Source: Leptolyngbyaceae cyanobacterium (GTDB lineage: Bacteria; Cyanobacteriota; Cyanobacteriia; Phormidesmidales; Phormidesmidaceae). From it: a DNA stretch of 64,000 bases. Of this stretch, positions 1-64,000 are shown piece after piece. The stretch's first letter is position 1. Each line of letters starts with the position of its first letter. The position numbers were made by a program, and so were the translations under genes. The stretch spans positions 64,001 to 128,000 of the forward strand of contig CBDHHL010000046.1 in the NCBI GenBank assembly GCA_965263355.1. The letters are read 5' to 3'. The notes below the pieces were generated by a model, which was not told where the DNA came from, made no database searches, and saw only the letters and a list, made by a program, of their open reading frames with translations.

Positions 1-516
1 ATTAAGATTGAACTTCCTGTTCCTCCCTCTGTTAACCGGCTTTACGTAAGTCGGGGAAAGGGGAAAGGTAAAGCACTAACGACAGAGGCTAAAAGGTACC
101 GAGAACTTGTTAAGTCTATCGTGTCTGCACATTTAGTCTCTTTGTCCAACAGCATTGAGAATGTTGATGGCTACGGACCTGAGATATATAAGCTAGATAT
201 ATCATTAAAACTTCCCAACTTAGAAAACCCAAAATGGTTCTTTGGAGAGTTGATAAACCACGGGAAGGACGCTGGAAAGTTAAAGGTCAAACTTCGGTAC
301 AAAAGGATAGACGCGGATAATCGGATAAAATTCTTACAGGATGCTTTCTGTATCTCAATAGGATTGGATGATTGTTTGGTGTTTGAAACCTGCGTTCGAA
401 AGATAAATGATTCTGAAGAGGGTGTTACGGTGACTCTCTTTAAACTGGACCGAACAAAGTTTTTACCTCCTCAAGGAGAGCCTACATGGCTGAAAAGCTA
501 CCGAGAGTCATTGTAA
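1..516 (+). CDS. rusA: RusA-family Holliday junction resolvase (5'-truncated by window edge)
   Basis: Frame is open from base 1 (IKIELPVPPSVNRLY...) and contains RusA motifs LPxPPSVN, DxDNxxKxxxD and GxDD. Confidence 0.8.
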   Translation: MKIELPVPPSVNRLYVSRGKGKGKALTTEAKRYRELVKSIVSAHLVSLSNSIENVDGYGPEIYKLDISLKLPNLENPKWFFGELINHGKDAGKLKVKLRYKRIDADNRIKFLQDAFCISIGLDDCLVFETCVRKINDSEEGVTVTLFKLDRTKFLPPQGEPTWLKSYRESL

Positions 517-845
517 GACGACCAAAACCTGTCATCGAAGAAGCAGACTTAAGTCTGCTCAATCAGACTGAGTTGGCTCAGTTGGCCCAATTCAATGAAA
601 TTCCAGGAGCCCATTTAGGCATTCCTCGGGAACAGTTGATTCACGCTTTGAACCATATGAAGGAGCTGGGAGAAGACCCATTCGCTAAGAAAAGAAAAAA
701 ATTTAGTGCATTTATTCGTAGGTATTGGGATATCGTAGAATTGCAATTGCCTAGCACGGTATGCCCAAACTGCGAGAGCTGCCCTGGTGATGCTCGAATA
801 GCCATGTGCTATATTCCTAATCAAGAGAAGGGCTTGATCCGATGA
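486..845 (+). CDS. Hypothetical protein with helix-extension-helix-like segment and Cys cluster
   Basis: LSLLNQTELAQLAQ...IPREQLIHAL segment, then CPNCESC...C; overlaps both neighbours. Confidence 0.7.
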   Translation: MAEKLPRVIVRRPKPVIEEADLSLLNQTELAQLAQFNEIPGAHLGIPREQLIHALNHMKELGEDPFAKKRKKFSAFIRRYWDIVELQLPSTVCPNCESCPGDARIAMCYIPNQEKGLIR

Positions 846-2080
846 GTCTTGGATGCCTTGACTGCGATAATTTGCCAGGGTGCAGCTTATTAGCGGGCAA
901 GAAGAATTTTGAGGGTCGAGTGTTCTTAAGAACATCCAGCAAACAGTGTCCTCAATTCCAAGCTACGAGCCAGGCAGAAAAGGCTGTTCGTAAATGGTTC
1001 GAAGGGTTTGTTACCGAAACTGTACAAATTCAAGCCATCCTACAACGCGAATCTTCTCTTGTAGATCCTCCCCTTTTGGAGGAAGAAGAGGAAGGGCAAC
1101 TTGTGAACTTTGAAGAAATGCTCTGGGAGGGCATTACAACCGCCCAAAGAAAAGAGCAGCTTGAGTTCGAAACTAGCGACGGTATAACTTTTGAGTTTTT
1201 GCCTCCCCAAGAAAATATTCCTGAGGAAGAGCCGAAGAAAGTGCCTAGAGGAAGTTTTCCTCTTCGCGCTTACTTAATTCATGAGTTAGGATATGCCGCC
1301 AACATTGTGCAATTTTGGACGAAAGATCAGGTCATCAACGCCATCCTATACGTAGAGGTGGAAAAAGGGCTGATCGTAAAGTCCGGAAAGAAAAAGAAAA
1401 AGGAAGAAAAGATGCCTAAAATAGTAAGCGGAATTAAATCACATTCTAAGTCGAGCAAAGTTACGGCCTCCAAGAAAAAGAAAAAAGAGGCTGAGGAAGA
1501 AGAAGAAGTAGAAGCTGAAGAGGAGATTGAAGAAGAAGAAGACGACGAGGAGGAAGAAGTAGAAGCTGAAGAGGAAGAAGAGGCTGAAGAAGAAGAAGAA
1601 GAGGTAGAAGAGGAAGAGGAGGAGGAGGAAGAAGAAAAAGTCCCAGCCAAAAAACCAGCCTCGAAAAAGAAACCTAAACCGACGAAGGCTGCCCCAAAGA
1701 AGATAGCAGAGCGAAAACCTCGCGGTAAGAAAGCCGCTGCCGCTACTACCAAGAAAAAGAAAAAAGAGGAAGAGTTGCCTGAGGCAACTCTAGAGTCACT
1801 ACAGGCACAAATAGCTGAGTTGAGAGTACTGCTAATCCAAGCCAATACAGTAGTGTTGGATGAGCTAACAGCGAAACTTAACAAGCTTGCCGCACACTCA
1901 GATATTAGAGGTGTGTGCCCCGGTTTAGATCCAGAAGAGTATGACGAGGAAGACTTAAACGATGAGGAGCGTGAAGCCTACGAAGAAGAGCAGGAGCGTC
2001 TTCAACAGGCTGATTTTGATGCTGAACGTCTTCTAAAACAAAATAAGGATATTACGTCATTGTTGCCCGGGGGAAAGTAA
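842..2080 (+). CDS. Highly charged protein (N-terminal Cys cluster, poly-Glu tract flanked by Lys-rich tracts)
   Basis: 412-aa ORF with ATGA overlap to the upstream gene; CxxCxxxxxC at N terminus; about 50-residue Glu/Asp run. Confidence 0.85.
   Translation: MSLGCLDCDNLPGCSLLAGKKNFEGRVFLRTSSKQCPQFQATSQAEKAVRKWFEGFVTETVQIQAILQRESSLVDPPLLEEEEEGQLVNFEEMLWEGITTAQRKEQLEFETSDGITFEFLPPQENIPEEEPKKVPRGSFPLRAYLIHELGYAANIVQFWTKDQVINAILYVEVEKGLIVKSGKKKKKEEKMPKIVSGIKSHSKSSKVTASKKKKKEAEEEEEVEAEEEIEEEEDDEEEEVEAEEEEEAEEEEEEVEEEEEEEEEEKVPAKKPASKKKPKPTKAAPKKIAERKPRGKKAAAATTKKKKKEEELPEATLESLQAQIAELRVLLIQANTVVLDELTAKLNKLAAHSDIRGVCPGLDPEEYDEEDLNDEEREAYEEEQERLQQADFDAERLLKQNKDITSLLPGGK
2071..2077 (+). other. Putative -1 ribosomal frameshift slippery site G GGA AAG
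   Basis: In-frame X XXY YYZ heptamer immediately before TAA 2078-2080; the -1 frame is open for 52 codons to TAG 2233-2235. Confidence 0.65.
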
Positions 2081-2206
2081 AATATTGGTGTGTAAGCCAG
2101 CAACAAATAGTAGAAAGTTCTTTGGAACAGTTGTTGGACATTGCCAGTAAATCAGGAATTTCTACCTACCTAAAAACTGAAGAGACCCTAAGACTAGAAC
2201 TTCTTT

Positions 2207-2635
2207 CTAGTCTAACCCATCATCCAAAATCTTAGTGGCGAGAACAGATAATGGGATAATAACCCAAGGTTTTTCGTACCATTTAGGTAACTTCGACTTT
2301 AACCAAGATACTTCTGCGTCATGAATTTGGACTAGTGTAGCAATCCTAGCTTCGCACCGATCTTCAACTTTTTTAACCTTTAGCTCTTCTTCTTCTTGCG
2401 AAATAGCCTTTTGACTAGCCAACGCGGCAACTTGTTCTATCGTCTGCAGCACTCCAAAGAAGGGCACTATTTCACCCTTCTCCAAAAGCATTGCGCATTT
2501 CGAAGTATCTGCTTTATGGCATTTTTTAGGATGTTGATAGCCTTCTAGTTGCTCAGACACCAAATCATTTGCTCTTGAGTGTCTGACGCAAAAGCAAATC
2601 AACAAGACGATCAGGATTTTTACGAAGGTCCTCAT
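2207..2635 (-). CDS. Exported/membrane protein, possible spanin component
   Basis: N-terminal signal-like helix, coiled coil, C-terminal hydrophobic segment after KWYEKPW; 5' end embedded in the upstream gene. Confidence 0.6.
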   Translation of the reverse strand: MRTFVKILIVLLICFCVRHSRANDLVSEQLEGYQHPKKCHKADTSKCAMLLEKGEIVPFFGVLQTIEQVAALASQKAISQEEEELKVKKVEDRCEARIATLVQIHDAEVSWLKSKLPKWYEKPWVIIPLSVLATKILDDGLD

Positions 2636-2876
2636 ATAACTCCTTATTGCGAACTTGAAGGTCCTCTAATTCCTTCTCATACCGGTTCTCAATCTCTTGC
2701 ATCATTGTCTTTTCTTGTGACTTTGCAGCCTTAACCAACTCACGTTTCTTTTTTAACAAATCGTGCTCTGAGGTTGCTTTGCTCCAAAGACCTTTCAATT
2801 GGCCCAAAGAAAAAATAGTAGTCAGAATTGCAAAGAAGAAAAGGAGAGATAAGTACAGATAGTCTTTTAACTTCAT
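2565..2876 (-). CDS. Membrane-anchored coiled-coil protein, i-spanin-like
   Basis: Single N-terminal TM segment followed by a charged heptad region. Confidence 0.6.
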   Translation of the reverse strand: MKLKDYLYLSLLFFFAILTTIFSLGQLKGLWSKATSEHDLLKKKRELVKAAKSQEKTMMQEIENRYEKELEDLQVRNKELYEDLRKNPDRLVDLLLRQTLKSK

Positions 2877-3307
2877 TAGCTATTTTTTGGTTCTGTAGGT
2901 GCGTCGATTAGATCAGGGGTTGGTTCTGTTTCAATAGCTACGATTAGCTTATTCCACCAACCACCTACACCTCCGGCCAACAGACCAGGTCCTAAAGCTT
3001 CCAAGTAGTTTCCACCCATTGACAAAGACCCTAGGTAGCCAAAGCCGAAAGCTGCGACAACACCAATTAATGGTCTAATCCAGTCTTCAACCGAATCTAA
3101 AAATCTTGCAATGATTGGAACACGTAGAACCACGGTACCTACAAAAGAAAAAAGGGAGGAAAGACCGAGCATCCAATTTTTTTGAAAGGCGGCAATTACG
3201 TCAGTGATGCCGGTTACGAAATCTGTAGAGGAAACTTGGGCACCAACCTCTTGAGCCCAAGCAATTTCAGGATAAAGAACAATCAAGACAAGTACTAGGT
3301 AGAGCAT
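2876..3307 (-). CDS. Holin-like multi-pass membrane protein
   Basis: 143 aa with 3-4 hydrophobic segments and a charged C-terminal tail; upstream of the spanin-like pair. Confidence 0.55.
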   Translation of the reverse strand: MLYLVLVLIVLYPEIAWAQEVGAQVSSTDFVTGITDVIAAFQKNWMLGLSSLFSFVGTVVLRVPIIARFLDSVEDWIRPLIGVVAAFGFGYLGSLSMGGNYLEALGPGLLAGGVGGWWNKLIVAIETEPTPDLIDAPTEPKNS

Positions 3308-3348
3308 GGTACTAAAGTACTATGCTCTACCAATTCAACAAAACTTCC

Positions 3349-3597
3349 TTAAGAATTTTCTAATTTTTCTAGTAATGAAGTAGCTAGGGAGACTTGCTCC
3401 GCAATTGTCCCGCTTGTAAGCAATAACTGACGTTCCAGATTAGCTACTTGTTCTTGGGCCTGAGTCAAACGTTGCTTTATAACATTAAATTCTTTGGTAC
3501 TTTGTCTCCAGCGTTGTTGCACAAGCGCGAAAGTAGGATCTGAATGGGCTTGTTCTTGCGACAAGGTCTGAATAGCTTTTTCTGAGCCAATTGACAT
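3349..3597 (-). CDS. Small coiled-coil hypothetical protein
   Basis: 82-aa ORF with Gln/Leu heptads, co-oriented with the operon. Confidence 0.65.
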   Translation of the reverse strand: MSIGSEKAIQTLSQEQAHSDPTFALVQQRWRQSTKEFNVIKQRLTQAQEQVANLERQLLLTSGTIAEQVSLATSLLEKLENS

Positions 3598-3639
3598 GGT
3601 TTTTTGTATACAGAGGACACCTAGAATTCCAACAAGTTT

Positions 3640-6600
3640 TTAGCGATATCTATACGTAACAACAAATTTATGGAAGCCCGCAGAACAAGCTGCCGGCGCG
3701 GTAATTGTCGCGTAAAAAGCATCTTCCCCAACGACAACAGTACCTCCCGTAGCACCTAAAGTCATGTTTGTTGTACCAGTTCCCGTACCCACGCTTAACG
3801 TAGTAGATGCCACAGTAAGACCACCAGAAGTGCCGTTGTCCCTATGAAGACGCAAGGTTAACCCAGCTCCACTAATAGAGAAGTGATGCACCACAACACT
3901 AGTAACGATAGTATTTGGCGGTAACGTAAATTGCCGTACAAGAGTTCTACCAAAAGAATCTGGAATTATATTAATGAAAGCGTGACTAGAACCACTCAAG
4001 TAAGCAGCACTAACGCCACCGCCGCTTCCTATATTCTCCCAACCCACCGCTCCTATTGCATAGTCATGTTCATGCTCTACGGGAAGGCTCCAAGCTACCT
4101 TCCAACCTGTGCTTGTATCCCTTGTTGAAGATGTATCAACGCCATCTGTCCAAGAAGTTGACGTATCAAAAGGTTTCGTTAAAACACGAAAACAAGTACT
4201 CCCAAAACGATCTGGGCTTATTCGCAACATGGTAGCTGTTAAGTTGCTGTTGTTTTTATTCCACTCGTCATCAATAGAAGACCAAGAAGCTCCGGCAACT
4301 AGCTCTAAGCCAGAAGAATTTTGTTCTATTGTGGCACCAACAGGCGTTATACCAGAACCAAATCCTGCTGTTGTGTCCCCTCGACTGCCATAAATAGCAA
4401 AGGCTGGGCAATCATTTGTTGCAAAACCGCCACCAGTGTCCGTCAACCCTTGTATATGTATTAACTTAGCTCTATATGGATTAGTTGTACCCATAGAAAA
4501 ACGATTATGAATAAAATTTTCATGCATGCTGTCAGAGTCAGTTATTGTCCTGAAATCCTCCAAACCCTCTGTCTCAATATATGGATTGGAGCTTGCTGTG
4601 TTAAATCGGACTAGACGATCTACACTAACACGACCACCATTTGCACCTACTTCAATAACTGGAACACCTGCAGATATCTCTCGCACACGCATCAATAATT
4701 GACCCGTAGAACCTGCCATAGGATCACTATTAGCTCTCCAATCAAAACTACCACTAGGGGCTGCTGCTGCACCTGGATCTACATCATCTGTCAGAGCAAA
4801 AGTCATACGACCATTTGTCCCCATCTCTACAAAACTTTGGACTTCTGTCGTAGATCTATTGCTGCGAAAACTGAAAGAAACAGCTGCCGAAGTAGCATCT
4901 GATGTATTCAATCGTAATGCTTCCAAAGCCGTTGGAAGTGGTCGTACCTCCAAACCAACAGGACTAATTGAGCCGTCTCGAGTATTAGCGCCCACAGACC
5001 CATTTGAGTGGAGCATGAACTGAGTTAAAGCAGAGTCTGTTGCAGGTGTAGTAGTAATAGTAGTAGCATCAGCTCGAAGTCCTAAAAATGACCAACGATT
5101 TAATGCATTGGTGCCATCACCAACAACATCGTTTATCCAGTAAGTTGTTCTATCATCAACTCCTGCATAGTCTTCGCGAAAGCCAGTAACTATTCGAGAG
5201 GCATAACCGCTTGACCAACGACCGTCAGCAATAGGAGGAGTAACGACCCCATCACCCACAACTAATAAAGTGCCTGTTGCATTAGACGGGTTACTCACGC
5301 CAGAAGATAGATGAGCCGCGGTGGGAGCACCAATCCACATAGAAGCCGTATCTGAACTCTTAGGATAGACAATGACATTGGGTGTAGTAGGTATTAGGGG
5401 GTCTGTCCAATTCTCAATCTCCGCCAAATGCTCTCCAGTTGCTAAGATAGAATTTCCCACAACTGTTCTCAAATCAATATTTTCGGATAGGCCTGCCGAT
5501 TCAACTGCGTAAACGCCAAAGGCAAAAGCATCAGTCTTGGCTTTTAAGCGCGCGCCAGTAGTTCCACGAAGATATATGCTTGAAGGCCTCAAATCTTTTG
5601 AGTAACCAAAATCATCGTGCTCCACATCAAACCGGCGAAGCATAGATGAAAGTAACTCCCCGTTTGTATCCATTGGATAATCTTCAAAATCACCTTGCAG
5701 TGAAGCCTCGTAATCATCTGAAATATAATATTCAATGATGATCGTTTCTCCAGATTGAGGGACAGCTCCTCCACCAGAACCCGGATTACCTTCAGCCGCC
5801 AATTGAAGAAACGGTGCGGGGTAATATGCTCCGTCCCTTGTAACAGCGATAGAACCGAAACCTCCAGCAGCCACTGGATTCAAATACACAGGCGTATAAT
5901 CTAGATTCATCAACTCTAGGGTCTTTTGATCGATGACCTTTTTGACTCTGTAAGTACCATTATTCGACCAAGGACTAGATGAGCTTGCGGATGTCCAAAC
6001 TACCAAGTCTCCCACCAAAGCATTAGTAAAGTCCACGGAACCCGTGGTTACAGCAACGATATTGCTTCGTTGGATACTTGTTACTGTGGCAGAAGTGTTA
6101 GGAACTGCTTGAGCCACACCTTCAATTCGAGTTCCAAAAGTCGAAGGAGCACTAAACGTATCATGGATGCTTAAGATCTTGGCTTCAACACTACCAAACC
6201 CATCAAATATTTCGATGTCAGCAGTACCACTAAAAGTGATGGGATCACCATTACCATCAGCTGACTCCACCACAAGCTCATTAGCTGTCTGATGTAATAC
6301 TCGACGAGGACGAGACTCCAAACCACCAGCAGTTGTAGTAAAAGAAACAAACTGACCTACCGTCACAGACCCAAAAGCACTACTCAATGTCAAAATTGTT
6401 TGAGCACTATTTGGAGTGCCTAGAGGGTCCACTACTACAGAGGATGCTGTAATAGTTGTAGTAACAAACAAATCCCGAGTATAGACAGACCCGTCTGATT
6501 GAAGAATCCGAACAAAGTCAAAAGTAGTTGGTGTGGTTGTCTTGCCAACATAGACACCTTTCCCAGTAAAACTAGCCCCAATTTGAATGCCTCGCTCCCC

Positions 6601-7236
6601 ATCAGCTGTGAGGGTCTGACGAACCCTTCGGGATCTCCGACCTAGGCCAAGCTTATTTTCTGCTGCTGCTGAATTAAAGGCCAATTGAAAACTGGCTCTA
6701 TTTATTTTGGCAGCGCCAAGAACTTCACCTATAGAAACTCCCAGCTGACCTATAGAACTCACACCTCGAGTCGGATCTATATGTTGACTCTGCTGTAAAT
6801 CCCCTCCAAAAGATTCTGTTTCTGAAATTAAACCTAGGGCAGGAAAAATTGCTTCAGAAGCTGCCACACTTTGAAGACGTAAGTAACTTTGACCACCTAC
6901 TGTAGGACTCGTTAAACGCAAGAAGCCGTTATCGTTAAATGCTACGGTTACGCCTACAGCAGTATTTATAGTACTAATAACCTCTGCCAAAGTTTTATTG
7001 CCAGAAGTAAAAGAAATGGCCGTAGATGTGGGTACACCGGCAACATCTCGAAATAGGTTAAAACTTAGACCCCCAACAACAAAACCTCCAGAAGGCTCTT
7101 GCAGCATCCCTAGGATGGTCGCTTGAACATCTATAGCGCCCGGCGCTTGAACGTAACTTGAGCCATCTGCGCTTCTCACAAATGGCCAATCGCCTGTTAA
7201 GACGGACAAGTCTTTGCTAGAATATGGAGCTGTCAC
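3640..7236 (-). CDS. Large tail fibre / receptor-binding-like structural protein
   Basis: 1198 aa, Gly/Ser/Thr-rich beta composition; distal to the baseplate genes. Confidence 0.7.
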   Translation of the reverse strand: MTAPYSSKDLSVLTGDWPFVRSADGSSYVQAPGAIDVQATILGMLQEPSGGFVVGGLSFNLFRDVAGVPTSTAISFTSGNKTLAEVISTINTAVGVTVAFNDNGFLRLTSPTVGGQSYLRLQSVAASEAIFPALGLISETESFGGDLQQSQHIDPTRGVSSIGQLGVSIGEVLGAAKINRASFQLAFNSAAAENKLGLGRRSRRVRQTLTADGERGIQIGASFTGKGVYVGKTTTPTTFDFVRILQSDGSVYTRDLFVTTTITASSVVVDPLGTPNSAQTILTLSSAFGSVTVGQFVSFTTTAGGLESRPRRVLHQTANELVVESADGNGDPITFSGTADIEIFDGFGSVEAKILSIHDTFSAPSTFGTRIEGVAQAVPNTSATVTSIQRSNIVAVTTGSVDFTNALVGDLVVWTSASSSSPWSNNGTYRVKKVIDQKTLELMNLDYTPVYLNPVAAGGFGSIAVTRDGAYYPAPFLQLAAEGNPGSGGGAVPQSGETIIIEYYISDDYEASLQGDFEDYPMDTNGELLSSMLRRFDVEHDDFGYSKDLRPSSIYLRGTTGARLKAKTDAFAFGVYAVESAGLSENIDLRTVVGNSILATGEHLAEIENWTDPLIPTTPNVIVYPKSSDTASMWIGAPTAAHLSSGVSNPSNATGTLLVVGDGVVTPPIADGRWSSGYASRIVTGFREDYAGVDDRTTYWINDVVGDGTNALNRWSFLGLRADATTITTTPATDSALTQFMLHSNGSVGANTRDGSISPVGLEVRPLPTALEALRLNTSDATSAAVSFSFRSNRSTTEVQSFVEMGTNGRMTFALTDDVDPGAAAAPSGSFDWRANSDPMAGSTGQLLMRVREISAGVPVIEVGANGGRVSVDRLVRFNTASSNPYIETEGLEDFRTITDSDSMHENFIHNRFSMGTTNPYRAKLIHIQGLTDTGGGFATNDCPAFAIYGSRGDTTAGFGSGITPVGATIEQNSSGLELVAGASWSSIDDEWNKNNSNLTATMLRISPDRFGSTCFRVLTKPFDTSTSWTDGVDTSSTRDTSTGWKVAWSLPVEHEHDYAIGAVGWENIGSGGGVSAAYLSGSSHAFINIIPDSFGRTLVRQFTLPPNTIVTSVVVHHFSISGAGLTLRLHRDNGTSGGLTVASTTLSVGTGTGTTNMTLGATGGTVVVGEDAFYATITAPAACSAGFHKFVVTYRYR

Positions 7237-7243
7237 AATGCCG

Positions 7244-7759
7244 TTATAGCATGAGAGACCAATTCACTGTTAAAGTTTGCCCAGTGGTTTTTACAATAGG
7301 TGTACTAAGCGTTCTATAGGCAATTACATTTACGGAAGAAGAAGTTGCAACAATACTGCCGTCATCTACCACTAAGCCAAACTCAGTTAAATTAACAGAA
7401 GCAAATTCCGCTGCTGGATAAGAAACTTGGTACCTAGCCACATTAACGGGAGAAAATGTAGGCGGACTTAACTGTTTCAAAAAGTTGGTACCATCAAAAG
7501 TTTGTGCAGTAGCCAATGTAGATACAGAAGACACACTTGGTTGAGAGCTGGTACCCGCAATAATCCATCTCGGCCGCACTGCGGAAACAGGCACATCTGT
7601 AGTGCCCATAGTTTGCCAATAGCTCAGGTCGCGTAACCAGGTCTTGCCAGTTTCCGTAAACACATTCCTACCGGAATGCGCACGTATCAAAACATTGTTT
7701 GAGTCATAAAGGCAAATGGTGACAGAGTTCTGTCGAACATTTAAAACGTCAGTGTCCAT
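7244..7759 (-). CDS. Baseplate/tail-fibre attachment protein (paralog 2)
   Basis: Shares NVFTETGxxWL...TDVP...RW...GT, E.GL.VD and IAY.T...K motifs with 7741-8328. Confidence 0.7.
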   Translation of the reverse strand: MDTDVLNVRQNSVTICLYDSNNVLIRAHSGRNVFTETGKTWLRDLSYWQTMGTTDVPVSAVRPRWIIAGTSSQPSVSSVSTLATAQTFDGTNFLKQLSPPTFSPVNVARYQVSYPAAEFASVNLTEFGLVVDDGSIVATSSSVNVIAYRTLSTPIVKTTGQTLTVNWSLML

Positions 7760-8328
7760 CGAATCACCAAAGAAAAATCGGCTGTTTTATTGAGGGGCTC
7801 AAATGTCTTATATGCGATAGGGGCATTCAAAGACGCGGAAGGATCTAAAGTAGAATCTGTAGCCCCTCCAGCACTCGAGTCATCCGTACCCGTGGAAGAA
7901 CTAGCAGGCTGAACATCTACGAACAAGCCTGCCTCTGAAACTGCTACAACGTTTAGGCCCAACGAGACCAAAGACACCTCCGTAGTACTAAACTCCCTAA
8001 CAAATTCGATTGAATTTGTTGTTAGTGGATTACTATTCTGTATCGCTCCAAGATAAACTCCGGAAGTAACCTGTGCTGGAGTAACCAAATTACTAACTGA
8101 CGCTACCTCAGATTGCGTACCAGTACCTAAGCCCATCCACCGGACCCTACGATTAGTAAAAGGCACATCGGTTGCTCCTATTGTTGACCAAGCACTCAAG
8201 CGAGTCAGCCAATTACTCCCAGTCTCCGTAAAGACATTATGACCATCTCGAGTCTGTTTGAGCTTTCCATGCTCCCTCAACTCTAAATGAAAATTACACC
8301 TAACACCTAGATCTTCTACTAGTTTCAT
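7741..8328 (-). CDS. Baseplate/tail-fibre attachment protein (paralog 1)
   Basis: HNVFT...EAGLF...K.ADFSL.IRWTLTF pattern typical of phage fibre-attachment proteins; tandem paralog of 7244-7759. Confidence 0.7.
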   Translation of the reverse strand: MKLVEDLGVRCNFHLELREHGKLKQTRDGHNVFTETGSNWLTRLSAWSTIGATDVPFTNRRVRWMGLGTGTQSEVASVSNLVTPAQVTSGVYLGAIQNSNPLTTNSIEFVREFSTTEVSLVSLGLNVVAVSEAGLFVDVQPASSSTGTDDSSAGGATDSTLDPSASLNAPIAYKTFEPLNKTADFSLVIRWTLTF

Positions 8329-8331
8329 AAT

Positions 8332-11300
8332 TTATACCACCGTGGCACTGAACTCTTCTTCAATACCCAAGTCTGAAATAGTACTTAGATCATAGTCCAT
8401 GCCGAGTAAATTTAGAACTGCCTGAGCACTTGCATCAGAAGTGTTAGGACCTATACCTGTTACAGACACCCGACCCGGATGCTCATACGCACTTATTGTC
8501 CACGTGCCATCATTGGCAGAGTTCTCTGCGTTTGAAATACTGACCGTATCTCCTACCATATCTGGCGTAAACACATCAAAGGGCGTCTCAGGACTTTGAC
8601 CAAAATCCAAAACTTCAATACGCATGACAGAAGAGTCATTTATAACTTGGACTGGCTCCCAGATTTTTTTCCTAAATCTTCGACGTACTATGCGAAATAG
8701 AATGTCTACTTGCAATGTCGGAGATGGTACTGTGCCATCCAAATTCACGAATGCTAAAGTAGTAGTAGCTAATTGCACGGTACCCGTGCCTGTTAAATCA
8801 GGAGGACTTGTCTGAATGACTGTGTTTTGTACTAGATAGCTGCCAGCATTTGCTCCAGACTCAATAATTAGCAAGTCACCTATCTGCACTCCATCATTTA
8901 TAAAGTCAGAAGTAGCACTAAACAATACTGGTATGCCAGCTGCTATAGAACCATTCTCAGCGCGCATAATGGGATTAGTTGACCTGCGAATGATTCCGCC
9001 AACTAGACTAGACCCATATGAAAAGGTTGTTGCATCGGGTGCCGTAATAGCAAAAGTTGTTGGATCGGACAAAGGGGGCACACTATTGATAAAGCCCGAA
9101 TTTTGACCCGCCAAAGAAGTAAATTCATAAACACCAAAAATCGACACTCCAGAACCTGCCTGGTTAGGCCACAGAACTGCTAAATCTCCCTCTATGGTAC
9201 TAGTAGTTGCAGTACCTGGCTGACGTGCTCGAGCGCCGCCAAACCCAGTAGCCGAAGCTAATGAAACATCTCCTGAAACATTACTAGTCACAATATCCCG
9301 CAATAGTCTATTTGTTGTAGTCTGAAAAGGCGTAGAACCCAAACGTTGTAAATTCATCCCTTGATGATTTAAATCGTTCAGCCTAACCGTCGATTCGTGT
9401 TTCCCCAGTTGTCCCACATTTTCATAAAATCTCAGCGTTGCGGCACCACTAAGAACTTCCTGAAAACTATTTAGCACGTCCGCATCAGACAACCTTTGAA
9501 CAATTACAGAAACCAAATCAGCATAGGCCGGAATAATAGTTCTTAAAAACTCTACAGAGAAAGTTATATCACTCTCATTAAAAATACCTGAGGTTGTCTC
9601 AATTTGAGCTGAAAAAGTAAAAAACTTCCGAAGTTCTTGACCCCGTAGATTTTGAATCCACCAAGTAGAATTGCTATATATGTCTTCTATAGTAATACCA
9701 CCAGACAAAGGAATGAACGCTTCCAGTATATCACCCACCTGAATGTTCTCTCCAGTCGCTGGATTACTTGCAAGACCTATGGCCGTAGGAAAAAAGTAGA
9801 ACCTACGAATACCTAAACGTTGATTTTCTACATCTACATCCTCTATCAACAAACGGCCCAAAGAGACCCCTAAAGGGTCTGTGCCATAGTTATTATCAAC
9901 AACAATGACCTCCCCCCTCTCCTCTGTAAAAGGCAACCCCATCAATATATGTAAAGCCAGTTTAAGGTTGGAGACATTAGGACCATTTGTAATTGCGTAC
10001 CATAGACCTTTAACTGCGGATAAATACGGAGCCCGTGTTTGCTTCTCTTCCAACGTATCTCGAGTCAAGCCAACAACACGACCAAAATTATTTTCCACGA
10101 CTTCCAAATTATCAATATGGCAACATTCCGCCCAATACTCCGCCTTAGAAGGATTAGCTAAAGAAAAAACTTCGGGTTGAAAAGTCAACCAACCAGAACT
10201 AACTGTAAAATTAGTGTTTTCTACAAATACTGTATCTGGTGTTTCCGTAATTTCATGAACTAATGCAGGAATCGATTGGTATTTAAGATCAATCGCAACC
10301 CTTGTATTATGAATGATTTCTTTGGCTCGAATTGTAAAAAGGTAATCTGAAAAAGGCCTATTTGAGGTATTTATGCCCGTAGGAATAAAACTTATAAATG
10401 TTTTAGCTACCGCCGTAATTTCTGCGGAAGAGGACGAAGGAGATACTACTCTCAAGTCTTGTACGAGCTGTTCAAACAAAGACAGGTCTAAACCTAAACC
10501 CCCTTCGGCCAAACTTCCTACGTTTATTTCAAAAGTTAATCGAGTACCATTAACAGCCAAAACCTGTGCTTGAATATCAGCCGCCAATTCAGAGTCTCCA
10601 CGCTTTACCTCTAGCACAACTATATCGCCAGCGGAGACACCAGCCTTTTGTAAGTCCAAGTTTGGTGTATGAAGTAGATGGCCCAGTCTATAACTCTGGT
10701 TTTCTAGGTTGTTAGCTAAGGTCTCTGATTGAAGAACTAGGACAGAATGATTTACTCGACATCGTATTGTTGTGGCTTGGGGGGCACTTCCCGAAGTAGT
10801 AGTTCTTCGTATACGCACCCAATAATAAGTTAATCCATTTTCCGCTTGAGGGGCCCAATTGGCTAAAGTTCCTAAAACTATATCCCCCGATTGTGTGCCC
10901 CCACTAGTTCCATCAGTTGGCGTAAATGATGTCCATGTTGAACCGTTAGAATACTCAAACGTCAAAGATAAGTCGACGGAACTGACAACAGAAAACACCA
11001 TATTTAAACTTAGGAATGGAGTTGTCTTCCCTACATATACATAATCCTGATTAGCACTCCAAACGGCTGTATTAGAACTAGTAGTATCTACAGCCGTAGA
11101 TACATTTGTGAATACAACACCAGTCACCAAAAAGACAGACCCTAAAGAAGCCAAAGCATTATCACTTTGATAGGCTCTAACTATCTCGTGCCCTGTGCCA
11201 TCTATTTCCAACAATCGACCTTGTATTCGATAGTTCACATCCAAATTTGTGAAGGTGGAGTCAGAGGCTCTAAAGACACGTGTCATTAAATTTGTAGACT

Positions 11301-11925
11301 TTAGTAGGGGCCCAGACTCTCCTGACGTACCAGAGGTTACATTGCCCAGAATGACAGATTGAGGTTCTGAGGCTAAATCTGTCCGCATACTAAAGCGTTG
11401 CCAACGTCGCATGACTGTTGGCTGTATTGTCTTCAATGATTTGTTGTAGTTATTAGAGTATAGTGTGGTAAGCTCCGCTCCTAGAATTTGGATCATGGAT
11501 GACCAAACAACTTGAAAAATTTCTCGATCTTCAATAAGCTGGTAAAAGTTCGGTAAGTATTGCCAAATAAATTGCATATCTGGGATACCACCTTCGGCAC
11601 AAGGCACAAGACTAAGCCTTATATATATAGTGGCTGTTTGGGTGATTGTTTCTGTTCCATTTGTGGCAGAAACCTGTACAACATACACGCCAAGCACATC
11701 CGGAATAAAACTCACTGCTCTTCTATCGGGCCTAATCAAAACTAAGCTAGCAGGATTAGTCGTATTTAGATCTGGTACCAATACAGATCCAATAGGGACA
11801 GAAGTAAATGACCAACTTAAAGTGACAGGCAGCCCAGTAGAGTCTTGGGCTGAACGTCCATCTAATTGCACAATGGACCCTAAAACACCTCTGAGTTCTG
11901 TTTGAGGTAATGTAAAACTTAACAT
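8332..11925 (-). CDS. Large baseplate wedge-like protein with N-terminal PKD/Ig-like domain
   Basis: VQLDGRSAQD...WSFTSVP...FIPDVLGVYVVQV PKD-like start; NNFG...YLSAVKGLWYA..NGP wedge-like core; follows the baseplate J-like gene. Confidence 0.65.
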   Translation of the reverse strand: MLSFTLPQTELRGVLGSIVQLDGRSAQDSTGLPVTLSWSFTSVPIGSVLVPDLNTTNPASLVLIRPDRRAVSFIPDVLGVYVVQVSATNGTETITQTATIYIRLSLVPCAEGGIPDMQFIWQYLPNFYQLIEDREIFQVVWSSMIQILGAELTTLYSNNYNKSLKTIQPTVMRRWQRFSMRTDLASEPQSVILGNVTSGTSGESGPLLKSTNLMTRVFRASDSTFTNLDVNYRIQGRLLEIDGTGHEIVRAYQSDNALASLGSVFLVTGVVFTNVSTAVDTTSSNTAVWSANQDYVYVGKTTPFLSLNMVFSVVSSVDLSLTFEYSNGSTWTSFTPTDGTSGGTQSGDIVLGTLANWAPQAENGLTYYWVRIRRTTTSGSAPQATTIRCRVNHSVLVLQSETLANNLENQSYRLGHLLHTPNLDLQKAGVSAGDIVVLEVKRGDSELAADIQAQVLAVNGTRLTFEINVGSLAEGGLGLDLSLFEQLVQDLRVVSPSSSSAEITAVAKTFISFIPTGINTSNRPFSDYLFTIRAKEIIHNTRVAIDLKYQSIPALVHEITETPDTVFVENTNFTVSSGWLTFQPEVFSLANPSKAEYWAECCHIDNLEVVENNFGRVVGLTRDTLEEKQTRAPYLSAVKGLWYAITNGPNVSNLKLALHILMGLPFTEERGEVIVVDNNYGTDPLGVSLGRLLIEDVDVENQRLGIRRFYFFPTAIGLASNPATGENIQVGDILEAFIPLSGGITIEDIYSNSTWWIQNLRGQELRKFFTFSAQIETTSGIFNESDITFSVEFLRTIIPAYADLVSVIVQRLSDADVLNSFQEVLSGAATLRFYENVGQLGKHESTVRLNDLNHQGMNLQRLGSTPFQTTTNRLLRDIVTSNVSGDVSLASATGFGGARARQPGTATTSTIEGDLAVLWPNQAGSGVSIFGVYEFTSLAGQNSGFINSVPPLSDPTTFAITAPDATTFSYGSSLVGGIIRRSTNPIMRAENGSIAAGIPVLFSATSDFINDGVQIGDLLIIESGANAGSYLVQNTVIQTSPPDLTGTGTVQLATTTLAFVNLDGTVPSPTLQVDILFRIVRRRFRKKIWEPVQVINDSSVMRIEVLDFGQSPETPFDVFTPDMVGDTVSISNAENSANDGTWTISAYEHPGRVSVTGIGPNTSDASAQAVLNLLGMDYDLSTISDLGIEEEFSATVV

Positions 11926-11952
11926 GCAGATTCCTTTCCGTTACTTAACGGT

Positions 11953-12267
11953 ATGCCTTTTATAGAGATGGACCAAGACTTGATCAGAAAACTTGTTGCA
12001 GAGGAGATTGACATTGTTACCTCGGCGGTAGAAACAGAAAAACTTCTGTACGAAAAAGCTGTATGCCCTACCTGCGGTAATGAGGGAGCCATTAAGAAAT
12101 TGGCAGGGACTAAAGTGGGAGCAAATATGGAAATTGTACAAAGTCCTTTTTCCCCGGGCCGGATATTAGCTCGAGGCTCAGCTCAATGTCCTCAATGCTC
12201 TACTGAATGGGAACCCATATCCGGGATACTGATAACACAACCAGCTGTTATTGACGAGTCAATGTAA
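11953..12267 (+). CDS. Zinc-ribbon protein
   Basis: CPTC and CPQC pairs; fills the gap between two minus-strand genes. Confidence 0.7.
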   Translation: MPFIEMDQDLIRKLVAEEIDIVTSAVETEKLLYEKAVCPTCGNEGAIKKLAGTKVGANMEIVQSPFSPGRILARGSAQCPQCSTEWEPISGILITQPAVIDESM

Positions 12268-15200
12268 ATTCTTCTCCGAAATTCGCGAAGTAAGTAGATA
12301 TTCTACCAGTGCCTTCATACGGAGCGTCCGTACCTCCTACAGAATTTTCAGAGCGCTCCACAACTAAAGCTCGGTTAAGATCGTGTGTGACCGTAACTAA
12401 GGTAATGGGGTGTGTTACAGAAGTGGCTCCCCGTCTTGTTAGGAATGCTTCCACATCTGAGATCTCTAAAATATCCAGGGAACCTAACCCATTGATAAAC
12501 GCTTCAATTTCAGGCCCGACAGTTTGGGGAGAAGACCCCCCTGAATAAGTCATGCTTAAAAACACGTAACTCGGCAAGAAATGCCGTGCTATCAGATCCG
12601 CTACCAACACACGATTATCTCCTCGAAGAAATGTGTCTATGGTTCTAACAAGTGGAGAATTTTCATAGGTTATTTGCAGGTTCTTTCCACCAACTTCTAC
12701 CCGATTTTGCGGCGCATCTGAGTTACCCACGGGCAACACTCGCCGAGTAAAATTCAACTGTACCTCCTCATAAGGAGAAAAAGTGAAATTGTTATTTGTA
12801 ACAGAATACGTATAACCGTCAATTACTAGGCCTGAGACCACACGCAATCTATCCAATCTACTAAGATTCCTATTGTCATTTGGTCCTAAGGACTCAATGG
12901 GGACATCCACATAGTAAAGTCCATCCTCAACATTATTTTGCATATCTGAAGAAGAAACTCTGATAACCCCAGGTCTACGGACTTTGTATGGCATGGAGGT
13001 GCCTGGAACTAACAAACCATCGGTCCCAGATTGACCCTCCAAAGTCAACATGGTCCGACTGCCGTGAACCCCTCCTCGGACACGGTAAGACACAGAGGGG
13101 TCTGCGCTAGGAAAGGGTGTAGCGGAGGAAATCGTAGCAGTATTTGATGTGGTTGAAACAATTGGATACACACCCTGATTGACACCAGAAACAACTTCTA
13201 ACCTATCTCCTCGAGTAACACTGGATAATTCTCCTGCGCCTCCCGTCAACACGGTAAGGGGTGCAGAACCTGAAATAGATCCTGTCTGTAGCACAGTCAC
13301 CTCTGGCCCAACAGTTGCAACATCCTTTATCCTGTGTATTGTTGGCGTTGTTTGGTATATACGAAAGGCCTGGCTCAACGTATTGGAAAGTGTGTTTGGT
13401 CCCGTAGCCACCCAAGTAAACGTATTCGAGCCAGAAGTACTACTAATACCGCTAAGTCTAACACGCGTGTTGCTGATATCTCTTTCTAAGACCTCATAGC
13501 TGCCCTCCAGGGCTGGGTCTGTAGATTCAAAAATCGTAATGTAATTTCCTGCCGTAGGCAGCTGTCCAACGTCCGTAGCATCCACGAGGTAAAAATCGGA
13601 AGAAACCTGGGTAATGGACCCATCACGGCTAGTAGCAGTATCCGCACCTAATGTCGTTTCCGTAGTAGTTCGCATGATCGAATTTAACTCAAGAGTCTTG
13701 GCATCTATACGACGACGAATAGTGTATGTTCCTACATCAGGACCTGAAGAAATCACCAAAGTTTGTCCAGCGAGGTCCCCCATTTGCGTAAAATCTATAA
13801 CACTATTCGCCGGAATAGATACTCGTGCAGAACCAGTAGTTGTTCGTAGTCCTGCGGGGCTGCCAAAAATACCTACAGTAGCCTCTATAAGCCGAACGCC
13901 AGAACTATTGACCAATTCAATTTCTTCCTGTACCTCTAATAAATCCCCAGGCAGTATTTCAAGATTAAACACATCACGGTCTGTCCCTGTTAACTCAACT
14001 ATGGTTTCAAATGCCCCACCACCAATGGAATAAGAACGGACAACTCGTAAGTCATTAATTGTTTGATTAAGGGCACCTGCCTCCGGCAAAACAACATAAC
14101 CATCATCTGTAGAAAATCGGTACAAGAACTCCTGAGATGTTCCCGTAGAAGCTAAGCGACCTCCAGCAATACCGGTAGTAATCTCAACTGAGGTAGGCTC
14201 CAAAAAGTAGAGTCGAGCAATACCAGCGCTCGTAAATCCCACCCGATAATGAATATCTGTATCTGTAGAAACGAAATCCTTATCCCCTGCTGAAGCGCCT
14301 ATAATAGTCAGGTCAGAACCTGACACCGTAGAAATCTCATACTCTCCGATATTATTACCTTCGTAAATCTCAAGCCTACTTCCTACAGTAACTCCCAACA
14401 AAGCAAAATCAGTTACCGTAGTGTCTCTGAATGTAACGAGAGGGGAACCAGAAACAACTGCCCCAGAAAAAGCCTCCCGTAAGGAACCTTGACTACGATT
14501 GGAGAAAGCTCCTTTTGCTCGAGCATCAATCACTCTTCCATATGGGATTGTAATCCCTGTGGGCTGATTTGTAGAGTCAAGTAATTCAATGTCCTTAACT
14601 CTCACTAAAGGTCGTTCCACGCCTGTAAAGGCCTCATAGATGCTAAATAAAAGATTGAACCCCGTGGAAGGCACGCCAACATCCAAAACCAACTGATTTG
14701 CTAGGACCGACAAGATAGTATATTGACCAGCATTGGAAGCTTGGGCACCCGCGGTAGTACTGGTGGAAATATCTAAAACATCTCCGGAAGAAACTCCAGC
14801 TAACAAAAAATTTGTTGAAGTAGATGTGACTGTTGCTGACCCTGCTACGGTATTTAAGTCCCCGCCGGGAAAAACTCCTGTAATGGGTATCCTGATGTTT
14901 CTAGGATTAACTAAATCCAGCTGAATCACATCGTCCACACGGTAGCGTAAGCCAGAGCTGTCTCCAGTTCCGGAAGGTGTAACTGTAGTGGTCAACTCTC
15001 TGTCTAAAATTAGAGTATCATTTGAGCCCAATAAACTGAGCAACCTGCGTATGGTATAGACTCCAGCATCAGCACCAGACTCAATAACCACTGAGTCTCC
15101 AATTGAGGTCCCAAGACCCGCGGAGCCAAAATTTGCTTGAGGGGAGTTTAGGTCTCGAACTCTAGACTTTACAGACACGCGCTCGAGCAGACGAAAGGGC

Positions 15201-16900
15201 ATCGCGGCGACACTAGAATGATTTGCAATGGAACCATCTAGGGCCCCTGTCCATTGATTTGTCAGGTTGATTGTAACCCGTTTATACAAGTTACTGGAAA
15301 TCACCTCTAGCCCACCAACTGCGGTAATCTCAAAAGCTCCATAATTTATGTTTCCAGCACCCGCAGGACCCAACAATTCTAAATACCGACCAACATCTTC
15401 AGATGAAGGATTCCAGGGCACAGTCCCATCTGCCGTGATATAGACAGGTATTATAACTTCCGCAGTAGTATTAGTTGGCGCAGTAAAGGCAGCTGAACTA
15501 GTTGCAGATGCTGAAGCTTGCTCAAAAATCTGAACAAACTCATCCGAGCTACCTCCATAAGTTTGCAAGTCTAATCCTAGTGTGAGCGGGTTAGCATCCC
15601 GAATTCCAGAAACTGTTGTTGTTGTTTCTGACGGTGCTCCAGCTCGAACGTAGATGTCAGTTTTACCGCCTATGTGCACTTCATTGTTATTTATAACAAT
15701 CTCACCCTCAGGAGTTTGTGGCTCAATTATCCCACCTGGAATGTCTGAAATAAACAGGCTGCCCCGACTCTTAGACTTTAACCAAAAGGGCTCTGCTGGA
15801 CTTATTGTTGGAGGTGTTGGAGTAACTGCCACAACAAAGTTGGAAACAACCTCCCCAACTGTATAGTTGGTAATAGTGCTTGTGGCTAAGTCCAAATGCG
15901 TAAATATATCTCCAACAGCTACATTGGCCGCACCAAAATCAGTCTGTCCAGAAACTCCTGTTGTGAGGTTTGTCCCTGCGGCTAATGTCAGCCGAGAAGT
16001 TGAAGCGCTCGCAGTCAACTGGGCAAAAGCATAAACAGCATCCGGAGAGCCTGTGAGAATATCTCTATTCATCTCGACATCCCCGAAGCCCACAACGCCG
16101 ATGCTTTGAACAGTTTCGAACAAGCTGGATAGCCGAGATCTAATTCCTCGAGGCACCACCAAGCTCGTCTCAGACAACCCAGACTCGACTCGAGCAAAAA
16201 AGGAAGAAGTATCTTCCCTGGAAGACCCTTCCCCAAAATTAGATCTGTTTGTTACCTTAACCACTCCCGGGGAATTCTCAATACCAATTAATGTTTCTCT
16301 CGCAATATTATATTCATCACCCTGAGATTCTGCTCGTACAATTATATCAAAAAAGTACAAGCTTCCGGAGAGATTAAAAATCATTTCTTCCGCAGTAATG
16401 GACTGATTCTCTATAGGAAAGAATCGTAACCCATCTCCCGTAAATACAGCTTGTGTTGGTGTTATAGTAACAAACCTAGCATTATTAAAAAATAGTCGAG
16501 CTGTACCAATTGCAAAGCTGCCTTCCTTTCTGGAAGCAAAAAAGTTACCCATCAGACGATCTGCTTCTGTATCCGTCAACAGTTCCGGAGAAGCAATAGA
16601 TTGACTGTTTCGAACCTGAGATATTTGTCGGCGAAAAGGTTCGACAGCTAGCCTCGCCATATTGAATACAAGGTCATAGATGGGCTCCCCTTTTTGAATG
16701 ACTAAGTCAGGAAACTCGGTCTGGGCTCGACGTACTAAGAACTCTAAAATTGGTGTAGAAAAAGCATCAGGTCCTATACGAGAAAGCAATGGGGTGATAA
16801 CTTCACTGTCAGCTAAGGAGCCGACAGAGGTATCTATACTTGAGTCAAACGCCCGTATGCGCTCAACGAGAAAGGTTCTTAGTTCATCTAAGTCTGCCAT
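12248..16900 (-). CDS. Giant baseplate J-like wedge protein
   Basis: N-terminal J-like features (GSFAIGTARLFF, AESQGDEYNI, VTN...GSSRED) and a C-terminal wedge domain, separated by about 1000 aa of repeated beta-modules; RBS AAGGA upstream. Confidence 0.7.
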   Translation of the reverse strand: MADLDELRTFLVERIRAFDSSIDTSVGSLADSEVITPLLSRIGPDAFSTPILEFLVRRAQTEFPDLVIQKGEPIYDLVFNMARLAVEPFRRQISQVRNSQSIASPELLTDTEADRLMGNFFASRKEGSFAIGTARLFFNNARFVTITPTQAVFTGDGLRFFPIENQSITAEEMIFNLSGSLYFFDIIVRAESQGDEYNIARETLIGIENSPGVVKVTNRSNFGEGSSREDTSSFFARVESGLSETSLVVPRGIRSRLSSLFETVQSIGVVGFGDVEMNRDILTGSPDAVYAFAQLTASASTSRLTLAAGTNLTTGVSGQTDFGAANVAVGDIFTHLDLATSTITNYTVGEVVSNFVVAVTPTPPTISPAEPFWLKSKSRGSLFISDIPGGIIEPQTPEGEIVINNNEVHIGGKTDIYVRAGAPSETTTTVSGIRDANPLTLGLDLQTYGGSSDEFVQIFEQASASATSSAAFTAPTNTTAEVIIPVYITADGTVPWNPSSEDVGRYLELLGPAGAGNINYGAFEITAVGGLEVISSNLYKRVTINLTNQWTGALDGSIANHSSVAAMPFRLLERVSVKSRVRDLNSPQANFGSAGLGTSIGDSVVIESGADAGVYTIRRLLSLLGSNDTLILDRELTTTVTPSGTGDSSGLRYRVDDVIQLDLVNPRNIRIPITGVFPGGDLNTVAGSATVTSTSTNFLLAGVSSGDVLDISTSTTAGAQASNAGQYTILSVLANQLVLDVGVPSTGFNLLFSIYEAFTGVERPLVRVKDIELLDSTNQPTGITIPYGRVIDARAKGAFSNRSQGSLREAFSGAVVSGSPLVTFRDTTVTDFALLGVTVGSRLEIYEGNNIGEYEISTVSGSDLTIIGASAGDKDFVSTDTDIHYRVGFTSAGIARLYFLEPTSVEITTGIAGGRLASTGTSQEFLYRFSTDDGYVVLPEAGALNQTINDLRVVRSYSIGGGAFETIVELTGTDRDVFNLEILPGDLLEVQEEIELVNSSGVRLIEATVGIFGSPAGLRTTTGSARVSIPANSVIDFTQMGDLAGQTLVISSGPDVGTYTIRRRIDAKTLELNSIMRTTTETTLGADTATSRDGSITQVSSDFYLVDATDVGQLPTAGNYITIFESTDPALEGSYEVLERDISNTRVRLSGISSTSGSNTFTWVATGPNTLSNTLSQAFRIYQTTPTIHRIKDVATVGPEVTVLQTGSISGSAPLTVLTGGAGELSSVTRGDRLEVVSGVNQGVYPIVSTTSNTATISSATPFPSADPSVSYRVRGGVHGSRTMLTLEGQSGTDGLLVPGTSMPYKVRRPGVIRVSSSDMQNNVEDGLYYVDVPIESLGPNDNRNLSRLDRLRVVSGLVIDGYTYSVTNNNFTFSPYEEVQLNFTRRVLPVGNSDAPQNRVEVGGKNLQITYENSPLVRTIDTFLRGDNRVLVADLIARHFLPSYVFLSMTYSGGSSPQTVGPEIEAFINGLGSLDILEISDVEAFLTRRGATSVTHPITLVTVTHDLNRALVVERSENSVGGTDAPYEGTGRISTYFANFGEEFTLTRQ

Positions 16901-16912
16901 AGTGATATTCCT

Positions 16913-17560
16913 TTAAAGAGATAAGTTAGCTGTCGCTTCTGTCCCAGCATAGGATGTGATTAGAATTCGCATCTCCGCTGAGTCCGAATGTCGAGTAGAC
17001 CTAAGATCTACCAAGGTGGCGGAAAGTAATCTCTCATCAAGCGCCAAGTCAGTTCGGCCTGATTGAGCTCGAGTAACGTCTTCAGAAGTCTTGCGTACAG
17101 CATGGCCTAGGGCCCCCAAGATTGTCGTAGTATTGCCAGAAGTTCCTACTGCCCCGACAATATCCTGAAGACCTCCTCCATCTATAGGATTAAATATATC
17201 AGAGCCTGGACTTGTTAAGAGATATCTGATGTAAAGTTGTGTCAGTCTCAATATCCCGGACACTATCTTGGTCTTGTTTCCTACCTTATATTCCACAATA
17301 GACCCAGTAGTCGTTCTTGTGAAAGAAGAAGAACGTACGGATATTGTTCTCACTTGTCGTATATTGGGAGGGATGGTCAAATACATGACCTTCTGATTCA
17401 CAATGACAAATTCTGGGAGAACAACATCATTGACCAAGACTTCACTCACACTCGAAAAATCTTGGCCTTCCACTTCGATAACGAAGGGGACACGGGACAC
17501 AATTCTATTAACAGAGTCAATCTTTATCAAGTCACTATATTTGATTACACTCAAAGTCAT
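16913..17560 (-). CDS. gp25-like baseplate wedge / sheath initiator with N-terminal IPT-like domain
   Basis: LLTSPGSDIFNP..GGGL and DERL motifs; directly upstream of the J-like gene. Confidence 0.65.
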   Translation of the reverse strand: MTLSVIKYSDLIKIDSVNRIVSRVPFVIEVEGQDFSSVSEVLVNDVVLPEFVIVNQKVMYLTIPPNIRQVRTISVRSSSFTRTTTGSIVEYKVGNKTKIVSGILRLTQLYIRYLLTSPGSDIFNPIDGGGLQDIVGAVGTSGNTTTILGALGHAVRKTSEDVTRAQSGRTDLALDERLLSATLVDLRSTRHSDSAEMRILITSYAGTEATANLSL

Positions 17561-17970
17561 TGACGTGCCTCAAACTCTTCCGCAGTCGTGATTGTATCAT
17601 TTAGCAGTGGATCTTCTGCCACATCCTCTACAAGAGAAGAAGGTTCTATGGCTTTTATAGAAGTGATCAAATCACTTAACCCAGTTTGCAACTGGACTAG
17701 CCTCTCAATTCTCGTAGGTAGGCTAGTGTCCGACCCTGATAAAAAATTAGTTGCGTTTATTGGTCGAGCAGAAGCAACCTGTGACTGTGCAGTTGGTTCT
17801 CCGGAAGTAGCATTTTGACTAGCAGATGTTGTTTCTCCATTTCTAGCCACCTGCTCAGAGATTAATTCGACCAAGGACACATTAGAAAACGCTCGATTAA
17901 TCTCGATACTTCGAACAACGGTGACAACATCTGAAAGCTGTCGTCTGATAGCTATATGAGCTTTTGTCAT
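17557..17970 (-). CDS. Hypothetical protein
   Basis: 137-aa ORF with ATGA overlaps on both sides. Confidence 0.7.
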   Translation of the reverse strand: MTKAHIAIRRQLSDVVTVVRSIEINRAFSNVSLVELISEQVARNGETTSASQNATSGEPTAQSQVASARPINATNFLSGSDTSLPTRIERLVQLQTGLSDLITSIKAIEPSSLVEDVAEDPLLNDTITTAEEFEARQ

Positions 17971-20900
17971 ACGAGGTCCCCTTCTAATTCTCCAACCGTG
18001 TCACTAAAATCGGTATCTGGGTCAGTTAAAACAACTTCTGTGTCAGCCGTAGTTACTAATTCTGTCACCCTAGAAGTACTCTGACTCTGTACTGGTAAGT
18101 CAAATACACTAGCTCGAGCTTTACTTACAAAATTACCGGCGAAAGAAGATTCTGCCAAGGACACAGAGAAAAACTCGTCTAACTGTCCAACGTCTAAAAG
18201 CTCCACAGCTCGATCATACCCCTTTTCTTGGAGAACTGCGATGAGGGCATTTAAACTAGCACTTTGAGGAGCAGAAAAGCTGGCCAAGATGTCTTCCGCG
18301 TTTAAGGCAGCATTAGGGATGTTTGTCGTGATCTCTGTAGACCGACGAATGGAGCTCGTCAACATGCTGTGTAGTTCTGCCAGAACTTGTTGAAGTCTAC
18401 CCACATCCGGTAACTGAGAAGCGCCTTGTGAAACTACGGGAGAAAGAACTCCGTCCAAAAAATCTAAATTTTCATCAAACCTATACTTCGAAAATAAAGA
18501 ACTGGCCGTCAAAAGGGTTTGAACGTTCTCAGCCAATTGTCGATAATTAGTTTCCAACGAGCTAGTTGCTGTAAACACGAAGGATGTGTCTTCTGTAGAA
18601 ATACCAGAGACCAAATTAACGAACTCCCCAGAAGCTGCTACTGATGAAACTTGATGATTATTTATTTGGTCCCCCACTAGTAACCCAGACAGGTCCAACT
18701 TCTGCCCCGCAGCGTTCACAGCCTCTAAAGAAGGACTTAGCCCAAACTGAGTTAAGGAAGAAAAACCTAAGGACGTTGGAGCTGACGTGACCTGGATAGA
18801 ACTGCCTCGAGTCTTGGAATTACTAGTCAGAAGTATTCGTCTCTTAATCAACCTATAGCGAAGGGGAGCACTGTTACGAGTAAATCCTCGTGAGTTTTTG
18901 CCCCCAGGAAATTCTAAAGTTAAGGTAGAGACACTAACATTCGTAATAATATATTCTCCAGCATCTCCCCCCTCTAAGAGTATTAAAGAGACTCCCGAAA
19001 CAATGCCCAGAGGAGCAAGATCTACCCCCGCCGTATCCGTCACAGTAAAAGTATTCGCAACTGTTCTAAGCTGCCCTTCTCGTAGAACCGTCGGGACCTC
19101 AGTGACCGTCAAACCAGATACAGAATTTCGAACAAGTGCACTTAAAATAGCAGTGTCTAAATACACGCTTTGAGTGTTAGCTGTTCGTTGATTGGGGCTA
19201 AATCCAAACACGTGTGTCGCAGTATTTGTAATCCGAATTGCTTGCTTAGGTGCAGGAAAAGACTCCTCGACACGCACTACTTGCCAAGATATAGAACCGC
19301 TATTTGCATCAGTCCCTGTCCCATTGGGATTGTAGATGATCGGCGAACCTGCAATTGGAGCACCAACTAATGGGTCAACAGTAGCAGGTGGCGTATCTTT
19401 ACTTATATCAACAATTTCAAAGGTGCCATTATTGGCAGCAGTAGCTGCACCACTGATAACTATCGAATCTCCTATATTATTTGCCGCTAACCCAGTCATA
19501 CCAGACCAGAGTTGTCGGCTTGTTGAAATGGAAACTAGAGTTGCACTACTTCCTGAAGCCAACACAGGATTTGTAAAGGAAGCAAATGTACCGTCAACTG
19601 ATGAATATGAAGTTGATAGCCTAAGGTGTTCCGGCATAAATCGAGAACGACCTTCAATTGTCAGCTTATTTGCTCCTCCCGGCTGCTCCTTAAACAACAC
19701 ATGGTAACTAGCGTGCGCATACTTATTACTACCATGTGACCCATTACTTTCATCATTTAAAGCCGTCACAACTTCTGAAATAGATCCTGTAGGTAGTCCG
19801 GAAGGAATTGAGGAAGTCTTTGTCACAGGAGACACTACTACAGAAACAGTATCTCTCACATTGTGCGGACCTAAATTATCCGAGTCTGCTACGTCCCTGG
19901 TATTTATGAGCAAGTCAGGAAAGAAAGAAACTTGTGTATAATCTCCTCTAGAACCAAATAAACCTACTGTCTGATTGGCAACGGTATCTCCTCGAAAATC
20001 TACTTCTATTTGAGTATCACTAATAAAACGAATTATCTCGTATCTTTCAAATGTTGGGGCTGTGCCTGTTCTAATGTAAAAACCAACATAATGTGCTTCA
20101 AACGAAGTTGCAGGACCTGTTACGGTGCTCCCACTAATTGTGATAGCCACATTTTTGAGGAGGGTTAACTCAGTCAATATTCGAGCTCGGAAAAGGTGTG
20201 TCCAACGAGTAGACTTTACTTCCGCCCAAGCTTGCGGATTACCCAATTGGTCAGCCCCAGAAACAGACCAAGAAGCAAATCCAGCGTTATCTACAGCCGC
20301 GGATGAGCTAGACGATCCCGGAACTACAGTAGGAAAAAGAAAATGAATAGTAGCCCCCAAATGTATAAAACCTAACTTTATCGGAGGCTGCATGCGCACT
20401 GTCGTCCAATAGTCAGAGATTAGAAGATTATTGTTGGTTGGGGGAGTATCTGGAATATTACTTGGAACGGTAGAATCTCTAGGTGCTGGAGCAACTCCCG
20501 CAGAAGTATCTTCGCCTTCCATTAAAGACACTCCACTGTCTTGAATGAAACCCCATCGTAAAGTAGTCCATGTGTAAGAATTATTGTCTACCACGATATG
20601 GAACATATTAGCGGCGTCGTAGTTACTTGCTAAGACTGGTGGGGCAGCAGTAGCCGCTGCGGGGCCCGGCCATGTGGGATGTAAAATAGAATCAGGCCAC
20701 GGACCTTCAATTGTACCATGAATGCCTGGGCCCTGTACGCCTGATAGGTCCACTGTTTGTGTACCACCACCATCTACTACGATACTCAAGGATGTTTGCG
20801 ACAGGTCATCTAAAAGCCAAGGACCTTCATTCGAAAGGATTTGAGCCGGAATAGCCTGCCCAGTTGGACGCATAAGGAAAGGCGGCCCAGACCCCAAAGA

Positions 20901-21719
20901 TTTGGAGCTTCTTCCTATAATCCCCTTAGTGGCAAAACCTGTTCCGTCGGATTTCAAAGCGTACTTTTGATTTGGGACGACGAATTCGGACAAGGATTTG
21001 ACTGATGCTTTTGCAGCCAATACGGTCAATAGAAAGTTCCTACTTGTAGACTGATTATTCGACTGTTCCCCTGTTTGAACTTGGTCGGCTAAATCTAACA
21101 ATACTGACCGGGTTCTAGCAATTGATGTTGTGGCCAAAATAGACGATATATCTAAAGCCTCATAAACAGCTAACAAGGAAGATAAGTTAGAGAGCAAAGT
21201 AAGTAAGGTTTCGTGGGTTTTAGTTAGTTCTTGAAAGTCATCTAACAATAACTGTCTTGCCTCGTCCGGGTGAAATCTAAGCTTTGACCCACTGATCAAA
21301 GGCCTGAACTGTTCGGCAAACTCATCAATTTGGCGACTAAATTGTCCCAACTCCGGACGACCTTTTATAGAAGCGGAAGTCTCTACATTCAATAGATTTG
21401 TAGCTGCATTACGCAACAAGGTTGAACTATTAGCAGGTAAAATTAAGTTTTGAAGTTGAACAACATCTTCGGAAACAATAAGCATGTCCTCAACAAGATC
21501 AATTTGCCGAGATAGTAATTCATTAGTCTTATTCCGCACGAGCGCTGCTAGGCTAAAAATAGCAGTTGGGTTTAAAACAAAAACCGTTTTTGCAGCTTCA
21601 ACAATCTGCTCATGCAAAGACTCTGGATCATTTGCACCTCCCAAAAAACTAGGGATAAAGGAGCCTACAAAAAACCTAGCAGAAGCATTACGTAACTCGG
21701 TGTCCGAGAAGTCTACCAT
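17967..21719 (-). CDS. Large virion structural protein (helical ends, beta-rich middle)
   Basis: Long ORF; start reassigned to ATG 21719 (MVDFSDTELR), just after the upstream stop at 21727. Confidence 0.7.
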   Translation of the reverse strand: MVDFSDTELRNASARFFVGSFIPSFLGGANDPESLHEQIVEAAKTVFVLNPTAIFSLAALVRNKTNELLSRQIDLVEDMLIVSEDVVQLQNLILPANSSTLLRNAATNLLNVETSASIKGRPELGQFSRQIDEFAEQFRPLISGSKLRFHPDEARQLLLDDFQELTKTHETLLTLLSNLSSLLAVYEALDISSILATTSIARTRSVLLDLADQVQTGEQSNNQSTSRNFLLTVLAAKASVKSLSEFVVPNQKYALKSDGTGFATKGIIGRSSKSLGSGPPFLMRPTGQAIPAQILSNEGPWLLDDLSQTSLSIVVDGGGTQTVDLSGVQGPGIHGTIEGPWPDSILHPTWPGPAAATAAPPVLASNYDAANMFHIVVDNNSYTWTTLRWGFIQDSGVSLMEGEDTSAGVAPAPRDSTVPSNIPDTPPTNNNLLISDYWTTVRMQPPIKLGFIHLGATIHFLFPTVVPGSSSSSAAVDNAGFASWSVSGADQLGNPQAWAEVKSTRWTHLFRARILTELTLLKNVAITISGSTVTGPATSFEAHYVGFYIRTGTAPTFERYEIIRFISDTQIEVDFRGDTVANQTVGLFGSRGDYTQVSFFPDLLINTRDVADSDNLGPHNVRDTVSVVVSPVTKTSSIPSGLPTGSISEVVTALNDESNGSHGSNKYAHASYHVLFKEQPGGANKLTIEGRSRFMPEHLRLSTSYSSVDGTFASFTNPVLASGSSATLVSISTSRQLWSGMTGLAANNIGDSIVISGAATAANNGTFEIVDISKDTPPATVDPLVGAPIAGSPIIYNPNGTGTDANSGSISWQVVRVEESFPAPKQAIRITNTATHVFGFSPNQRTANTQSVYLDTAILSALVRNSVSGLTVTEVPTVLREGQLRTVANTFTVTDTAGVDLAPLGIVSGVSLILLEGGDAGEYIITNVSVSTLTLEFPGGKNSRGFTRNSAPLRYRLIKRRILLTSNSKTRGSSIQVTSAPTSLGFSSLTQFGLSPSLEAVNAAGQKLDLSGLLVGDQINNHQVSSVAASGEFVNLVSGISTEDTSFVFTATSSLETNYRQLAENVQTLLTASSLFSKYRFDENLDFLDGVLSPVVSQGASQLPDVGRLQQVLAELHSMLTSSIRRSTEITTNIPNAALNAEDILASFSAPQSASLNALIAVLQEKGYDRAVELLDVGQLDEFFSVSLAESSFAGNFVSKARASVFDLPVQSQSTSRVTELVTTADTEVVLTDPDTDFSDTVGELEGDLV

Positions 21720-21726
21720 ACTCAAC

Positions 21727-22173
21727 TTATATCGGAATTCTAGCTCGGGGGTGTAATCCAATCTTCTTGGGTCCGATTTGAGCCCAGACGGTTGTGGAAT
21801 AACAACAGGACGCCACGAAACAAAGAGCAGCAAACTCCAAATTTGGCCAAAGTTGTCTAGGGATTACGTACTCTGGCTTTCGGTCCATGACATCACGTAT
21901 GTTGCCCTCCATACGTCGAACATCTGTCCTATTTAAGGTGAGCGTCATTCGGCGTACGTAATCAACATCCCAACCAAAGAGTGCGCAAATCTCCTCAAAG
22001 GAGAATCCGTCCTTTTCCTCATCATCCTCAAAAATAAATTTTTGGGCCTCTGCCCAACGTAACTGGTACTTCTCAGAATCTCTATACAGGGCGTAATCAA
22101 AAATGGCCCTTCTAGCGACAGCAAACCAAAGAAGCCGATCTTCTGCATCAATATCTAAAGCATCTACAAACAT
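21727..22173 (-). CDS. Hypothetical protein
   Basis: 148 aa with LWFAV..RAIFD...SFEEICALFG helical motif; start/stop coupled to the upstream gene. Confidence 0.7.
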   Translation of the reverse strand: MFVDALDIDAEDRLLWFAVARRAIFDYALYRDSEKYQLRWAEAQKFIFEDDEEKDGFSFEEICALFGWDVDYVRRMTLTLNRTDVRRMEGNIRDVMDRKPEYVIPRQLWPNLEFAALCFVASCCYSTTVWAQIGPKKIGLHPRARIPI

Positions 22174-23429
22174 CAGGTTACTGTGACGACGAGTGTGGCT
22201 GACAATGCTGCTACTGAGGGCACTCTAGGTGCAACTTGGGAACTTTTTCTGGAAACACTAATGGTGCTTGTTCCAGCAGCTAAAGCACATACAACCAACC
22301 CCCCACTCGATTCATCCACCTCCACAGTTGCAATATCTACGCTACTGCTAGAAAATTCAAGAAGGTCAGACAAGTTGGAAGACGGTATTGCTCGACCCAC
22401 TTGATCTGTAACCGCCAAACTAACAGTCTCTTCAGACGTTCCCCCGGTTAGATCGATTGTTAAAGTAGCGGGTGTGTACACCACAGAAACAACATAAGGA
22501 AACAACACATCGGCTAAAGACGCAGAGGCCAGATTGGGTACTGCAAAAGGTTCCACGATGGAGAGAGGATTTTCTGCACCATCTATATGGATCTTGTAAT
22601 TACCGTCTCGCGGCAATTCCATGTCCACATAGCCACTAGCATTTGTGGTCCATATCTTTGACCCAACAAAAACATTGGCATTGACCACTGCCGGAGAGGC
22701 CGTCCAATGATAGGACACGCTATCTTCAAAGTATGAGCGTACAGGCGTGATACGCACATTTTTTTCCTTTAGTCCGACCCCCGACAAATCCACTAAATGG
22801 CCTGTAATTCTACAAAAGCTAGGATCTACAGCTGACGGTAAGGTCACTGGCACACCAACCAGGTTAAAAGAATTCAAACTTGGGGGTGTTATGGGATCTA
22901 TAACCGCAATACTTTGAACGGGAGAAAACACCGTGTCAGCCAAAATAGGTCGGACAAAATAAGTTGTCCCTGGTGACACTGCCCCACTCAACGCAAGAGT
23001 CAAAACCCCAGAGCCATCAGTGGTTCCCTCCGCAATAAAACTGTCTGACGCGTTGTATACACGTATTAAGACATTTTCAATCGCAGTTAGATCCGCCTCC
23101 ACGGTATTTAAGGTGACTAAAGGGGCTGAAGGCCCCAAGACAGAATCAAAAGGACCAAAATTATTATTTGGGGAAGGAGGATCTGTTACAGACACAGATG
23201 TGGCTGCGCCCGAAATGAAACGACGACCCGCCAGGCTGAAACGGAGAGTATAACTTACACCCCCCGCTTCTCCATTTAGATTTAGGTCTGCTTGCCCCGT
23301 AACCAAAGTACCGCTTGTGGCTTCCGAGTCAAAAACCCCTCCTGCTGTATAAGCTTGAACTAATACCCCATCCAAAGGGGCAGAATCGGCTTGGTTACGA
23401 ACTGTCACTGTGACAGGTACAATTGCCAT
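22173..23429 (-). CDS. Virion protein with carboxypeptidase-regulatory-like and Ig-like (Big_2-like) domains
   Basis: Repeated V.VY.A....EGTTD.SG prealbumin-like modules; C-terminal FSSSSVDIATV...AAGTSTISVS. Confidence 0.65.
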   Translation of the reverse strand: MAIVPVTVTVRNQADSAPLDGVLVQAYTAGGVFDSEATSGTLVTGQADLNLNGEAGGVSYTLRFSLAGRRFISGAATSVSVTDPPSPNNNFGPFDSVLGPSAPLVTLNTVEADLTAIENVLIRVYNASDSFIAEGTTDGSGVLTLALSGAVSPGTTYFVRPILADTVFSPVQSIAVIDPITPPSLNSFNLVGVPVTLPSAVDPSFCRITGHLVDLSGVGLKEKNVRITPVRSYFEDSVSYHWTASPAVVNANVFVGSKIWTTNASGYVDMELPRDGNYKIHIDGAENPLSIVEPFAVPNLASASLADVLFPYVVSVVYTPATLTIDLTGGTSEETVSLAVTDQVGRAIPSSNLSDLLEFSSSSVDIATVEVDESSGGLVVCALAAGTSTISVSRKSSQVAPRVPSVAALSATLVVTVT

Positions 23430-24376
23430 TACAAAGTTCTCCTAACTGCTGCGGGTATTTGAGGCTGTTGAACGTTAAACAAATCGTCTGTACTACTTAG
23501 GACGGTTAAAAGATCAAAATTGGATGTAGGCACAGTGAATTGGCGGACGAAAGAGGTGCCGGCAAAAACCACACGCAATTGCTGGCCTACCACAAATTGC
23601 ATCTCTGCTTGCCCGTTTGCGTCTGTAGTAAAACTAGTACTCCGATCTCCCATCCCAACCACATATCCAGAAACAAGCAAATCTGGACTCAATGTATAAA
23701 ATTCTATTAATTGCCCAGAAACTGGAATTCCCGACACATCAACCAAAGAAACCGAACCAGTAACTAAACTTGCACTTGCTAGGGGTGAAGCTACAACTCC
23801 CTGCACAGGTCCGTAATAAGCACTCAAGTTATTTGATGTTGTCGTTGTATTGAAAAATCGGTAACGGTGGTGGTGGCTAGAGTTGGCTGCGAGATCTGTG
23901 TACTCGTAAGACGTTTGATTCGCCACCAAAGGAATATAAATATCTTCTCCAAAATCTTCTTGACTTGCCGTAAAGCCTAAAATAGACAAGGACGTACCTG
24001 ACAACACCTGAATTCTAGAACCTGTACCTACTGTTGTTGAGGTTAGTCGAATCGCATTACTTGCATTACTTGCAATTGAAGCCCCTAAAGCAGTATTAAG
24101 TTGAGTTACTATCGTGGCTATCGCTATGGGATTCGACCCGGTAAAAGTAGTCGTTACTGCCGTTCCCCCATCTACACTAACCTGTAATGTTAATCCAGAA
24201 ACAAAGAAACTAGTACTCGTGGCGCTTCCGGTAAGAACAGCTGCTGACGCAGCTGCGGCAGTAGTTTCAATGTAAGGACCTAGTACAAGATCTGAAGTCC
24301 GCTCTACCCGAATAACATCATATGATTGAATAATAGAGCCAATATCTGGAACCGAAATATCTACTACAACAGGCAT
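23429..24376 (-). CDS. Virion structural protein
   Basis: 315 aa, Thr/Ser/Gly-rich; shares a domain with the N terminus of 3640-7236. Confidence 0.65.
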   Translation of the reverse strand: MPVVVDISVPDIGSIIQSYDVIRVERTSDLVLGPYIETTAAAASAAVLTGSATSTSFFVSGLTLQVSVDGGTAVTTTFTGSNPIAIATIVTQLNTALGASIASNASNAIRLTSTTVGTGSRIQVLSGTSLSILGFTASQEDFGEDIYIPLVANQTSYEYTDLAANSSHHHRYRFFNTTTTSNNLSAYYGPVQGVVASPLASASLVTGSVSLVDVSGIPVSGQLIEFYTLSPDLLVSGYVVGMGDRSTSFTTDANGQAEMQFVVGQQLRVVFAGTSFVRQFTVPTSNFDLLTVLSSTDDLFNVQQPQIPAAVRRTL

Positions 24377-24697
24377 GTTGTGTAGATGTTATCATAGTCA
24401 GGCTGGCCCAGCTCTGGAAACTTTTTGGTCAAACTAGGCGTAATAATGGTGCCAGGCCCAGCCCTCAGAATCAGTGCCAAACAACTACGACATTTGTCAA
24501 ATAGAATTATGCTGTGACGATGTTCTGTGACTATTAAGCTGTTCTTAAACTAGAGATGCAGAAAGAAAGTGAAGAAGAAATACTGGAGTCAAGCCACTGG
24601 AGCACAACCAACTGACTAAACTAGATTTGGCGATCCCTAGTCAGCGGATGAAAAATTACACTGATGAGGTATAATAGGGAGTTTATCTCGTCAACAA

Positions 24698-25054
24698 TTA
24701 CCTAGCATGCCAAGGTTTAAAATTCTGAATATACTCCACACTTGGAAATTCTGTTCCCTTAAACCGATAAGCTCTATCATCTACGTATAAAACTGCGTGA
24801 GGTTTCTTATTTGTAAATTTTAGTTGGTCCAAGTTCATAAAGTTATGGAATCGAAACCATTCTTTCATGGCTTGGATGCCTTCAGGAGTTTCGGACCTGG
24901 CTGAGTAAATAAACACCTCTAACCCTGCGGTCAGATATGAGTCTAAAGTAGCAAAAGCGCCTACTACGGGTAGGTCAGAGATTATCTCAGGGCCCTCCCA
25001 GCCGGAATGATAGCTGTGAATGACGCCATCAAAATCCATGCATATACTTTTCAT
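24698..25054 (-). CDS. Minimal HAD-superfamily phosphatase
   Basis: Motif I DFDGVI, motif II SAR, motif III K(P), motif IV YVDDR. Confidence 0.85.
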   Translation of the reverse strand: MKSICMDFDGVIHSYHSGWEGPEIISDLPVVGAFATLDSYLTAGLEVFIYSARSETPEGIQAMKEWFRFHNFMNLDQLKFTNKKPHAVLYVDDRAYRFKGTEFPSVEYIQNFKPWHAR

Positions 25055-25063
25055 GGGGTGAAG

Positions 25064-25285
25064 CTAGGAAATTAATAAAAAGTCGTCAACTTCTGCCTGA
25101 ACTAGATTGGCTCCTGCGTTAACGTTAAGTGCGGCAACTTCATTAGCCCCTCGAGCAGTTAATACAGTTCGAAGGAATCTGGTTTCATTGTCTAATCGGT
25201 CAATCTCTGTTTGCAAATACTGATCTGCTGCTGCTTGTAACGCATCCAAATTGGCGTCTCGGGTTTGTTTATCGGGAACTGCCAT
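25064..25285 (-). CDS. Hypothetical protein
   Basis: 73-aa ORF translationally coupled to the sigma gene. Confidence 0.65.
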   Translation of the reverse strand: MAVPDKQTRDANLDALQAAADQYLQTEIDRLDNETRFLRTVLTARGANEVAALNVNAGANLVQAEVDDFLLIS

Positions 25286-25995
25286 TACAAGTACACTCTA
25301 GCCTTTCTTTCTATACTGGCACGAAGTCGAGAAATCTTTGCGGGGCTGGTATTCATCACTTTAGCAATCTCTGCCCCCGACAGCACGCGTTTACCATTTA
25401 ATCCCCTAAGGTGTTCATATACGAACAACTCGTCTGGAGTAAGATCATATGGTAACATGCGAAGAATCTCTTTCTCCTTAGAATACATGTTGTTTGATGG
25501 GTCTTGAACAAGAGTTGACCCTATAAAGTCTTTGCGTTGTTGGCTGCGAATTCGACCTACAGCAGCCACACTCAACTTCAACTTTTCTGCTATCTCCTGA
25601 TCATTTGGGGGTCTACCCAACGCAAAAGTTAGCTGAGTTACAGCATTATTATAGTCTGTAATTTTAGATGTAATGTTCTCAGCAATTCTCACTGTGTTTT
25701 GTCGTTGAGTTATCCAGCGATGACCCTTTCGCATAGATAGAGTTACCCAAGAACCTAACGCAGAACCTCTGTCAGGTTTATAAGTTTCGACGGCCTTAAC
25801 AAATTGTTTTGTAAATTCTCCTTGGATTGCAGCAGGAGGCAATTCCACATTGCTGGAGAATTTACTCGTTTCATACTTTATCATAGGCCGAAAAGCATTT
25901 AACAAAGGTACGAGATCTTTGGGCTTTCTTCCATTGTCATTCCATTGATTCCATAACTTTAGGTCATTTTCGGCACGCTCAGCAACAGTTGTCAT
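25285..25995 (-). CDS. RNA polymerase sigma factor (sigma70 family, group 3/FliA-SigF-like size)
   Basis: Region 2 (KAVETYKPDRGSALGSW, VRIAE), region 3 (LGRPPNDQEIAEKLKLS) and region 4 HTH (LSGAEIAKVMNTSPAKISRL). Confidence 0.85.
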   Translation of the reverse strand: MTTVAERAENDLKLWNQWNDNGRKPKDLVPLLNAFRPMIKYETSKFSSNVELPPAAIQGEFTKQFVKAVETYKPDRGSALGSWVTLSMRKGHRWITQRQNTVRIAENITSKITDYNNAVTQLTFALGRPPNDQEIAEKLKLSVAAVGRIRSQQRKDFIGSTLVQDPSNNMYSKEKEILRMLPYDLTPDELFVYEHLRGLNGKRVLSGAEIAKVMNTSPAKISRLRASIERKARVYL

Positions 25996-26423
25996 AGAAA
26001 CATCTTATGCCTTGAGTAATTGTTGAACAGCTCTTTTAACTCATCTTCATTCTCTTGGCATTTTGCTTGGTAATATGAATCCAAACACTCAAACTGACCA
26101 GCAGCTATCTTTTCAAGCATTAACTCGGCTTTGCCTTTTGGCGTTTCGAAATATTGTTGCAGAGGTAATTGTAAGGAAGCTTGTTTGGGTTGATGTGGAT
26201 TCAACCACGGAGCTGGAATCTTATTGGAAGTACGCACGTAATTAATCCTCGCTTTCGGCGTCAAAGGTGCAGGTCCTGCCTCAGCCACTGTTATCGACTT
26301 GTTTAATGAGGCTTTCGCAGGTTGTTTACTACTTTCTGTAGGAAATTGAGTGCCTCCTGTAAATGAAGACCGGTTATCTCGCCCACTTAAATTACCTACT
26401 GCGGATATCTTTGCTTTCATCAA
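25992..26423 (-). CDS. Hypothetical protein
   Basis: 143 aa, coupled to neighbours; contains KQA and EKIA motifs. Confidence 0.65.
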   Translation of the reverse strand: MMKAKISAVGNLSGRDNRSSFTGGTQFPTESSKQPAKASLNKSITVAEAGPAPLTPKARINYVRTSNKIPAPWLNPHQPKQASLQLPLQQYFETPKGKAELMLEKIAAGQFECLDSYYQAKCQENEDELKELFNNYSRHKMFL

Positions 26424-27013
26424 TATGTTCTCCGAATCAATATTTCTGGATCTTCCAATCCATATTGGTGAGAATATTGCGGGTTGAACACTCCTTCGTC
26501 AGTAACTACTTGAGGTCTACTATCAGACGACGGAGTAAATCCGTGATTGACTATAGGTCCTTGCTTTAGAAGTTTTTGCAACTCATCCTTGAATGCTTTC
26601 GAAGCAGAAACCTTGGTCTTACCTTTTTTATACGCTTTGATGTGCTTACATTCATACCCAGGATTCACAGAACCCCGATAACGCCAATCTCGACAGGTAC
26701 ACCCATAGTTGCCTTCGCTAAGCATTTTGATGTAATATTTTGCGCCTTGAGACCCTGTGATTGTTGCTACCGGTTTGGCTTTTTGTACAGCGGACAGGCT
26801 TTTGACATGTGTCTTTAATTTTGTGTCCGCACCTCGAGAGGTACGTACTTGCCGTACAAATACAGGGTCATTCAACTTATCCGGTAAGCCTTGCCACTTC
26901 TGTTTATCCGCAGAAGCTACAAAATTTTTTGCTTCTCGAATCTTTTCTCGGCCAGAAGAGGAAAGATAATCCCCGAACGAACGAAGGTATTCTCCAAACT
27001 CACCTATATTCAC
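26420..27013 (-). CDS. SWIM zinc-finger protein
   Basis: CTCRDW...ECKH (CxC...CxH). Confidence 0.75.
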   Translation of the reverse strand: MNIGEFGEYLRSFGDYLSSSGREKIREAKNFVASADKQKWQGLPDKLNDPVFVRQVRTSRGADTKLKTHVKSLSAVQKAKPVATITGSQGAKYYIKMLSEGNYGCTCRDWRYRGSVNPGYECKHIKAYKKGKTKVSASKAFKDELQKLLKQGPIVNHGFTPSSDSRPQVVTDEGVFNPQYSHQYGLEDPEILIRRTY

Positions 27014-27195
27014 TAGTAGCCTCTTCTCTGCTTACGAATTTGAGAACCCAATCTACGATCTTGTTCTGCTTGTTGAAGCTTAATAGCACCAACACCACCT
27101 ACGCCAACCAATGCCGCTGGACGCCCCCAAGACTTAACCAAATCTGCAGCAGTTTGTAGTTTCTTAGTTGCACTTGCTACTTTGACCTTACTCAA
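27013..27195 (-). CDS. Small basic protein with AADLVKSW motif
   Basis: 60-aa ORF coupled to both neighbours; Gly-rich hydrophobic stretch. Confidence 0.65.
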   Translation of the reverse strand: MSKVKVASATKKLQTAADLVKSWGRPAALVGVGGVGAIKLQQAEQDRRLGSQIRKQRRGY

Positions 27196-30100
27196 CTTCC
27201 CACCAGCCCTTTCGTCAATGCTAACTCCGCAGCATACACCTTAACACGTTGGCGTGCCCGTCCTCGAGGATCTAAAGCAGGAGGGATTCTTGGACTTTTA
27301 ACTTTTGTGCTCTTATCAAAGATCGTCTTGGTGTATCCAGAGCTGTCTTCGGGCAATAACAGCTTCATGGCATCCTTACCTGGCTGCGGACCAGCCTCTG
27401 TAAAATTCACGTCTGTATTGTAATCTCCAAATGCTTTACTGTGAAAACCTACCTGAGGAACTGTCCCATCAGCTCGAGCAACCGAATTGCCACTAGCATC
27501 AAAACTTAAGTCACTCGAACCCAAAACATCTAACAAAGACGCTATAGGTCTTCTTGTGTAATCCGCTACAAAATCGGCAGTAGGCGCCCCGCGAGCCTTT
27601 AGCATCCCATAAAGAACAGTTAAAGTATCTACAGATCGCTCTATGGAATGATCCTGCAAATTAAAAGTTGCTATGATCGTCTCACCCAGTTTCACGACCT
27701 CAGAACCATCACTTTGTGACTCCACTACAACACTCTTATTTTCTCCAGAGTGACGAGTGAACGTTTGAAGCAATTCAGCAAATTCAGAAACCAGAACTCG
27801 GTCATCTGTGATAGCAAAAGTGCCTAGCAACGGTCTATATACATTGTCCGTTATTGGATACTCTTCCACAGTCCCATCTCCCGACAACTTTACAGAGTTC
27901 CAAACCACATCATACCATCCCGGTTTCAGCAACACTTCCGGAGGCGCTGCGCCGGCAGCGGTTACAAATTGGCCCCCAGATAAATCATTCTGCACACCCA
28001 CCAAAATAGCATTAGGTACGATTGCCTCTGTTTCTCCTGTTGTGTTATTCACTACGCCGCTTTGTTTGGTAAATTGGTCAAAAGTAACATTAGAGATACC
28101 CAAGAGGCTTGCTATTCTTCGTGTTATGGTTATCTGCTCATCCGAATTTACAGTCTCTAAACTCACCACTGTTCTAGAAGCGCTCAGTTTAGTGCCTTCC
28201 TTTAAAGAGCCTGAAAAATGTAGTTGCACCAACCGAGACTCCAAAGAGGAAACAGAAGTACCAGACAACAATCGCTGCTCCAAAGTATCAAAAGCCACAT
28301 CAACGACACTGCTCGTCTTCTTGACTTGTTCTCGCTGAACGACTCCTAAAAACTCATCATCCAGGCTTCTGTGAGTACGGGCAAACTTAAATGAAACTGT
28401 AGTACCTCCCCCACTCTGACTAATACTGTGCTGAATATTGTTTATCTTGCCCAAAAAAGCTGTAGGAAATACTGTAGTACCAATCCCGATAGTTTCTGCC
28501 ATGGCCTGTAATGCCGATGGAGAAGGCACTCCTCGATCTAAGACCACAGCAGGCAACCCAAGAACCAATTGAGGCATAAAACGGCCACTCAAGGACATCG
28601 ACCTTGAACTCCATCGATGTAAGAAAAATTGGAAATTAGCTAATCTTTGTATATAACTAATTCTCACATTTCTTTTGGTTTCTTGAATTTCTTTGGCTGA
28701 CTTGATACCCCACCGGTGCCCTTCTGTTACCCACTCAATCTTAGGAATAATGCCTGAATGTACTTCATGTGGCATCAAGGTTCCCGCGGAGTTGAAAACG
28801 CTACGACGCGCTATGTTATTCTTCACATCCTTAATATTTGGAGCAAAGTAATACCGACCAATTAACTTTATAAGACTATTATCTTGAACAGCACCAAACC
28901 CAGATTGCAGAGCAAACCTTGACACTTCTTGAGTGAAGCTTCGTGAGAATTGCAACCTGAAATACATATCCGGAAAGATGACATTGCATTTAGGGGGAGA
29001 TAAAAAGAAAGTTTCAGGAAGTAACAGCTGATTAAATAAAAAATCGGAGTCTGGAACAGTTATGGTAGTCTTAGTTTGTTTCACTGTAGAAGCGTTGCCC
29101 AAAACACCGTCTATTATATTTTGCGCTGTTTTTAGATTGGCAGAAATTTGAGAACCAACTCGCTTGCTTACTACCTTAGAATTGGCACGGACTTGAGCCA
29201 CTCGTAAATTGCTCAATACTTGATCCAATCTCACTGCCATTGCCTGGCTATCATTAGCATTAGCAGAACTAATTAACTGTCGAGCTGCTACTATACTTTT
29301 TACAACACTAACTAAATTTCGAGTCGCTGTTTTTACTTGTGCGGCATTGGCTTGTTCAAACGTGGTTTGTAAGCTAGCCAAAGTTGAACTTACTTGACCC
29401 AGAAGTTTACTAGCTTCCTTCCCTAACTTAGACTCTTTCACAGACCTAGGAACCACGACTGTAGACAGGTCATTACCTTTTGGTTTATAAAACGCAGCAG
29501 GATTAGGATACACTTCGTGGTAGATATATTGTCCTACTAGCCGCAGAACATCCCTAAAACTAACCAAGGAGCCGGCAGAGGACATGCCATTCCTTAACCA
29601 ATTTTGGAAAGCCTTAGCCCTGTACAACCGTGCTGCCGTTTTATCATTAGCAACAGCACCCAACATAGAAGTTAGACCATAACGTAACTCAGCCACACTG
29701 AAAAAATCATTTGCCCCTCGAAATCCTTTAAATGTAGTACCCCTGGGACGAATACCGCCTATAGACTCCAATAGGTGGATATATCCTGCAAGGAGTCCTC
29801 TTGGCAAATCCGCATATCGAGGATTTTCGGGTTTGGAATTCAAAATATTGCCAATTCCCCACTCAACTCCCGTAGTAATATTATTAAATATAGATTGATT
29901 AGAACCTACAAAATGATGAGTTCTATCAGCAAAATTCCCATTGACTGAGTAATCAGCAAACCACTGATAACAAGAATCCCAATAAGAACTAAAGTCCATG
30001 CACTGAATAACAAAGCTTCTGGCGGCCGTATCCTTTGTATAATAGAAACCAATAATTTCCCCAGCGAAGAGTAGTTTGTAGCGACTGTCCTCAATCCCCC

Positions 30101-30359
30101 CACTGTGCCCCAATCGCATGTTTGAGGCTAACTCAGAACCAGACTCTGGGTCGATATCTGTGGCATTTGATTTTGTATCTAAAAAAAATAAATGAACTAA
30201 AGTCCTAGGTAAGAACAAAAGAGCAGAATCTGTAGCAATCATTTGTATGGACGCAGACGCCGCCGCATTTGGTTGAATGGCCACATCTGCCGAAATGACA
30301 GGAACCTCTACCCCTTCAAGGAATAATCTCAGCTGTAATGGACTTGCTTCAGCACTCAT
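27192..30359 (-). CDS. Baseplate hub-like tail protein
   Basis: 1055 aa; N-terminal LRLFLEGVEVPV...LFAGEI hub-like beta region; two genes after the tube-initiator-like gene. Confidence 0.55.
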   Translation of the reverse strand: MSAEASPLQLRLFLEGVEVPVISADVAIQPNAAASASIQMIATDSALLFLPRTLVHLFFLDTKSNATDIDPESGSELASNMRLGHSGGIEDSRYKLLFAGEIIGFYYTKDTAARSFVIQCMDFSSYWDSCYQWFADYSVNGNFADRTHHFVGSNQSIFNNITTGVEWGIGNILNSKPENPRYADLPRGLLAGYIHLLESIGGIRPRGTTFKGFRGANDFFSVAELRYGLTSMLGAVANDKTAARLYRAKAFQNWLRNGMSSAGSLVSFRDVLRLVGQYIYHEVYPNPAAFYKPKGNDLSTVVVPRSVKESKLGKEASKLLGQVSSTLASLQTTFEQANAAQVKTATRNLVSVVKSIVAARQLISSANANDSQAMAVRLDQVLSNLRVAQVRANSKVVSKRVGSQISANLKTAQNIIDGVLGNASTVKQTKTTITVPDSDFLFNQLLLPETFFLSPPKCNVIFPDMYFRLQFSRSFTQEVSRFALQSGFGAVQDNSLIKLIGRYYFAPNIKDVKNNIARRSVFNSAGTLMPHEVHSGIIPKIEWVTEGHRWGIKSAKEIQETKRNVRISYIQRLANFQFFLHRWSSRSMSLSGRFMPQLVLGLPAVVLDRGVPSPSALQAMAETIGIGTTVFPTAFLGKINNIQHSISQSGGGTTVSFKFARTHRSLDDEFLGVVQREQVKKTSSVVDVAFDTLEQRLLSGTSVSSLESRLVQLHFSGSLKEGTKLSASRTVVSLETVNSDEQITITRRIASLLGISNVTFDQFTKQSGVVNNTTGETEAIVPNAILVGVQNDLSGGQFVTAAGAAPPEVLLKPGWYDVVWNSVKLSGDGTVEEYPITDNVYRPLLGTFAITDDRVLVSEFAELLQTFTRHSGENKSVVVESQSDGSEVVKLGETIIATFNLQDHSIERSVDTLTVLYGMLKARGAPTADFVADYTRRPIASLLDVLGSSDLSFDASGNSVARADGTVPQVGFHSKAFGDYNTDVNFTEAGPQPGKDAMKLLLPEDSSGYTKTIFDKSTKVKSPRIPPALDPRGRARQRVKVYAAELALTKGLVGS

Positions 30360-30886
30360 TAGACAAATGGTTCGATGCTTGCGTCATCAGAACCAACCCC
30401 TCTCACTCCTGCTGACTCCTCATCTCGAGTGACAGCCAGATTATTTTGAGCTCTTATAGATGCTCGAACTCTATCAACTATGCTAACTAGGTTTGGAGTT
30501 GCAGCGGCATTTGCTTCCAATGCCGCAAGGTCGCCAGACTGACTTAAAGGCAATAAGGGAGTGCTGCCAAATAACGTATCCAACTGACCTTGCAGAGAAG
30601 TATCTAAATTAACTGCCCTTGAATAATCTTTCAAACCATACACAGGCTCATAAACACGCTCTCTAGAGTTAGAGACTTCCTCGTATACAGCGCTAACGTA
30701 CAACGAACCTAATTCAGCATCTTGGCTAGGCGTCAATAAAAACTCGGACAACTTTTGCTCAAAAGTTACAGAGGCATTCTTGCCTATATAGTTTAAATTG
30801 GCAATCCTCGTTGCTCTACGCTTTGCTCCACGCTTTTCCAATAACACATCTGGCGTGTCGGGAATTATCATCAATCTTTGGGGCAT
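30359..30886 (-). CDS. Hypothetical tail-associated protein
   Basis: Start reassigned to ATG 30886 (MPQRLMII), preceded by AGGAGG. Confidence 0.7.
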   Translation of the reverse strand: MPQRLMIIPDTPDVLLEKRGAKRRATRIANLNYIGKNASVTFEQKLSEFLLTPSQDAELGSLYVSAVYEEVSNSRERVYEPVYGLKDYSRAVNLDTSLQGQLDTLFGSTPLLPLSQSGDLAALEANAAATPNLVSIVDRVRASIRAQNNLAVTRDEESAGVRGVGSDDASIEPFV

Positions 30887-30896
30887 AGCCTTCCTC

Positions 30897-32318
30897 CTAT
30901 GTAATACCAGGGATGCCAAATGTAACGTCTGTCCCACTTAAGCCACTCACCCCAGTAGCTTCCGCTGCAACAGCACCTGGATCATTAATAAAAGACTTAG
31001 CTGTAGAAACTAATGCAAATCCCTTTCTCGTAAAATTAGCAATATCAGCCAAGGTTCGAAGTATATTGTTCTCTGTTTCTATGCTCTGTTCAAGTGCAGC
31101 AAACACGGCATTCTGTTGCTGGACTAAAGCTCGTCGTTGCTTTATCCGCAGCTTCGCTGTACGCAAAACAGAAGAATCTAACTGCACCTCAGATCCAAAT
31201 GTCAAAGGATATTCATCCCAGTTCCTATATATAGGAACTCTTAAATTCGGCTGAAAAACAAATTTAACCGCCTGTGGGACCCTTAATTGAACATTACTAA
31301 TATCTGTCGAGTCAAAAAAACTAGTTGCCAAAGTTCCCGGTGCCACGGAAGCATCCCCAATTTGAGCTAAGAAACCTGCGGAGCCAGCAGGACGACTAAT
31401 CACACGACCAGTCAAGACCACATCTAACCCCTTTTTAATATCACCAAGAAAATTCGTTATGGCATTATTTTTCAAAAAAGAGCTGGCCTCCCGCAAAAAA
31501 CCACCAAACCCTTTTCCTGCATCGACTGACTCTTGGAAATTAAAAGCCCTAACATCTGCTGAGGCATTTATACTTCCAAAGTTTGTTTGGCCTGTTAATG
31601 AACTCCTAGCAGATGCCGAATCTGTCAATTCGCGGTTTAAGACATCAACACCAGAAAAGTCTTGTCCATCTTGGTGGTCGGGCAAAAGCACACTACCAAT
31701 TTGTGAAAAGTCTTGATAATTCGTCAGAAACAAAGTCATGGAAAATGGCACTAAATAAGGCTCTGCTTCTCGGTCTTCTGCTGATGCTTCAACCGGGTAT
31801 CCTTCAATAATTGTCCGATCGTAAGATAGAAAACATCTGGCATTTTGTTGGGCTAATTTAGTTCCCCGTAAATACGTGTCATAATTAGCCCAAAATTGGG
31901 AACGCCAATTAAAGTCTTCAGAGTTTATTAACAACCCAGAAAGCCTGACCATAGTTGGCCGTTCCCCAAAAAAGTAGATAAAGGAATTTCCGAAAGTCTC
32001 TATAATTTGGTGCTTTTCTTGGCGAGAAACGCGAATACTTTGTAAGATGAAATCTGAATAATACTTTACATAGCCTTGAAATCCCTCCCCCACCTCTTTT
32101 TGTTGAGCAGATGAAGATACTAAAGGAATATGGGAGCCGTTGGCCTTAAAAATAGACAAGGATGCATAAGTATCATCCTTTATCTGAATGCCTCTATGAG
32201 GACGACGAACTGAAGATAAATTTGTTCTGTCTTCAGAAAGTTGAGCTTGCTGCACCTCAGAAGATGCTGCCAAAAACCTTAAATCTGAGGCAGAAGAGCT
32301 AATAAACGTGAAAGTCAT
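30897..32318 (-). CDS. Tail tube-initiator/baseplate-like protein
   Basis: QEKHQIIETFG..FIYFFGERP..SGLLIN tube-like segment; lies just downstream of the tape-measure-like gene. Confidence 0.5.
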   Translation of the reverse strand: MTFTFISSSASDLRFLAASSEVQQAQLSEDRTNLSSVRRPHRGIQIKDDTYASLSIFKANGSHIPLVSSSAQQKEVGEGFQGYVKYYSDFILQSIRVSRQEKHQIIETFGNSFIYFFGERPTMVRLSGLLINSEDFNWRSQFWANYDTYLRGTKLAQQNARCFLSYDRTIIEGYPVEASAEDREAEPYLVPFSMTLFLTNYQDFSQIGSVLLPDHQDGQDFSGVDVLNRELTDSASARSSLTGQTNFGSINASADVRAFNFQESVDAGKGFGGFLREASSFLKNNAITNFLGDIKKGLDVVLTGRVISRPAGSAGFLAQIGDASVAPGTLATSFFDSTDISNVQLRVPQAVKFVFQPNLRVPIYRNWDEYPLTFGSEVQLDSSVLRTAKLRIKQRRALVQQQNAVFAALEQSIETENNILRTLADIANFTRKGFALVSTAKSFINDPGAVAAEATGVSGLSGTDVTFGIPGIT

Positions 32319-32533
32319 ACTGCACCACTTTTCTGAAACCGCTCAAGCACTAAGAAGTCAATAAACTCAGAGTTAATATCATCACCCGGATCAGAACCTC
32401 CCATAGTCTTATAGAGTTCGCGTTCTACAAGATGAATAATAAGATCCTCTGGCAATATGCGATTTATAACTCGGAAGTTAACCTTACCTCGATTAACATC
32501 CTCCATCTGAAACTCTTTGAGATTCCTAGCCAT
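32315..32533 (-). CDS. Hypothetical protein
   Basis: 72-aa ORF with GGAG RBS and ATGA overlap. Confidence 0.65.
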   Translation of the reverse strand: MARNLKEFQMEDVNRGKVNFRVINRILPEDLIIHLVERELYKTMGGSDPGDDINSEFIDFLVLERFQKSGAV

Positions 32534-32548
32534 AATTCTTACTCCGTA

Positions 32549-35500
32549 TCAACCAAACCAATCCCAAATATCTGAAGTAGCCACCGTCAAATTCTGTCCG
32601 TCAACTTTAACATCCTTTAGCTGTGGCACAGCAGCAGACACTGCTCTTACAAACTTAGTATTTTCTTCTGTGTAGCGAGTCAGAGCAGCAGCAAATTCCT
32701 CTCCCCGAGACTCCCTTTGGGATTCTCCTCGAGCACCACCCAATCTACGAGACTCCAAAAAGCGCTCCAACATAGAACGTAGGTCAGATGCTTCTCCCTT
32801 AGTCACTCGCTGATCTGAAAAAATCTGCTCAAAGGCTGCTCTATCTTGCCCCTCCAACAAATCTCCTACATCTAAGCCTACCCTTTTTAACCTTGCTCGA
32901 ACTTGGGCCGCACTTCCTTGAGTGATATTTTTTAGACTTCCTGCCTGCCCCAGAAATACACCCAGTTCATTGCTTGAAGACAATAGTCGCCTAACCTCGC
33001 CATCTCCCAAAGTTTTACCATGAGCTATTAAATCTTGCAGTGTACTCCTCATCTCACCAAAGGTAGTCAAGTCATCCTCAGCCATGGAAGACACAAGAGA
33101 CCTTGTTCGTTGAGACAAACCAGACAGTCGAGAAAGGGATGAGGCGTCTGAACGCAAAGCGGTAGTCATCTCTTTAGCTAAATTTTCTTCAAGCCCTGCG
33201 AATTTAGCAGTCTTAAAAAATTCAGCTCCCTGACTTAGTTTTGAACGAGCAACATTACCAGAACCAACGGCGGCCATTATGTTATTGAGGTCTCTGTTTT
33301 CGCCCCCCAGCCAAGCTTTTCTGAGAGCTGGGAAATTTTTCAGATCCTCAGATTTTGCCCCATTTGAAATCCAAGCAGCCAAGTCTAAACCGTACTCTTT
33401 ATTCTGCAGCTGCTCACTAAGCCTGTCCGAATCTACACCCAGAGCGCTAGACATCATAGTCACGCCCTTTTCCATCAAATCACTTCTACCCTGACTAGTT
33501 CTTAAACCTACAAGTATGTTAGTAGGTATCTTACTCATCGCAGCCAAGACGGGACTTCGCACAACCCCAATTTGAGACTCCCTGGCCAAGATAGTGTATG
33601 CTTCTTGCTCTGTTTCTGCCCCAGTATACTGTTGCACCTGCCTTAACAGATTTTGTCCTTCTTTAGACCTATTCAGTGCTCGATACATAGCAGACATCCG
33701 CTCTTTGTCTGTCAAATTGTGGATAGAACTACTGAATTGTACGTCGGACAGGATTTCTGTCATCTGGCCTTCAAAGGATTGCCTGATATCTCTATAAGAA
33801 GTCCCGTCAGCAGACATAGCATCCCGGTCAAACAAACTCGCGACCCCGCGAATACCTGCTTGCTGTAATCGACCCACGAAACGAGAAGCTACCTCCGAAG
33901 AGGCCCCAAAAACACCTTGTCGGATGTCTCCCTCAGCGGCCCTAAACTGTCCCTTAGCCACATACCCAGCCCTATCCACTTGCATACCGAGATCGCTTAG
34001 GGTCCTTAAGCCGTACTCCCCCGCGCGCATTGAACTAATATTTAAGCCAAAGAAGTTTGAACGAGTAAATCGTTCACGCATAGTGTCTTGAGTGAGACTG
34101 GGATCCATAGTCAAATTTGTAAGACCTCTTTGCACTAACGAGGTAACTCTGGTACGTTCTTTATTTGTTGTAGTAAATCTATCTCCAAAAGAACGTCCTC
34201 TAAAATAGTCAGTCCAACTATTAGTGATGTCCTGAATGTCTCTCTCAAGATCTCTGCCTATGTCCTTTATTGGTTCCTCAATAGTTCTCTCATACCAGGC
34301 CCCTATGGCTTGAGATAAGCCTGTGAATGTACGATTACGCTGCTCATCCAGGCTGCGAAGTCGGTCCTGCATAACTTCCTGAATACGACTTTTGCTTCCA
34401 GACCGAATGCGGTCGACATTTGCAAACATTTGCTCCATGAAGCGAGCTTCTCTAGCGTCCAAGCCAAACAACTTTTGAACAAATAATTGTTGGACATCTT
34501 CTCCGGAATCATCTAAGCCTGCCCTGCGGATGGCTGAGTCCCGAAGCGCAGACATGACCTCTAAGCCCCCTCGGGAGGCGAAGTTCTGTCCGAGCACTTC
34601 CTGAATGGCTGTGAATGATGCAGCCCCACTACGAGTAGCTACACGTTGGGTTCCTCGTTGTTGGAGTTGTGTCATTGACAGCCGCCCTTCTTGCAGATCC
34701 CTTAAAGTGTCCCTGTCAATACGACCAGTAAATCTACCATTGGCATACTCACCCAAGCCTGCCATAGCTAATCGACCTATAGAGCTACCACTCATATTTT
34801 GAAGAGATTGAGTAAGTCTTTGAGCGAGTTGTTGTTGACCTTGGATACCGCTTTGGCCAGTTAATCCAACAACATCTTGATCTGTTAATACGCCTGAACG
34901 AACTGCCTGACTAACATCCAACAAAGATCTTTGCGCTAAAAAGGCTCCTGCAGATAGATTTCCACCACGGGCAAACGAGCCCTGCGCCCCCGCTTGCATG
35001 GTTTGTTGCAAAGCCGCAGCACCTCCAGCACCAAGGGCTGTAGCGGTTAAAGCAGACCCCATGACATCACTACTTCGCCAGACACCCATCCTTCGCATGC
35101 TCCCAAACAACTGAGAGGCCTCTTCCAGCGAGGTACCCATCACTTCGGCAATGGTCTTAGTTTGAGCAACTAACTTACCAAACCGTTCTTTAAATTGGGC
35201 TGCATTAGTAATGTCATTAAGCGCCCCCATAGAACCAAACTGGTCCATGAGTTTTTGGAGATCTTTCATGGCCAAGATGGTGTCTTGGCTTGCCATTTCT
35301 CCAAGTACCGCAGAAAAATTTCGAATTTGGCCCGGTGAGAAATTGCCTCCAGGCCGGATTACTTGACCAGAACCATAAGCGGGCCCAAAATAAGCACCTG
35401 ACCGAGTGCGCATAAAGGCATTATTTTGAGCACCCTCATAAACGAGACCAGCCCCTTCATGGACAGCAGCACCAATAGCTAAAGGAGCTGCGACAGACGT

Positions 35501-35935
35501 TCCAAGACCCACAGCACCTCGAGTTAGAACTGGAAGACCCTCTCTCAAACCACCGTGAGCAACAGCGCGAGCCATATGTGCCGTCGCGCCAAAAAACCCA
35601 GAAGAAGCCGGAGCTCCTGCGCCTAACGCCAAACCTCGTCCTGCCATGGTGAAAGGGTCTAAAATGGCTGCCGAACGAGCCAGCCCCAAACCACCCGCCA
35701 AAGCCAAACCCGTATAGGCACCAACCGATGCACCGCTCAAGCCACCAACTACAGACGCACCACTCAAATTATCCGAAGAAATGGGTGTGGAAAATATGGG
35801 GGAGGCAAGCGGGGGAGTCGCTTGTGATTGGCCGTAGAGTTGTGCACCCACAATACGGGAGTAATTGGCTTGATTAGCAAACATGGCTGTCTGTCCAGAC
35901 ATGTTCTGGCTAATCTGTTGGCTAGTTAGTACCAC
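32549..35935 (-). CDS. Tape-measure-like protein
   Basis: 1128 aa, Ala/Gly/Gln-rich and helical, with hydrophobic Gly-rich N-terminal segments; upstream of the hub/baseplate genes. Confidence 0.65.
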   Translation of the reverse strand: MVLTSQQISQNMSGQTAMFANQANYSRIVGAQLYGQSQATPPLASPIFSTPISSDNLSGASVVGGLSGASVGAYTGLALAGGLGLARSAAILDPFTMAGRGLALGAGAPASSGFFGATAHMARAVAHGGLREGLPVLTRGAVGLGTSVAAPLAIGAAVHEGAGLVYEGAQNNAFMRTRSGAYFGPAYGSGQVIRPGGNFSPGQIRNFSAVLGEMASQDTILAMKDLQKLMDQFGSMGALNDITNAAQFKERFGKLVAQTKTIAEVMGTSLEEASQLFGSMRRMGVWRSSDVMGSALTATALGAGGAAALQQTMQAGAQGSFARGGNLSAGAFLAQRSLLDVSQAVRSGVLTDQDVVGLTGQSGIQGQQQLAQRLTQSLQNMSGSSIGRLAMAGLGEYANGRFTGRIDRDTLRDLQEGRLSMTQLQQRGTQRVATRSGAASFTAIQEVLGQNFASRGGLEVMSALRDSAIRRAGLDDSGEDVQQLFVQKLFGLDAREARFMEQMFANVDRIRSGSKSRIQEVMQDRLRSLDEQRNRTFTGLSQAIGAWYERTIEEPIKDIGRDLERDIQDITNSWTDYFRGRSFGDRFTTTNKERTRVTSLVQRGLTNLTMDPSLTQDTMRERFTRSNFFGLNISSMRAGEYGLRTLSDLGMQVDRAGYVAKGQFRAAEGDIRQGVFGASSEVASRFVGRLQQAGIRGVASLFDRDAMSADGTSYRDIRQSFEGQMTEILSDVQFSSSIHNLTDKERMSAMYRALNRSKEGQNLLRQVQQYTGAETEQEAYTILARESQIGVVRSPVLAAMSKIPTNILVGLRTSQGRSDLMEKGVTMMSSALGVDSDRLSEQLQNKEYGLDLAAWISNGAKSEDLKNFPALRKAWLGGENRDLNNIMAAVGSGNVARSKLSQGAEFFKTAKFAGLEENLAKEMTTALRSDASSLSRLSGLSQRTRSLVSSMAEDDLTTFGEMRSTLQDLIAHGKTLGDGEVRRLLSSSNELGVFLGQAGSLKNITQGSAAQVRARLKRVGLDVGDLLEGQDRAAFEQIFSDQRVTKGEASDLRSMLERFLESRRLGGARGESQRESRGEEFAAALTRYTEENTKFVRAVSAAVPQLKDVKVDGQNLTVATSDIWDWFG

Positions 35936-35965
35936 TCAATCAATTCTACAGTAGGGCATAAGACC

Positions 35966-36244
35966 TCAAAAACGTCCTTTAGATTTTTGATATAAGTACC
36001 CTTCTATCGCCAGTTTCTCCCAGTCAGACAAGCCTTGAGCGTAGTCCAATACCCCGCATTTCTGCAGATACTCATGAAATCTCTGTACTTCCTGCCGACA
36101 ATGAATCCTCAAGGCCTCACCTCCTTCCACTAGCAAGGGAGATTCAGAACTCACTGGGTACCCAGCAAACTCCAAAGACAAGGAGAAAGTACTCTCGGTT
36201 ACTACTTCCTCTGTTGTTTCTTCATTTCCCATAATCCCCTCCAA
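35966..36244 (-). CDS. Hypothetical protein
   Basis: ORF in a tightly packed operon; true start may be ATG 36232. Confidence 0.65.
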   Translation of the reverse strand: MEGIMGNEETTEEVVTESTFSLSLEFAGYPVSSESPLLVEGGEALRIHCRQEVQRFHEYLQKCGVLDYAQGLSDWEKLAIEGYLYQKSKGRF

Positions 36245-36608
36245 ACTCTGTCACAGGTTCTGAGTCCTCTTCAAAGGTGAGTTTCTCTCCTAAATACCAC
36301 TCAGTTAACTTGTCAGGCCAGTTCGGCAAAGACTGAAATTTACTAAAATCGGAAAATATCTCCCGTAAAACACCTGGGATTAAATGAGCTTCTTCAGGCC
36401 CATTTTTTAGTTGTAAGCTAAAATAACGGATAAAACAAGCTAGCTGAATTTCTAAATTTTGCACTGTTTCTTCTAGCCTACCAATCCGATCATGATGAGA
36501 AATCAACAAGTCTTTGTGATCATCCAAGTCATGAATCAGTGGGTTTTCGAAGACTCTTCTTTCCTTTTTTGTCTCGATTTCCCAATTTGGATTTTGTTGG
36601 TCTTTCAT
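36222..36608 (-). CDS. Hypothetical protein
   Basis: 128-aa ORF overlapping its neighbours. Confidence 0.65.
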   Translation of the reverse strand: MKDQQNPNWEIETKKERRVFENPLIHDLDDHKDLLISHHDRIGRLEETVQNLEIQLACFIRYFSLQLKNGPEEAHLIPGVLREIFSDFSKFQSLPNWPDKLTEWYLGEKLTFEEDSEPVTEFGGDYGK

Positions 36609-36828
36609 ATCTACTTACCTTAGTTTCACCAATCTCCTCCATCTCCTGATTTAGAGGTTCTAAAGTTTGTTCTACTTCGGACATGACCATCCGAATACTA
36701 TCCGAGTCCAATGAATGTAGATGAGAATTTTCTAGCGCATCATCAAGATGGTCCAGAATGTACTCATACACCGCTTTTTTATGCGTAACGACTGTCAGTC
36801 GCTCGTTTAGGTCTTTAAAAGTAGCCAT
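36529..36828 (-). CDS. Hypothetical protein
   Basis: 99-aa ORF preceded by TAGAAT-N6. Confidence 0.65.
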   Translation of the reverse strand: MATFKDLNERLTVVTHKKAVYEYILDHLDDALENSHLHSLDSDSIRMVMSEVEQTLEPLNQEMEEIGETKVSRYERPTKSKLGNRDKKGKKSLRKPTDS

Positions 36829-36841
36829 GATTACATTCTAG

Positions 36842-37561
36842 TTAGGCAGTCAAAGCACCAAGAATACGAGTTCTTAACTCGGCACCATAGCTAATATCCT
36901 TAATGATGTTTTTCATAGAATAACGTAATGTGCCCGCCTTTTTATTTCTAGCCCTTCTTGCCGAGTTATAAACATCGCCCTTCTTATAATTAACTGTGTC
37001 GTACGCCCTAATGTCCAAGGGTGCATGCTTAATAACTATGTCAGCTTTAGAACCCAGCCTTAGCCAAAACTGTGCCGCCCTATCTGCAATCTGCTTAAGA
37101 GTAGCACAATCCATCCCATATTCTGGGAGGGTAATTGGGAGCTCCTGAACTTTTGACTTATCTAAACCCTCTCTAATCGCAAGGTTTAAAAAAGTTTCTT
37201 TGGTGTCGGGGCAGATAAAACTTTCTCGAAGACACTTAGGACAAACAGTGTGATATTCCGCAGCAGCAGAATCTCTAATAGGTGCTCTACAGTCCGCATA
37301 GCCACACCAACGAACAAGAGTATCCATAGACTTATTAAGCCTGCCAGTTTCCCATGCTATAATGGAACAACTGTTTTCAGCCTTAAAAAGGCTGCGACGA
37401 GTACCGAAAAGTATTTCCAACTTGAACGGCGCTAGCTCTTCATAACCTCCCAACGTATCGTACTTAGCCAAGCCAGCATTTTTTTTGATCTCATCAACCC
37501 ACACTTTTGAGGGAGAATACAGTTGCTTAATTTCATTGTGAGCAACCTCGTTAGTTTCCAT
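36842..37561 (-). CDS. Hypothetical zinc-binding protein
   Basis: CGYADC...CPKC in a 239-aa ORF. Confidence 0.7.
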   Translation of the reverse strand: METNEVAHNEIKQLYSPSKVWVDEIKKNAGLAKYDTLGGYEELAPFKLEILFGTRRSLFKAENSCSIIAWETGRLNKSMDTLVRWCGYADCRAPIRDSAAAEYHTVCPKCLRESFICPDTKETFLNLAIREGLDKSKVQELPITLPEYGMDCATLKQIADRAAQFWLRLGSKADIVIKHAPLDIRAYDTVNYKKGDVYNSARRARNKKAGTLRYSMKNIIKDISYGAELRTRILGALTA

Positions 37562-37568
37562 CTTTACA

Positions 37569-38012
37569 TTAGCCCGGGATTATGCGGGCACCTTTCTTAT
37601 TTTGATCAGTTTGTATATTCGACTTATTGCCCAGCAAGGGTTGCTCTTCCACTTCTTTGATTGGGATATGTTCGGAAATGATGTCAAAAAGTTTAGAGGC
37701 TACCTCTTCCGTGACTAGGCCTTCGCCACTTAAAGCTATTGCCCAACCCCTAACTAACTTGTTATTTTCAACAAGGAGAAGTTGTTTGCCAATAAAGACA
37801 GATAACCCAGCCTCCTTTCCAAAAACCAACAAAGCATAAGCTAATGTATTGGCAAAAGCCCTTTCCTTATCATAATGTATACGCCCCAAGAATTGTATTT
37901 CTTTATTAGCTACAGAAGCCTCTACAACTTGATACAACTCTGTGGCATTTAATAATTCTTTTAGCTTCAACGCTACAGGTTCTGTGTTATCCCAAAGGTC
38001 ATTACGACTCAT
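37569..38012 (-). CDS. Hypothetical protein
   Basis: 147 aa with GGAG RBS; overlaps the upstream stop. Confidence 0.7.
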   Translation of the reverse strand: MSRNDLWDNTEPVALKLKELLNATELYQVVEASVANKEIQFLGRIHYDKERAFANTLAYALLVFGKEAGLSVFIGKQLLLVENNKLVRGWAIALSGEGLVTEEVASKLFDIISEHIPIKEVEEQPLLGNKSNIQTDQNKKGARIIPG

Positions 38013-38583
38013 GTTCTACTCCAAATGTGAAAGATGCATTAGAAGGCGCAACCTGGTCAGGCACATCCATAGTTAATTTCACCAAAAAATTTACATCTCT
38101 TAAAATAGCTTGGCGAAAGGCTGAACCAGTGAGAACTAAGGTCTCAGTCGGCAAAGAAGAGTCATACCGTATGGGCAACCCCAGTAAATTGTCTGTCAAG
38201 AAAGGTTCTCTTAACCAACTGCGCAAAGCGTTTAAAGAGCCAACTACCCAGCAAAACCCATATCTGTTTTTTTCTTGTAATGCGTGTATGGCTCGAGCCA
38301 ATTGCTCCCAACCACTACCTTCAAAAGCTGGTTCCACGAGAATGGCATTTTGCATTATTGTCTGTAAAGCAATGTCCTCCATTTCCAAAGTATTTCTTTT
38401 AACTAGGCGAAATACTCGAATCGGATAACCCACTTCAATATAGAATCGCGTGACTGAGCCAGGTTTTTGATAGACATCCGAGATCAGCTTACTGAGATCC
38501 TCCACTGTATTAGGCATTGAGTACTCCTCACATACCTCGGTTGTGGTTGAACTATCATATTTGTGGGATGTCGAGTTCATCAA
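38002..38583 (-). CDS. Hypothetical protein
   Basis: ORF in operon; likely start is ATG 38517 after GAGGAG. Confidence 0.65.
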   Translation of the reverse strand: MMNSTSHKYDSSTTTEVCEEYSMPNTVEDLSKLISDVYQKPGSVTRFYIEVGYPIRVFRLVKRNTLEMEDIALQTIMQNAILVEPAFEGSGWEQLARAIHALQEKNRYGFCWVVGSLNALRSWLREPFLTDNLLGLPIRYDSSLPTETLVLTGSAFRQAILRDVNFLVKLTMDVPDQVAPSNASFTFGVEHES

Positions 38584-38791
38584 TATCTGCCTCTTTCAAT
38601 GCAATACGAATACTGGCCAAGGTCAGTGGCGTATCATCAGCTAAATCTCGTAAGTGCTGTAATAAGGTCGTTAAGACCACATCCGAACGCACCCCGCGGC
38701 CTTTTGCATAGTTGCTTAACCAACGTTTAAGATTTGGATCAGTAGAAAATGAGATCCTGTTCTTCTTTCGGTTAAGTCTGTTTTTCGTCAT
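38555..38791 (-). CDS. Ribbon-helix-helix-like DNA-binding protein
   Basis: RISFSTDPNLKRWLSNYAKGRGVRSDVVL strand-helix-helix pattern. Confidence 0.55.
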   Translation of the reverse strand: MTKNRLNRKKNRISFSTDPNLKRWLSNYAKGRGVRSDVVLTTLLQHLRDLADDTPLTLASIRIALKEADIDELDIPQI

Positions 38792-39483
38792 GAAGACCTC
38801 ACTCTATGATTCTTGAAGATTTCTGAGTGAAATGACCCCAACCTAGACTTTAATCCTTTCGATTCAAGTCCTTTGTACAAATACTCCCAAGGAAATAAAG
38901 GTCCTGGGTCTGATTTCCTACCCAGAGGAGTAGCCACGCTCTCATGACCAACAATCCTAGAAAAATCTATCTTCTTAGATTTACATAAATACGTGCATAA
39001 ATCTAACAAAGCGACTAACTGCTTTTGGGAAAAAGGAGCCCAATAGCCATCCAATACATGACCGTCAGCATATTTAAGAATCGCACGTTGTGGCTCTCCA
39101 TAAGTACTGGAGTCATACCGGAACTCTTTTCGACCAATATAATAGCCCCAACTCCCAGTTGATGACTGAAAAACCATACCCGGATTGGCCAACTCAATTC
39201 CCACAGCAGATCGATCACATCTATTTGTCAGCAGTTTGCCATTTGAAAAAAACTGTCCCCGACCAACATGCCAAGTACGTTCTTCTAAGGGAGCCAACTG
39301 ATAAATTGTTCCATCAAAATCCACAACGAAATGAGCTGAGGCTTTAGCTTCTGGATTACAAAGCCATTTAGCAGCTCTTTTTCCCGAAAGCCCTCCAGTG
39401 TAATGGACAGTTATCCAATCAATCTTGTACCTCCCTCTAGAAGATACATTAGGGGTGGAATACGTCTTATCAAACTTTATCAT
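38788..39483 (-). CDS. N-acetylmuramoyl-L-alanine amidase (Amidase_2), probable endolysin
   Basis: HYT, ASAHFVV, TWHVG, GIEL, IVGH and KSDPG motifs. Confidence 0.92.
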   Translation of the reverse strand: MIKFDKTYSTPNVSSRGRYKIDWITVHYTGGLSGKRAAKWLCNPEAKASAHFVVDFDGTIYQLAPLEERTWHVGRGQFFSNGKLLTNRCDRSAVGIELANPGMVFQSSTGSWGYYIGRKEFRYDSSTYGEPQRAILKYADGHVLDGYWAPFSQKQLVALLDLCTYLCKSKKIDFSRIVGHESVATPLGRKSDPGPLFPWEYLYKGLESKGLKSRLGSFHSEIFKNHRVRSS

Positions 39484-39748
39484 TCCAACTGACCCTCGTC
39501 AAAAGCTCAAGAGCCTCTCTAAGACCCTCAAGAGTCGGATGGGCTTCGCAGCACATATCTATGACACGGGCATTCAACAGGACTAGATCGGGTTCTTGGC
39601 CTGAAAACTCCTCAGAGAGCTTTCGGTCCATGTTCTTAACCAGTTCAGCATCCATAGCTAAAAAGAAAGGTAGCCACGTCCACTTCACTTCCAATATACT
39701 TGCGTCATCAAACGTCGGCTGCACTAAGTCCGGCACTTTCCACCTCAT
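39470..39748 (-). CDS. Hypothetical protein
   Basis: 92-aa ORF in operon with AAGGA RBS. Confidence 0.65.
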   Translation of the reverse strand: MRWKVPDLVQPTFDDASILEVKWTWLPFFLAMDAELVKNMDRKLSEEFSGQEPDLVLLNARVIDMCCEAHPTLEGLREALELLTRVSWNDKV

Positions 39749-40058
39749 AAAGTTCCTTGATTTTTGTCAAATCTAACACTTCCATCTCAACTGAATCTAT
39801 ATTTAGGAAACAATCATTTCGTCCTAAACCAGGAAAGGCCCCCTGAATGTAACCTCGATAAGCAATATAGGCCCCGGGCTTTAAGTCAGTGACCTCATGC
39901 CCCACTGACAGCACCCTGCCCCGACTATAACCAATCTTTTGTATGCCTCCCCCATCCTCTGCATAAACCCCTGAAGCAGCAACTTCCAGACTTAAGTCGG
40001 GATTCCTTAACCTCAAATTCTCGACATGAACCCATTTCCCATAAGCTCGCAACATCAA
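39708..40058 (-). CDS. groES: GroES/Cpn10-like co-chaperonin
   Basis: LRAYGKWVHVE...ASGVY...GRVLSVGHEVTDLKPG..IAY matches the Cpn10 pattern. Confidence 0.65.
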   Translation of the reverse strand: MMLRAYGKWVHVENLRLRNPDLSLEVAASGVYAEDGGGIQKIGYSRGRVLSVGHEVTDLKPGAYIAYRGYIQGAFPGLGRNDCFLNIDSVEMEVLDLTKIKELYEVESAGLSAADV

Positions 40059-40342
40059 ATACTCTCCAAGTCTAACTTACTTCCTTCAACCTTATTTGTT
40101 ATACCTTCTGAAAACCAAGAATTAGATGCAGAGACAAGTTCCTTATTTGCAACGCTCTTAGTTAAGATGAAACAGTTTTTAGAGTTGTTTTCCCGGAACA
40201 CAATCCTCACACACACCTTGCCTTGACCATCCGTGTAACGTACCAGCAAAGGTACCAGGGGTAAGACGCCCAAAACGGTTTGGACTGGTTGTTCTTGGAC
40301 ATCCACATTCTCTCTGGCAATGATTTGATTATATTGCATCAC
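40055..40342 (-). CDS. Hypothetical protein
   Basis: 95-aa ORF with AAGGAG upstream. Confidence 0.6.
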   Translation of the reverse strand: MMQYNQIIARENVDVQEQPVQTVLGVLPLVPLLVRYTDGQGKVCVRIVFRENNSKNCFILTKSVANKELVSASNSWFSEGITNKVEGSKLDLESI

Positions 40343-40601
40343 TCACAACTCCTTTATCTGAAACAGAACCAATTACTTGATCAATTTGAGGGACATTACC
40401 ATCTACACGAATACAAATATTACTGGCATCTTCCAAAGTCACTGCATAATACGCTATGGTCTTACCAGATATAGGATCTCGTGATGGCACCATAGGGCTG
40501 GTTACAATTTCCTGCGATTTGAGCAATAGATCTAATTTGTGCTCAATACGCAGGACGGATGAGGCTATCTGCTTTAGCACATATAAGATACTGTTCAACA
40601 T
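40329..40601 (-). CDS. Hypothetical protein
   Basis: 90-aa ORF with purine-rich RBS. Confidence 0.6.
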   Translation of the reverse strand: MLNSILYVLKQIASSVLRIEHKLDLLLKSQEIVTSPMVPSRDPISGKTIAYYAVTLEDASNICIRVDGNVPQIDQVIGSVSDKGVVSDAI

Positions 40602-40610
40602 AAAACCCCC

Positions 40611-40937
40611 TTATAATGACTCTACGCCCAATTCCTTATCTACGTACATAGACACAGACCTTGGGGGAGAAACGGGTGTAGTTTCTGAAGTCACAGATAA
40701 CGTGGGAGAGTCTTGTCGAACCACACTAAACTCCTCCTCAGCTAATTCTACCTCTCCCTGTTGCAGCTCTTCCTCGTCTTGAAAGTCTTCTTTCAAATAC
40801 ACATCAACGAGTTGGCCTACTACACTCACTGGGGCTTCAATGAAGAACTCTCCTTGAGCAGTTCGTACAACAAAACCCCTCCCCTGTTGGCGTTCTTTTA
40901 GGTTAACAACGCCTTCCAATATCTGAATTATCTCCAT
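40611..40937 (-). CDS. Acidic hypothetical protein
   Basis: 108-aa ORF in operon. Confidence 0.6.
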   Translation of the reverse strand: MEIIQILEGVVNLKERQQGRGFVVRTAQGEFFIEAPVSVVGQLVDVYLKEDFQDEEELQQGEVELAEEEFSVVRQDSPTLSVTSETTPVSPPRSVSMYVDKELGVESL

Positions 40938-41254
40938 GGAGTCCCTTTCAGTAAATCAAATGAAGGTGCAGGGTGCTGAGCCCGTTCTCGAGCATCTTCA
41001 TAGTGTCGAACCAACAGAATATGACGAATATCTAAAAGAACCTCTAGAAGTAGCTCGTCCGTGGAAGACTCTGAAACAGAATCTGAAATCTGGCTCCTAT
41101 GTCGCATCATAAAGATTTCATTCTGCCTGCCCTTCGCATCTTCTCCAACATCTGAACTCTCTGGGCACCTGCTTTTAGTGCAGACCTTATCTTCCCTGGA
41201 ACAAGCTTCCTGGTTACATTTGGGCGTACCTTCAACCCTTTTTGTGCTGTCCAC
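40928..41254 (-). CDS. Hypothetical protein (start uncertain, probably ATG 41110 or 41107)
   Basis: The 3' half fills the operon gap; the 5' half overlaps 41107-41505. Confidence 0.45.
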   Translation of the reverse strand: MDSTKRVEGTPKCNQEACSREDKVCTKSRCPESSDVGEDAKGRQNEIFMMRHRSQISDSVSESSTDELLLEVLLDIRHILLVRHYEDARERAQHPAPSFDLLKGTPWR

Positions 41255-41505
41255 CTATCCAAAACCTTCTTATCTTCCCCTTCCACATTTTGAGAGGTTC
41301 CTCCTAAATATGGTAAGGCGGATTTCATATAGCGCTCAAATGACGCATCTAATTTTATTTTTCCGTCTGCGTGTGGAGCTAACATAGCCTCCACGAGTAC
41401 TCGATTGCCTAAGTACTCTGTAAATTGCTTCCTTTGTGCAAACACGCCCATCAATGTCTCCAAGAGGGACCTAGGCGGAGGAAGAACACCCAGATCGTAG
41501 TACAT
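41107..41505 (-). CDS. Tail assembly chaperone, frameshift (GT-like) extension
   Basis: The -1 frame from the upstream slippery site reads LESPRGWAKVA directly into MYYDLG. Confidence 0.7.
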   Translation of the reverse strand: MYYDLGVLPPPRSLLETLMGVFAQRKQFTEYLGNRVLVEAMLAPHADGKIKLDASFERYMKSALPYLGGTSQNVEGEDKKVLDRWTAQKGLKVRPNVTRKLVPGKIRSALKAGAQRVQMLEKMRRAGRMKSL

Positions 41506-41534
41506 GGCTACCTTAGCCCAACCCCTCGGAGATT

Positions 41535-42401
41535 CTAAAAACCCTTTATATTATCAATTGTCAAAAGTGCGTGAGCCCGTTCATTCAACCAGTCAAACTG
41601 GATGAGTAAATCCAAAAATATGGGAGAGGCTAAGCGCTCTATAAACTGCAACTTCGCTTCAAATAATTCTGGAACAATCGCTTCTCTAGTCAAGTCATCA
41701 ATATGGACTCTATGAGATGGAATCTCACGTCCGTTAATGGCTTCTAGGGCACAAGTAGCATAATACAAAGACTGCGTAGCTTGAACATACGCGTCTGAAC
41801 CTTTTATGCCGAAAAGAGCCTCAAGAGTGTATCTTCTCTCGTACTCTTTTAGGGTTCTCAATCGAAATACATAATCATCCCGAATTACTATATCTTGCGA
41901 AACACTGCCATGAATAACCAGGTCCGAAAAGTTTAAGGGTGCTAGTCGAGCCTCGATGGCTGCTCTGCGCTTTGGGTCAGTAAGTCTTCTCCAGGTTGGT
42001 GACTGATTCACCTCCCCCAAACTTGAAGAAAATAAATCCTGAAAGGGTGATTGAACAACCTCGTCTTCCGCAAAAGCTTGTTGTTCTTCCAGCCTGTCCG
42101 CTTTTCCAGCAGACAAAGGGCCTACAGAGCTAGGGGTCGGCATTTGCTCCATGGTTTCTGGAGACGAAGCTGGCTCTCTCAGCAGCCTAGAAACCTCAGG
42201 ATTCAAACTACGAGTAAGACTAGCGTCAACTTCCTCGACCTTTTCAGATCCTCCAGGAGGAGAGATCGCTGACTTCATCGAACGCATCCCTTCAGCTAGT
42301 TTTGCCATCTTTGTTTGGTCCGGAGATTTTGCCCTACCTAGGGGCATTCGGACAGATTTTGCTTGAGTAACCGGGTCATTTTGTGGTTCGTTTATTTTCA
42401 T
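41535..42401 (-). CDS. Tail assembly chaperone (G-like)
   Basis: Ends AAG GGT TTT TAG (G GGT TTT heptamer); FRLRTL...ALEAING chaperone-like core. Confidence 0.7.
   Translation of the reverse strand: MKINEPQNDPVTQAKSVRMPLGRAKSPDQTKMAKLAEGMRSMKSAISPPGGSEKVEEVDASLTRSLNPEVSRLLREPASSPETMEQMPTPSSVGPLSAGKADRLEEQQAFAEDEVVQSPFQDLFSSSLGEVNQSPTWRRLTDPKRRAAIEARLAPLNFSDLVIHGSVSQDIVIRDDYVFRLRTLKEYERRYTLEALFGIKGSDAYVQATQSLYYATCALEAINGREIPSHRVHIDDLTREAIVPELFEAKLQFIERLASPIFLDLLIQFDWLNERAHALLTIDNIKGF
41538..41544 (-). other. -1 frameshift slippery site G GGT TTT
   Basis: In-frame heptamer immediately before the stop; the -1 frame is continuous with the next ORF. Confidence 0.8.
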
Positions 42402-42721
42402 TATTCTCCTCCTGTCTGGGAGACAATAACTTGTTTTGATAAGCCCCGAGGGCGTGTTTGAGTTCGAAGATTGAGTTGTGACCTTGCAACCTGAATAACT
42501 CGCCTACAAGACCCACAAGATGAGTGAATCCCTTGAGAGTTCGTAAATATCCTTGTAGGCCTTCCACAAAGATCGCAAAGAATTTCTTGGACACGCTGAG
42601 CCTGAGGTATTTGCTCCTCAGGAAGAGACACCTCTGCGGTTTTTTGCTCTGTAAAAAATCCCGCCCCAGGAGTTAAATCAACTTTTGACTCCTTGGGTCC
42701 ACGTGATTTGGACATAATCAC
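42401..42721 (-). CDS. Zinc-ribbon protein
   Basis: CDLC and CGSC pairs. Confidence 0.7.
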   Translation of the reverse strand: MIMSKSRGPKESKVDLTPGAGFFTEQKTAEVSLPEEQIPQAQRVQEILCDLCGRPTRIFTNSQGIHSSCGSCRRVIQVARSQLNLRTQTRPRGLSKQVIVSQTGGE

Positions 42722-43082
42722 CTTCCTTTTCTTCTACAATAACGGTTAAAGCCCCTAATCGAGCTGAGTGTTCTTTAACCTCTCCCAAGAATTTGTCGAA
42801 TGCAGTTTGTACTTCAGGCCCTTTTATTCCGACAGTTTGTACTTCAACCGACAAGGAAACCACATCAGCAGTTGAATCCTCAAGTAATAGAGGTCCGGGA
42901 ATCTGTTCATTGAGAATTCTCTTACAGGCTTGTGTTAACAATGCTTGCAACCGTGTATTGGCCAACAGAGGAGAAGCATTCCAAATGTCTTGAAGACTCG
43001 GCTGTTCTGGTGAGAAGGAGGTTTTAACAAATGAAATTTGCACTGCGAACTGACAGTGCAAACTGTTAAGGAAGGCAGTCAA
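42678..43082 (-). CDS. Hypothetical protein
   Basis: 134-aa ORF in operon; start uncertain. Confidence 0.55.
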   Translation of the reverse strand: MTAFLNSLHCQFAVQISFVKTSFSPEQPSLQDIWNASPLLANTRLQALLTQACKRILNEQIPGPLLLEDSTADVVSLSVEVQTVGIKGPEVQTAFDKFLGEVKEHSARLGALTVIVEEKEGDYVQITWTQGVKS

Positions 43083-43139
43083 CTGCTTTTGACTTGACAG
43101 CTACTTTTGTTTCTCGGAGCCCTCAATTTTAAGTCTTAT

Positions 43140-44021
43140 CTAGACTGAAGTTTTTTGGGAGGTTAAATACCCGACCAACTTATTGCGCAAGTTAGGGTTT
43201 CGAAAAATTTTCTCACTTGCTGCCTTTTCGCCCTGACCCAACAATAAGTCCGACAAGTACAAAAAAGACCCTTTAGATGTAATAACCTGATTTTCTACAC
43301 CCAACCTTACAAGGTCTAAGTCCTTCATAACCCCCATACCCTTCAAGAATGGGATGGAGAAAACTACCCCTGGGGGAGCGTGACTAGACTTTCTGATGTC
43401 TATGATTTGAGAAAACCGATCTATGGAATTCATTTTTCGAGAGATGAACAAACTACACTCTACAAGCTCAGATAATTTGGCAGATGCTGAGCGCACCTGT
43501 TGTGAGTTTCTTTGCAAATGTCTACTCCGTACTTGAGACGTACATATAATTATGGAACCTGAAGGTAATAACTTTCGAATACTATCTAACCTACGACACC
43601 ACCTATCTTCCCAACCAATCTCATTATCGATACTTGTGAGAGAATCAATCCCTAAACATATAGGCTGTTGAGAATTGAGTAAACTTTGCTCAAACATGCC
43701 AAAGTCACTTAATTCTCGAAGTAGCACTGTCTGATCGAGACAAAGTCCCAGTCGCTCAAAATAGTTAAGATCTAAGTAATCCCCCACACACAATAGAGTA
43801 AAAAAATTTGCCCTTTGGCAACTAGCCAGGACATGGCCTAAGAGTCCTGTTTTACCTACCGACTCAACCCCGTAAAGCTCGGTAATACCTACTGGCAGGC
43901 CTCCCCCTAAAGCGCAGTCTAGGCGTAAAATCCCAGAAGGAACGACATGTGTGATGCGATTTGATTGGGAAACTTGATTTATGTGTGTACGCAACAACTC
44001 CCGAACTTGCTCACTTTGCAC
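43140..44021 (-). CDS. recA: Divergent RecA/UvsX-like ATPase
   Basis: SG..RLDCALGGGLPVGITELYG, Walker A GVESVGKT, Walker B LGIDSL, SQVR, and a C-terminal KGSFL...LGQGEKAA. Confidence 0.8.
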   Translation of the reverse strand: MQSEQVRELLRTHINQVSQSNRITHVVPSGILRLDCALGGGLPVGITELYGVESVGKTGLLGHVLASCQRANFFTLLCVGDYLDLNYFERLGLCLDQTVLLRELSDFGMFEQSLLNSQQPICLGIDSLTSIDNEIGWEDRWCRRLDSIRKLLPSGSIIICTSQVRSRHLQRNSQQVRSASAKLSELVECSLFISRKMNSIDRFSQIIDIRKSSHAPPGVVFSIPFLKGMGVMKDLDLVRLGVENQVITSKGSFLYLSDLLLGQGEKAASEKIFRNPNLRNKLVGYLTSQKTSV

Positions 44022-44138
44022 ACATTTTCTATGGCGGAAAGTTGCATTAATTTCACGTCAAAATTGAAGCAATGACAAACTTAAAAACAATCACAAATGG
44101 TCCTTGAAAAATAATGAGATTCCGCTATTTAGCCAAGA

Positions 44139-44801
44139 ATGTTTGTCGTACTACAAAAAAATTCCCAAACATTCACAGTCGATATGGGAGAGCTAGACGA
44201 ATATGTCATTGACATACTATGTAATCTTCACAACGTCCTATACCCATCAAGTTCAGCCCTGCAAGTCCTCGTAAAAGTACCCTCTATCATAAGTAGTCAG
44301 GTAGGGGTTTTGGACAGGGTGCAACTACTTCCATCTATCGATGACATTCAAGAATGGGTCACCAGCCCAAAGGTAGAAGACCAAGCAAAAATCGAAATGC
44401 TAAAAATGATGCAGAGGAGTCTACCAGTTCCAGAACTGAAAAGACTGGAACTGGTAGACTCCATCGTAGAGGAGGCTTTCGACTATTCTCGCCCTACACC
44501 AAACGAAACAACAAAGATAGGTCGAGCTCCCGAGCCAAAAAAGGCCGCTGCCGTGCTCCAGAATTTAACTTGGCGAAGTGATGATCCAAGAGAGGCCTTC
44601 TCCGAAACTCAGAAGCCAATTGAAGTGCTAATAAAGAAAGCGTCTGGGAAGGTAATTCGTGCGATCGTTGATGTTAGTCGTAGATGTATACTAAACAAAG
44701 ACGACCGAGGTTCAGGAATTGGGCCAAAAAACCCTTGGGATGCAAGTGCATTTAGCTGGTGCCAACCACCTACCTCTTCGGTAACGCAAATGACATCATA
44801 A
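44139..44801 (+). CDS. Hypothetical protein
   Basis: 220-aa ORF, divergent from the recA-like gene. Confidence 0.7.
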   Translation: MFVVLQKNSQTFTVDMGELDEYVIDILCNLHNVLYPSSSALQVLVKVPSIISSQVGVLDRVQLLPSIDDIQEWVTSPKVEDQAKIEMLKMMQRSLPVPELKRLELVDSIVEEAFDYSRPTPNETTKIGRAPEPKKAAAVLQNLTWRSDDPREAFSETQKPIEVLIKKASGKVIRAIVDVSRRCILNKDDRGSGIGPKNPWDASAFSWCQPPTSSVTQMTS

Positions 44802-44843
44802 CGTTGCTTGAGATACTTCAAGTAATCAGAGATAGTTCAGGAA

Positions 44844-45041
44844 ATGGTCAAAGCACTCATCACGCTTACTATAGCGGCACTTATTTTGGTTCCGAAAGTC
44901 GTTCCTGACATAGGAATCTCAGTGGATTTAATCGCAGCTGTTCGACAATTAAGCCGGCTAGAGGTCGGTGTATTGTGTTTTCTAGCTGGCTTAAACATAG
45001 ACCTTAGACCACTTTGGTCAAAAAGAGGAGACAAGAAATGA
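44844..45041 (+). CDS. Small membrane protein
   Basis: 65 aa with two hydrophobic segments. Confidence 0.5.
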   Translation: MVKALITLTIAALILVPKVVPDIGISVDLIAAVRQLSRLEVGVLCFLAGLNIDLRPLWSKRGDKK

Positions 45042-47125
45042 ATGACTACCAAAAACTAATCAACTCACTCCCTTCAGAGTTGTCAACTATACCTAACTTA
45101 ATGTTAAATACTTTCCCAATCATATTGGAGTTGGGAGGCGACGGCGTCAAAGCCTCCACTGAGGTGCATGAACAAAAAGCCTCAGCTGAATTCCCTAAAG
45201 AGGTGGCACGATGCCTCAGCGGAATACAGAATCTCTTCTTAGTCCTTAATGGATCTAATGCGGCCTATGAACAACTAACTGCTTGCCAAAAAAAGGACAA
45301 ACTTAGTCTTGCATCTTTCCGAGATTGGCACAGTGCATCATTAGACGCACTAAAGCATCTATCCCTGTCTTGGAAAAAGGAAAATCGAGACTTATCCGAT
45401 GCAGAAGCTAACAATCTCGCGATACACTCCTGCTGTGCTTTTTTAGCCTGTGGGGATGCAGGAAAGATCCCCAGAATATACAATAAGTACTCAAAAGGGT
45501 ACGGCGACCATGATGGTATGCTAGCAGTGGCAGCCAAACACGGAGATTTAGTAGAACTAGCATCTCTTCCGGATGAGCAGCAAACAGCTTTCATCGCCTT
45601 AGCAGGACTAAACTGTGGAAAAGCAGTGCTTGGAGAGTACTGCTACCCAGAACTTAGGAACATACTAAATGGGGCATCGCCACTAGCACGATCCATAAAA
45701 TACCTAGAATTTATGGCAGATGTGTCTGGTGCGGCAGGGCACGTGGTCTTTAACGGCTCCTTGGTCATGGGAGAAAATACCTACAGGGTGTTTGATGACC
45801 TATTTACGGCTTTGGCCGATTGGGATTACAGCTCAAACTCTGTATGGCATTTTCTGCAGAAACAACGGGAGTACCTACTGCCCGAGCCAATCTTACGACT
45901 AGCGCTTTTGTGTAAAACAAGAAATTTTAAGGACTTATTATCTGTCACGAAGGCATTTGAAGGGTGTAATAAAATCACGCAACACATCCTTCAACGAGAG
46001 AGCAATGTGTCGTTCACATATGGACCAGCCCTACTCAGCAATCTAGAGTCCGACGAACCATTAAAAGACTTCTTCATCGTGCTGGCTCGGGTACTTCAGA
46101 GAGCTCGATGCGAAGGTCTTGGAAATAACCAAATACAGGAGCTGTGTTTCCATGCCCTCACTGACCAATTCGGCAAGGGTAAGAGTGAACATATTCAAGA
46201 TCTGGCATTCAGTTTTGATGGCGTTTCCGTCATAGGGACTCCCGTCAAACAAGTAGCCTCAACAAAAAGAGGGGGACTGAAGACTTGGCACAAAGATTTT
46301 ATAGCCATTGGTTGTGGAGGTGGAGCTGACAGCGTTAGCGCCGCACTGTTAGCAGATTGGTTACCAAACCTAAAAAAGAGGCTAAAGGGTGTAATTAGTA
46401 CCCGAGGAGAATTTTCCGGGTCTCCTACTCCAGACGCCCCAATAGGGACCCGAAGAGTTCCGAAAGCACGGGAGATATCTGACGGCGTGTTTCTCATCGA
46501 ACATGACTCCACCTTCAAAGGAAGAGGCTATGAGGTAGATCTAGCAAAAATGCTAGACGTACCACTTTTGTGGGTAGCAGTACCTAAGGATGATGAAACT
46601 CTGAAAGCACGACTTAGTGCAGCCCGGGAGTACATCAACCAAAACGCCACTCTTGTGGGCGTAGACACCGGAGGGGACTCCATTTGTAGTGCTTCCTATA
46701 ATGAAGGCAGTCCGGATCAAGACTTCCGAGTACTACAAGCACTTCATCAACTGGATGACCACGCTCTTCATATTGTCGTCGCTCCCGGCATCGACACACA
46801 TCCAGAAGACCTCTTGAAATTTGTTGAACTGGAAACAACCAAAGTTCAAGAGATCGACCCCATATTAGTTTTAAGTTCTTATGCCAAGTTAGGAATTTTA
46901 GAACCTTCATCTGGAAAGTATTCCAAGACCGCATTGGCCCATGCTGCCTTCCAACGCAAGGCAGCAGCCAATGATGAAACAATTTGGAGCGAGCTCCCGT
47001 TACCTTTTGAACTGATTGATAGAGAGGATAATGCTTGGGATCCGTACGTTCATGGGCACCCCATAAGTAGTTCTTTAGTGCTAAGCCCTGTAAGTAAGAC
47101 CTTAGAATTCCACTATGGAAAATGA
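45014..47125 (+). CDS. Two-domain enzyme-like protein: HD-like N-terminal region fused to a DUF1152-like domain
   Basis: N half has GDAGK...DHD and DVSGAAGH; C half has GCGGGADS, VGVDTGGD, DQD and APGID. Likely start is ATG 45038 after GAGGAG. Confidence 0.6.
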   Translation: MVKKRRQEMNDYQKLINSLPSELSTIPNLMLNTFPIILELGGDGVKASTEVHEQKASAEFPKEVARCLSGIQNLFLVLNGSNAAYEQLTACQKKDKLSLASFRDWHSASLDALKHLSLSWKKENRDLSDAEANNLAIHSCCAFLACGDAGKIPRIYNKYSKGYGDHDGMLAVAAKHGDLVELASLPDEQQTAFIALAGLNCGKAVLGEYCYPELRNILNGASPLARSIKYLEFMADVSGAAGHVVFNGSLVMGENTYRVFDDLFTALADWDYSSNSVWHFLQKQREYLLPEPILRLALLCKTRNFKDLLSVTKAFEGCNKITQHILQRESNVSFTYGPALLSNLESDEPLKDFFIVLARVLQRARCEGLGNNQIQELCFHALTDQFGKGKSEHIQDLAFSFDGVSVIGTPVKQVASTKRGGLKTWHKDFIAIGCGGGADSVSAALLADWLPNLKKRLKGVISTRGEFSGSPTPDAPIGTRRVPKAREISDGVFLIEHDSTFKGRGYEVDLAKMLDVPLLWVAVPKDDETLKARLSAAREYINQNATLVGVDTGGDSICSASYNEGSPDQDFRVLQALHQLDDHALHIVVAPGIDTHPEDLLKFVELETTKVQEIDPILVLSSYAKLGILEPSSGKYSKTALAHAAFQRKAAANDETIWSELPLPFELIDREDNAWDPYVHGHPISSSLVLSPVSKTLEFHYGK

Positions 47126-47140
47126 CACGTGTCATTTTCC
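47117..47140. promoter_or_regulatory. Perfect 24-bp palindrome GGAAAATGACACGTGTCATTTTCC (operator-like)
   Basis: Seen directly; the 16-bp core recurs at 58406-58421. Confidence 0.65.
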
Positions 47141-47145
47141 ATAAG

Positions 47146-47180
47146 TGAAATTACTACTATATTATTGTTATAAGTATAGT
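47146..47180 (+). promoter_or_regulatory. AAA-N19-ATAAG-N6-ATG promoter-like motif (leaderless)
   Basis: Similar geometry at 51143-51178, 59011-59047 and 60241-60275; ATAAG-N6-ATG also at 60669. Confidence 0.6.
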
Positions 47181-47366
47181 ATGGACAAAGATACACTGCA
47201 AGTTGCAGGTGCAATAGCTGGAGTAACCGCGGTAATCTGCGCTGTCACAGGCGCGATAGTCTATCGCAAGGAGATAAAGGAGGCCGTTCAGGGCGTCTTC
47301 TCTGGCTCAGATGATGATGATGAGACCACTCCAGCTGCTACGGCCGATTCGGCTGAAGCAACCTAG
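47181..47366 (+). CDS. Small membrane protein with acidic tail
   Basis: Start reassigned to ATG 47181 (MDKDTLQV) by the promoter motif; one TM segment. Confidence 0.7.
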   Translation: MDKDTLQVAGAIAGVTAVICAVTGAIVYRKEIKEAVQGVFSGSDDDDETTPAATADSAEAT

Positions 47367-47385
47367 TATCACCCCCCCTAGACTC

Positions 47386-47457
47386 CCAGGTCGTCAGTAT
47401 AAAAGCTGATGGCCTGGTGTAGTTGTTCTAGAGACTGAACGCTCTAGTTTTTAGCTA
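47386..47457 (+). terminator. Double hairpin ending in TTTTTAGCT
   Basis: 13-bp stem 47386-47417 with ATAAAA loop, then CTAGAG/CTCTAG stem plus T tract. Confidence 0.6.
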
Positions 47458-47468
47458 GGACCCCTCAC

Positions 47469-48389
47469 ATGGAACTCAAACAGATTTTTGACAGCATCCT
47501 AGACACCCTAGTGATCCATCCCGTCATCGACGGGATGGATCACATAGAGGATAATTCCATAGGCATAGTAGTGACGTCCTTCGGACCTACTGCATGTCTA
47601 GAAAAAGTCCGAGATTTCTCTTTTTGGACAGAGAGTAGATTTGTTGGACAACTTCTAAAATTATTGTCTAGAGACCCCAGAGTTTTAGACTCAAACCATT
47701 TACCCCAGATAATAAAATGGGGGCTCAGTCAGTGTGTTGAGGTGCGGGATGCGGTAATGCAAATCATAGATGTGTCCCGAAACAGCGAAGGATTAAAATT
47801 TCTAGCCGAGCACCAAGAGAATGTACCTTGGCTACGAGACTACCAAGAGCAGATACTGGCCAGTGAACTTGCTACAAATCCAAGCCTACCAGCTGTAGAT
47901 GTGCAACGCATACAAAATTCTGCTGCCCCAGAACCTAAAGGCTTGCCTAGCTTAATTTTCGACCCGCAAGATAGAGAGGAAAGAGATAGAGCCTTCTTTT
48001 ATTATTTTTTTCTACAAGTGTCTCCGGCCTTAAAACCTGAGGATTACCAAAAAATTGTGGAATCATTCCACAAAAAATTTGGGGAACCTATTGAGGGGAG
48101 ACCCTTCTCCTCCTGGACACATGCTCAAATTGAAAACTTTGCGGCCAAGTTTTCGCAAGCAGTTTGTTGTATAGATGCGAAAGAGCTAATAAGTTTATGT
48201 CGACGGGTGCAACCGCACCAGGTGTCGATCGTGAACTCCTCAGATGGGCAAGGGCTTCCTAAAACTGAGATCCAGGATATCGGCGATGGGACAGAAATTT
48301 TAAAAATCACATTATACGGAGTTGACAGAACCACTATAGAAAAAGCTCAAAAGAGTCTTTGTGAAGCTAAATCAACGCTGCCTGCCTAA
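47469..48389 (+). CDS. Hypothetical protein
   Basis: 306-aa ORF with a HEAT-like helical segment (VEVRDAVMQ). Confidence 0.7.
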   Translation: MELKQIFDSILDTLVIHPVIDGMDHIEDNSIGIVVTSFGPTACLEKVRDFSFWTESRFVGQLLKLLSRDPRVLDSNHLPQIIKWGLSQCVEVRDAVMQIIDVSRNSEGLKFLAEHQENVPWLRDYQEQILASELATNPSLPAVDVQRIQNSAAPEPKGLPSLIFDPQDREERDRAFFYYFFLQVSPALKPEDYQKIVESFHKKFGEPIEGRPFSSWTHAQIENFAAKFSQAVCCIDAKELISLCRRVQPHQVSIVNSSDGQGLPKTEIQDIGDGTEILKITLYGVDRTTIEKAQKSLCEAKSTLPA

Positions 48390-49080
48390 CAGATCTCCTA
48401 AATTTCTCCTTGTCACCTTCTACCGCCGCCACAGGTTCCAACTCATCACTAAGAGCATAATCAACCGGGATTACAAACTTACGGCTCTTCTTTGGGTGTA
48501 TTTTACGTTCTCCGTAAGCCATTGCGGGTACTGCAGAGCAAATTGTACCTCGTAAATTTTCTGCCAGCTCTTGCTCTAAAGGCCGCCTTTTTGAAGAAAA
48601 ACCAGCGCGCAAAAAATGCTTCCGCCAGTAAGGAGTACCGACTCGTTCTTCCGCTCTTGCAATAGCCCTTTTTCGTTCTCCCTTAGTTACATTTTTTGGT
48701 CGAAGAACATAGAGATCTCGACCCAAATCTCTCATGTTTCGCAACTTGTGACGAAATACCCTCGGCTCGACATCCAGCTTTTGCATATCCCCTGACGAAT
48801 TCACACCCACATCATCATAGGCATGAATAATTTGTCCGCGATTACCGACTAAACCTGAATGCGTCCAAACACGTTTAGGAGACCGGCCTTGGAACGCTCG
48901 AGCAAGAATTGAACCTAAGTCTTTTGGGGTCTCCGGAGTCTTGCTTAAGAAGATATCTCCTGGTTGCACATGCTTTTCAAACTCCTTGAAGTCATTATAA
49001 ATTGGTACCCCCTCTCCTACTTCATCTCGCTCAATAGAAGCCAATTTCATCAACTCATCAACAAAAGAACTTGTCACCAT
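48367..49080 (-). CDS. Permuted papain-like (YiiX/YebB-type NlpC/P60) enzyme
   Basis: QPGDIFL, WTHSGL (His) preceding GTPY and ICS (Cys), the permuted catalytic order. Confidence 0.75.
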   Translation of the reverse strand: MVTSSFVDELMKLASIERDEVGEGVPIYNDFKEFEKHVQPGDIFLSKTPETPKDLGSILARAFQGRSPKRVWTHSGLVGNRGQIIHAYDDVGVNSSGDMQKLDVEPRVFRHKLRNMRDLGRDLYVLRPKNVTKGERKRAIARAEERVGTPYWRKHFLRAGFSSKRRPLEQELAENLRGTICSAVPAMAYGERKIHPKKSRKFVIPVDYALSDELEPVAAVEGDKEKFRRSVRQAALI

Positions 49081-49186
49081 TTAAGTTAATTTTACCCCTA
49101 CTTGTACGGGAACTGAAAACTCTAGATTTTAAATTGTCACTTCAATGACGCCGTAACTCCCACAATCTCAACTAAAGTACAACCAC

Positions 49187-49522
49187 ATGGACAACACGTA
49201 CAATTACTGTTGGATTATCAAAGGTTATGAACCCGATGGAGATATTTGGGACCTTGAGGTATTAGACCACAAGCCAAGTGAACAAGAAATAGAACAGGCC
49301 CTGACGAAACTGCCAACAACAGCCGAGAATGCCAGAGTAAAAGTATTCAAGCTTCGAACACGTCGCGAACAAGCAATACAGGCCGAACGCTTGGCCATAA
49401 AGTTGGCTGAGGCCATGAAGAACAAAAACTTTCATATAGCTCGGTCGGCTCTGGATGAGATGTTGGCATTAACTGGCGCGCGCATGCTGCATGAGCTAGA
49501 ACAAGAACAAGAACAAATATGA
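49187..49522 (+). CDS. Hypothetical protein
   Basis: 111-aa ORF. Confidence 0.65.
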   Translation: MDNTYNYCWIIKGYEPDGDIWDLEVLDHKPSEQEIEQALTKLPTTAENARVKVFKLRTRREQAIQAERLAIKLAEAMKNKNFHIARSALDEMLALTGARMLHELEQEQEQI

Positions 49523-49527
49523 AACCT

Positions 49528-50076
49528 TTAATATAAGTTAGTACGGCTATATATACGCAAAGTGTTATAGTTGTTAACTGAGCCTAAAAGACCCAACCTC
49601 CCCAACTCCCCATCCACAAACTGAGCATCTCCCCAATCAGGCAAGTCAGACCTCTTAACTATATAAGTTAGTATGTCGAGTGCCTGCTTCCGTACAGTTC
49701 TGCATGGGTCAGACAACGAACAAACATCTGGGCAAGGCACATTCAATCTTTGTAGTAGATCAAGGACTCCTAATCTAGACTCTTGTTGAATTGCAAAACC
49801 CAAAGGATCTATAAAAGACCTCAGCTCCTGAAACTGTATTGCCTCATCCAACAAAGGACAGACCATTTGCATGTTCACAAGATGAGTGAAAGATTCTTTA
49901 GGTTGGTCTGAGAAAATAACCAAATGGGAAAGCTGTGAAATCATCCTCTGGATAAGAAGAATGCTTCTCCGATCTTGAAATTTGAAATGAGTTTCTACTG
50001 GAGGAAGGTATTGATTGTACCAAGTCTTCACAGAACCTACGGTAAAGATTCCATTTGGGTTCGTACACCCCCACAA
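49528..50076 (-). CDS. Hypothetical protein
   Basis: 182-aa ORF; start uncertain. Confidence 0.55.
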   Translation of the reverse strand: MWGCTNPNGIFTVGSVKTWYNQYLPPVETHFKFQDRRSILLIQRMISQLSHLVIFSDQPKESFTHLVNMQMVCPLLDEAIQFQELRSFIDPLGFAIQQESRLGVLDLLQRLNVPCPDVCSLSDPCRTVRKQALDILTYIVKRSDLPDWGDAQFVDGELGRLGLLGSVNNYNTLRIYSRTNLY

Positions 50077-50098
50077 AAAGTGTTGTGGCTTATTAAAT

Positions 50099-50644
50099 TC
50101 AGTTTAAATTGTTTGCGTATTGCACTAAACAATTTAATGTGAATATTTTGATCCGAGACTGCTCATGCCCATCTGAATCATATTCTATGGCTATTACCTC
50201 AACAGCCCTACCATCCACAGAATACCAGGACTGTTCAGGACTAGCCATAAGCCAGTTTAGCTGCTCGTGGCCTTGTTGATTTGTGAAAGCCAGGCTAATA
50301 TGTCTTGAATTTCTGGCAACGGAAACTAAATTGAAGTCCTTGTCTTGAAGTATTTGACCCGTATGAAGAAGGATCCAAGATACGAATGTTTGGTCCTTCT
50401 TGGGCAGGCTTGCTCGAAGAAAACACTTCCTCATCTCAACTGGGATAGGGTACTCACCGGGCTTATTAGCCCGACGCAAGCAGAGCTTTAAATGTCCTTT
50501 AATTTGCTCTTCTACTCGAGCCAATAGTGTTAACTGATTTGAGAGGGCAGATGTCCTCTCCTCAAGATCTCTAATATTGAGAAGTTCATTCACCTCTTTG
50601 AAAAGTTTCTCAAAAGAAGGCGGCATAGGTGCGACTGGCTTCAT
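50099..50644 (-). CDS. Hypothetical protein
   Basis: 181-aa ORF. Confidence 0.65.
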   Translation of the reverse strand: MKPVAPMPPSFEKLFKEVNELLNIRDLEERTSALSNQLTLLARVEEQIKGHLKLCLRRANKPGEYPIPVEMRKCFLRASLPKKDQTFVSWILLHTGQILQDKDFNLVSVARNSRHISLAFTNQQGHEQLNWLMASPEQSWYSVDGRAVEVIAIEYDSDGHEQSRIKIFTLNCLVQYANNLN

Positions 50645-50702
50645 AAGAACTAAAGAACAACATGCTACTCTTTATTAGTAAAGATGGCCAAAAACATGTT
50701 AC

Positions 50703-51113
50703 TCACAAGTCATCTTTTAGCCTTTTTTTAAGTGCTCTCGGGCCTAACTCTTTCAAGCTCGCCAACTCTCTCTGTGCTTGCCTTAGCGCTCTAGTTTTAC
50801 GCGCATTTTGCAACGCTGTATAGGCCCCATAGCCACCACCTACTATGGCTCCATGTGTCGGTCCCAGAGCAGCGTTATTGCGATAGGCAATGTCCCCCAA
50901 AGCTTCACCAGACACCGAGCCTAGAAAACCCGAGGCTGCGCCTGAACCTACATCGCGTAATAGCTCTACAGGCGTTCTATCTTCCTCACGAGCCCCATAA
51001 CCTCCCGCCAACGCCCCCAAAATAGTAGCGCTAATAGAGGGTGCATAAGCCTGTTTCTCCAATTGATAAGGAGCCTCCCAAGAGTAAATTAACTCCTTAG
51101 CATTCATAATCAT
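50703..51113 (-). CDS. Glycine-zipper protein (DRT family, paralog)
   Basis: AKELIYSW...EKQA N terminus, GxxxG runs, EDRT.ELLRD and a basic C terminus. Confidence 0.75.
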   Translation of the reverse strand: MIMNAKELIYSWEAPYQLEKQAYAPSISATILGALAGGYGAREEDRTPVELLRDVGSGAASGFLGSVSGEALGDIAYRNNAALGPTHGAIVGGGYGAYTALQNARKTRALRQAQRELASLKELGPRALKKRLKDDL

Positions 51114-51178
51114 GCTCTGATTCTAAACCCCCAACCCCTTACCCAAAACTAGGCAAACACTTTTGGGATAAGTATTAT

Positions 51179-52066
51179 ATGAGCTCAACTCATTCAGAAG
51201 ATATCGAAGTTGATTTTGGCTGGTCGCATTCATTCCTAGGGGTAGTGCTTCCCGGTCTAGTCATCTCTGTAGTCGGTATAATGTTCCTAGAGATGTTATA
51301 CCCAGAGGAGTACAAGCTCCTCAACGCCTATACCTACCGCATCCTGCCTGCGGTAGTCGCGCTGGGAGGCGCGGCTCTAGGGTACATCTTTGCTCTTCTC
51401 ACTGGTCGACTCGCTGCTACTGGCGGGGAAGCCAGAACAACGTTCTGGGTGGTGATGATTACATTATTCATCGCCCAATTCTTGTCCCTCTCTTCCAAAG
51501 AAATGCGGAAGGTGAAAGAAGAGCATCCTTACTACGTAGAGGCCTCTCGAATCCGATCCGAGCGTAACGGAATTCAGGAGGCCTACAACAAAGTAGGGAC
51601 GTCGAAGTCTCGATATGCAAAAGCTCGAGAACAAGACGAAGAACGGCGAAGAACAAACTACGAGAAAGACCTGGCAAGGGTTGAAAGGGACAGAAAGGCA
51701 CTGGAGGCCAAGTACCCTGACGGCCCACCAAAAATCCAACTCGATTCGAATTTCTACTGGGATGTTATAGGGTTGGTAGCCCTAAAAATGGTCTTTACAT
51801 TCCTTGGTGATGCCGCAGGACATTGGCAAGGGACAGGAGACCGACGTCGCGTTCTTCGCAACCGACGTATCGCTGCATTGAAGGAGGAGAACGAAAAGCT
51901 CCTCGCAGTGATTGAGGGGCTACAAAATCAGGCCCAGGACTTGCAGACCTCGGACCAAGACAACACCCCATCAGTAGATACTGAGACACCTCCAGGCAAC
52001 CAATCGCCTTCAACGATTACCAGTGGGCTCGGCCACTTGGTTGCGCACTTGGTTCCCAGAACCTAG
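51179..52066 (+). CDS. Multi-pass membrane protein with coiled coils
   Basis: About 4 TM segments; own promoter motif and terminator. Confidence 0.8.
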   Translation: MSSTHSEDIEVDFGWSHSFLGVVLPGLVISVVGIMFLEMLYPEEYKLLNAYTYRILPAVVALGGAALGYIFALLTGRLAATGGEARTTFWVVMITLFIAQFLSLSSKEMRKVKEEHPYYVEASRIRSERNGIQEAYNKVGTSKSRYAKAREQDEERRRTNYEKDLARVERDRKALEAKYPDGPPKIQLDSNFYWDVIGLVALKMVFTFLGDAAGHWQGTGDRRRVLRNRRIAALKEENEKLLAVIEGLQNQAQDLQTSDQDNTPSVDTETPPGNQSPSTITSGLGHLVAHLVPRT

Positions 52067-52070
52067 CGGG

Positions 52071-52113
52071 GAGGAAGAAAGCAGCTGCAACAGCTTTCTT
52101 CCTCTTTTAGCTA
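52071..52113 (+). terminator. Intrinsic terminator ending TTTTAGCTA
   Basis: GAGGAAGAAAGC/GCTTTCTTCCTC 12-bp stem plus T tract. Confidence 0.75.
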
Positions 52114-52135
52114 GTAATCCGCAGCAACCTAAGGC

Positions 52136-52669
52136 TTAGGAGCTGAGAATAACCCTCTTAGCCAATTCGCGCTCAGTTTCTTGCCTCTTGCGTTTTTCTC
52201 GATCTGCGAGATAGCCAATTCCTAACATCCCATATACAGTTGCAGCGTCTGCAACCCCCTTTTCCACCTTGCCTATCCCAGAACGCATAAGCCTTTTGTA
52301 ATCTCCCGTCCTTGAAACAAAGCCCTTGGCTGGCGCAGCCGGAGGTACTATTTCAGAATATCTTGCTGGGCTAAGGCCAAGTTTCTGCCATATGTTATCC
52401 TTATGTTGGTGAATTTTGTTATATTTTTGTTGTCTTACTGCTCGAGATGACCTCCAAAATTCTCTTTTGCTCCTTAACAGGTTCTCCGCTCGGGAAATGT
52501 CCTCCAAACCATCAACAAGACCTCGGAGGGTAGCTCCGTTTTTGAGCCGTGAATAAAACCTATTGAGGCCGGATAAAGTTCTCTGCCCTCCTTTTAAAAT
52601 TTGACGTTTCATGGACCAGGACGCCTGTTTCTCCCACGAATGAACAAGACTGGCTGCGGATGCTTTCAC
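52136..52669 (-). CDS. Basic protein with AASLVHSWEKQA N-terminal motif
   Basis: 177 aa, Arg/Lys-rich; TAAGCT-N6-GTG upstream. Confidence 0.7.
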   Translation of the reverse strand: MKASAASLVHSWEKQASWSMKRQILKGGQRTLSGLNRFYSRLKNGATLRGLVDGLEDISRAENLLRSKREFWRSSRAVRQQKYNKIHQHKDNIWQKLGLSPARYSEIVPPAAPAKGFVSRTGDYKRLMRSGIGKVEKGVADAATVYGMLGIGYLADREKRKRQETERELAKRVILSS

Positions 52670-52807
52670 AAAATTAGCTTACAAGACACTCAACTGTCAT
52701 AGAACTTAGTGACTTTAAATTGTTGCTTGAACTTCATACCCACAAGATGGAGAGGGCCTTAAAAGGAGTCTGAAAGGACTTTTGTCTAACTCACATACTA
52801 TTGCAGT

Positions 52808-53167
52808 TTAACTATTTCGGACTAACATCTTGAACCCGAATGGAACCGAAATAGTTTCATCCTCGATTAAGCCTGCCAAGATTGATAAATCACTCCCTGT
52901 ATTCACAGTGAGGTTATTGCCAATAAAAACATGAAACCCAATACCCTTTAGGGTAACAGTCCCACTGTCAAAGGTAACTTGAGGTGGCACTTCATTGGAG
53001 TTTGGGGCCCCAGTCAATAATGCCTTAGCTTCCGCAGTTATAACTACGTCAGCAGCATTAACTTGAACAGCATTGTCCACTGGAGGCTCATTCAAGATGT
53101 TTGGTGAGGTCATATCAGACACTGCTCCGACAGCACCTCTGTAAGCGAAAATCTTTACAACAGCCAT
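52808..53167 (-). CDS. Probable virion protein (beta-rich)
   Basis: 119 aa, Val/Gly/Asn-rich. Confidence 0.6.
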   Translation of the reverse strand: MAVVKIFAYRGAVGAVSDMTSPNILNEPPVDNAVQVNAADVVITAEAKALLTGAPNSNEVPPQVTFDSGTVTLKGIGFHVFIGNNLTVNTGSDLSILAGLIEDETISVPFGFKMLVRNS

Positions 53168-53446
53168 TTCGAGAATTATGTTACATGATTGTTGTGGACA
53201 ACAAAGAACTTAAATCATTTTCTAAAATTCGCTTTTCAAGGTTCTTGATCTTTCGGTAATTGGAGAAGAGATAGCGGAGCAACTTCTCGATAGTATATAT
53301 GGGCACTCCTTTATCTATTGCACTAAAACGCAACGCGCAGAGGGCTGGTCGCCACAAATTGGACCAGTCCGTGATCAGAACTCAAAGTGACAAGGTCGTA
53401 GTCCCACTCTCCAAGAATGCGATAGTTTAGATATCATCAAATATCA

Positions 53447-54073
53447 TTAAGCTTTTTTCTTCCTATCCCTTTTCTTTAGTGCTTTGTTATATTCCCTTTT
53501 CTTCTTGTTGTAGTGATGGGCATAGATACCAGAACTCAAGGCTGCTATGGTGTCATTTTCCAGGTAGTGCTGCCCCAACGTACTGTTTATCCTAGAAATG
53601 ACTTCTTCGGGTTTTGTGATTTTGATGCTATCGTAAATAGCAGCTTGTCTTCGAGCAAATAAATACATTTCATATGTTTCGGAGGATACTTCCGAGCCTT
53701 GTTCCCACAATTTTTCAACAGCTTCTATAAAGGCTTTGTTCCGATTAACTTTATCCAGGTTATTGAAAGCTTTTTCAAAGCCAGCTTGCGCTAGGGGATG
53801 CATTTTTTTCTGGAAATACCGTCCAGATCCAGACAAGGCAGAACCGATAACAAGACCCGCGCCGGCACCTTGCAAAGCCCTGCTAGTACGATCTTCTCCT
53901 TCTGCAGTTGCATATCCAGTAAGACCCCCAGCAACGGGGCCCACAATTGCTGGGGTGACATACCGAGGAAGTGCCATTCGTGTTAAAAAACTCTTAGGTC
54001 TTGAAATTTGAGTCAGAGCCTTACTGGGACCTCTAGACCACCAGGAAGGAATTCCTGCTTGTTTGCGTTTCAC
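53447..54073 (-). CDS. Glycine-zipper protein (DRT family, paralog)
   Basis: MKRKQA start, AGGLTGY...EDRT...GAGAG and a Lys-rich C terminus. Confidence 0.7.
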   Translation of the reverse strand: MKRKQAGIPSWWSRGPSKALTQISRPKSFLTRMALPRYVTPAIVGPVAGGLTGYATAEGEDRTSRALQGAGAGLVIGSALSGSGRYFQKKMHPLAQAGFEKAFNNLDKVNRNKAFIEAVEKLWEQGSEVSSETYEMYLFARRQAAIYDSIKITKPEEVISRINSTLGQHYLENDTIAALSSGIYAHHYNKKKREYNKALKKRDRKKKA

Positions 54074-54098
54074 AGATGTATAATAAGAGTCCAGACAA

Positions 54099-54141
54099 GT
54101 CTCTCAAACTTAATACAGTTGTCTCTCAAAAGCCTTAATAC
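54099..54141. repeat. Tandem imperfect direct repeat GTCTCTCAAA...CTTAATAC
   Basis: Copies start at 54099 and 54121 in a divergent promoter region. Confidence 0.55.
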
Positions 54142-54220
54142 TGAACTAGGATTTTTGCATGGACAATCACCACAGCAATACGGGACGATTTGTCGTGTGT
54201 TCTAAAAGACAAATTGATGT

Positions 54221-54244
54221 CACCTGTTCTAAAAAGAACAGGTG
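54221..54244. promoter_or_regulatory. Inverted repeat CACCTGTTCT-AAAA-AGAACAGGTG overlapping a start codon
   Basis: Perfect 10-bp arms; TGTTCTAAAA is also repeated at 54198-54207. Confidence 0.6.
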
Positions 54245-54847
54245 GTGAGTCCCCAAATATTACTGGTTAAGTACTCCAAAAAATCCGAGAAACTATTCTT
54301 GGAATTACTGCAACATAGCAACTCAATTGAAAACGACGTCGCACTCGAGACTCTGAAACAGATCGGACCTATAGAACCTTCCAGCGAGGGAGTAACAAGT
54401 CTCCCTCTCAAAGGTCCTTTAATCCTGATGATGCCCACTTCCGTGAAATACATCTCAGAGGAGATCTCCATACCAGGTGATACTGTGGAAACGATTGAAA
54501 ATTTTGCCATCCGAAAAACTGTCGAACACTTTGACGGAAGTACAATTAGGGCAGCTAGGGTCCTTGGTATAAGCCAAAGGAAAATCCAAGCAAAACTTAA
54601 GCAATGGAGAAAAGAAGAAGCAGAGTTAGAACGTAAGAAATCTAACCTAGAGGAATTTCAAACATTGTGCCCGTATTGCCATTCAATTTGTTGTTGCGAA
54701 ACTTCTCAAAGCGTCGATGGAAATCTAGAGCAATGTGCCCCCTATACCTGCGATAGTTGTGGTGCTCGGGAAATAGGGTTAGAAAATCCAACCGGTTTAG
54801 AAGGCATAGAACGAAAAACAGGGTGGTATCGAGGCCCAATCCAGTAA
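54242..54847 (+). CDS. Fis-type HTH protein fused to a C-terminal zinc ribbon
   Basis: TVETIENFAIRKTVEHFDGSTIRAARVLGISQRKIQAKL (HTH_8-like); CPYC...CDSC...KTGWY. Confidence 0.8.
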   Translation: MVSPQILLVKYSKKSEKLFLELLQHSNSIENDVALETLKQIGPIEPSSEGVTSLPLKGPLILMMPTSVKYISEEISIPGDTVETIENFAIRKTVEHFDGSTIRAARVLGISQRKIQAKLKQWRKEEAELERKKSNLEEFQTLCPYCHSICCCETSQSVDGNLEQCAPYTCDSCGAREIGLENPTGLEGIERKTGWYRGPIQ

Positions 54848-54890
54848 AATAAAAATGTCCTAGGAAGCAATACCCCGCTTCCTAGGACGT
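54846..54890 (-). terminator. Intrinsic terminator for the minus-strand transcript
   Basis: GTCCTAGGAAGC/GCTTCCTAGGAC 12-bp stem (54857-54888) followed on the minus strand by a T-rich tract. Confidence 0.8.
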
Positions 54891-54893
54891 TGG

Positions 54894-55044
54894 GTTGAGA
54901 CTTAGATTGTTGGCGACGATTAAGTTGTGCCTGAACTTGATGCTCACGCTCTCCCGTTGAGCTACCACCCCATAAAGAGGAGTGGGCGGGATTTGAACCC
55001 ACACACTGAGCCTAAAACACAACGATTGATCCAACAAACTCAAC
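54894..55044 (-). ncRNA. Circularly permuted tRNA-like (Y-RNA/YrlA-like) module A on a long stem
   Basis: Core 55011-54942: GCTCA-GTGT-GTGGG TTCAAAT CCCGC-CCACTCC TCTTTAT GGGGTGG-TA-GCTC AACGGGA GAGC-G-TGAGC; three further closing helices. Confidence 0.85.
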
Positions 55045-55047
55045 AAT

Positions 55048-55189
55048 GCTAAATTTCTGAGGAATAAATTAAGATTAACATCCCTGCGTCTACCAATTCC
55101 GCCACCCTTTTTCTGTCATAAAAGGGACAGGACTCGAACCTGCATGTCCATGGGACTAGGATGATATCAATCTAAAACTGAATTTTAGC
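55048..55189 (-). ncRNA. Circularly permuted tRNA-like module B (Leu-type D loop and variable arm) on a long stem
   Basis: Core 55163-55079: CATCC-TA-GTCC CAT GGAC-AT-GCAGG TTCGAGT CCTGT-CCCTTTT ATGACAGA AAAAGGG-TG-GCGGAATTGGTAGACGC-AG-GGATG. Confidence 0.85.
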
Positions 55190-55193
55190 TTGC

Positions 55194-55218
55194 CTCAGTG
55201 AACGACTCGTTCACTGAG
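55194..55218. other. Perfect hairpin CTCAGTGAACGA-C-TCGTTCACTGAG
   Basis: Lies between the stop codon at 55242 and module B. Confidence 0.7.
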
Positions 55219-55241
55219 ATAGTTCTAACCAAAAAATGAAA

Positions 55242-55973
55242 CTAAGACAAGATAAAATTAAAAATACGTTCCCCAACAGGTATCTTTTTTGCGACCGTTT
55301 CATTCGCCGCTTCTCGAGCCATTTTCACGGCATCGATGAGCAGCTCAACTCTTTTTCGTAGCTCCGCCTTCCTCGGTGCGGGACACGCTGCTGAAAAGTT
55401 GACGGTGGTCCAACTACCAACCACCTCGTCCATGTGGACTAATTCAGTTTGTGCTGGATGATGTTCTGTCGCTTCATATTTGACGATGACCTTTGGGATT
55501 TTTCGGGTTTTAGAGGTGTTTACTGGCTCAGAGCGAAACAGCCCTGTTGCTGGATCAACGGTCCAATTTTGAGCTGAGTCAAGCTCTGGGATCTTACTAA
55601 TTTCATCCTTTAGGTCATTCAATTGCTTTTCCAGAAAAAGCAGGTAAGTTGCCGGAGCACCCTTAATAATGACCCGTTCCCCCACAACCACGTCTGCTTT
55701 AGCTTCACAATTAGCCCAATCTTTTTGCGCAGTAACATCCAACAGTCCGGTCATGTTATCTGCAATATCTTGCAGTAATTGATCTGTTTGGCACTGCACC
55801 TTGGAAGACTCCCCAGAAAAGTCTTCTCCATCTTCATCCCGCTTTTGGTATGTGCGAGTCATTCCGTTAAATAGGTTGGGTTTTTGGAAAGTTTTGTACG
55901 TTTGGGTCAAAAAAGCAAAGCAACGGCTCTTTACACCCTTTTCTATTGCAATAACCTGGTTCAATTTAGTCAT
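55242..55973 (-). CDS. Uncharacterised coiled-coil/beta-hairpin protein upstream of the permuted tRNA-like RNAs
   Basis: Start reassigned to ATG 55973 (MTKLNQVIAIEKGVKS); motifs KDWANCEAKADV, PATYLLFLEKQL, ATEHHPAQ, AVKMAREAAN. Confidence 0.85.
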   Translation of the reverse strand: MTKLNQVIAIEKGVKSRCFAFLTQTYKTFQKPNLFNGMTRTYQKRDEDGEDFSGESSKVQCQTDQLLQDIADNMTGLLDVTAQKDWANCEAKADVVVGERVIIKGAPATYLLFLEKQLNDLKDEISKIPELDSAQNWTVDPATGLFRSEPVNTSKTRKIPKVIVKYEATEHHPAQTELVHMDEVVGSWTTVNFSAACPAPRKAELRKRVELLIDAVKMAREAANETVAKKIPVGERIFNFILS

Positions 55974-56003
55974 TAAAAATGGCCTACCGGAAAAACGGGC
56001 CGA

Positions 56004-56375
56004 GTGCAAAGTTTGTTTGTTTTGTCCCTATTCCTTCATCTCTCTGTCACGCTATTCGCTGAATATGTGCCACGCATGAGTGAACAGTATAGTGCTATCG
56101 CACGATTTTTAGATTTATCCGAAGAGGCAGTGAAATGCCTTCACGAGTGGATTTCACTCGTTGAATCTGCTCAAGAAAATACGGAAATCGCTGAGGGGAC
56201 TCTTTTGACAAAAGAAGAGGACCCAAAAGTTTTGAGGGAGCTCGAAGGAAAAGGGTACCTTACCGAAGAAGCACAAGGGTTCAAGCTAAACGAGCCATTT
56301 TTGAGAAACCGCTTAATTGCGATCAATATTTTTGCGAATCAACACCTTAGGTCTGAAGACGAAGTTCCGTCATAA
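56004..56375 (+). CDS. Possible winged-helix protein (start probably ATG 56076)
   Basis: KVLRELEGKGYLTEEAQGFKLNE wHTH-like end. Confidence 0.55.
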   Translation: MQSLFVLSLFLHLSVTLFAEYVPRMSEQYSAIARFLDLSEEAVKCLHEWISLVESAQENTEIAEGTLLTKEEDPKVLRELEGKGYLTEEAQGFKLNEPFLRNRLIAINIFANQHLRSEDEVPS

Positions 56376-56673
56376 TCTTCTTGATTGTCTCACAATAAGT
56401 CTGTAAAGTAGATCTTTGCCATTCTTCTAATTCGACTGAGTCCTCTATTTTCGACATCAACATAAAGATTATATGAAATAGTTCCCTATCTGGGATTTTA
56501 TCCTTTGCCGGTTGTTGGCCATCTACACTGCACCAAGCCACGTTTAAGCCACCGTTTGGCTCTCGGAGTATGGAAGCTAACAAAAGTGCATCACAACCTC
56601 CCAAGCCTTCTGCTTCAAGCTCTTCTTTTGAAAAATCGCCTTGTTCTATATTGTACCTGATGGAGTAATTCAT
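56347..56673 (-). CDS. Hypothetical protein
   Basis: 108-aa ORF with TAAGG upstream. Confidence 0.65.
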   Translation of the reverse strand: MNYSIRYNIEQGDFSKEELEAEGLGGCDALLLASILREPNGGLNVAWCSVDGQQPAKDKIPDRELFHIIFMLMSKIEDSVELEEWQRSTLQTYCETIKKIMTELRLQT

Positions 56674-56753
56674 CTCGTACCTTACTCAACACAATTGTAT
56701 TTTAGAGGCTAGCATTGGCTACGACGATATGGCATAAAAGCCAAGACGGGTCT

Positions 56754-57079
56754 GAAAGCGGTGTTCGAGCTTGGATCTTCACTTTGGGGTGCATGTTGAT
56801 TAGCTATGTTAGACGGACACTCTAACATAGCCTCTTAGGCCTTTAGCTCAATTGGATAGAGCAACCGAGGACTTTTCGGTAGGTTCGGGGTTCGAATCCT
56901 TGAGGGCCTGAGGGAGGAGATGACAATAAATTTTCTCCCCCGTAGCGAACAACTTTTGAACAAAGTTATGCCTGCATTGTCATCTCCTCTCGTTAATCTT
57001 GAAATTAGCCCGAACTTATTGGGGTAAGAATTAGGTGAACAAAATCACAAGCGCACTCGCGCACATCGAACACGCTTTC
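56754..57079 (+). ncRNA. Putative ~330-nt nested structured RNA enclosing a tRNA-like domain
   Basis: Outer helix GAAAGCGGTGTTCGA/TCGAACACGCTTTC; inner GCTTG/CAAGC, TTCACT/GGTGAA and GATTAG/TTAATC; hairpins 56803-56831 and 56912-56991. Confidence 0.7.
56837..56910 (+). tRNA. tRNA-like element with Arg-type body and non-canonical anticodon loop (GGACTTT), no CCA
   Basis: AGGCCTT-TA-GCTC AATTGGATA GAGC-A-ACCGA GGACTTT TCGGT-AGGTT-CGGGG TTCGAAT CCTTG-AGGGCCT-G; lacks U33 and purine 37. Confidence 0.8.
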
Positions 57080-57113
57080 CTAAGTCTCGGCCCAATCGAG
57101 GAAGCAGTATAGA

Positions 57114-57157
57114 GAGGGGGATGGGTAGTATAAAAGCTATTCATCTCTTTTAGCTAA
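57114..57157 (+). terminator. Hairpin with ATAAAA loop ending TTTTAGCTA
   Basis: GATGGGTAGT ATAAAA GCTATTCATC stem-loop plus T tract. Confidence 0.65.
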
Positions 57158-57530
57158 TAGATAAACTGGCTTCTGTCATGGTGTTGCGCCCAAAAGAACT
57201 TTCGAGCATATTTTTTAGCCTAGAAATTTCGTCAAGAAGTTCACAGGTATCCCTCGATTTGAAAGTATTGATTTCAGACTCAGCCATCTTCCTGAACTTG
57301 CCATTAGAAACTAGCGTTCCCCAGGATGTTGTGGAAGAGCCTTCAAACTCCCAAACTGCCCAAGTAAAGTTCTCTCGGTCGCAATGATTCCAACGAGATA
57401 ATATCGCGGAGGTCAGTCGGAGAAGGTCATGTCGCTCTATGACTTGGTTGTGGCTAAGAATCTTAACATTCTCGAGTTTGGCTTCTGCCTCTGGTAAAAG
57501 TAGTAGAAATATTTGGAACTTGATTTTCAT
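57150..57530 (-). CDS. Hypothetical protein
   Basis: 126 aa with ATGA overlap to the upstream gene. Confidence 0.6.
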   Translation of the reverse strand: MKIKFQIFLLLLPEAEAKLENVKILSHNQVIERHDLLRLTSAILSRWNHCDRENFTWAVWEFEGSSTTSWGTLVSNGKFRKMAESEINTFKSRDTCELLDEISRLKNMLESSFGRNTMTEASLSIS

Positions 57531-57853
57531 TTGAGCCTATTTCTAGTTGCTGCCTGTGACGTAAGAACGTCGTCCACGCGACTTTTTAAGCCTTCTCGAT
57601 CAACCCAGGAGAAATTGTAAAAGAATCGCAAATAGGCCTGTGCCCCTGTCTCAGACACTAAATACTTTGGTCGCGGACTTCTATCGGATATTAACAATCC
57701 TCTGTCGCTCAATTTTTTAAGCCGTGTGTTAAGACCGGATTCCACCACATCCGGATTTCTTCGTGCTACAGACACTGCCTGAAGCAAAGGATAGCAAAAC
57801 AACGTGTCAATAATTAGCGCATCTGCGTGTGTAATAATAATACTATCAGTCAT
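57527..57853 (-). CDS. Winged-helix DNA-binding protein
   Basis: LNTRLKKLSDRGLL...KYLVSETG wHTH pattern. Confidence 0.6.
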   Translation of the reverse strand: MTDSIIITHADALIIDTLFCYPLLQAVSVARRNPDVVESGLNTRLKKLSDRGLLISDRSPRPKYLVSETGAQAYLRFFYNFSWVDREGLKSRVDDVLTSQAATRNRLK

Positions 57854-57975
57854 GATTACTCAGGGGTTGGTATGCACGAAGACTTCTCCTGCTGCTTCTG
57901 CCTTCTGTATGGTGCATACCAACATAAGCTTGATAACAAAGTTTTTCACATAATGCACGAAGATTTTGCTTTTGT

Positions 57976-58365
57976 GTGCAAAGTCTGGGTACGATGCAAG
58001 CTATGCAATCACGCATAATCCTTGTAGAAAATAATGAACATACGCGTAAGGCTTTATTTACGTTGCTGGAGCATGCGCAAGAAGTTACAAATCCAGCCAG
58101 TCTTACTGCATTGGATCAGTTAGCGAAAGAAGACCTGATGGGAGAGAAGAATCTTGAAACTGGCTTAGAGCCTAGTAACCTAACAGCAATTTTGCTTTCT
58201 GCCCACTCTTACGCAGGGAAAACTCTTAAGCAAGTCAAGCAAATGCTAATTTCGGAAGCTCTAGAAGCCTGCAACCACAATACTTCCAAGGCAGCAAAAA
58301 TGCTTGGCTTGAGCACACGAACGGTCCAATACCAACGGGCCCGTTGGCGTAACGAATCAATTTAG
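57976..58365 (+). CDS. Fis-type HTH protein with degenerate receiver-like N terminus
   Basis: RIILVENN...RKAL N-terminal strand/helix; TLKQVKQMLISEALEACNHNTSKAAKMLGLSTRTV HTH_8-like C terminus. Confidence 0.75.
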   Translation: MQSLGTMQAMQSRIILVENNEHTRKALFTLLEHAQEVTNPASLTALDQLAKEDLMGEKNLETGLEPSNLTAILLSAHSYAGKTLKQVKQMLISEALEACNHNTSKAAKMLGLSTRTVQYQRARWRNESI

Positions 58366-58405
58366 TTGTTACATGAACTTATTGTGAGAGGGGTACTCCT
58401 ACAAT

Positions 58406-58421
58406 AATGACACGTGTCATT
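58406..58421. promoter_or_regulatory. Palindrome AATGACACGTGTCATT directly after a TACAAT -10-like box
   Basis: Identical to the core of 47117-47140. Confidence 0.65.
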
Positions 58422-58434
58422 TCGAGGGAAAATA

Positions 58435-58569
58435 ATGAAGTACTTAATAGTATTAACGGTGGGTTTTATTTTGGGTGTGATGATCGGACGTTTCCAGTCC
58501 GATCGAATTCAGGTATTGGAAACTATGATTATAGACCGTGCCTCTTCTTACATAGAAGCGCGGAAATAA
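58435..58569 (+). CDS. Small membrane protein (44 aa, not in ORF track)
   Basis: MKYLIVLTVGFILGVMIGR...; GAGGG RBS upstream. Confidence 0.55.
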   Translation: MKYLIVLTVGFILGVMIGRFQSDRIQVLETMIIDRASSYIEARK

Positions 58570-58955
58570 CCCTCCGCAATCGATTGAGATACATTTAAAT
58601 CATGAATTACGTCATAGATTTTCTGGTCTAATACGAACTTCAATATTTCTTTTTCTTCATCTTCGGTCATTAGCCGGGTCTCTCCAGCCTTTTTAAAATT
58701 CTCGAAAGAGCTTCCTATGGTGGCTGTGGAAGACCACTGCCACCACTGGCCCCCCTTCAACTCTTCATTACCGAGTAGCATCGGTCCAATTACATCTAGT
58801 CCGAATTGCTCTATCGGGTACACATGATCTAGGAATGCAACCTGTTTGATGACCCGAATATCTCTGGGGAGGGCGGGTTGCCCCTCCTCCCCAACAATCC
58901 TAAAAGAAAGTTTAAGAGTGATATTTTGGTGAGTGGTGTTGTTTGTGTTTGTCAT
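58548..58955 (-). CDS. Hypothetical protein
   Basis: 135-aa ORF. Confidence 0.65.
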   Translation of the reverse strand: MTNTNNTTHQNITLKLSFRIVGEEGQPALPRDIRVIKQVAFLDHVYPIEQFGLDVIGPMLLGNEELKGGQWWQWSSTATIGSSFENFKKAGETRLMTEDEEKEILKFVLDQKIYDVIHDLNVSQSIAEGYFRASM

Positions 58956-59047
58956 CGTGAAAACCGTTAAACCAGACTTCTTTTAGCCTGAGAATACGAC
59001 ACATAACCGACTAAATTTTTCTGAAACAATATGAGATAAGAAAGTCA

Positions 59048-59767
59048 ATGTTTACAATCACAAATGAAATTGATCTCCAAAACTGGGTAAGAGCGCTCTT
59101 ACTGGTGAATCCCGAACTGATGACTCGAATCCGGCTTTACCTTTCGATCGACCTCAAAGGCGAAGCCTTTCTCCTCAAGGCAGCAGCATCTAAAGAGGCT
59201 CAAGAAACCATACCGATTGAGATTTCCGGCATTTTCTGTGGGCTGTGTAGTGACAAGCAAGAACAAGATACCTTGTGGAGAGTGCTGACTCAGTACAAAG
59301 TACTAGTCCAAGAAACTGCAAGAATTTTTGAACTTCACATTGACTATGTCGAGACAGAGCTTGAGCAGAAAATAACTCTCCTCGCCTATTTGGGCGAAGA
59401 ACAAGCAAGAATAGAAGAGGTTTTTGAAACAGATGAATCAAACGTATTCCAGTTCGAAGGCAACAGCTACCTCGTTGTTGATGATGAGGTAGCTGACGAA
59501 GAAATAAGAGAAAAACTCAGTTCAGAGCTAAGCTCCTGGGTGAGTGCCGAGCGCTTGATGCAGTTCAGCATCGTTGGGAGGAATGTACTGAACGTAATAC
59601 TCGAATCAAATCTACAACCGGAAGAGAAAAACGAAGCCCTCCTAAAACTCCTTCGAGATCCGGAAGAATTGCTAAAGGACCTAGTAGCTGAATTTGGCAG
59701 AGAACCGCTCTCAATTGATAATATAGAAGGAGAGCTAAATGGGCTCTTCATTTACCGCATTGCATAG
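59048..59767 (+). CDS. Acidic hypothetical phage protein
   Basis: 239 aa with YLVVDDEVADE...GR...IYRI motif; ATAAG promoter motif upstream. Confidence 0.75.
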   Translation: MFTITNEIDLQNWVRALLLVNPELMTRIRLYLSIDLKGEAFLLKAAASKEAQETIPIEISGIFCGLCSDKQEQDTLWRVLTQYKVLVQETARIFELHIDYVETELEQKITLLAYLGEEQARIEEVFETDESNVFQFEGNSYLVVDDEVADEEIREKLSSELSSWVSAERLMQFSIVGRNVLNVILESNLQPEEKNEALLKLLRDPEELLKDLVAEFGREPLSIDNIEGELNGLFIYRIA

Positions 59768-59780
59768 ATTCGAATAGTCA

Positions 59781-60095
59781 ATGTTACCTCTACCAAAAGA
59801 ACTTTTTTCCTACGTCGAGCCGAGCATTGTCAAGAAGCTGAGAGGTTTTGACGAGCAGGATGCGAAGGAGTGGCTCGCGCTTGAACTCACAAATCAGGTC
59901 TGGGCTTCAGACCAAAACTGGAGCAAGATAATTGCTGAACATGGAAACCTTAGTGAATCAACCTTATTGACCGAAGTCGTTTCAAAAACAATAAAGTTTG
60001 GAGCCGCGACAGAGGGTTTCAAAAAGTTTTTTCTCCATAACAACGCCTCTTTAGATTTCTGCAGTTACGAGGAAATGCTCGAATATTGGGCATGA
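59781..60095 (+). CDS. Hypothetical protein
   Basis: 104-aa ORF. Confidence 0.65.
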   Translation: MLPLPKELFSYVEPSIVKKLRGFDEQDAKEWLALELTNQVWASDQNWSKIIAEHGNLSESTLLTEVVSKTIKFGAATEGFKKFFLHNNASLDFCSYEEMLEYWA

Positions 60096-60250
60096 GGCGG
60101 AACCAATTGCCCGCAGACAAACAAGTTACTCGTTACATCAAATTGCCGTCCTTGCTACAATTTGTAAAAACCGGTTTCGACTTAGACAAGGTGAACCTTC
60201 CTCTTCCGGACACAGGATTAGAAAATGTGTATGTACCTGGCGAAAGATGA
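60092..60250 (+). CDS. Small hypothetical protein (52 aa, not in ORF track)
   Basis: ATGA overlap with the upstream stop; MRRNQLPADKQVTRYIKLP... Confidence 0.5.
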   Translation: MRRNQLPADKQVTRYIKLPSLLQFVKTGFDLDKVNLPLPDTGLENVYVPGER

Positions 60251-60275
60251 GCGTTACTTTCGGCATAAGTAAAGA

Positions 60276-60587
60276 ATGGAACTACAGAGCACTATGCTCC
60301 TAAACTTCATTCTTGCTTGGCTAATCCTGTTCGGACTATCCTTTATCATAACTCTCTGTGTTGTCTATCCCTTAATGCGGCGCATCAGGGCAGAGAAACT
60401 ATTCTGGTACTACAAGGGGCAGGTAGCTGGCATCCAGCGACACAGATGCCTAACAAAGGCCCCCCGTGTCACCGCAGAAGCTCAATATGATGACCTCTTA
60501 AAAAGATTCCAAACTCAACCTGGTGTCACCAAGGCGAAAGTTAAGAAGCTTCAAAAGGTCATAGAGGAGGCCAAGAGAGGAGACTAG
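60276..60587 (+). CDS. Single-pass membrane protein
   Basis: N-terminal TM segment and basic C terminus; flanked by promoter motif and terminator. Confidence 0.7.
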   Translation: MELQSTMLLNFILAWLILFGLSFIITLCVVYPLMRRIRAEKLFWYYKGQVAGIQRHRCLTKAPRVTAEAQYDDLLKRFQTQPGVTKAKVKKLQKVIEEAKRGD

Positions 60588-60589
60588 CA

Positions 60590-60632
60590 AGGAGAAAAGA
60601 GTAGACTCTACATCTACTTTTTTCTTAGCTAG
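60590..60632 (+). terminator. Intrinsic terminator ending TTAGCTAG
   Basis: AAAAGAGTAGA/TCTACTTTTT stem plus T tract. Confidence 0.6.
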
Positions 60633-60679
60633 CACATTCTTGTGGCAGTTTTGCCACAGAGCAACCTTATAAGTTAAAC

Positions 60680-61078
60680 ATGACTTCTACAGAAGCATTC
60701 TGGATTGAACTTAAACCAGCTGGAAAATGGCTCAAAAACAATGTTCCCTTGATGGAACAATGGACAACACTACTCCAGCAAAAGGGAAAAGAAACAGTGC
60801 TCAAGTTCATGATGAACTATGCGGCGAATCTTCTAGAATCTAAAATTATCCTTCCACCACCACCAGTGCATCGGTATGACTCGGATGCAGATAAGCTACT
60901 CTCAAAACAAGATAAAACCGAACTTCTAGAGATACTAGATCAACAATTAGAAACTAGCTCCCTTAATGAGGAGCAAAAGGATGCTGTGCGAAAGTGTCTC
61001 GGTCGGGTATTGGAAGCAGAAGTAGAATATGGAGAACTGGCCATTGCTTGTGAAGACGACGATACTTTTGTTGGTTGA
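60680..61078 (+). CDS. Hypothetical protein
   Basis: 132 aa; preceded by TATAAG-N6. Confidence 0.7.
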   Translation: MTSTEAFWIELKPAGKWLKNNVPLMEQWTTLLQQKGKETVLKFMMNYAANLLESKIILPPPPVHRYDSDADKLLSKQDKTELLEILDQQLETSSLNEEQKDAVRKCLGRVLEAEVEYGELAIACEDDDTFVG

Positions 61079-61117
61079 ATCATTTTCCAAAAAGACATAT
61101 TCGCACGGAGACCGATA

Positions 61118-61369
61118 ATGCCAAATAAACTACCTACACCAGAAGAGCTATGGGATCCAGACGAAGTTCGAGACGCAGTCTATGACGCTCTCGGAGAAAT
61201 GATGAAAAACAATAAAGTGCTCAGAGCCCAGCTAACTAGCCAATGGGTCAAAGACGGGCATTTAGTAGAGCGAAAGATCAAGCACGATCATCTTGGTACG
61301 GCTACTGAGATCGATGAGGAAAAATTCCTGGCGCTCTGTTGGATTTTACGAGACCACATAATCTTTTAA
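61118..61369 (+). CDS. Hypothetical protein
   Basis: 83 aa with GGAG RBS. Confidence 0.65.
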   Translation: MPNKLPTPEELWDPDEVRDAVYDALGEMMKNNKVLRAQLTSQWVKDGHLVERKIKHDHLGTATEIDEEKFLALCWILRDHIIF

Positions 61370-61371
61370 AT

Positions 61372-62163
61372 ATGAGAAAACCAAAAATCCACGAACTCAA
61401 AATTCCCACTCATGACATACAAGCTCTTTGGAGAGGGACAAAGAAATCGGAAATCCGGATCAATGATCGAGATTTTCAACCCAACGACTATATCCTATTT
61501 CGGGAGTGGTGCGATGAGGACTTAAAGTTCTTAAAAGGAACAATATCCACACAAATCACTTACATCCTAGACCGAGATATAGGCCTCGCAGAAGGCTACG
61601 TTATGCTTTGTTTAGTAAAGATAGCTGACGACCTTCCTATCTTATCAGATGTAGCTCGAGCCACGCGTATATTCGCCTATAAAAGTGACGACACTGTGGT
61701 GGAATTTGAAAAATTTGGTCGAGTGGATACCTTTGAAAAACTCCAAGTCACACACGCAAAGTGTCAGGTGATACCAAATTACGGAGAATTTTTAGCAGTG
61801 TACGGCCCTGAAGGGCGTCTCACACCCTATCAAATGAATGTTAGAACATCCCGTTTAGATACAGAAGACGGAGAGTTCTTTTCATTTTGTGGGCATCAAG
61901 TATCTGACTTCGATCCACGTGTGGAGCCACTGTTAGATCAGGTTAAGAACTTGCTGATGGATGAACTGCATAGCCTCACTTGGTCTATGAGGACCAAGCC
62001 AGAAGTCTGGAAAATCTTCAAAAAGGCGAAACGCGACGAAGACCCAGAACCTCACATTCAACAACTCTATGCTTTGGGGCTACAAGTAACCCCAGAAACA
62101 TTCTCTTACACCCATAATCTCCTCCACAGCCAAGAGATCCCACAACCTTTAATTAGGGATTAG
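61372..62163 (+). CDS. ASCH/DUF3850-like domain protein with C-terminal extension
   Basis: Start reassigned to ATG 61372; HELKI...GTKKSEIRINDRDFQPNDY..FREW...ITYI...GYVML. Confidence 0.75.
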   Translation: MRKPKIHELKIPTHDIQALWRGTKKSEIRINDRDFQPNDYILFREWCDEDLKFLKGTISTQITYILDRDIGLAEGYVMLCLVKIADDLPILSDVARATRIFAYKSDDTVVEFEKFGRVDTFEKLQVTHAKCQVIPNYGEFLAVYGPEGRLTPYQMNVRTSRLDTEDGEFFSFCGHQVSDFDPRVEPLLDQVKNLLMDELHSLTWSMRTKPEVWKIFKKAKRDEDPEPHIQQLYALGLQVTPETFSYTHNLLHSQEIPQPLIRD

Positions 62164-62542
62164 ATGTGGGAGATTCCGCTCTTCGCTTTCTTCGCTCACG
62201 AGCAGCCCTAGCAGCCTTTCCAGCCCCGGCCACCCCGCTAACAATAGCCATTCCTTGAGCTCCTGAATGACCAGCAATCCCTATTTGCCTATCAAGTGCG
62301 TTGTGGCCCACAGACATACCCAAAACAGAGCTACCAGCCCCATACAAGGCTCCATCGGATATATCTTGGACAAGTTCTGCATACGTTCTATCCTTGCTGT
62401 AACCACCCATACCGCCCGCCATACCTCCACCAAGTGCTGAAGCGTTAAAGGTTGTTGTCCACGGATGATATTTGGCCATGTTGACTAAATTTTTAGCCTT
62501 GGCTTTAGCCCATGCCCGTACCAAATCTGCTGCTGATTTCAC
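62153..62542 (-). CDS. Glycine-zipper protein (DRT family, paralog)
   Basis: Start reassigned to GTG 62542 (MKSAADLVRAW) after TACCTT-N6; aligns by eye with 50703-51113. Confidence 0.7.
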   Translation of the reverse strand: MKSAADLVRAWAKAKAKNLVNMAKYHPWTTTFNASALGGGMAGGMGGYSKDRTYAELVQDISDGALYGAGSSVLGMSVGHNALDRQIGIAGHSGAQGMAIVSGVAGAGKAARAARERRKRRAESPTSNP

Positions 62543-62620
62543 CGCAATAAGGTAACATGAGACTAACCTTGTCGCTAAATAGCCCCACAATCGACACGTA
62601 AAGATGCTAAATATGGCTAG

Positions 62621-63265
62621 GTGACCTATCAACAGAAACAAACCACAAGAAACAATTTCAAAATCGGAGTATTGGTAGACCAATATCAGTACTACTCCTT
62701 CAACTCTATCTGGTCTAAAGACAAAATAATCGACTTTTTTGTCAGAGACCTCCCACCAGGCTGTATCGTGGAAGATCTTGTTGAGGCTAGCCTCAACGTC
62801 TATTGTCAATTTTATAGCCTCAACTGTGTCATCAAAGAGGTTCATACTACTTTCAATAAAGAAACAGGTGAGATTGACTACAGAGTCAAGGCTCTCGTCC
62901 CAGAAAACGCACCCCGGATAACCTCCGAGATCTACGCTAGACTAGAAGCATGGAAACCGAACATTCAAGGCTTGCAATGGGACAAGGCATTCCAAGTTTA
63001 CAAAGTGGTTTGGTTTGTAGCGCCAGACACAGGTTTTCTCAGCAAGACTACGGTAGTTTGTGTCTCTGCAAGCTCTAAGGAAAGAGCCATTAAACTGGCT
63101 CAAGGAAGCGTATCCGAGGACCAGGAACCGCACAGAGTGAGTCTATGTCCCTGCTCAGAGGAACAAGGACTAGAAAAGGTCTTGAGTAAAAGCTATACAA
63201 GCCACACAGAGAACAAACTAAATGACAAAGAATGGCTAAATACCGAATTTGGGCAAGAGATATAA
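62621..63265 (+). CDS. Hypothetical protein
   Basis: 214-aa ORF. Confidence 0.65.
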   Translation: MTYQQKQTTRNNFKIGVLVDQYQYYSFNSIWSKDKIIDFFVRDLPPGCIVEDLVEASLNVYCQFYSLNCVIKEVHTTFNKETGEIDYRVKALVPENAPRITSEIYARLEAWKPNIQGLQWDKAFQVYKVVWFVAPDTGFLSKTTVVCVSASSKERAIKLAQGSVSEDQEPHRVSLCPCSEEQGLEKVLSKSYTSHTENKLNDKEWLNTEFGQEI

Positions 63266-63311
63266 GTAATCACAACCAACCTAAGACAACCGTGAGTCAA
63301 TTAGGTTACAC

Positions 63312-63788
63312 GTGAGCAGGTCCATTGCCATCCCCAAACCCCTCTGGTATCCAATCTCCAAAATGAACATCCAAGAGTCTAGACAATTTACCCAACTATG
63401 GGAGTATCTAGTACGCAGTATTACGCCCGACTTGGCCGAAGTTGAGACTAGAGTAACGGCGTTTGGTCGCGAATGTGCCGAAGCCAAAAAAGTAGTTGGC
63501 TTTGAAGAGTTAGCAACTTGGCTGGAATCAGCAATTTGGAAGGGGCGAACGGAAGTCACAGAGATTCGAGAAATGGTAAGAAATTTTGGGGAATCCTGTG
63601 CCGGCCCAGAAAACGTGGCCAGGGAATTTTTAAAAGAGCATAACTTAGTACACGATGAAACCGAATTAAAATTTGAGGTTGAAATGATTCTACTGCTTGG
63701 AAAAAATAAGGAGACCGCTAAAGCCATTAAGATTCTACAAGAAGCTAAGAATGCTTCTTGGCTACGTGGGTACAGGGATGCTGACTGA
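63312..63788 (+). CDS. Hypothetical protein
   Basis: 158-aa ORF. Confidence 0.65.
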   Translation: MSRSIAIPKPLWYPISKMNIQESRQFTQLWEYLVRSITPDLAEVETRVTAFGRECAEAKKVVGFEELATWLESAIWKGRTEVTEIREMVRNFGESCAGPENVAREFLKEHNLVHDETELKFEVEMILLLGKNKETAKAIKILQEAKNASWLRGYRDAD

Positions 63789-64000
63789 AATGATTAAGTT
63801 AACTGATAAGAAGGTCACATTAAGCCTAAACATTAAAAATATGTATGTGGTTATCAGCCACAAACATTTCCAAATAGCTAAAATTACAGATGCCCAAACG
63901 CTCGAGTCTTTCAGCCGAGAAGCTTGGACCCCCTTGGATGATTTTAGCAGGTCTAGGTCAAATAAGATGGATTTCGACATACAATTTACTATCCGTGTAG
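63778..64000 (+). CDS. Hypothetical protein (3'-truncated by window edge)
   Basis: Open frame from ATG 63778 to the window end, overlapping the upstream stop. Confidence 0.5.
   Translation, partial: MLTEMIKLTDKKVTLSLNIKNMYVVISHKHFQIAKITDAQTLESFSREAWTPLDDFSRSRSNKMDFDIQFTIRV

Follow-up and report, generated by a model that had tools for sequence, protein, structure and literature searches.

A probable tRNA mimic with arginine identity elements in a predicted clamped fold of a large uncultured phage

Genomic setting of the locus

The window analysed here (the whole stretch of DNA, 64,000 nt) is part of a large uncultured phage that encodes a sigma factor, a RecA-like protein, an amidase, Fis-type regulators and long structural genes, and its proteins were located on a 162.5-kb contig. 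The RNA locus occupies a 476-nt intergenic gap between two minus-strand ORFs, where the longest ATG-started frame has 39 codons. Contigs from two runs of one sample cover the whole stretch with no differences, which makes an assembly error unlikely, with the qualification that these contigs may be the window's own source and that contigs drop rare variants. Evolutionarily, an alignment of sigma-factor relatives provided 42 viral loci, and the nearest relative found was a complete 192-kb record (G001; sigma factor 44%), in which 12 of 37 window ORFs are matched at 26–44% identity with their order kept. Closer relatives are indicated by the proteins P0002, P0004 and P0005, which belong to contigs of 49–167 kb and match window proteins at 69–78% identity. 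A search with one 1055-aa protein returned no cultured relative of the phage. For the gene neighbouring the RNA at 56350–56673, one protein relative was found and no viral-contig locus, and the best relative in cellular genomes of the nearby DUF7873 gene (65% identical) came from a Myxococcota-type MAG, a weak hint at the host. Elsewhere in the window, small minus-strand ORFs at 50706–54073 and 62156–62845 are alike in their glycine-rich, membrane-like segments and in a short N-terminal motif of EKQA/KQAG type, and probably form a paralogous phage family.

A putative stand-alone transcription unit

The plus-strand motif GGCATAA (56731–56737) directly precedes the 5′ arm of the outer helix, or clamp, described below, and is a candidate promoter motif, so far undescribed, of this phage family, an identical 11-base stretch standing upstream of a homologue in G001. 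Across 10 sequences (nine related records plus the window), it was intergenic in 35 of 91 occurrences, compared to a mean of 13% for permuted motifs, with 0 of 119 permutations as high; this count includes the two sites that suggested the motif. GGCATAA(G) is found in the window at 56731, 60262 and, on the minus strand, 26011, and in the related records G001–G014; it also stands just before the sigma-factor gene. A phage-family promoter motif immediately before the outer helix points to a stand-alone RNA gene of about 350–400 nt, in which transcription would start at about 56740–56750, and, given the intergenic bias of the motif, the clamp would join the first and last 30–50 nt of the transcript. 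Downstream, where the initial annotation had placed a terminator, a 16-bp hairpin (57114–57151, assigned to neither strand; −19.7 kcal/mol) is indeed present, but a consensus scan gave no plus-strand terminator call for it, and it also lies directly behind the stop of the convergent ORF 57150–57530; it is probably a terminator for the RNA, the convergent ORF, or both. With regard to antisense targets, no match longer than 13 nt was found between the RNA and the remainder of the window.

A tRNA body that breaks the decoding rules

The tRNA body itself (56837–56910, plus strand, tRNA positions 1–73) scores 48.4 bits against the Rfam tRNA model RF00005 (gathering threshold 29), forms a cloverleaf with the conserved D- and T-loop bases, and matches no Rfam class beyond tRNA. 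The initial annotation had described this cloverleaf, its Arg-like D arm with A20, its lack of an encoded CCA and its failure to fit any known RNA class, and all of these points were borne out; the CCA may be added by the host. By position, the body carries A1-U72, G2-C71, A20 and G73, with a T stem of C49-G65, G50.U64 and G51.U63, and in the predicted fold its acceptor stem can be extended by 2–5 bp into the flanks.

The anticodon loop (56868–56874, plus strand) reads GGACTTT. The loop rules that face the ribosome are a pyrimidine at 32, U at 33 and a purine at 37, and the G32, G33 and U37 found here break all three, the last two as first reported; the predicted fold also reproduces the reported zipping of this loop to 3 nt. 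It shares only C35 and U36 with the loop of tRNA-Arg(UCU), its other five bases being different. Outside the loop, positions 8–48 are those of a crAss-like phage tRNA-Arg(UCU) except for one compensatory 29:41 pair, whereas the acceptor stem and T arm are closer to tRNA-Ile2 or tRNA-Trp. Compared with canonical phage tRNA-Arg(UCU) (for example that of crAss-like phage cr115_1, L516), the body shares the D arm, anticodon stem, variable loop, A20, C35 and U36, and differs at loop positions 32–34 and 37–38, in the acceptor stem and in the T stem, being a non-decoder by the usual rules. In a comparison set that is biased by the T-arm search pattern, its best scores, out of 57, were 48 for CAU, 47 for Trp and 46 for Arg(UCU). 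The body appears to derive from tRNA-Arg(UCU), perhaps with a mixed ancestry. An origin from tRNA-Ile2 with compensatory changes was dropped, since the comparison set had been selected by T-arm pattern and Trp and Arg(UCU) fit equally.

Bacterial arginine identity, as listed in Table 1 of PMC9976931, comprises A/G73, G2-C71, C3-G70, A20, C35 and U/G36, and the same source gives A20 as the main determinant for E. coli ArgRS. The window body holds five of these six elements (A20, C35, U36, G73 and G2-C71); C3-G70 is absent from it (pair 3:70 is G-C), as it is from the G001 homologue. All four major elements (A20, C35, U/G36 and A/G73) are present, a combination seen in 3 of 72 other phage bodies with a purine at 32 and no U33, and the two loop bases kept out of seven are the two that ArgRS reads (chance 1 in 21, calculated post hoc). 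Other phage tRNA bodies lacking U33 (L192, L216 and L226) carry A20, C35, G36 and A73, and may be independent Arg-identity mimics.

Three T-stem pairs (49–51) set EF-Tu affinity, and by the scores in Table 2 of PMC3239215 those of the window body sum to a predicted +2.2 kcal/mol of a possible +2.5. In the loci compared, 3 of 501 scorable tRNA genes are as weak, and none of the 37 Arg genes is. The double wobble G50.U64/G51.U63, common to the window and the G001 homologue, occurs in 0 of the 545 called tRNA genes of those loci. In the secondary-structure ensemble, from a model that leaves out tertiary contacts and modifications, the canonical T arm has a probability of 0.004. On the basis of its bases and pairs, the body is predicted to separate the functions of a tRNA, keeping shape and synthetase identity and losing decoding and EF-Tu binding. 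As a side observation, at 56882–56898 in the window and in the T arm of L307 the model favours pairing the variable loop with the T loop, an arrangement that joint changes at positions 49 and 57 preserve; canonical tRNAs with the same motif can pair likewise, and two cases constitute no evidence.

The fold around the body

Structurally, the region 56740–57170 folds with a z-score of −5.44 (0 of 100 shuffles as good), and the flanks without the tRNA reach −8.7, a value as strong in 2 of 77 control tRNA loci by a rough estimate of 10 shuffles each. The fold is closed by the clamp, whose 5′ arm (56740–56768, plus strand) comprises a 3+4-bp extension followed by a 14-bp helix with one bulged G (pair probabilities 0.92–0.99), and whose 3′ arm (57066–57091, plus strand) is defined by the predicted fold and by chance tests. 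Its core is the outermost of the enclosing helices of the initial annotation (56754–56768/57066–57079; 14 Watson-Crick pairs, one bulge, p about 0.9), which can be extended by 56740–56747/57084–57091. Fourteen Watson-Crick pairs arose in 2 of 500 and 1 of 500 shuffles and in 1 of 657 plus-strand window tiles (the helix itself), whereas its duplex energy was matched in 22 of 300 and 8 of 120 shuffles (p about 0.07) and in 24 of 7944 window segments. On a coarse grid, which misses the helix's best register, 27 of 77 control tRNA loci also equalled it. These tests were picked after the helix had been seen; it is rare by pair count and modest evidence by energy.

Within the clamp, the two reported flanking hairpins are present. 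Hairpin A (56803–56831, plus strand) has 11 perfect base pairs and a 7-nt loop (p 1.0), and hairpin B (56912–56991, plus strand) has a 16-bp basal stem, a large internal loop and upper stems of 4 and 6 bp (p 0.92–0.93); a hairpin C of 3+5 bp (57005–57027, plus strand; p 0.92), absent from the initial annotation, is added to these. The three inner long-range helices that were said to enclose the body can be drawn, but at 37 °C their probabilities are 0.002, 0.001/0.000 and 0.07, and a model made to contain them lies 6.6 kcal/mol above the minimum. These helices are thus unsupported by the model, which treats poorly the tight four-way junction that the innermost would form. The 5′ linker (56769–56802, plus strand), where they were placed (p 0.00–0.07 in the ensemble), instead forms a local hairpin in the ensemble, and its fold is uncertain. 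Taken as a whole, the predicted fold around the body looks real, but it is seen in one phage only.

Two minor features of the flanks may be recorded here. The loop of hairpin A (56814–56820) can pair with the clamp 5′ arm (56761–56767) at −7.6 kcal/mol, against −8.1 kcal/mol for the 3′ arm, possibly as a folding intermediate, a switch, or by chance. A 35-codon frame (56920–57027) starts inside hairpin B, with a G/A-rich ribosome-site-like motif that almost abuts the start codon.

A homologue in a related phage and searches for further relatives

A DNA search of 40 records yielded one clear homologue, in G001. Like the window copy, it lies about 1 kb from a DUF7873 gene, follows the same 11-base promoter stretch, after a 7-nt leader, and has a T stem with G50.U64 and G51.U63. 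Its anticodon loop, of 12 nt, is likewise non-canonical and non-decoding, with U34-C35-U36 when counted from the 5′ side of the stem, and at acceptor positions 6:67 and 7:66 both bases have changed between the two phages, with pairing kept. It lacks A20 and ends in an encoded ACCA, and by identity alone is no closer to the window body than the best canonical tRNAs. The G001 body is followed by three hairpins before an ORF (z-score of the whole −3.9), with neither an enclosing shell nor a 5′ extension, and these hairpins do not align with the window flank (402 of 500 shuffles scored as well). The flanks are therefore not conserved between the two phages compared, and two bodies and one shell yield no covariation. 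We suggest that the conserved unit is the promoter plus the non-decoding tRNA body, as judged from two examples, the shell being without a known relative. The earlier idea of a tRNA built into a larger RNA holds insofar as promoter motif, clamp and hairpin suggest transcription within a longer folded RNA, but the homologue without a shell argues against the nested RNA as a conserved unit.

Wider searches added no further case. Flank homologues were found neither in about 1.3 Mb of related phage records nor in the other comparison loci (nhmmer), the 40 records, or the phage and plasmid collections. The odd-loop pattern had 0 matches in viral contigs, the 112 matches to the outer-arm 15-mer were all chance, and the pattern of a purine at 32 without U33 matched at least 119 stretches, none with related flanks among the matches listed. 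A T-arm pattern recovered the CCTTG stem in 1 of 67 viral-contig matches (the G001 copy itself), a metagenome scan gave one relevant match in five (the same sequence as G001), and an acceptor plus D-arm pattern gave one relevant match in 11, nothing new. None of seven matches in 401 genomes of the phylum of G041 was tRNA-like, nine other related phage records (two in part) held no further homologue, and a pattern search of the 40 records, many of them incomplete, found G001 only and no copy in the other 39, two other matches being one non-tRNA stretch (L506).

Comparison with known systems

Among known systems, the nearest precedent by analogy is tRNAOther of Bacillus cereus, described by Rogers et al. 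2012 (PMC3399842) as a pseudo-tRNA without a role in translation, which has a promoter of its own and forms part of a longer RNA that runs to a terminator. The likeness lies in that layout, the extent of the transcript being suggested here by the motif and the hairpin; tRNAOther, in contrast, stands at a chromosomal island border, reaches up to about 1.1 kb and is proposed to be a regulatory RNA, with no sequence relation expected, whereas the RNA described here belongs to a phage, carries Arg identity bases and is tightly folded with its ends clamped. GOLLD, according to 10.1101/2024.12.08.627333 and PMC12990946, spans 700–830 nt with helices P1–P27, a conserved 3′ domain and a tRNA in a single-stranded linker; it too is a phage-associated structured RNA near tRNA islands that sometimes holds a tRNA, whereas the present RNA is about 350 nt long, with a non-decoding tRNA stacked between hairpins. 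Membership in GOLLD was rejected, as there was no Rfam match at gathering or at E 10 and the 476-nt gap is too short for it. In YrlA, as characterized by Chen et al. 2014 (PMC4201824), the T arm precedes the D arm, the acceptor hairpin is closed, a GNCGAAN(0-1)G motif is present and a Ro60 gene lies nearby; it resembles this RNA as a non-decoding tRNA-like domain on an RNA with paired ends. YrlA (RF02553) was rejected given the normal arm order here and a score of 15.3 bits versus 69; no TROVE/Ro60 gene was found among the 63 window ORFs or in five related records.

A retron msr-msd was discarded, with no reverse transcriptase among the 63 window ORFs and PF00078 in 0 of 5 related records, as was a tmRNA, with no ARAGORN or Rfam tmRNA call, a G-C rather than G3.U70 pair at 3:70, and an internal body. 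For the T stem, a parallel is the Staphylococcus non-proteinogenic tRNA-Gly, whose poor EF-Tu-binding T stem accompanies extra-translational use in cell-wall crosslinks, as reported in PMC3239215. Both T stems would be tuned away from EF-Tu (by prediction here), but the Staphylococcus tRNA exists as a free mature molecule with a known acceptor pathway, whereas the phage body is Arg-like, has no known partner enzyme, sits in a longer fold and lacks CCA. No phage RNA of this design came up in the literature searched, and PMC5737381, as far as searched, gave no matching motif.

A proposed arginine tRNA mimic acting off the ribosome

We posit, tentatively and as the best explanation at slightly less than even confidence, that the locus is a stand-alone phage RNA gene for a tRNA-Arg(UCU)-derived mimic that serves as an off-ribosome ligand of arginyl-tRNA synthetase. 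A phage sigma factor would transcribe 350–400 nt from the promoter at 56731 to the hairpin at 57114–57151, and the ends of the transcript would pair via the clamp. Host RNase P and 3′ trimming may then free a 74-nt body, cut at A1 and G73, a release suggested by the layout of the homologue; alternatively, the extended acceptor stem could retain the body in the longer RNA. ArgRS would bind the mimic through A20 and C35/U36, and EF-Tu and the ribosome would ignore it, owing to the missing U33 and purine 37, the zipping loop and a predicted very weak EF-Tu binding. The outcome could be a decoy or sink, whether for ArgRS, for some other protein that reads tRNA-Arg, or for a defence enzyme directed against that tRNA; alternatively, an excised body with CCA added could act as a non-ribosomal arginine carrier. 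The 350-nt shell would be packaging particular to this phage, sealing the two ends and probably controlling the mimic's release.

This proposal draws on the pattern of retention and loss: Arg bases kept, with decoding rules and the EF-Tu stem lost, suggest selection for synthetase recognition and against ribosomal use, and a loop that lacks U33 and purine 37 and zips, together with weak EF-Tu binding, suggests action off the ribosome. The layout in G001, with its 7-nt leader, ACCA end and compensated acceptor stem, fits a released mimic. Arginyl transferase (PF04377), MprF-like synthase (PF09924) and ArgRS (PF00750) are absent from all five related records, and the absence of a phage partner enzyme there favours decoy over donor. 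Against the mimic stand a single homologue, which lacks A20, the missing C3-G70 in both bodies, the likeness of acceptor stem and T arm to tRNA-Ile2 or tRNA-Trp, the low ensemble probability of the canonical T arm, the frequency of non-decoding bodies among phages, and counts made post hoc; loss of CCA and pairing of the acceptor stem into the flanks could block its release.

The view of the initial annotation, by which the nested RNA acts at its full length of 350 nt and the tRNA is a fixed, never-released domain, strikes us as unlikely. The promoter motif directly before, and the hairpin directly after, a clamp of 14 Watson-Crick pairs fit it, as do the flank z-score of about −8, the lost CCA, the abutment of hairpin A, extended acceptor stem and hairpin B with 0–2-nt linkers, and the precedents of tRNAs inside GOLLD and of tRNAOther inside a longer RNA in the sources cited above; yet no flank homologue emerged from any of the collections searched, the G001 homologue has no shell, the inner helices are unsupported with the outer one reaching only p about 0.07 by energy, and one shell permits no covariation. 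Rather unlikely, in our judgement, is a decaying tRNA gene from a phage tRNA island whose promoter is still present, with flanks that are ordinary leader, trailer and terminator folding. DUF7873 does often lie in tRNA clusters (at least two annotated tRNAs within 2.5 kb at 5 of 8 cultured phage loci), the RNA is absent from 39 of the 40 records searched (many incomplete), flank z-scores of −4 or below occurred in 12 of 77 control loci, and drift can make non-decoding bodies, those with a purine at 32 and no U33 being common in phages (at least 69 distinct). Decay would, however, have left the four stems and the conserved bases of the D and T loops intact, with compensated pairs, in two phages whose proteins are only 26–44% identical, and would have replaced the loop in both, with changes clustered in the loop and the EF-Tu pairs; the earlier claim that this is not a decaying tRNA is probably right, given stems intact and compensated in both phages.

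Two further explanations treat the body as a substrate or as a decoder. It is highly improbable that its tRNA shape serves solely to guide cleavage by RNase P and RNase Z and so to liberate active flank RNAs: the elbow and 7-bp acceptor stem are kept, the G001 body stands first in a leader whose three hairpins precede an ORF, and RNase P cleaves tRNA-like YrlA with a 7-bp acceptor stem (as reported in PMC4201824), but the flanks are the unconserved part, and the Arg identity bases and weak EF-Tu stem would be left unexplained. Scarcely credible is an unusual working decoder whose anticodon ACU reads the Ser codon AGU and inserts Arg (missense) or Ser. ARAGORN does call the body tRNA-Ser(ACU), the 7-nt loop and 5-bp stem are of normal size, and the missing CCA is not decisive, the tRNA genes of the related record G011 also lacking it; against this stand G32, G33 and U37, the zipping loop, a near-weakest EF-Tu stem, and the 12-nt loop of the G001 homologue. 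tRNA-Ser has a long variable arm, and the body has none.

Returning to the mimic of tRNA-Arg, what the locus carries is a genuine tRNA mimic, probably under selection, whose surrounding fold also looks real but lacks replication in a second phage. The stronger proposition is doubtful: that this is a new RNA class, in which a mimic recognised by ArgRS but kept off the ribosome forms a fixed part of a clamped 350-nt fold and, in the course of infection, either captures or diverts the host's synthetase or protects host tRNA-Arg against a defence enzyme that attacks tRNAs. Phage tRNA genes whose anticodon loops are broken are generally classed as pseudogenes. If this one is charged or bound by ArgRS, phages keep tRNAs for off-ribosome use, and working mimics could be told from decaying genes by a simple rule on the sequence: identity bases retained, no U33 and a weak T stem.

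The DUF7873 neighbourhood

Non-decoding bodies lie near DUF7873 at four loci (the window, G001, L001 and L512), an association that may only reflect the location of DUF7873 in tRNA islands; our literature search found no paper naming DUF7873. In two unrelated phages (L001, 5834–5993, and L512, about 2390–2470), tRNA bodies with enlarged non-canonical anticodon loops stand directly upstream of it. Directly behind the DUF7873 gene of the window, two tandem circularly permuted tRNA-like units (54920–55220, minus strand) each run from T arm through closed acceptor hairpin to D arm, with a weak YrlA score (26.3 bits) and no Rfam family at gathering. Units laid out in the same permuted way stand behind DUF7873 at 11 of 13 other loci, drawn from viral contigs and from cellular genomes, and in all eight cultured phages examined.
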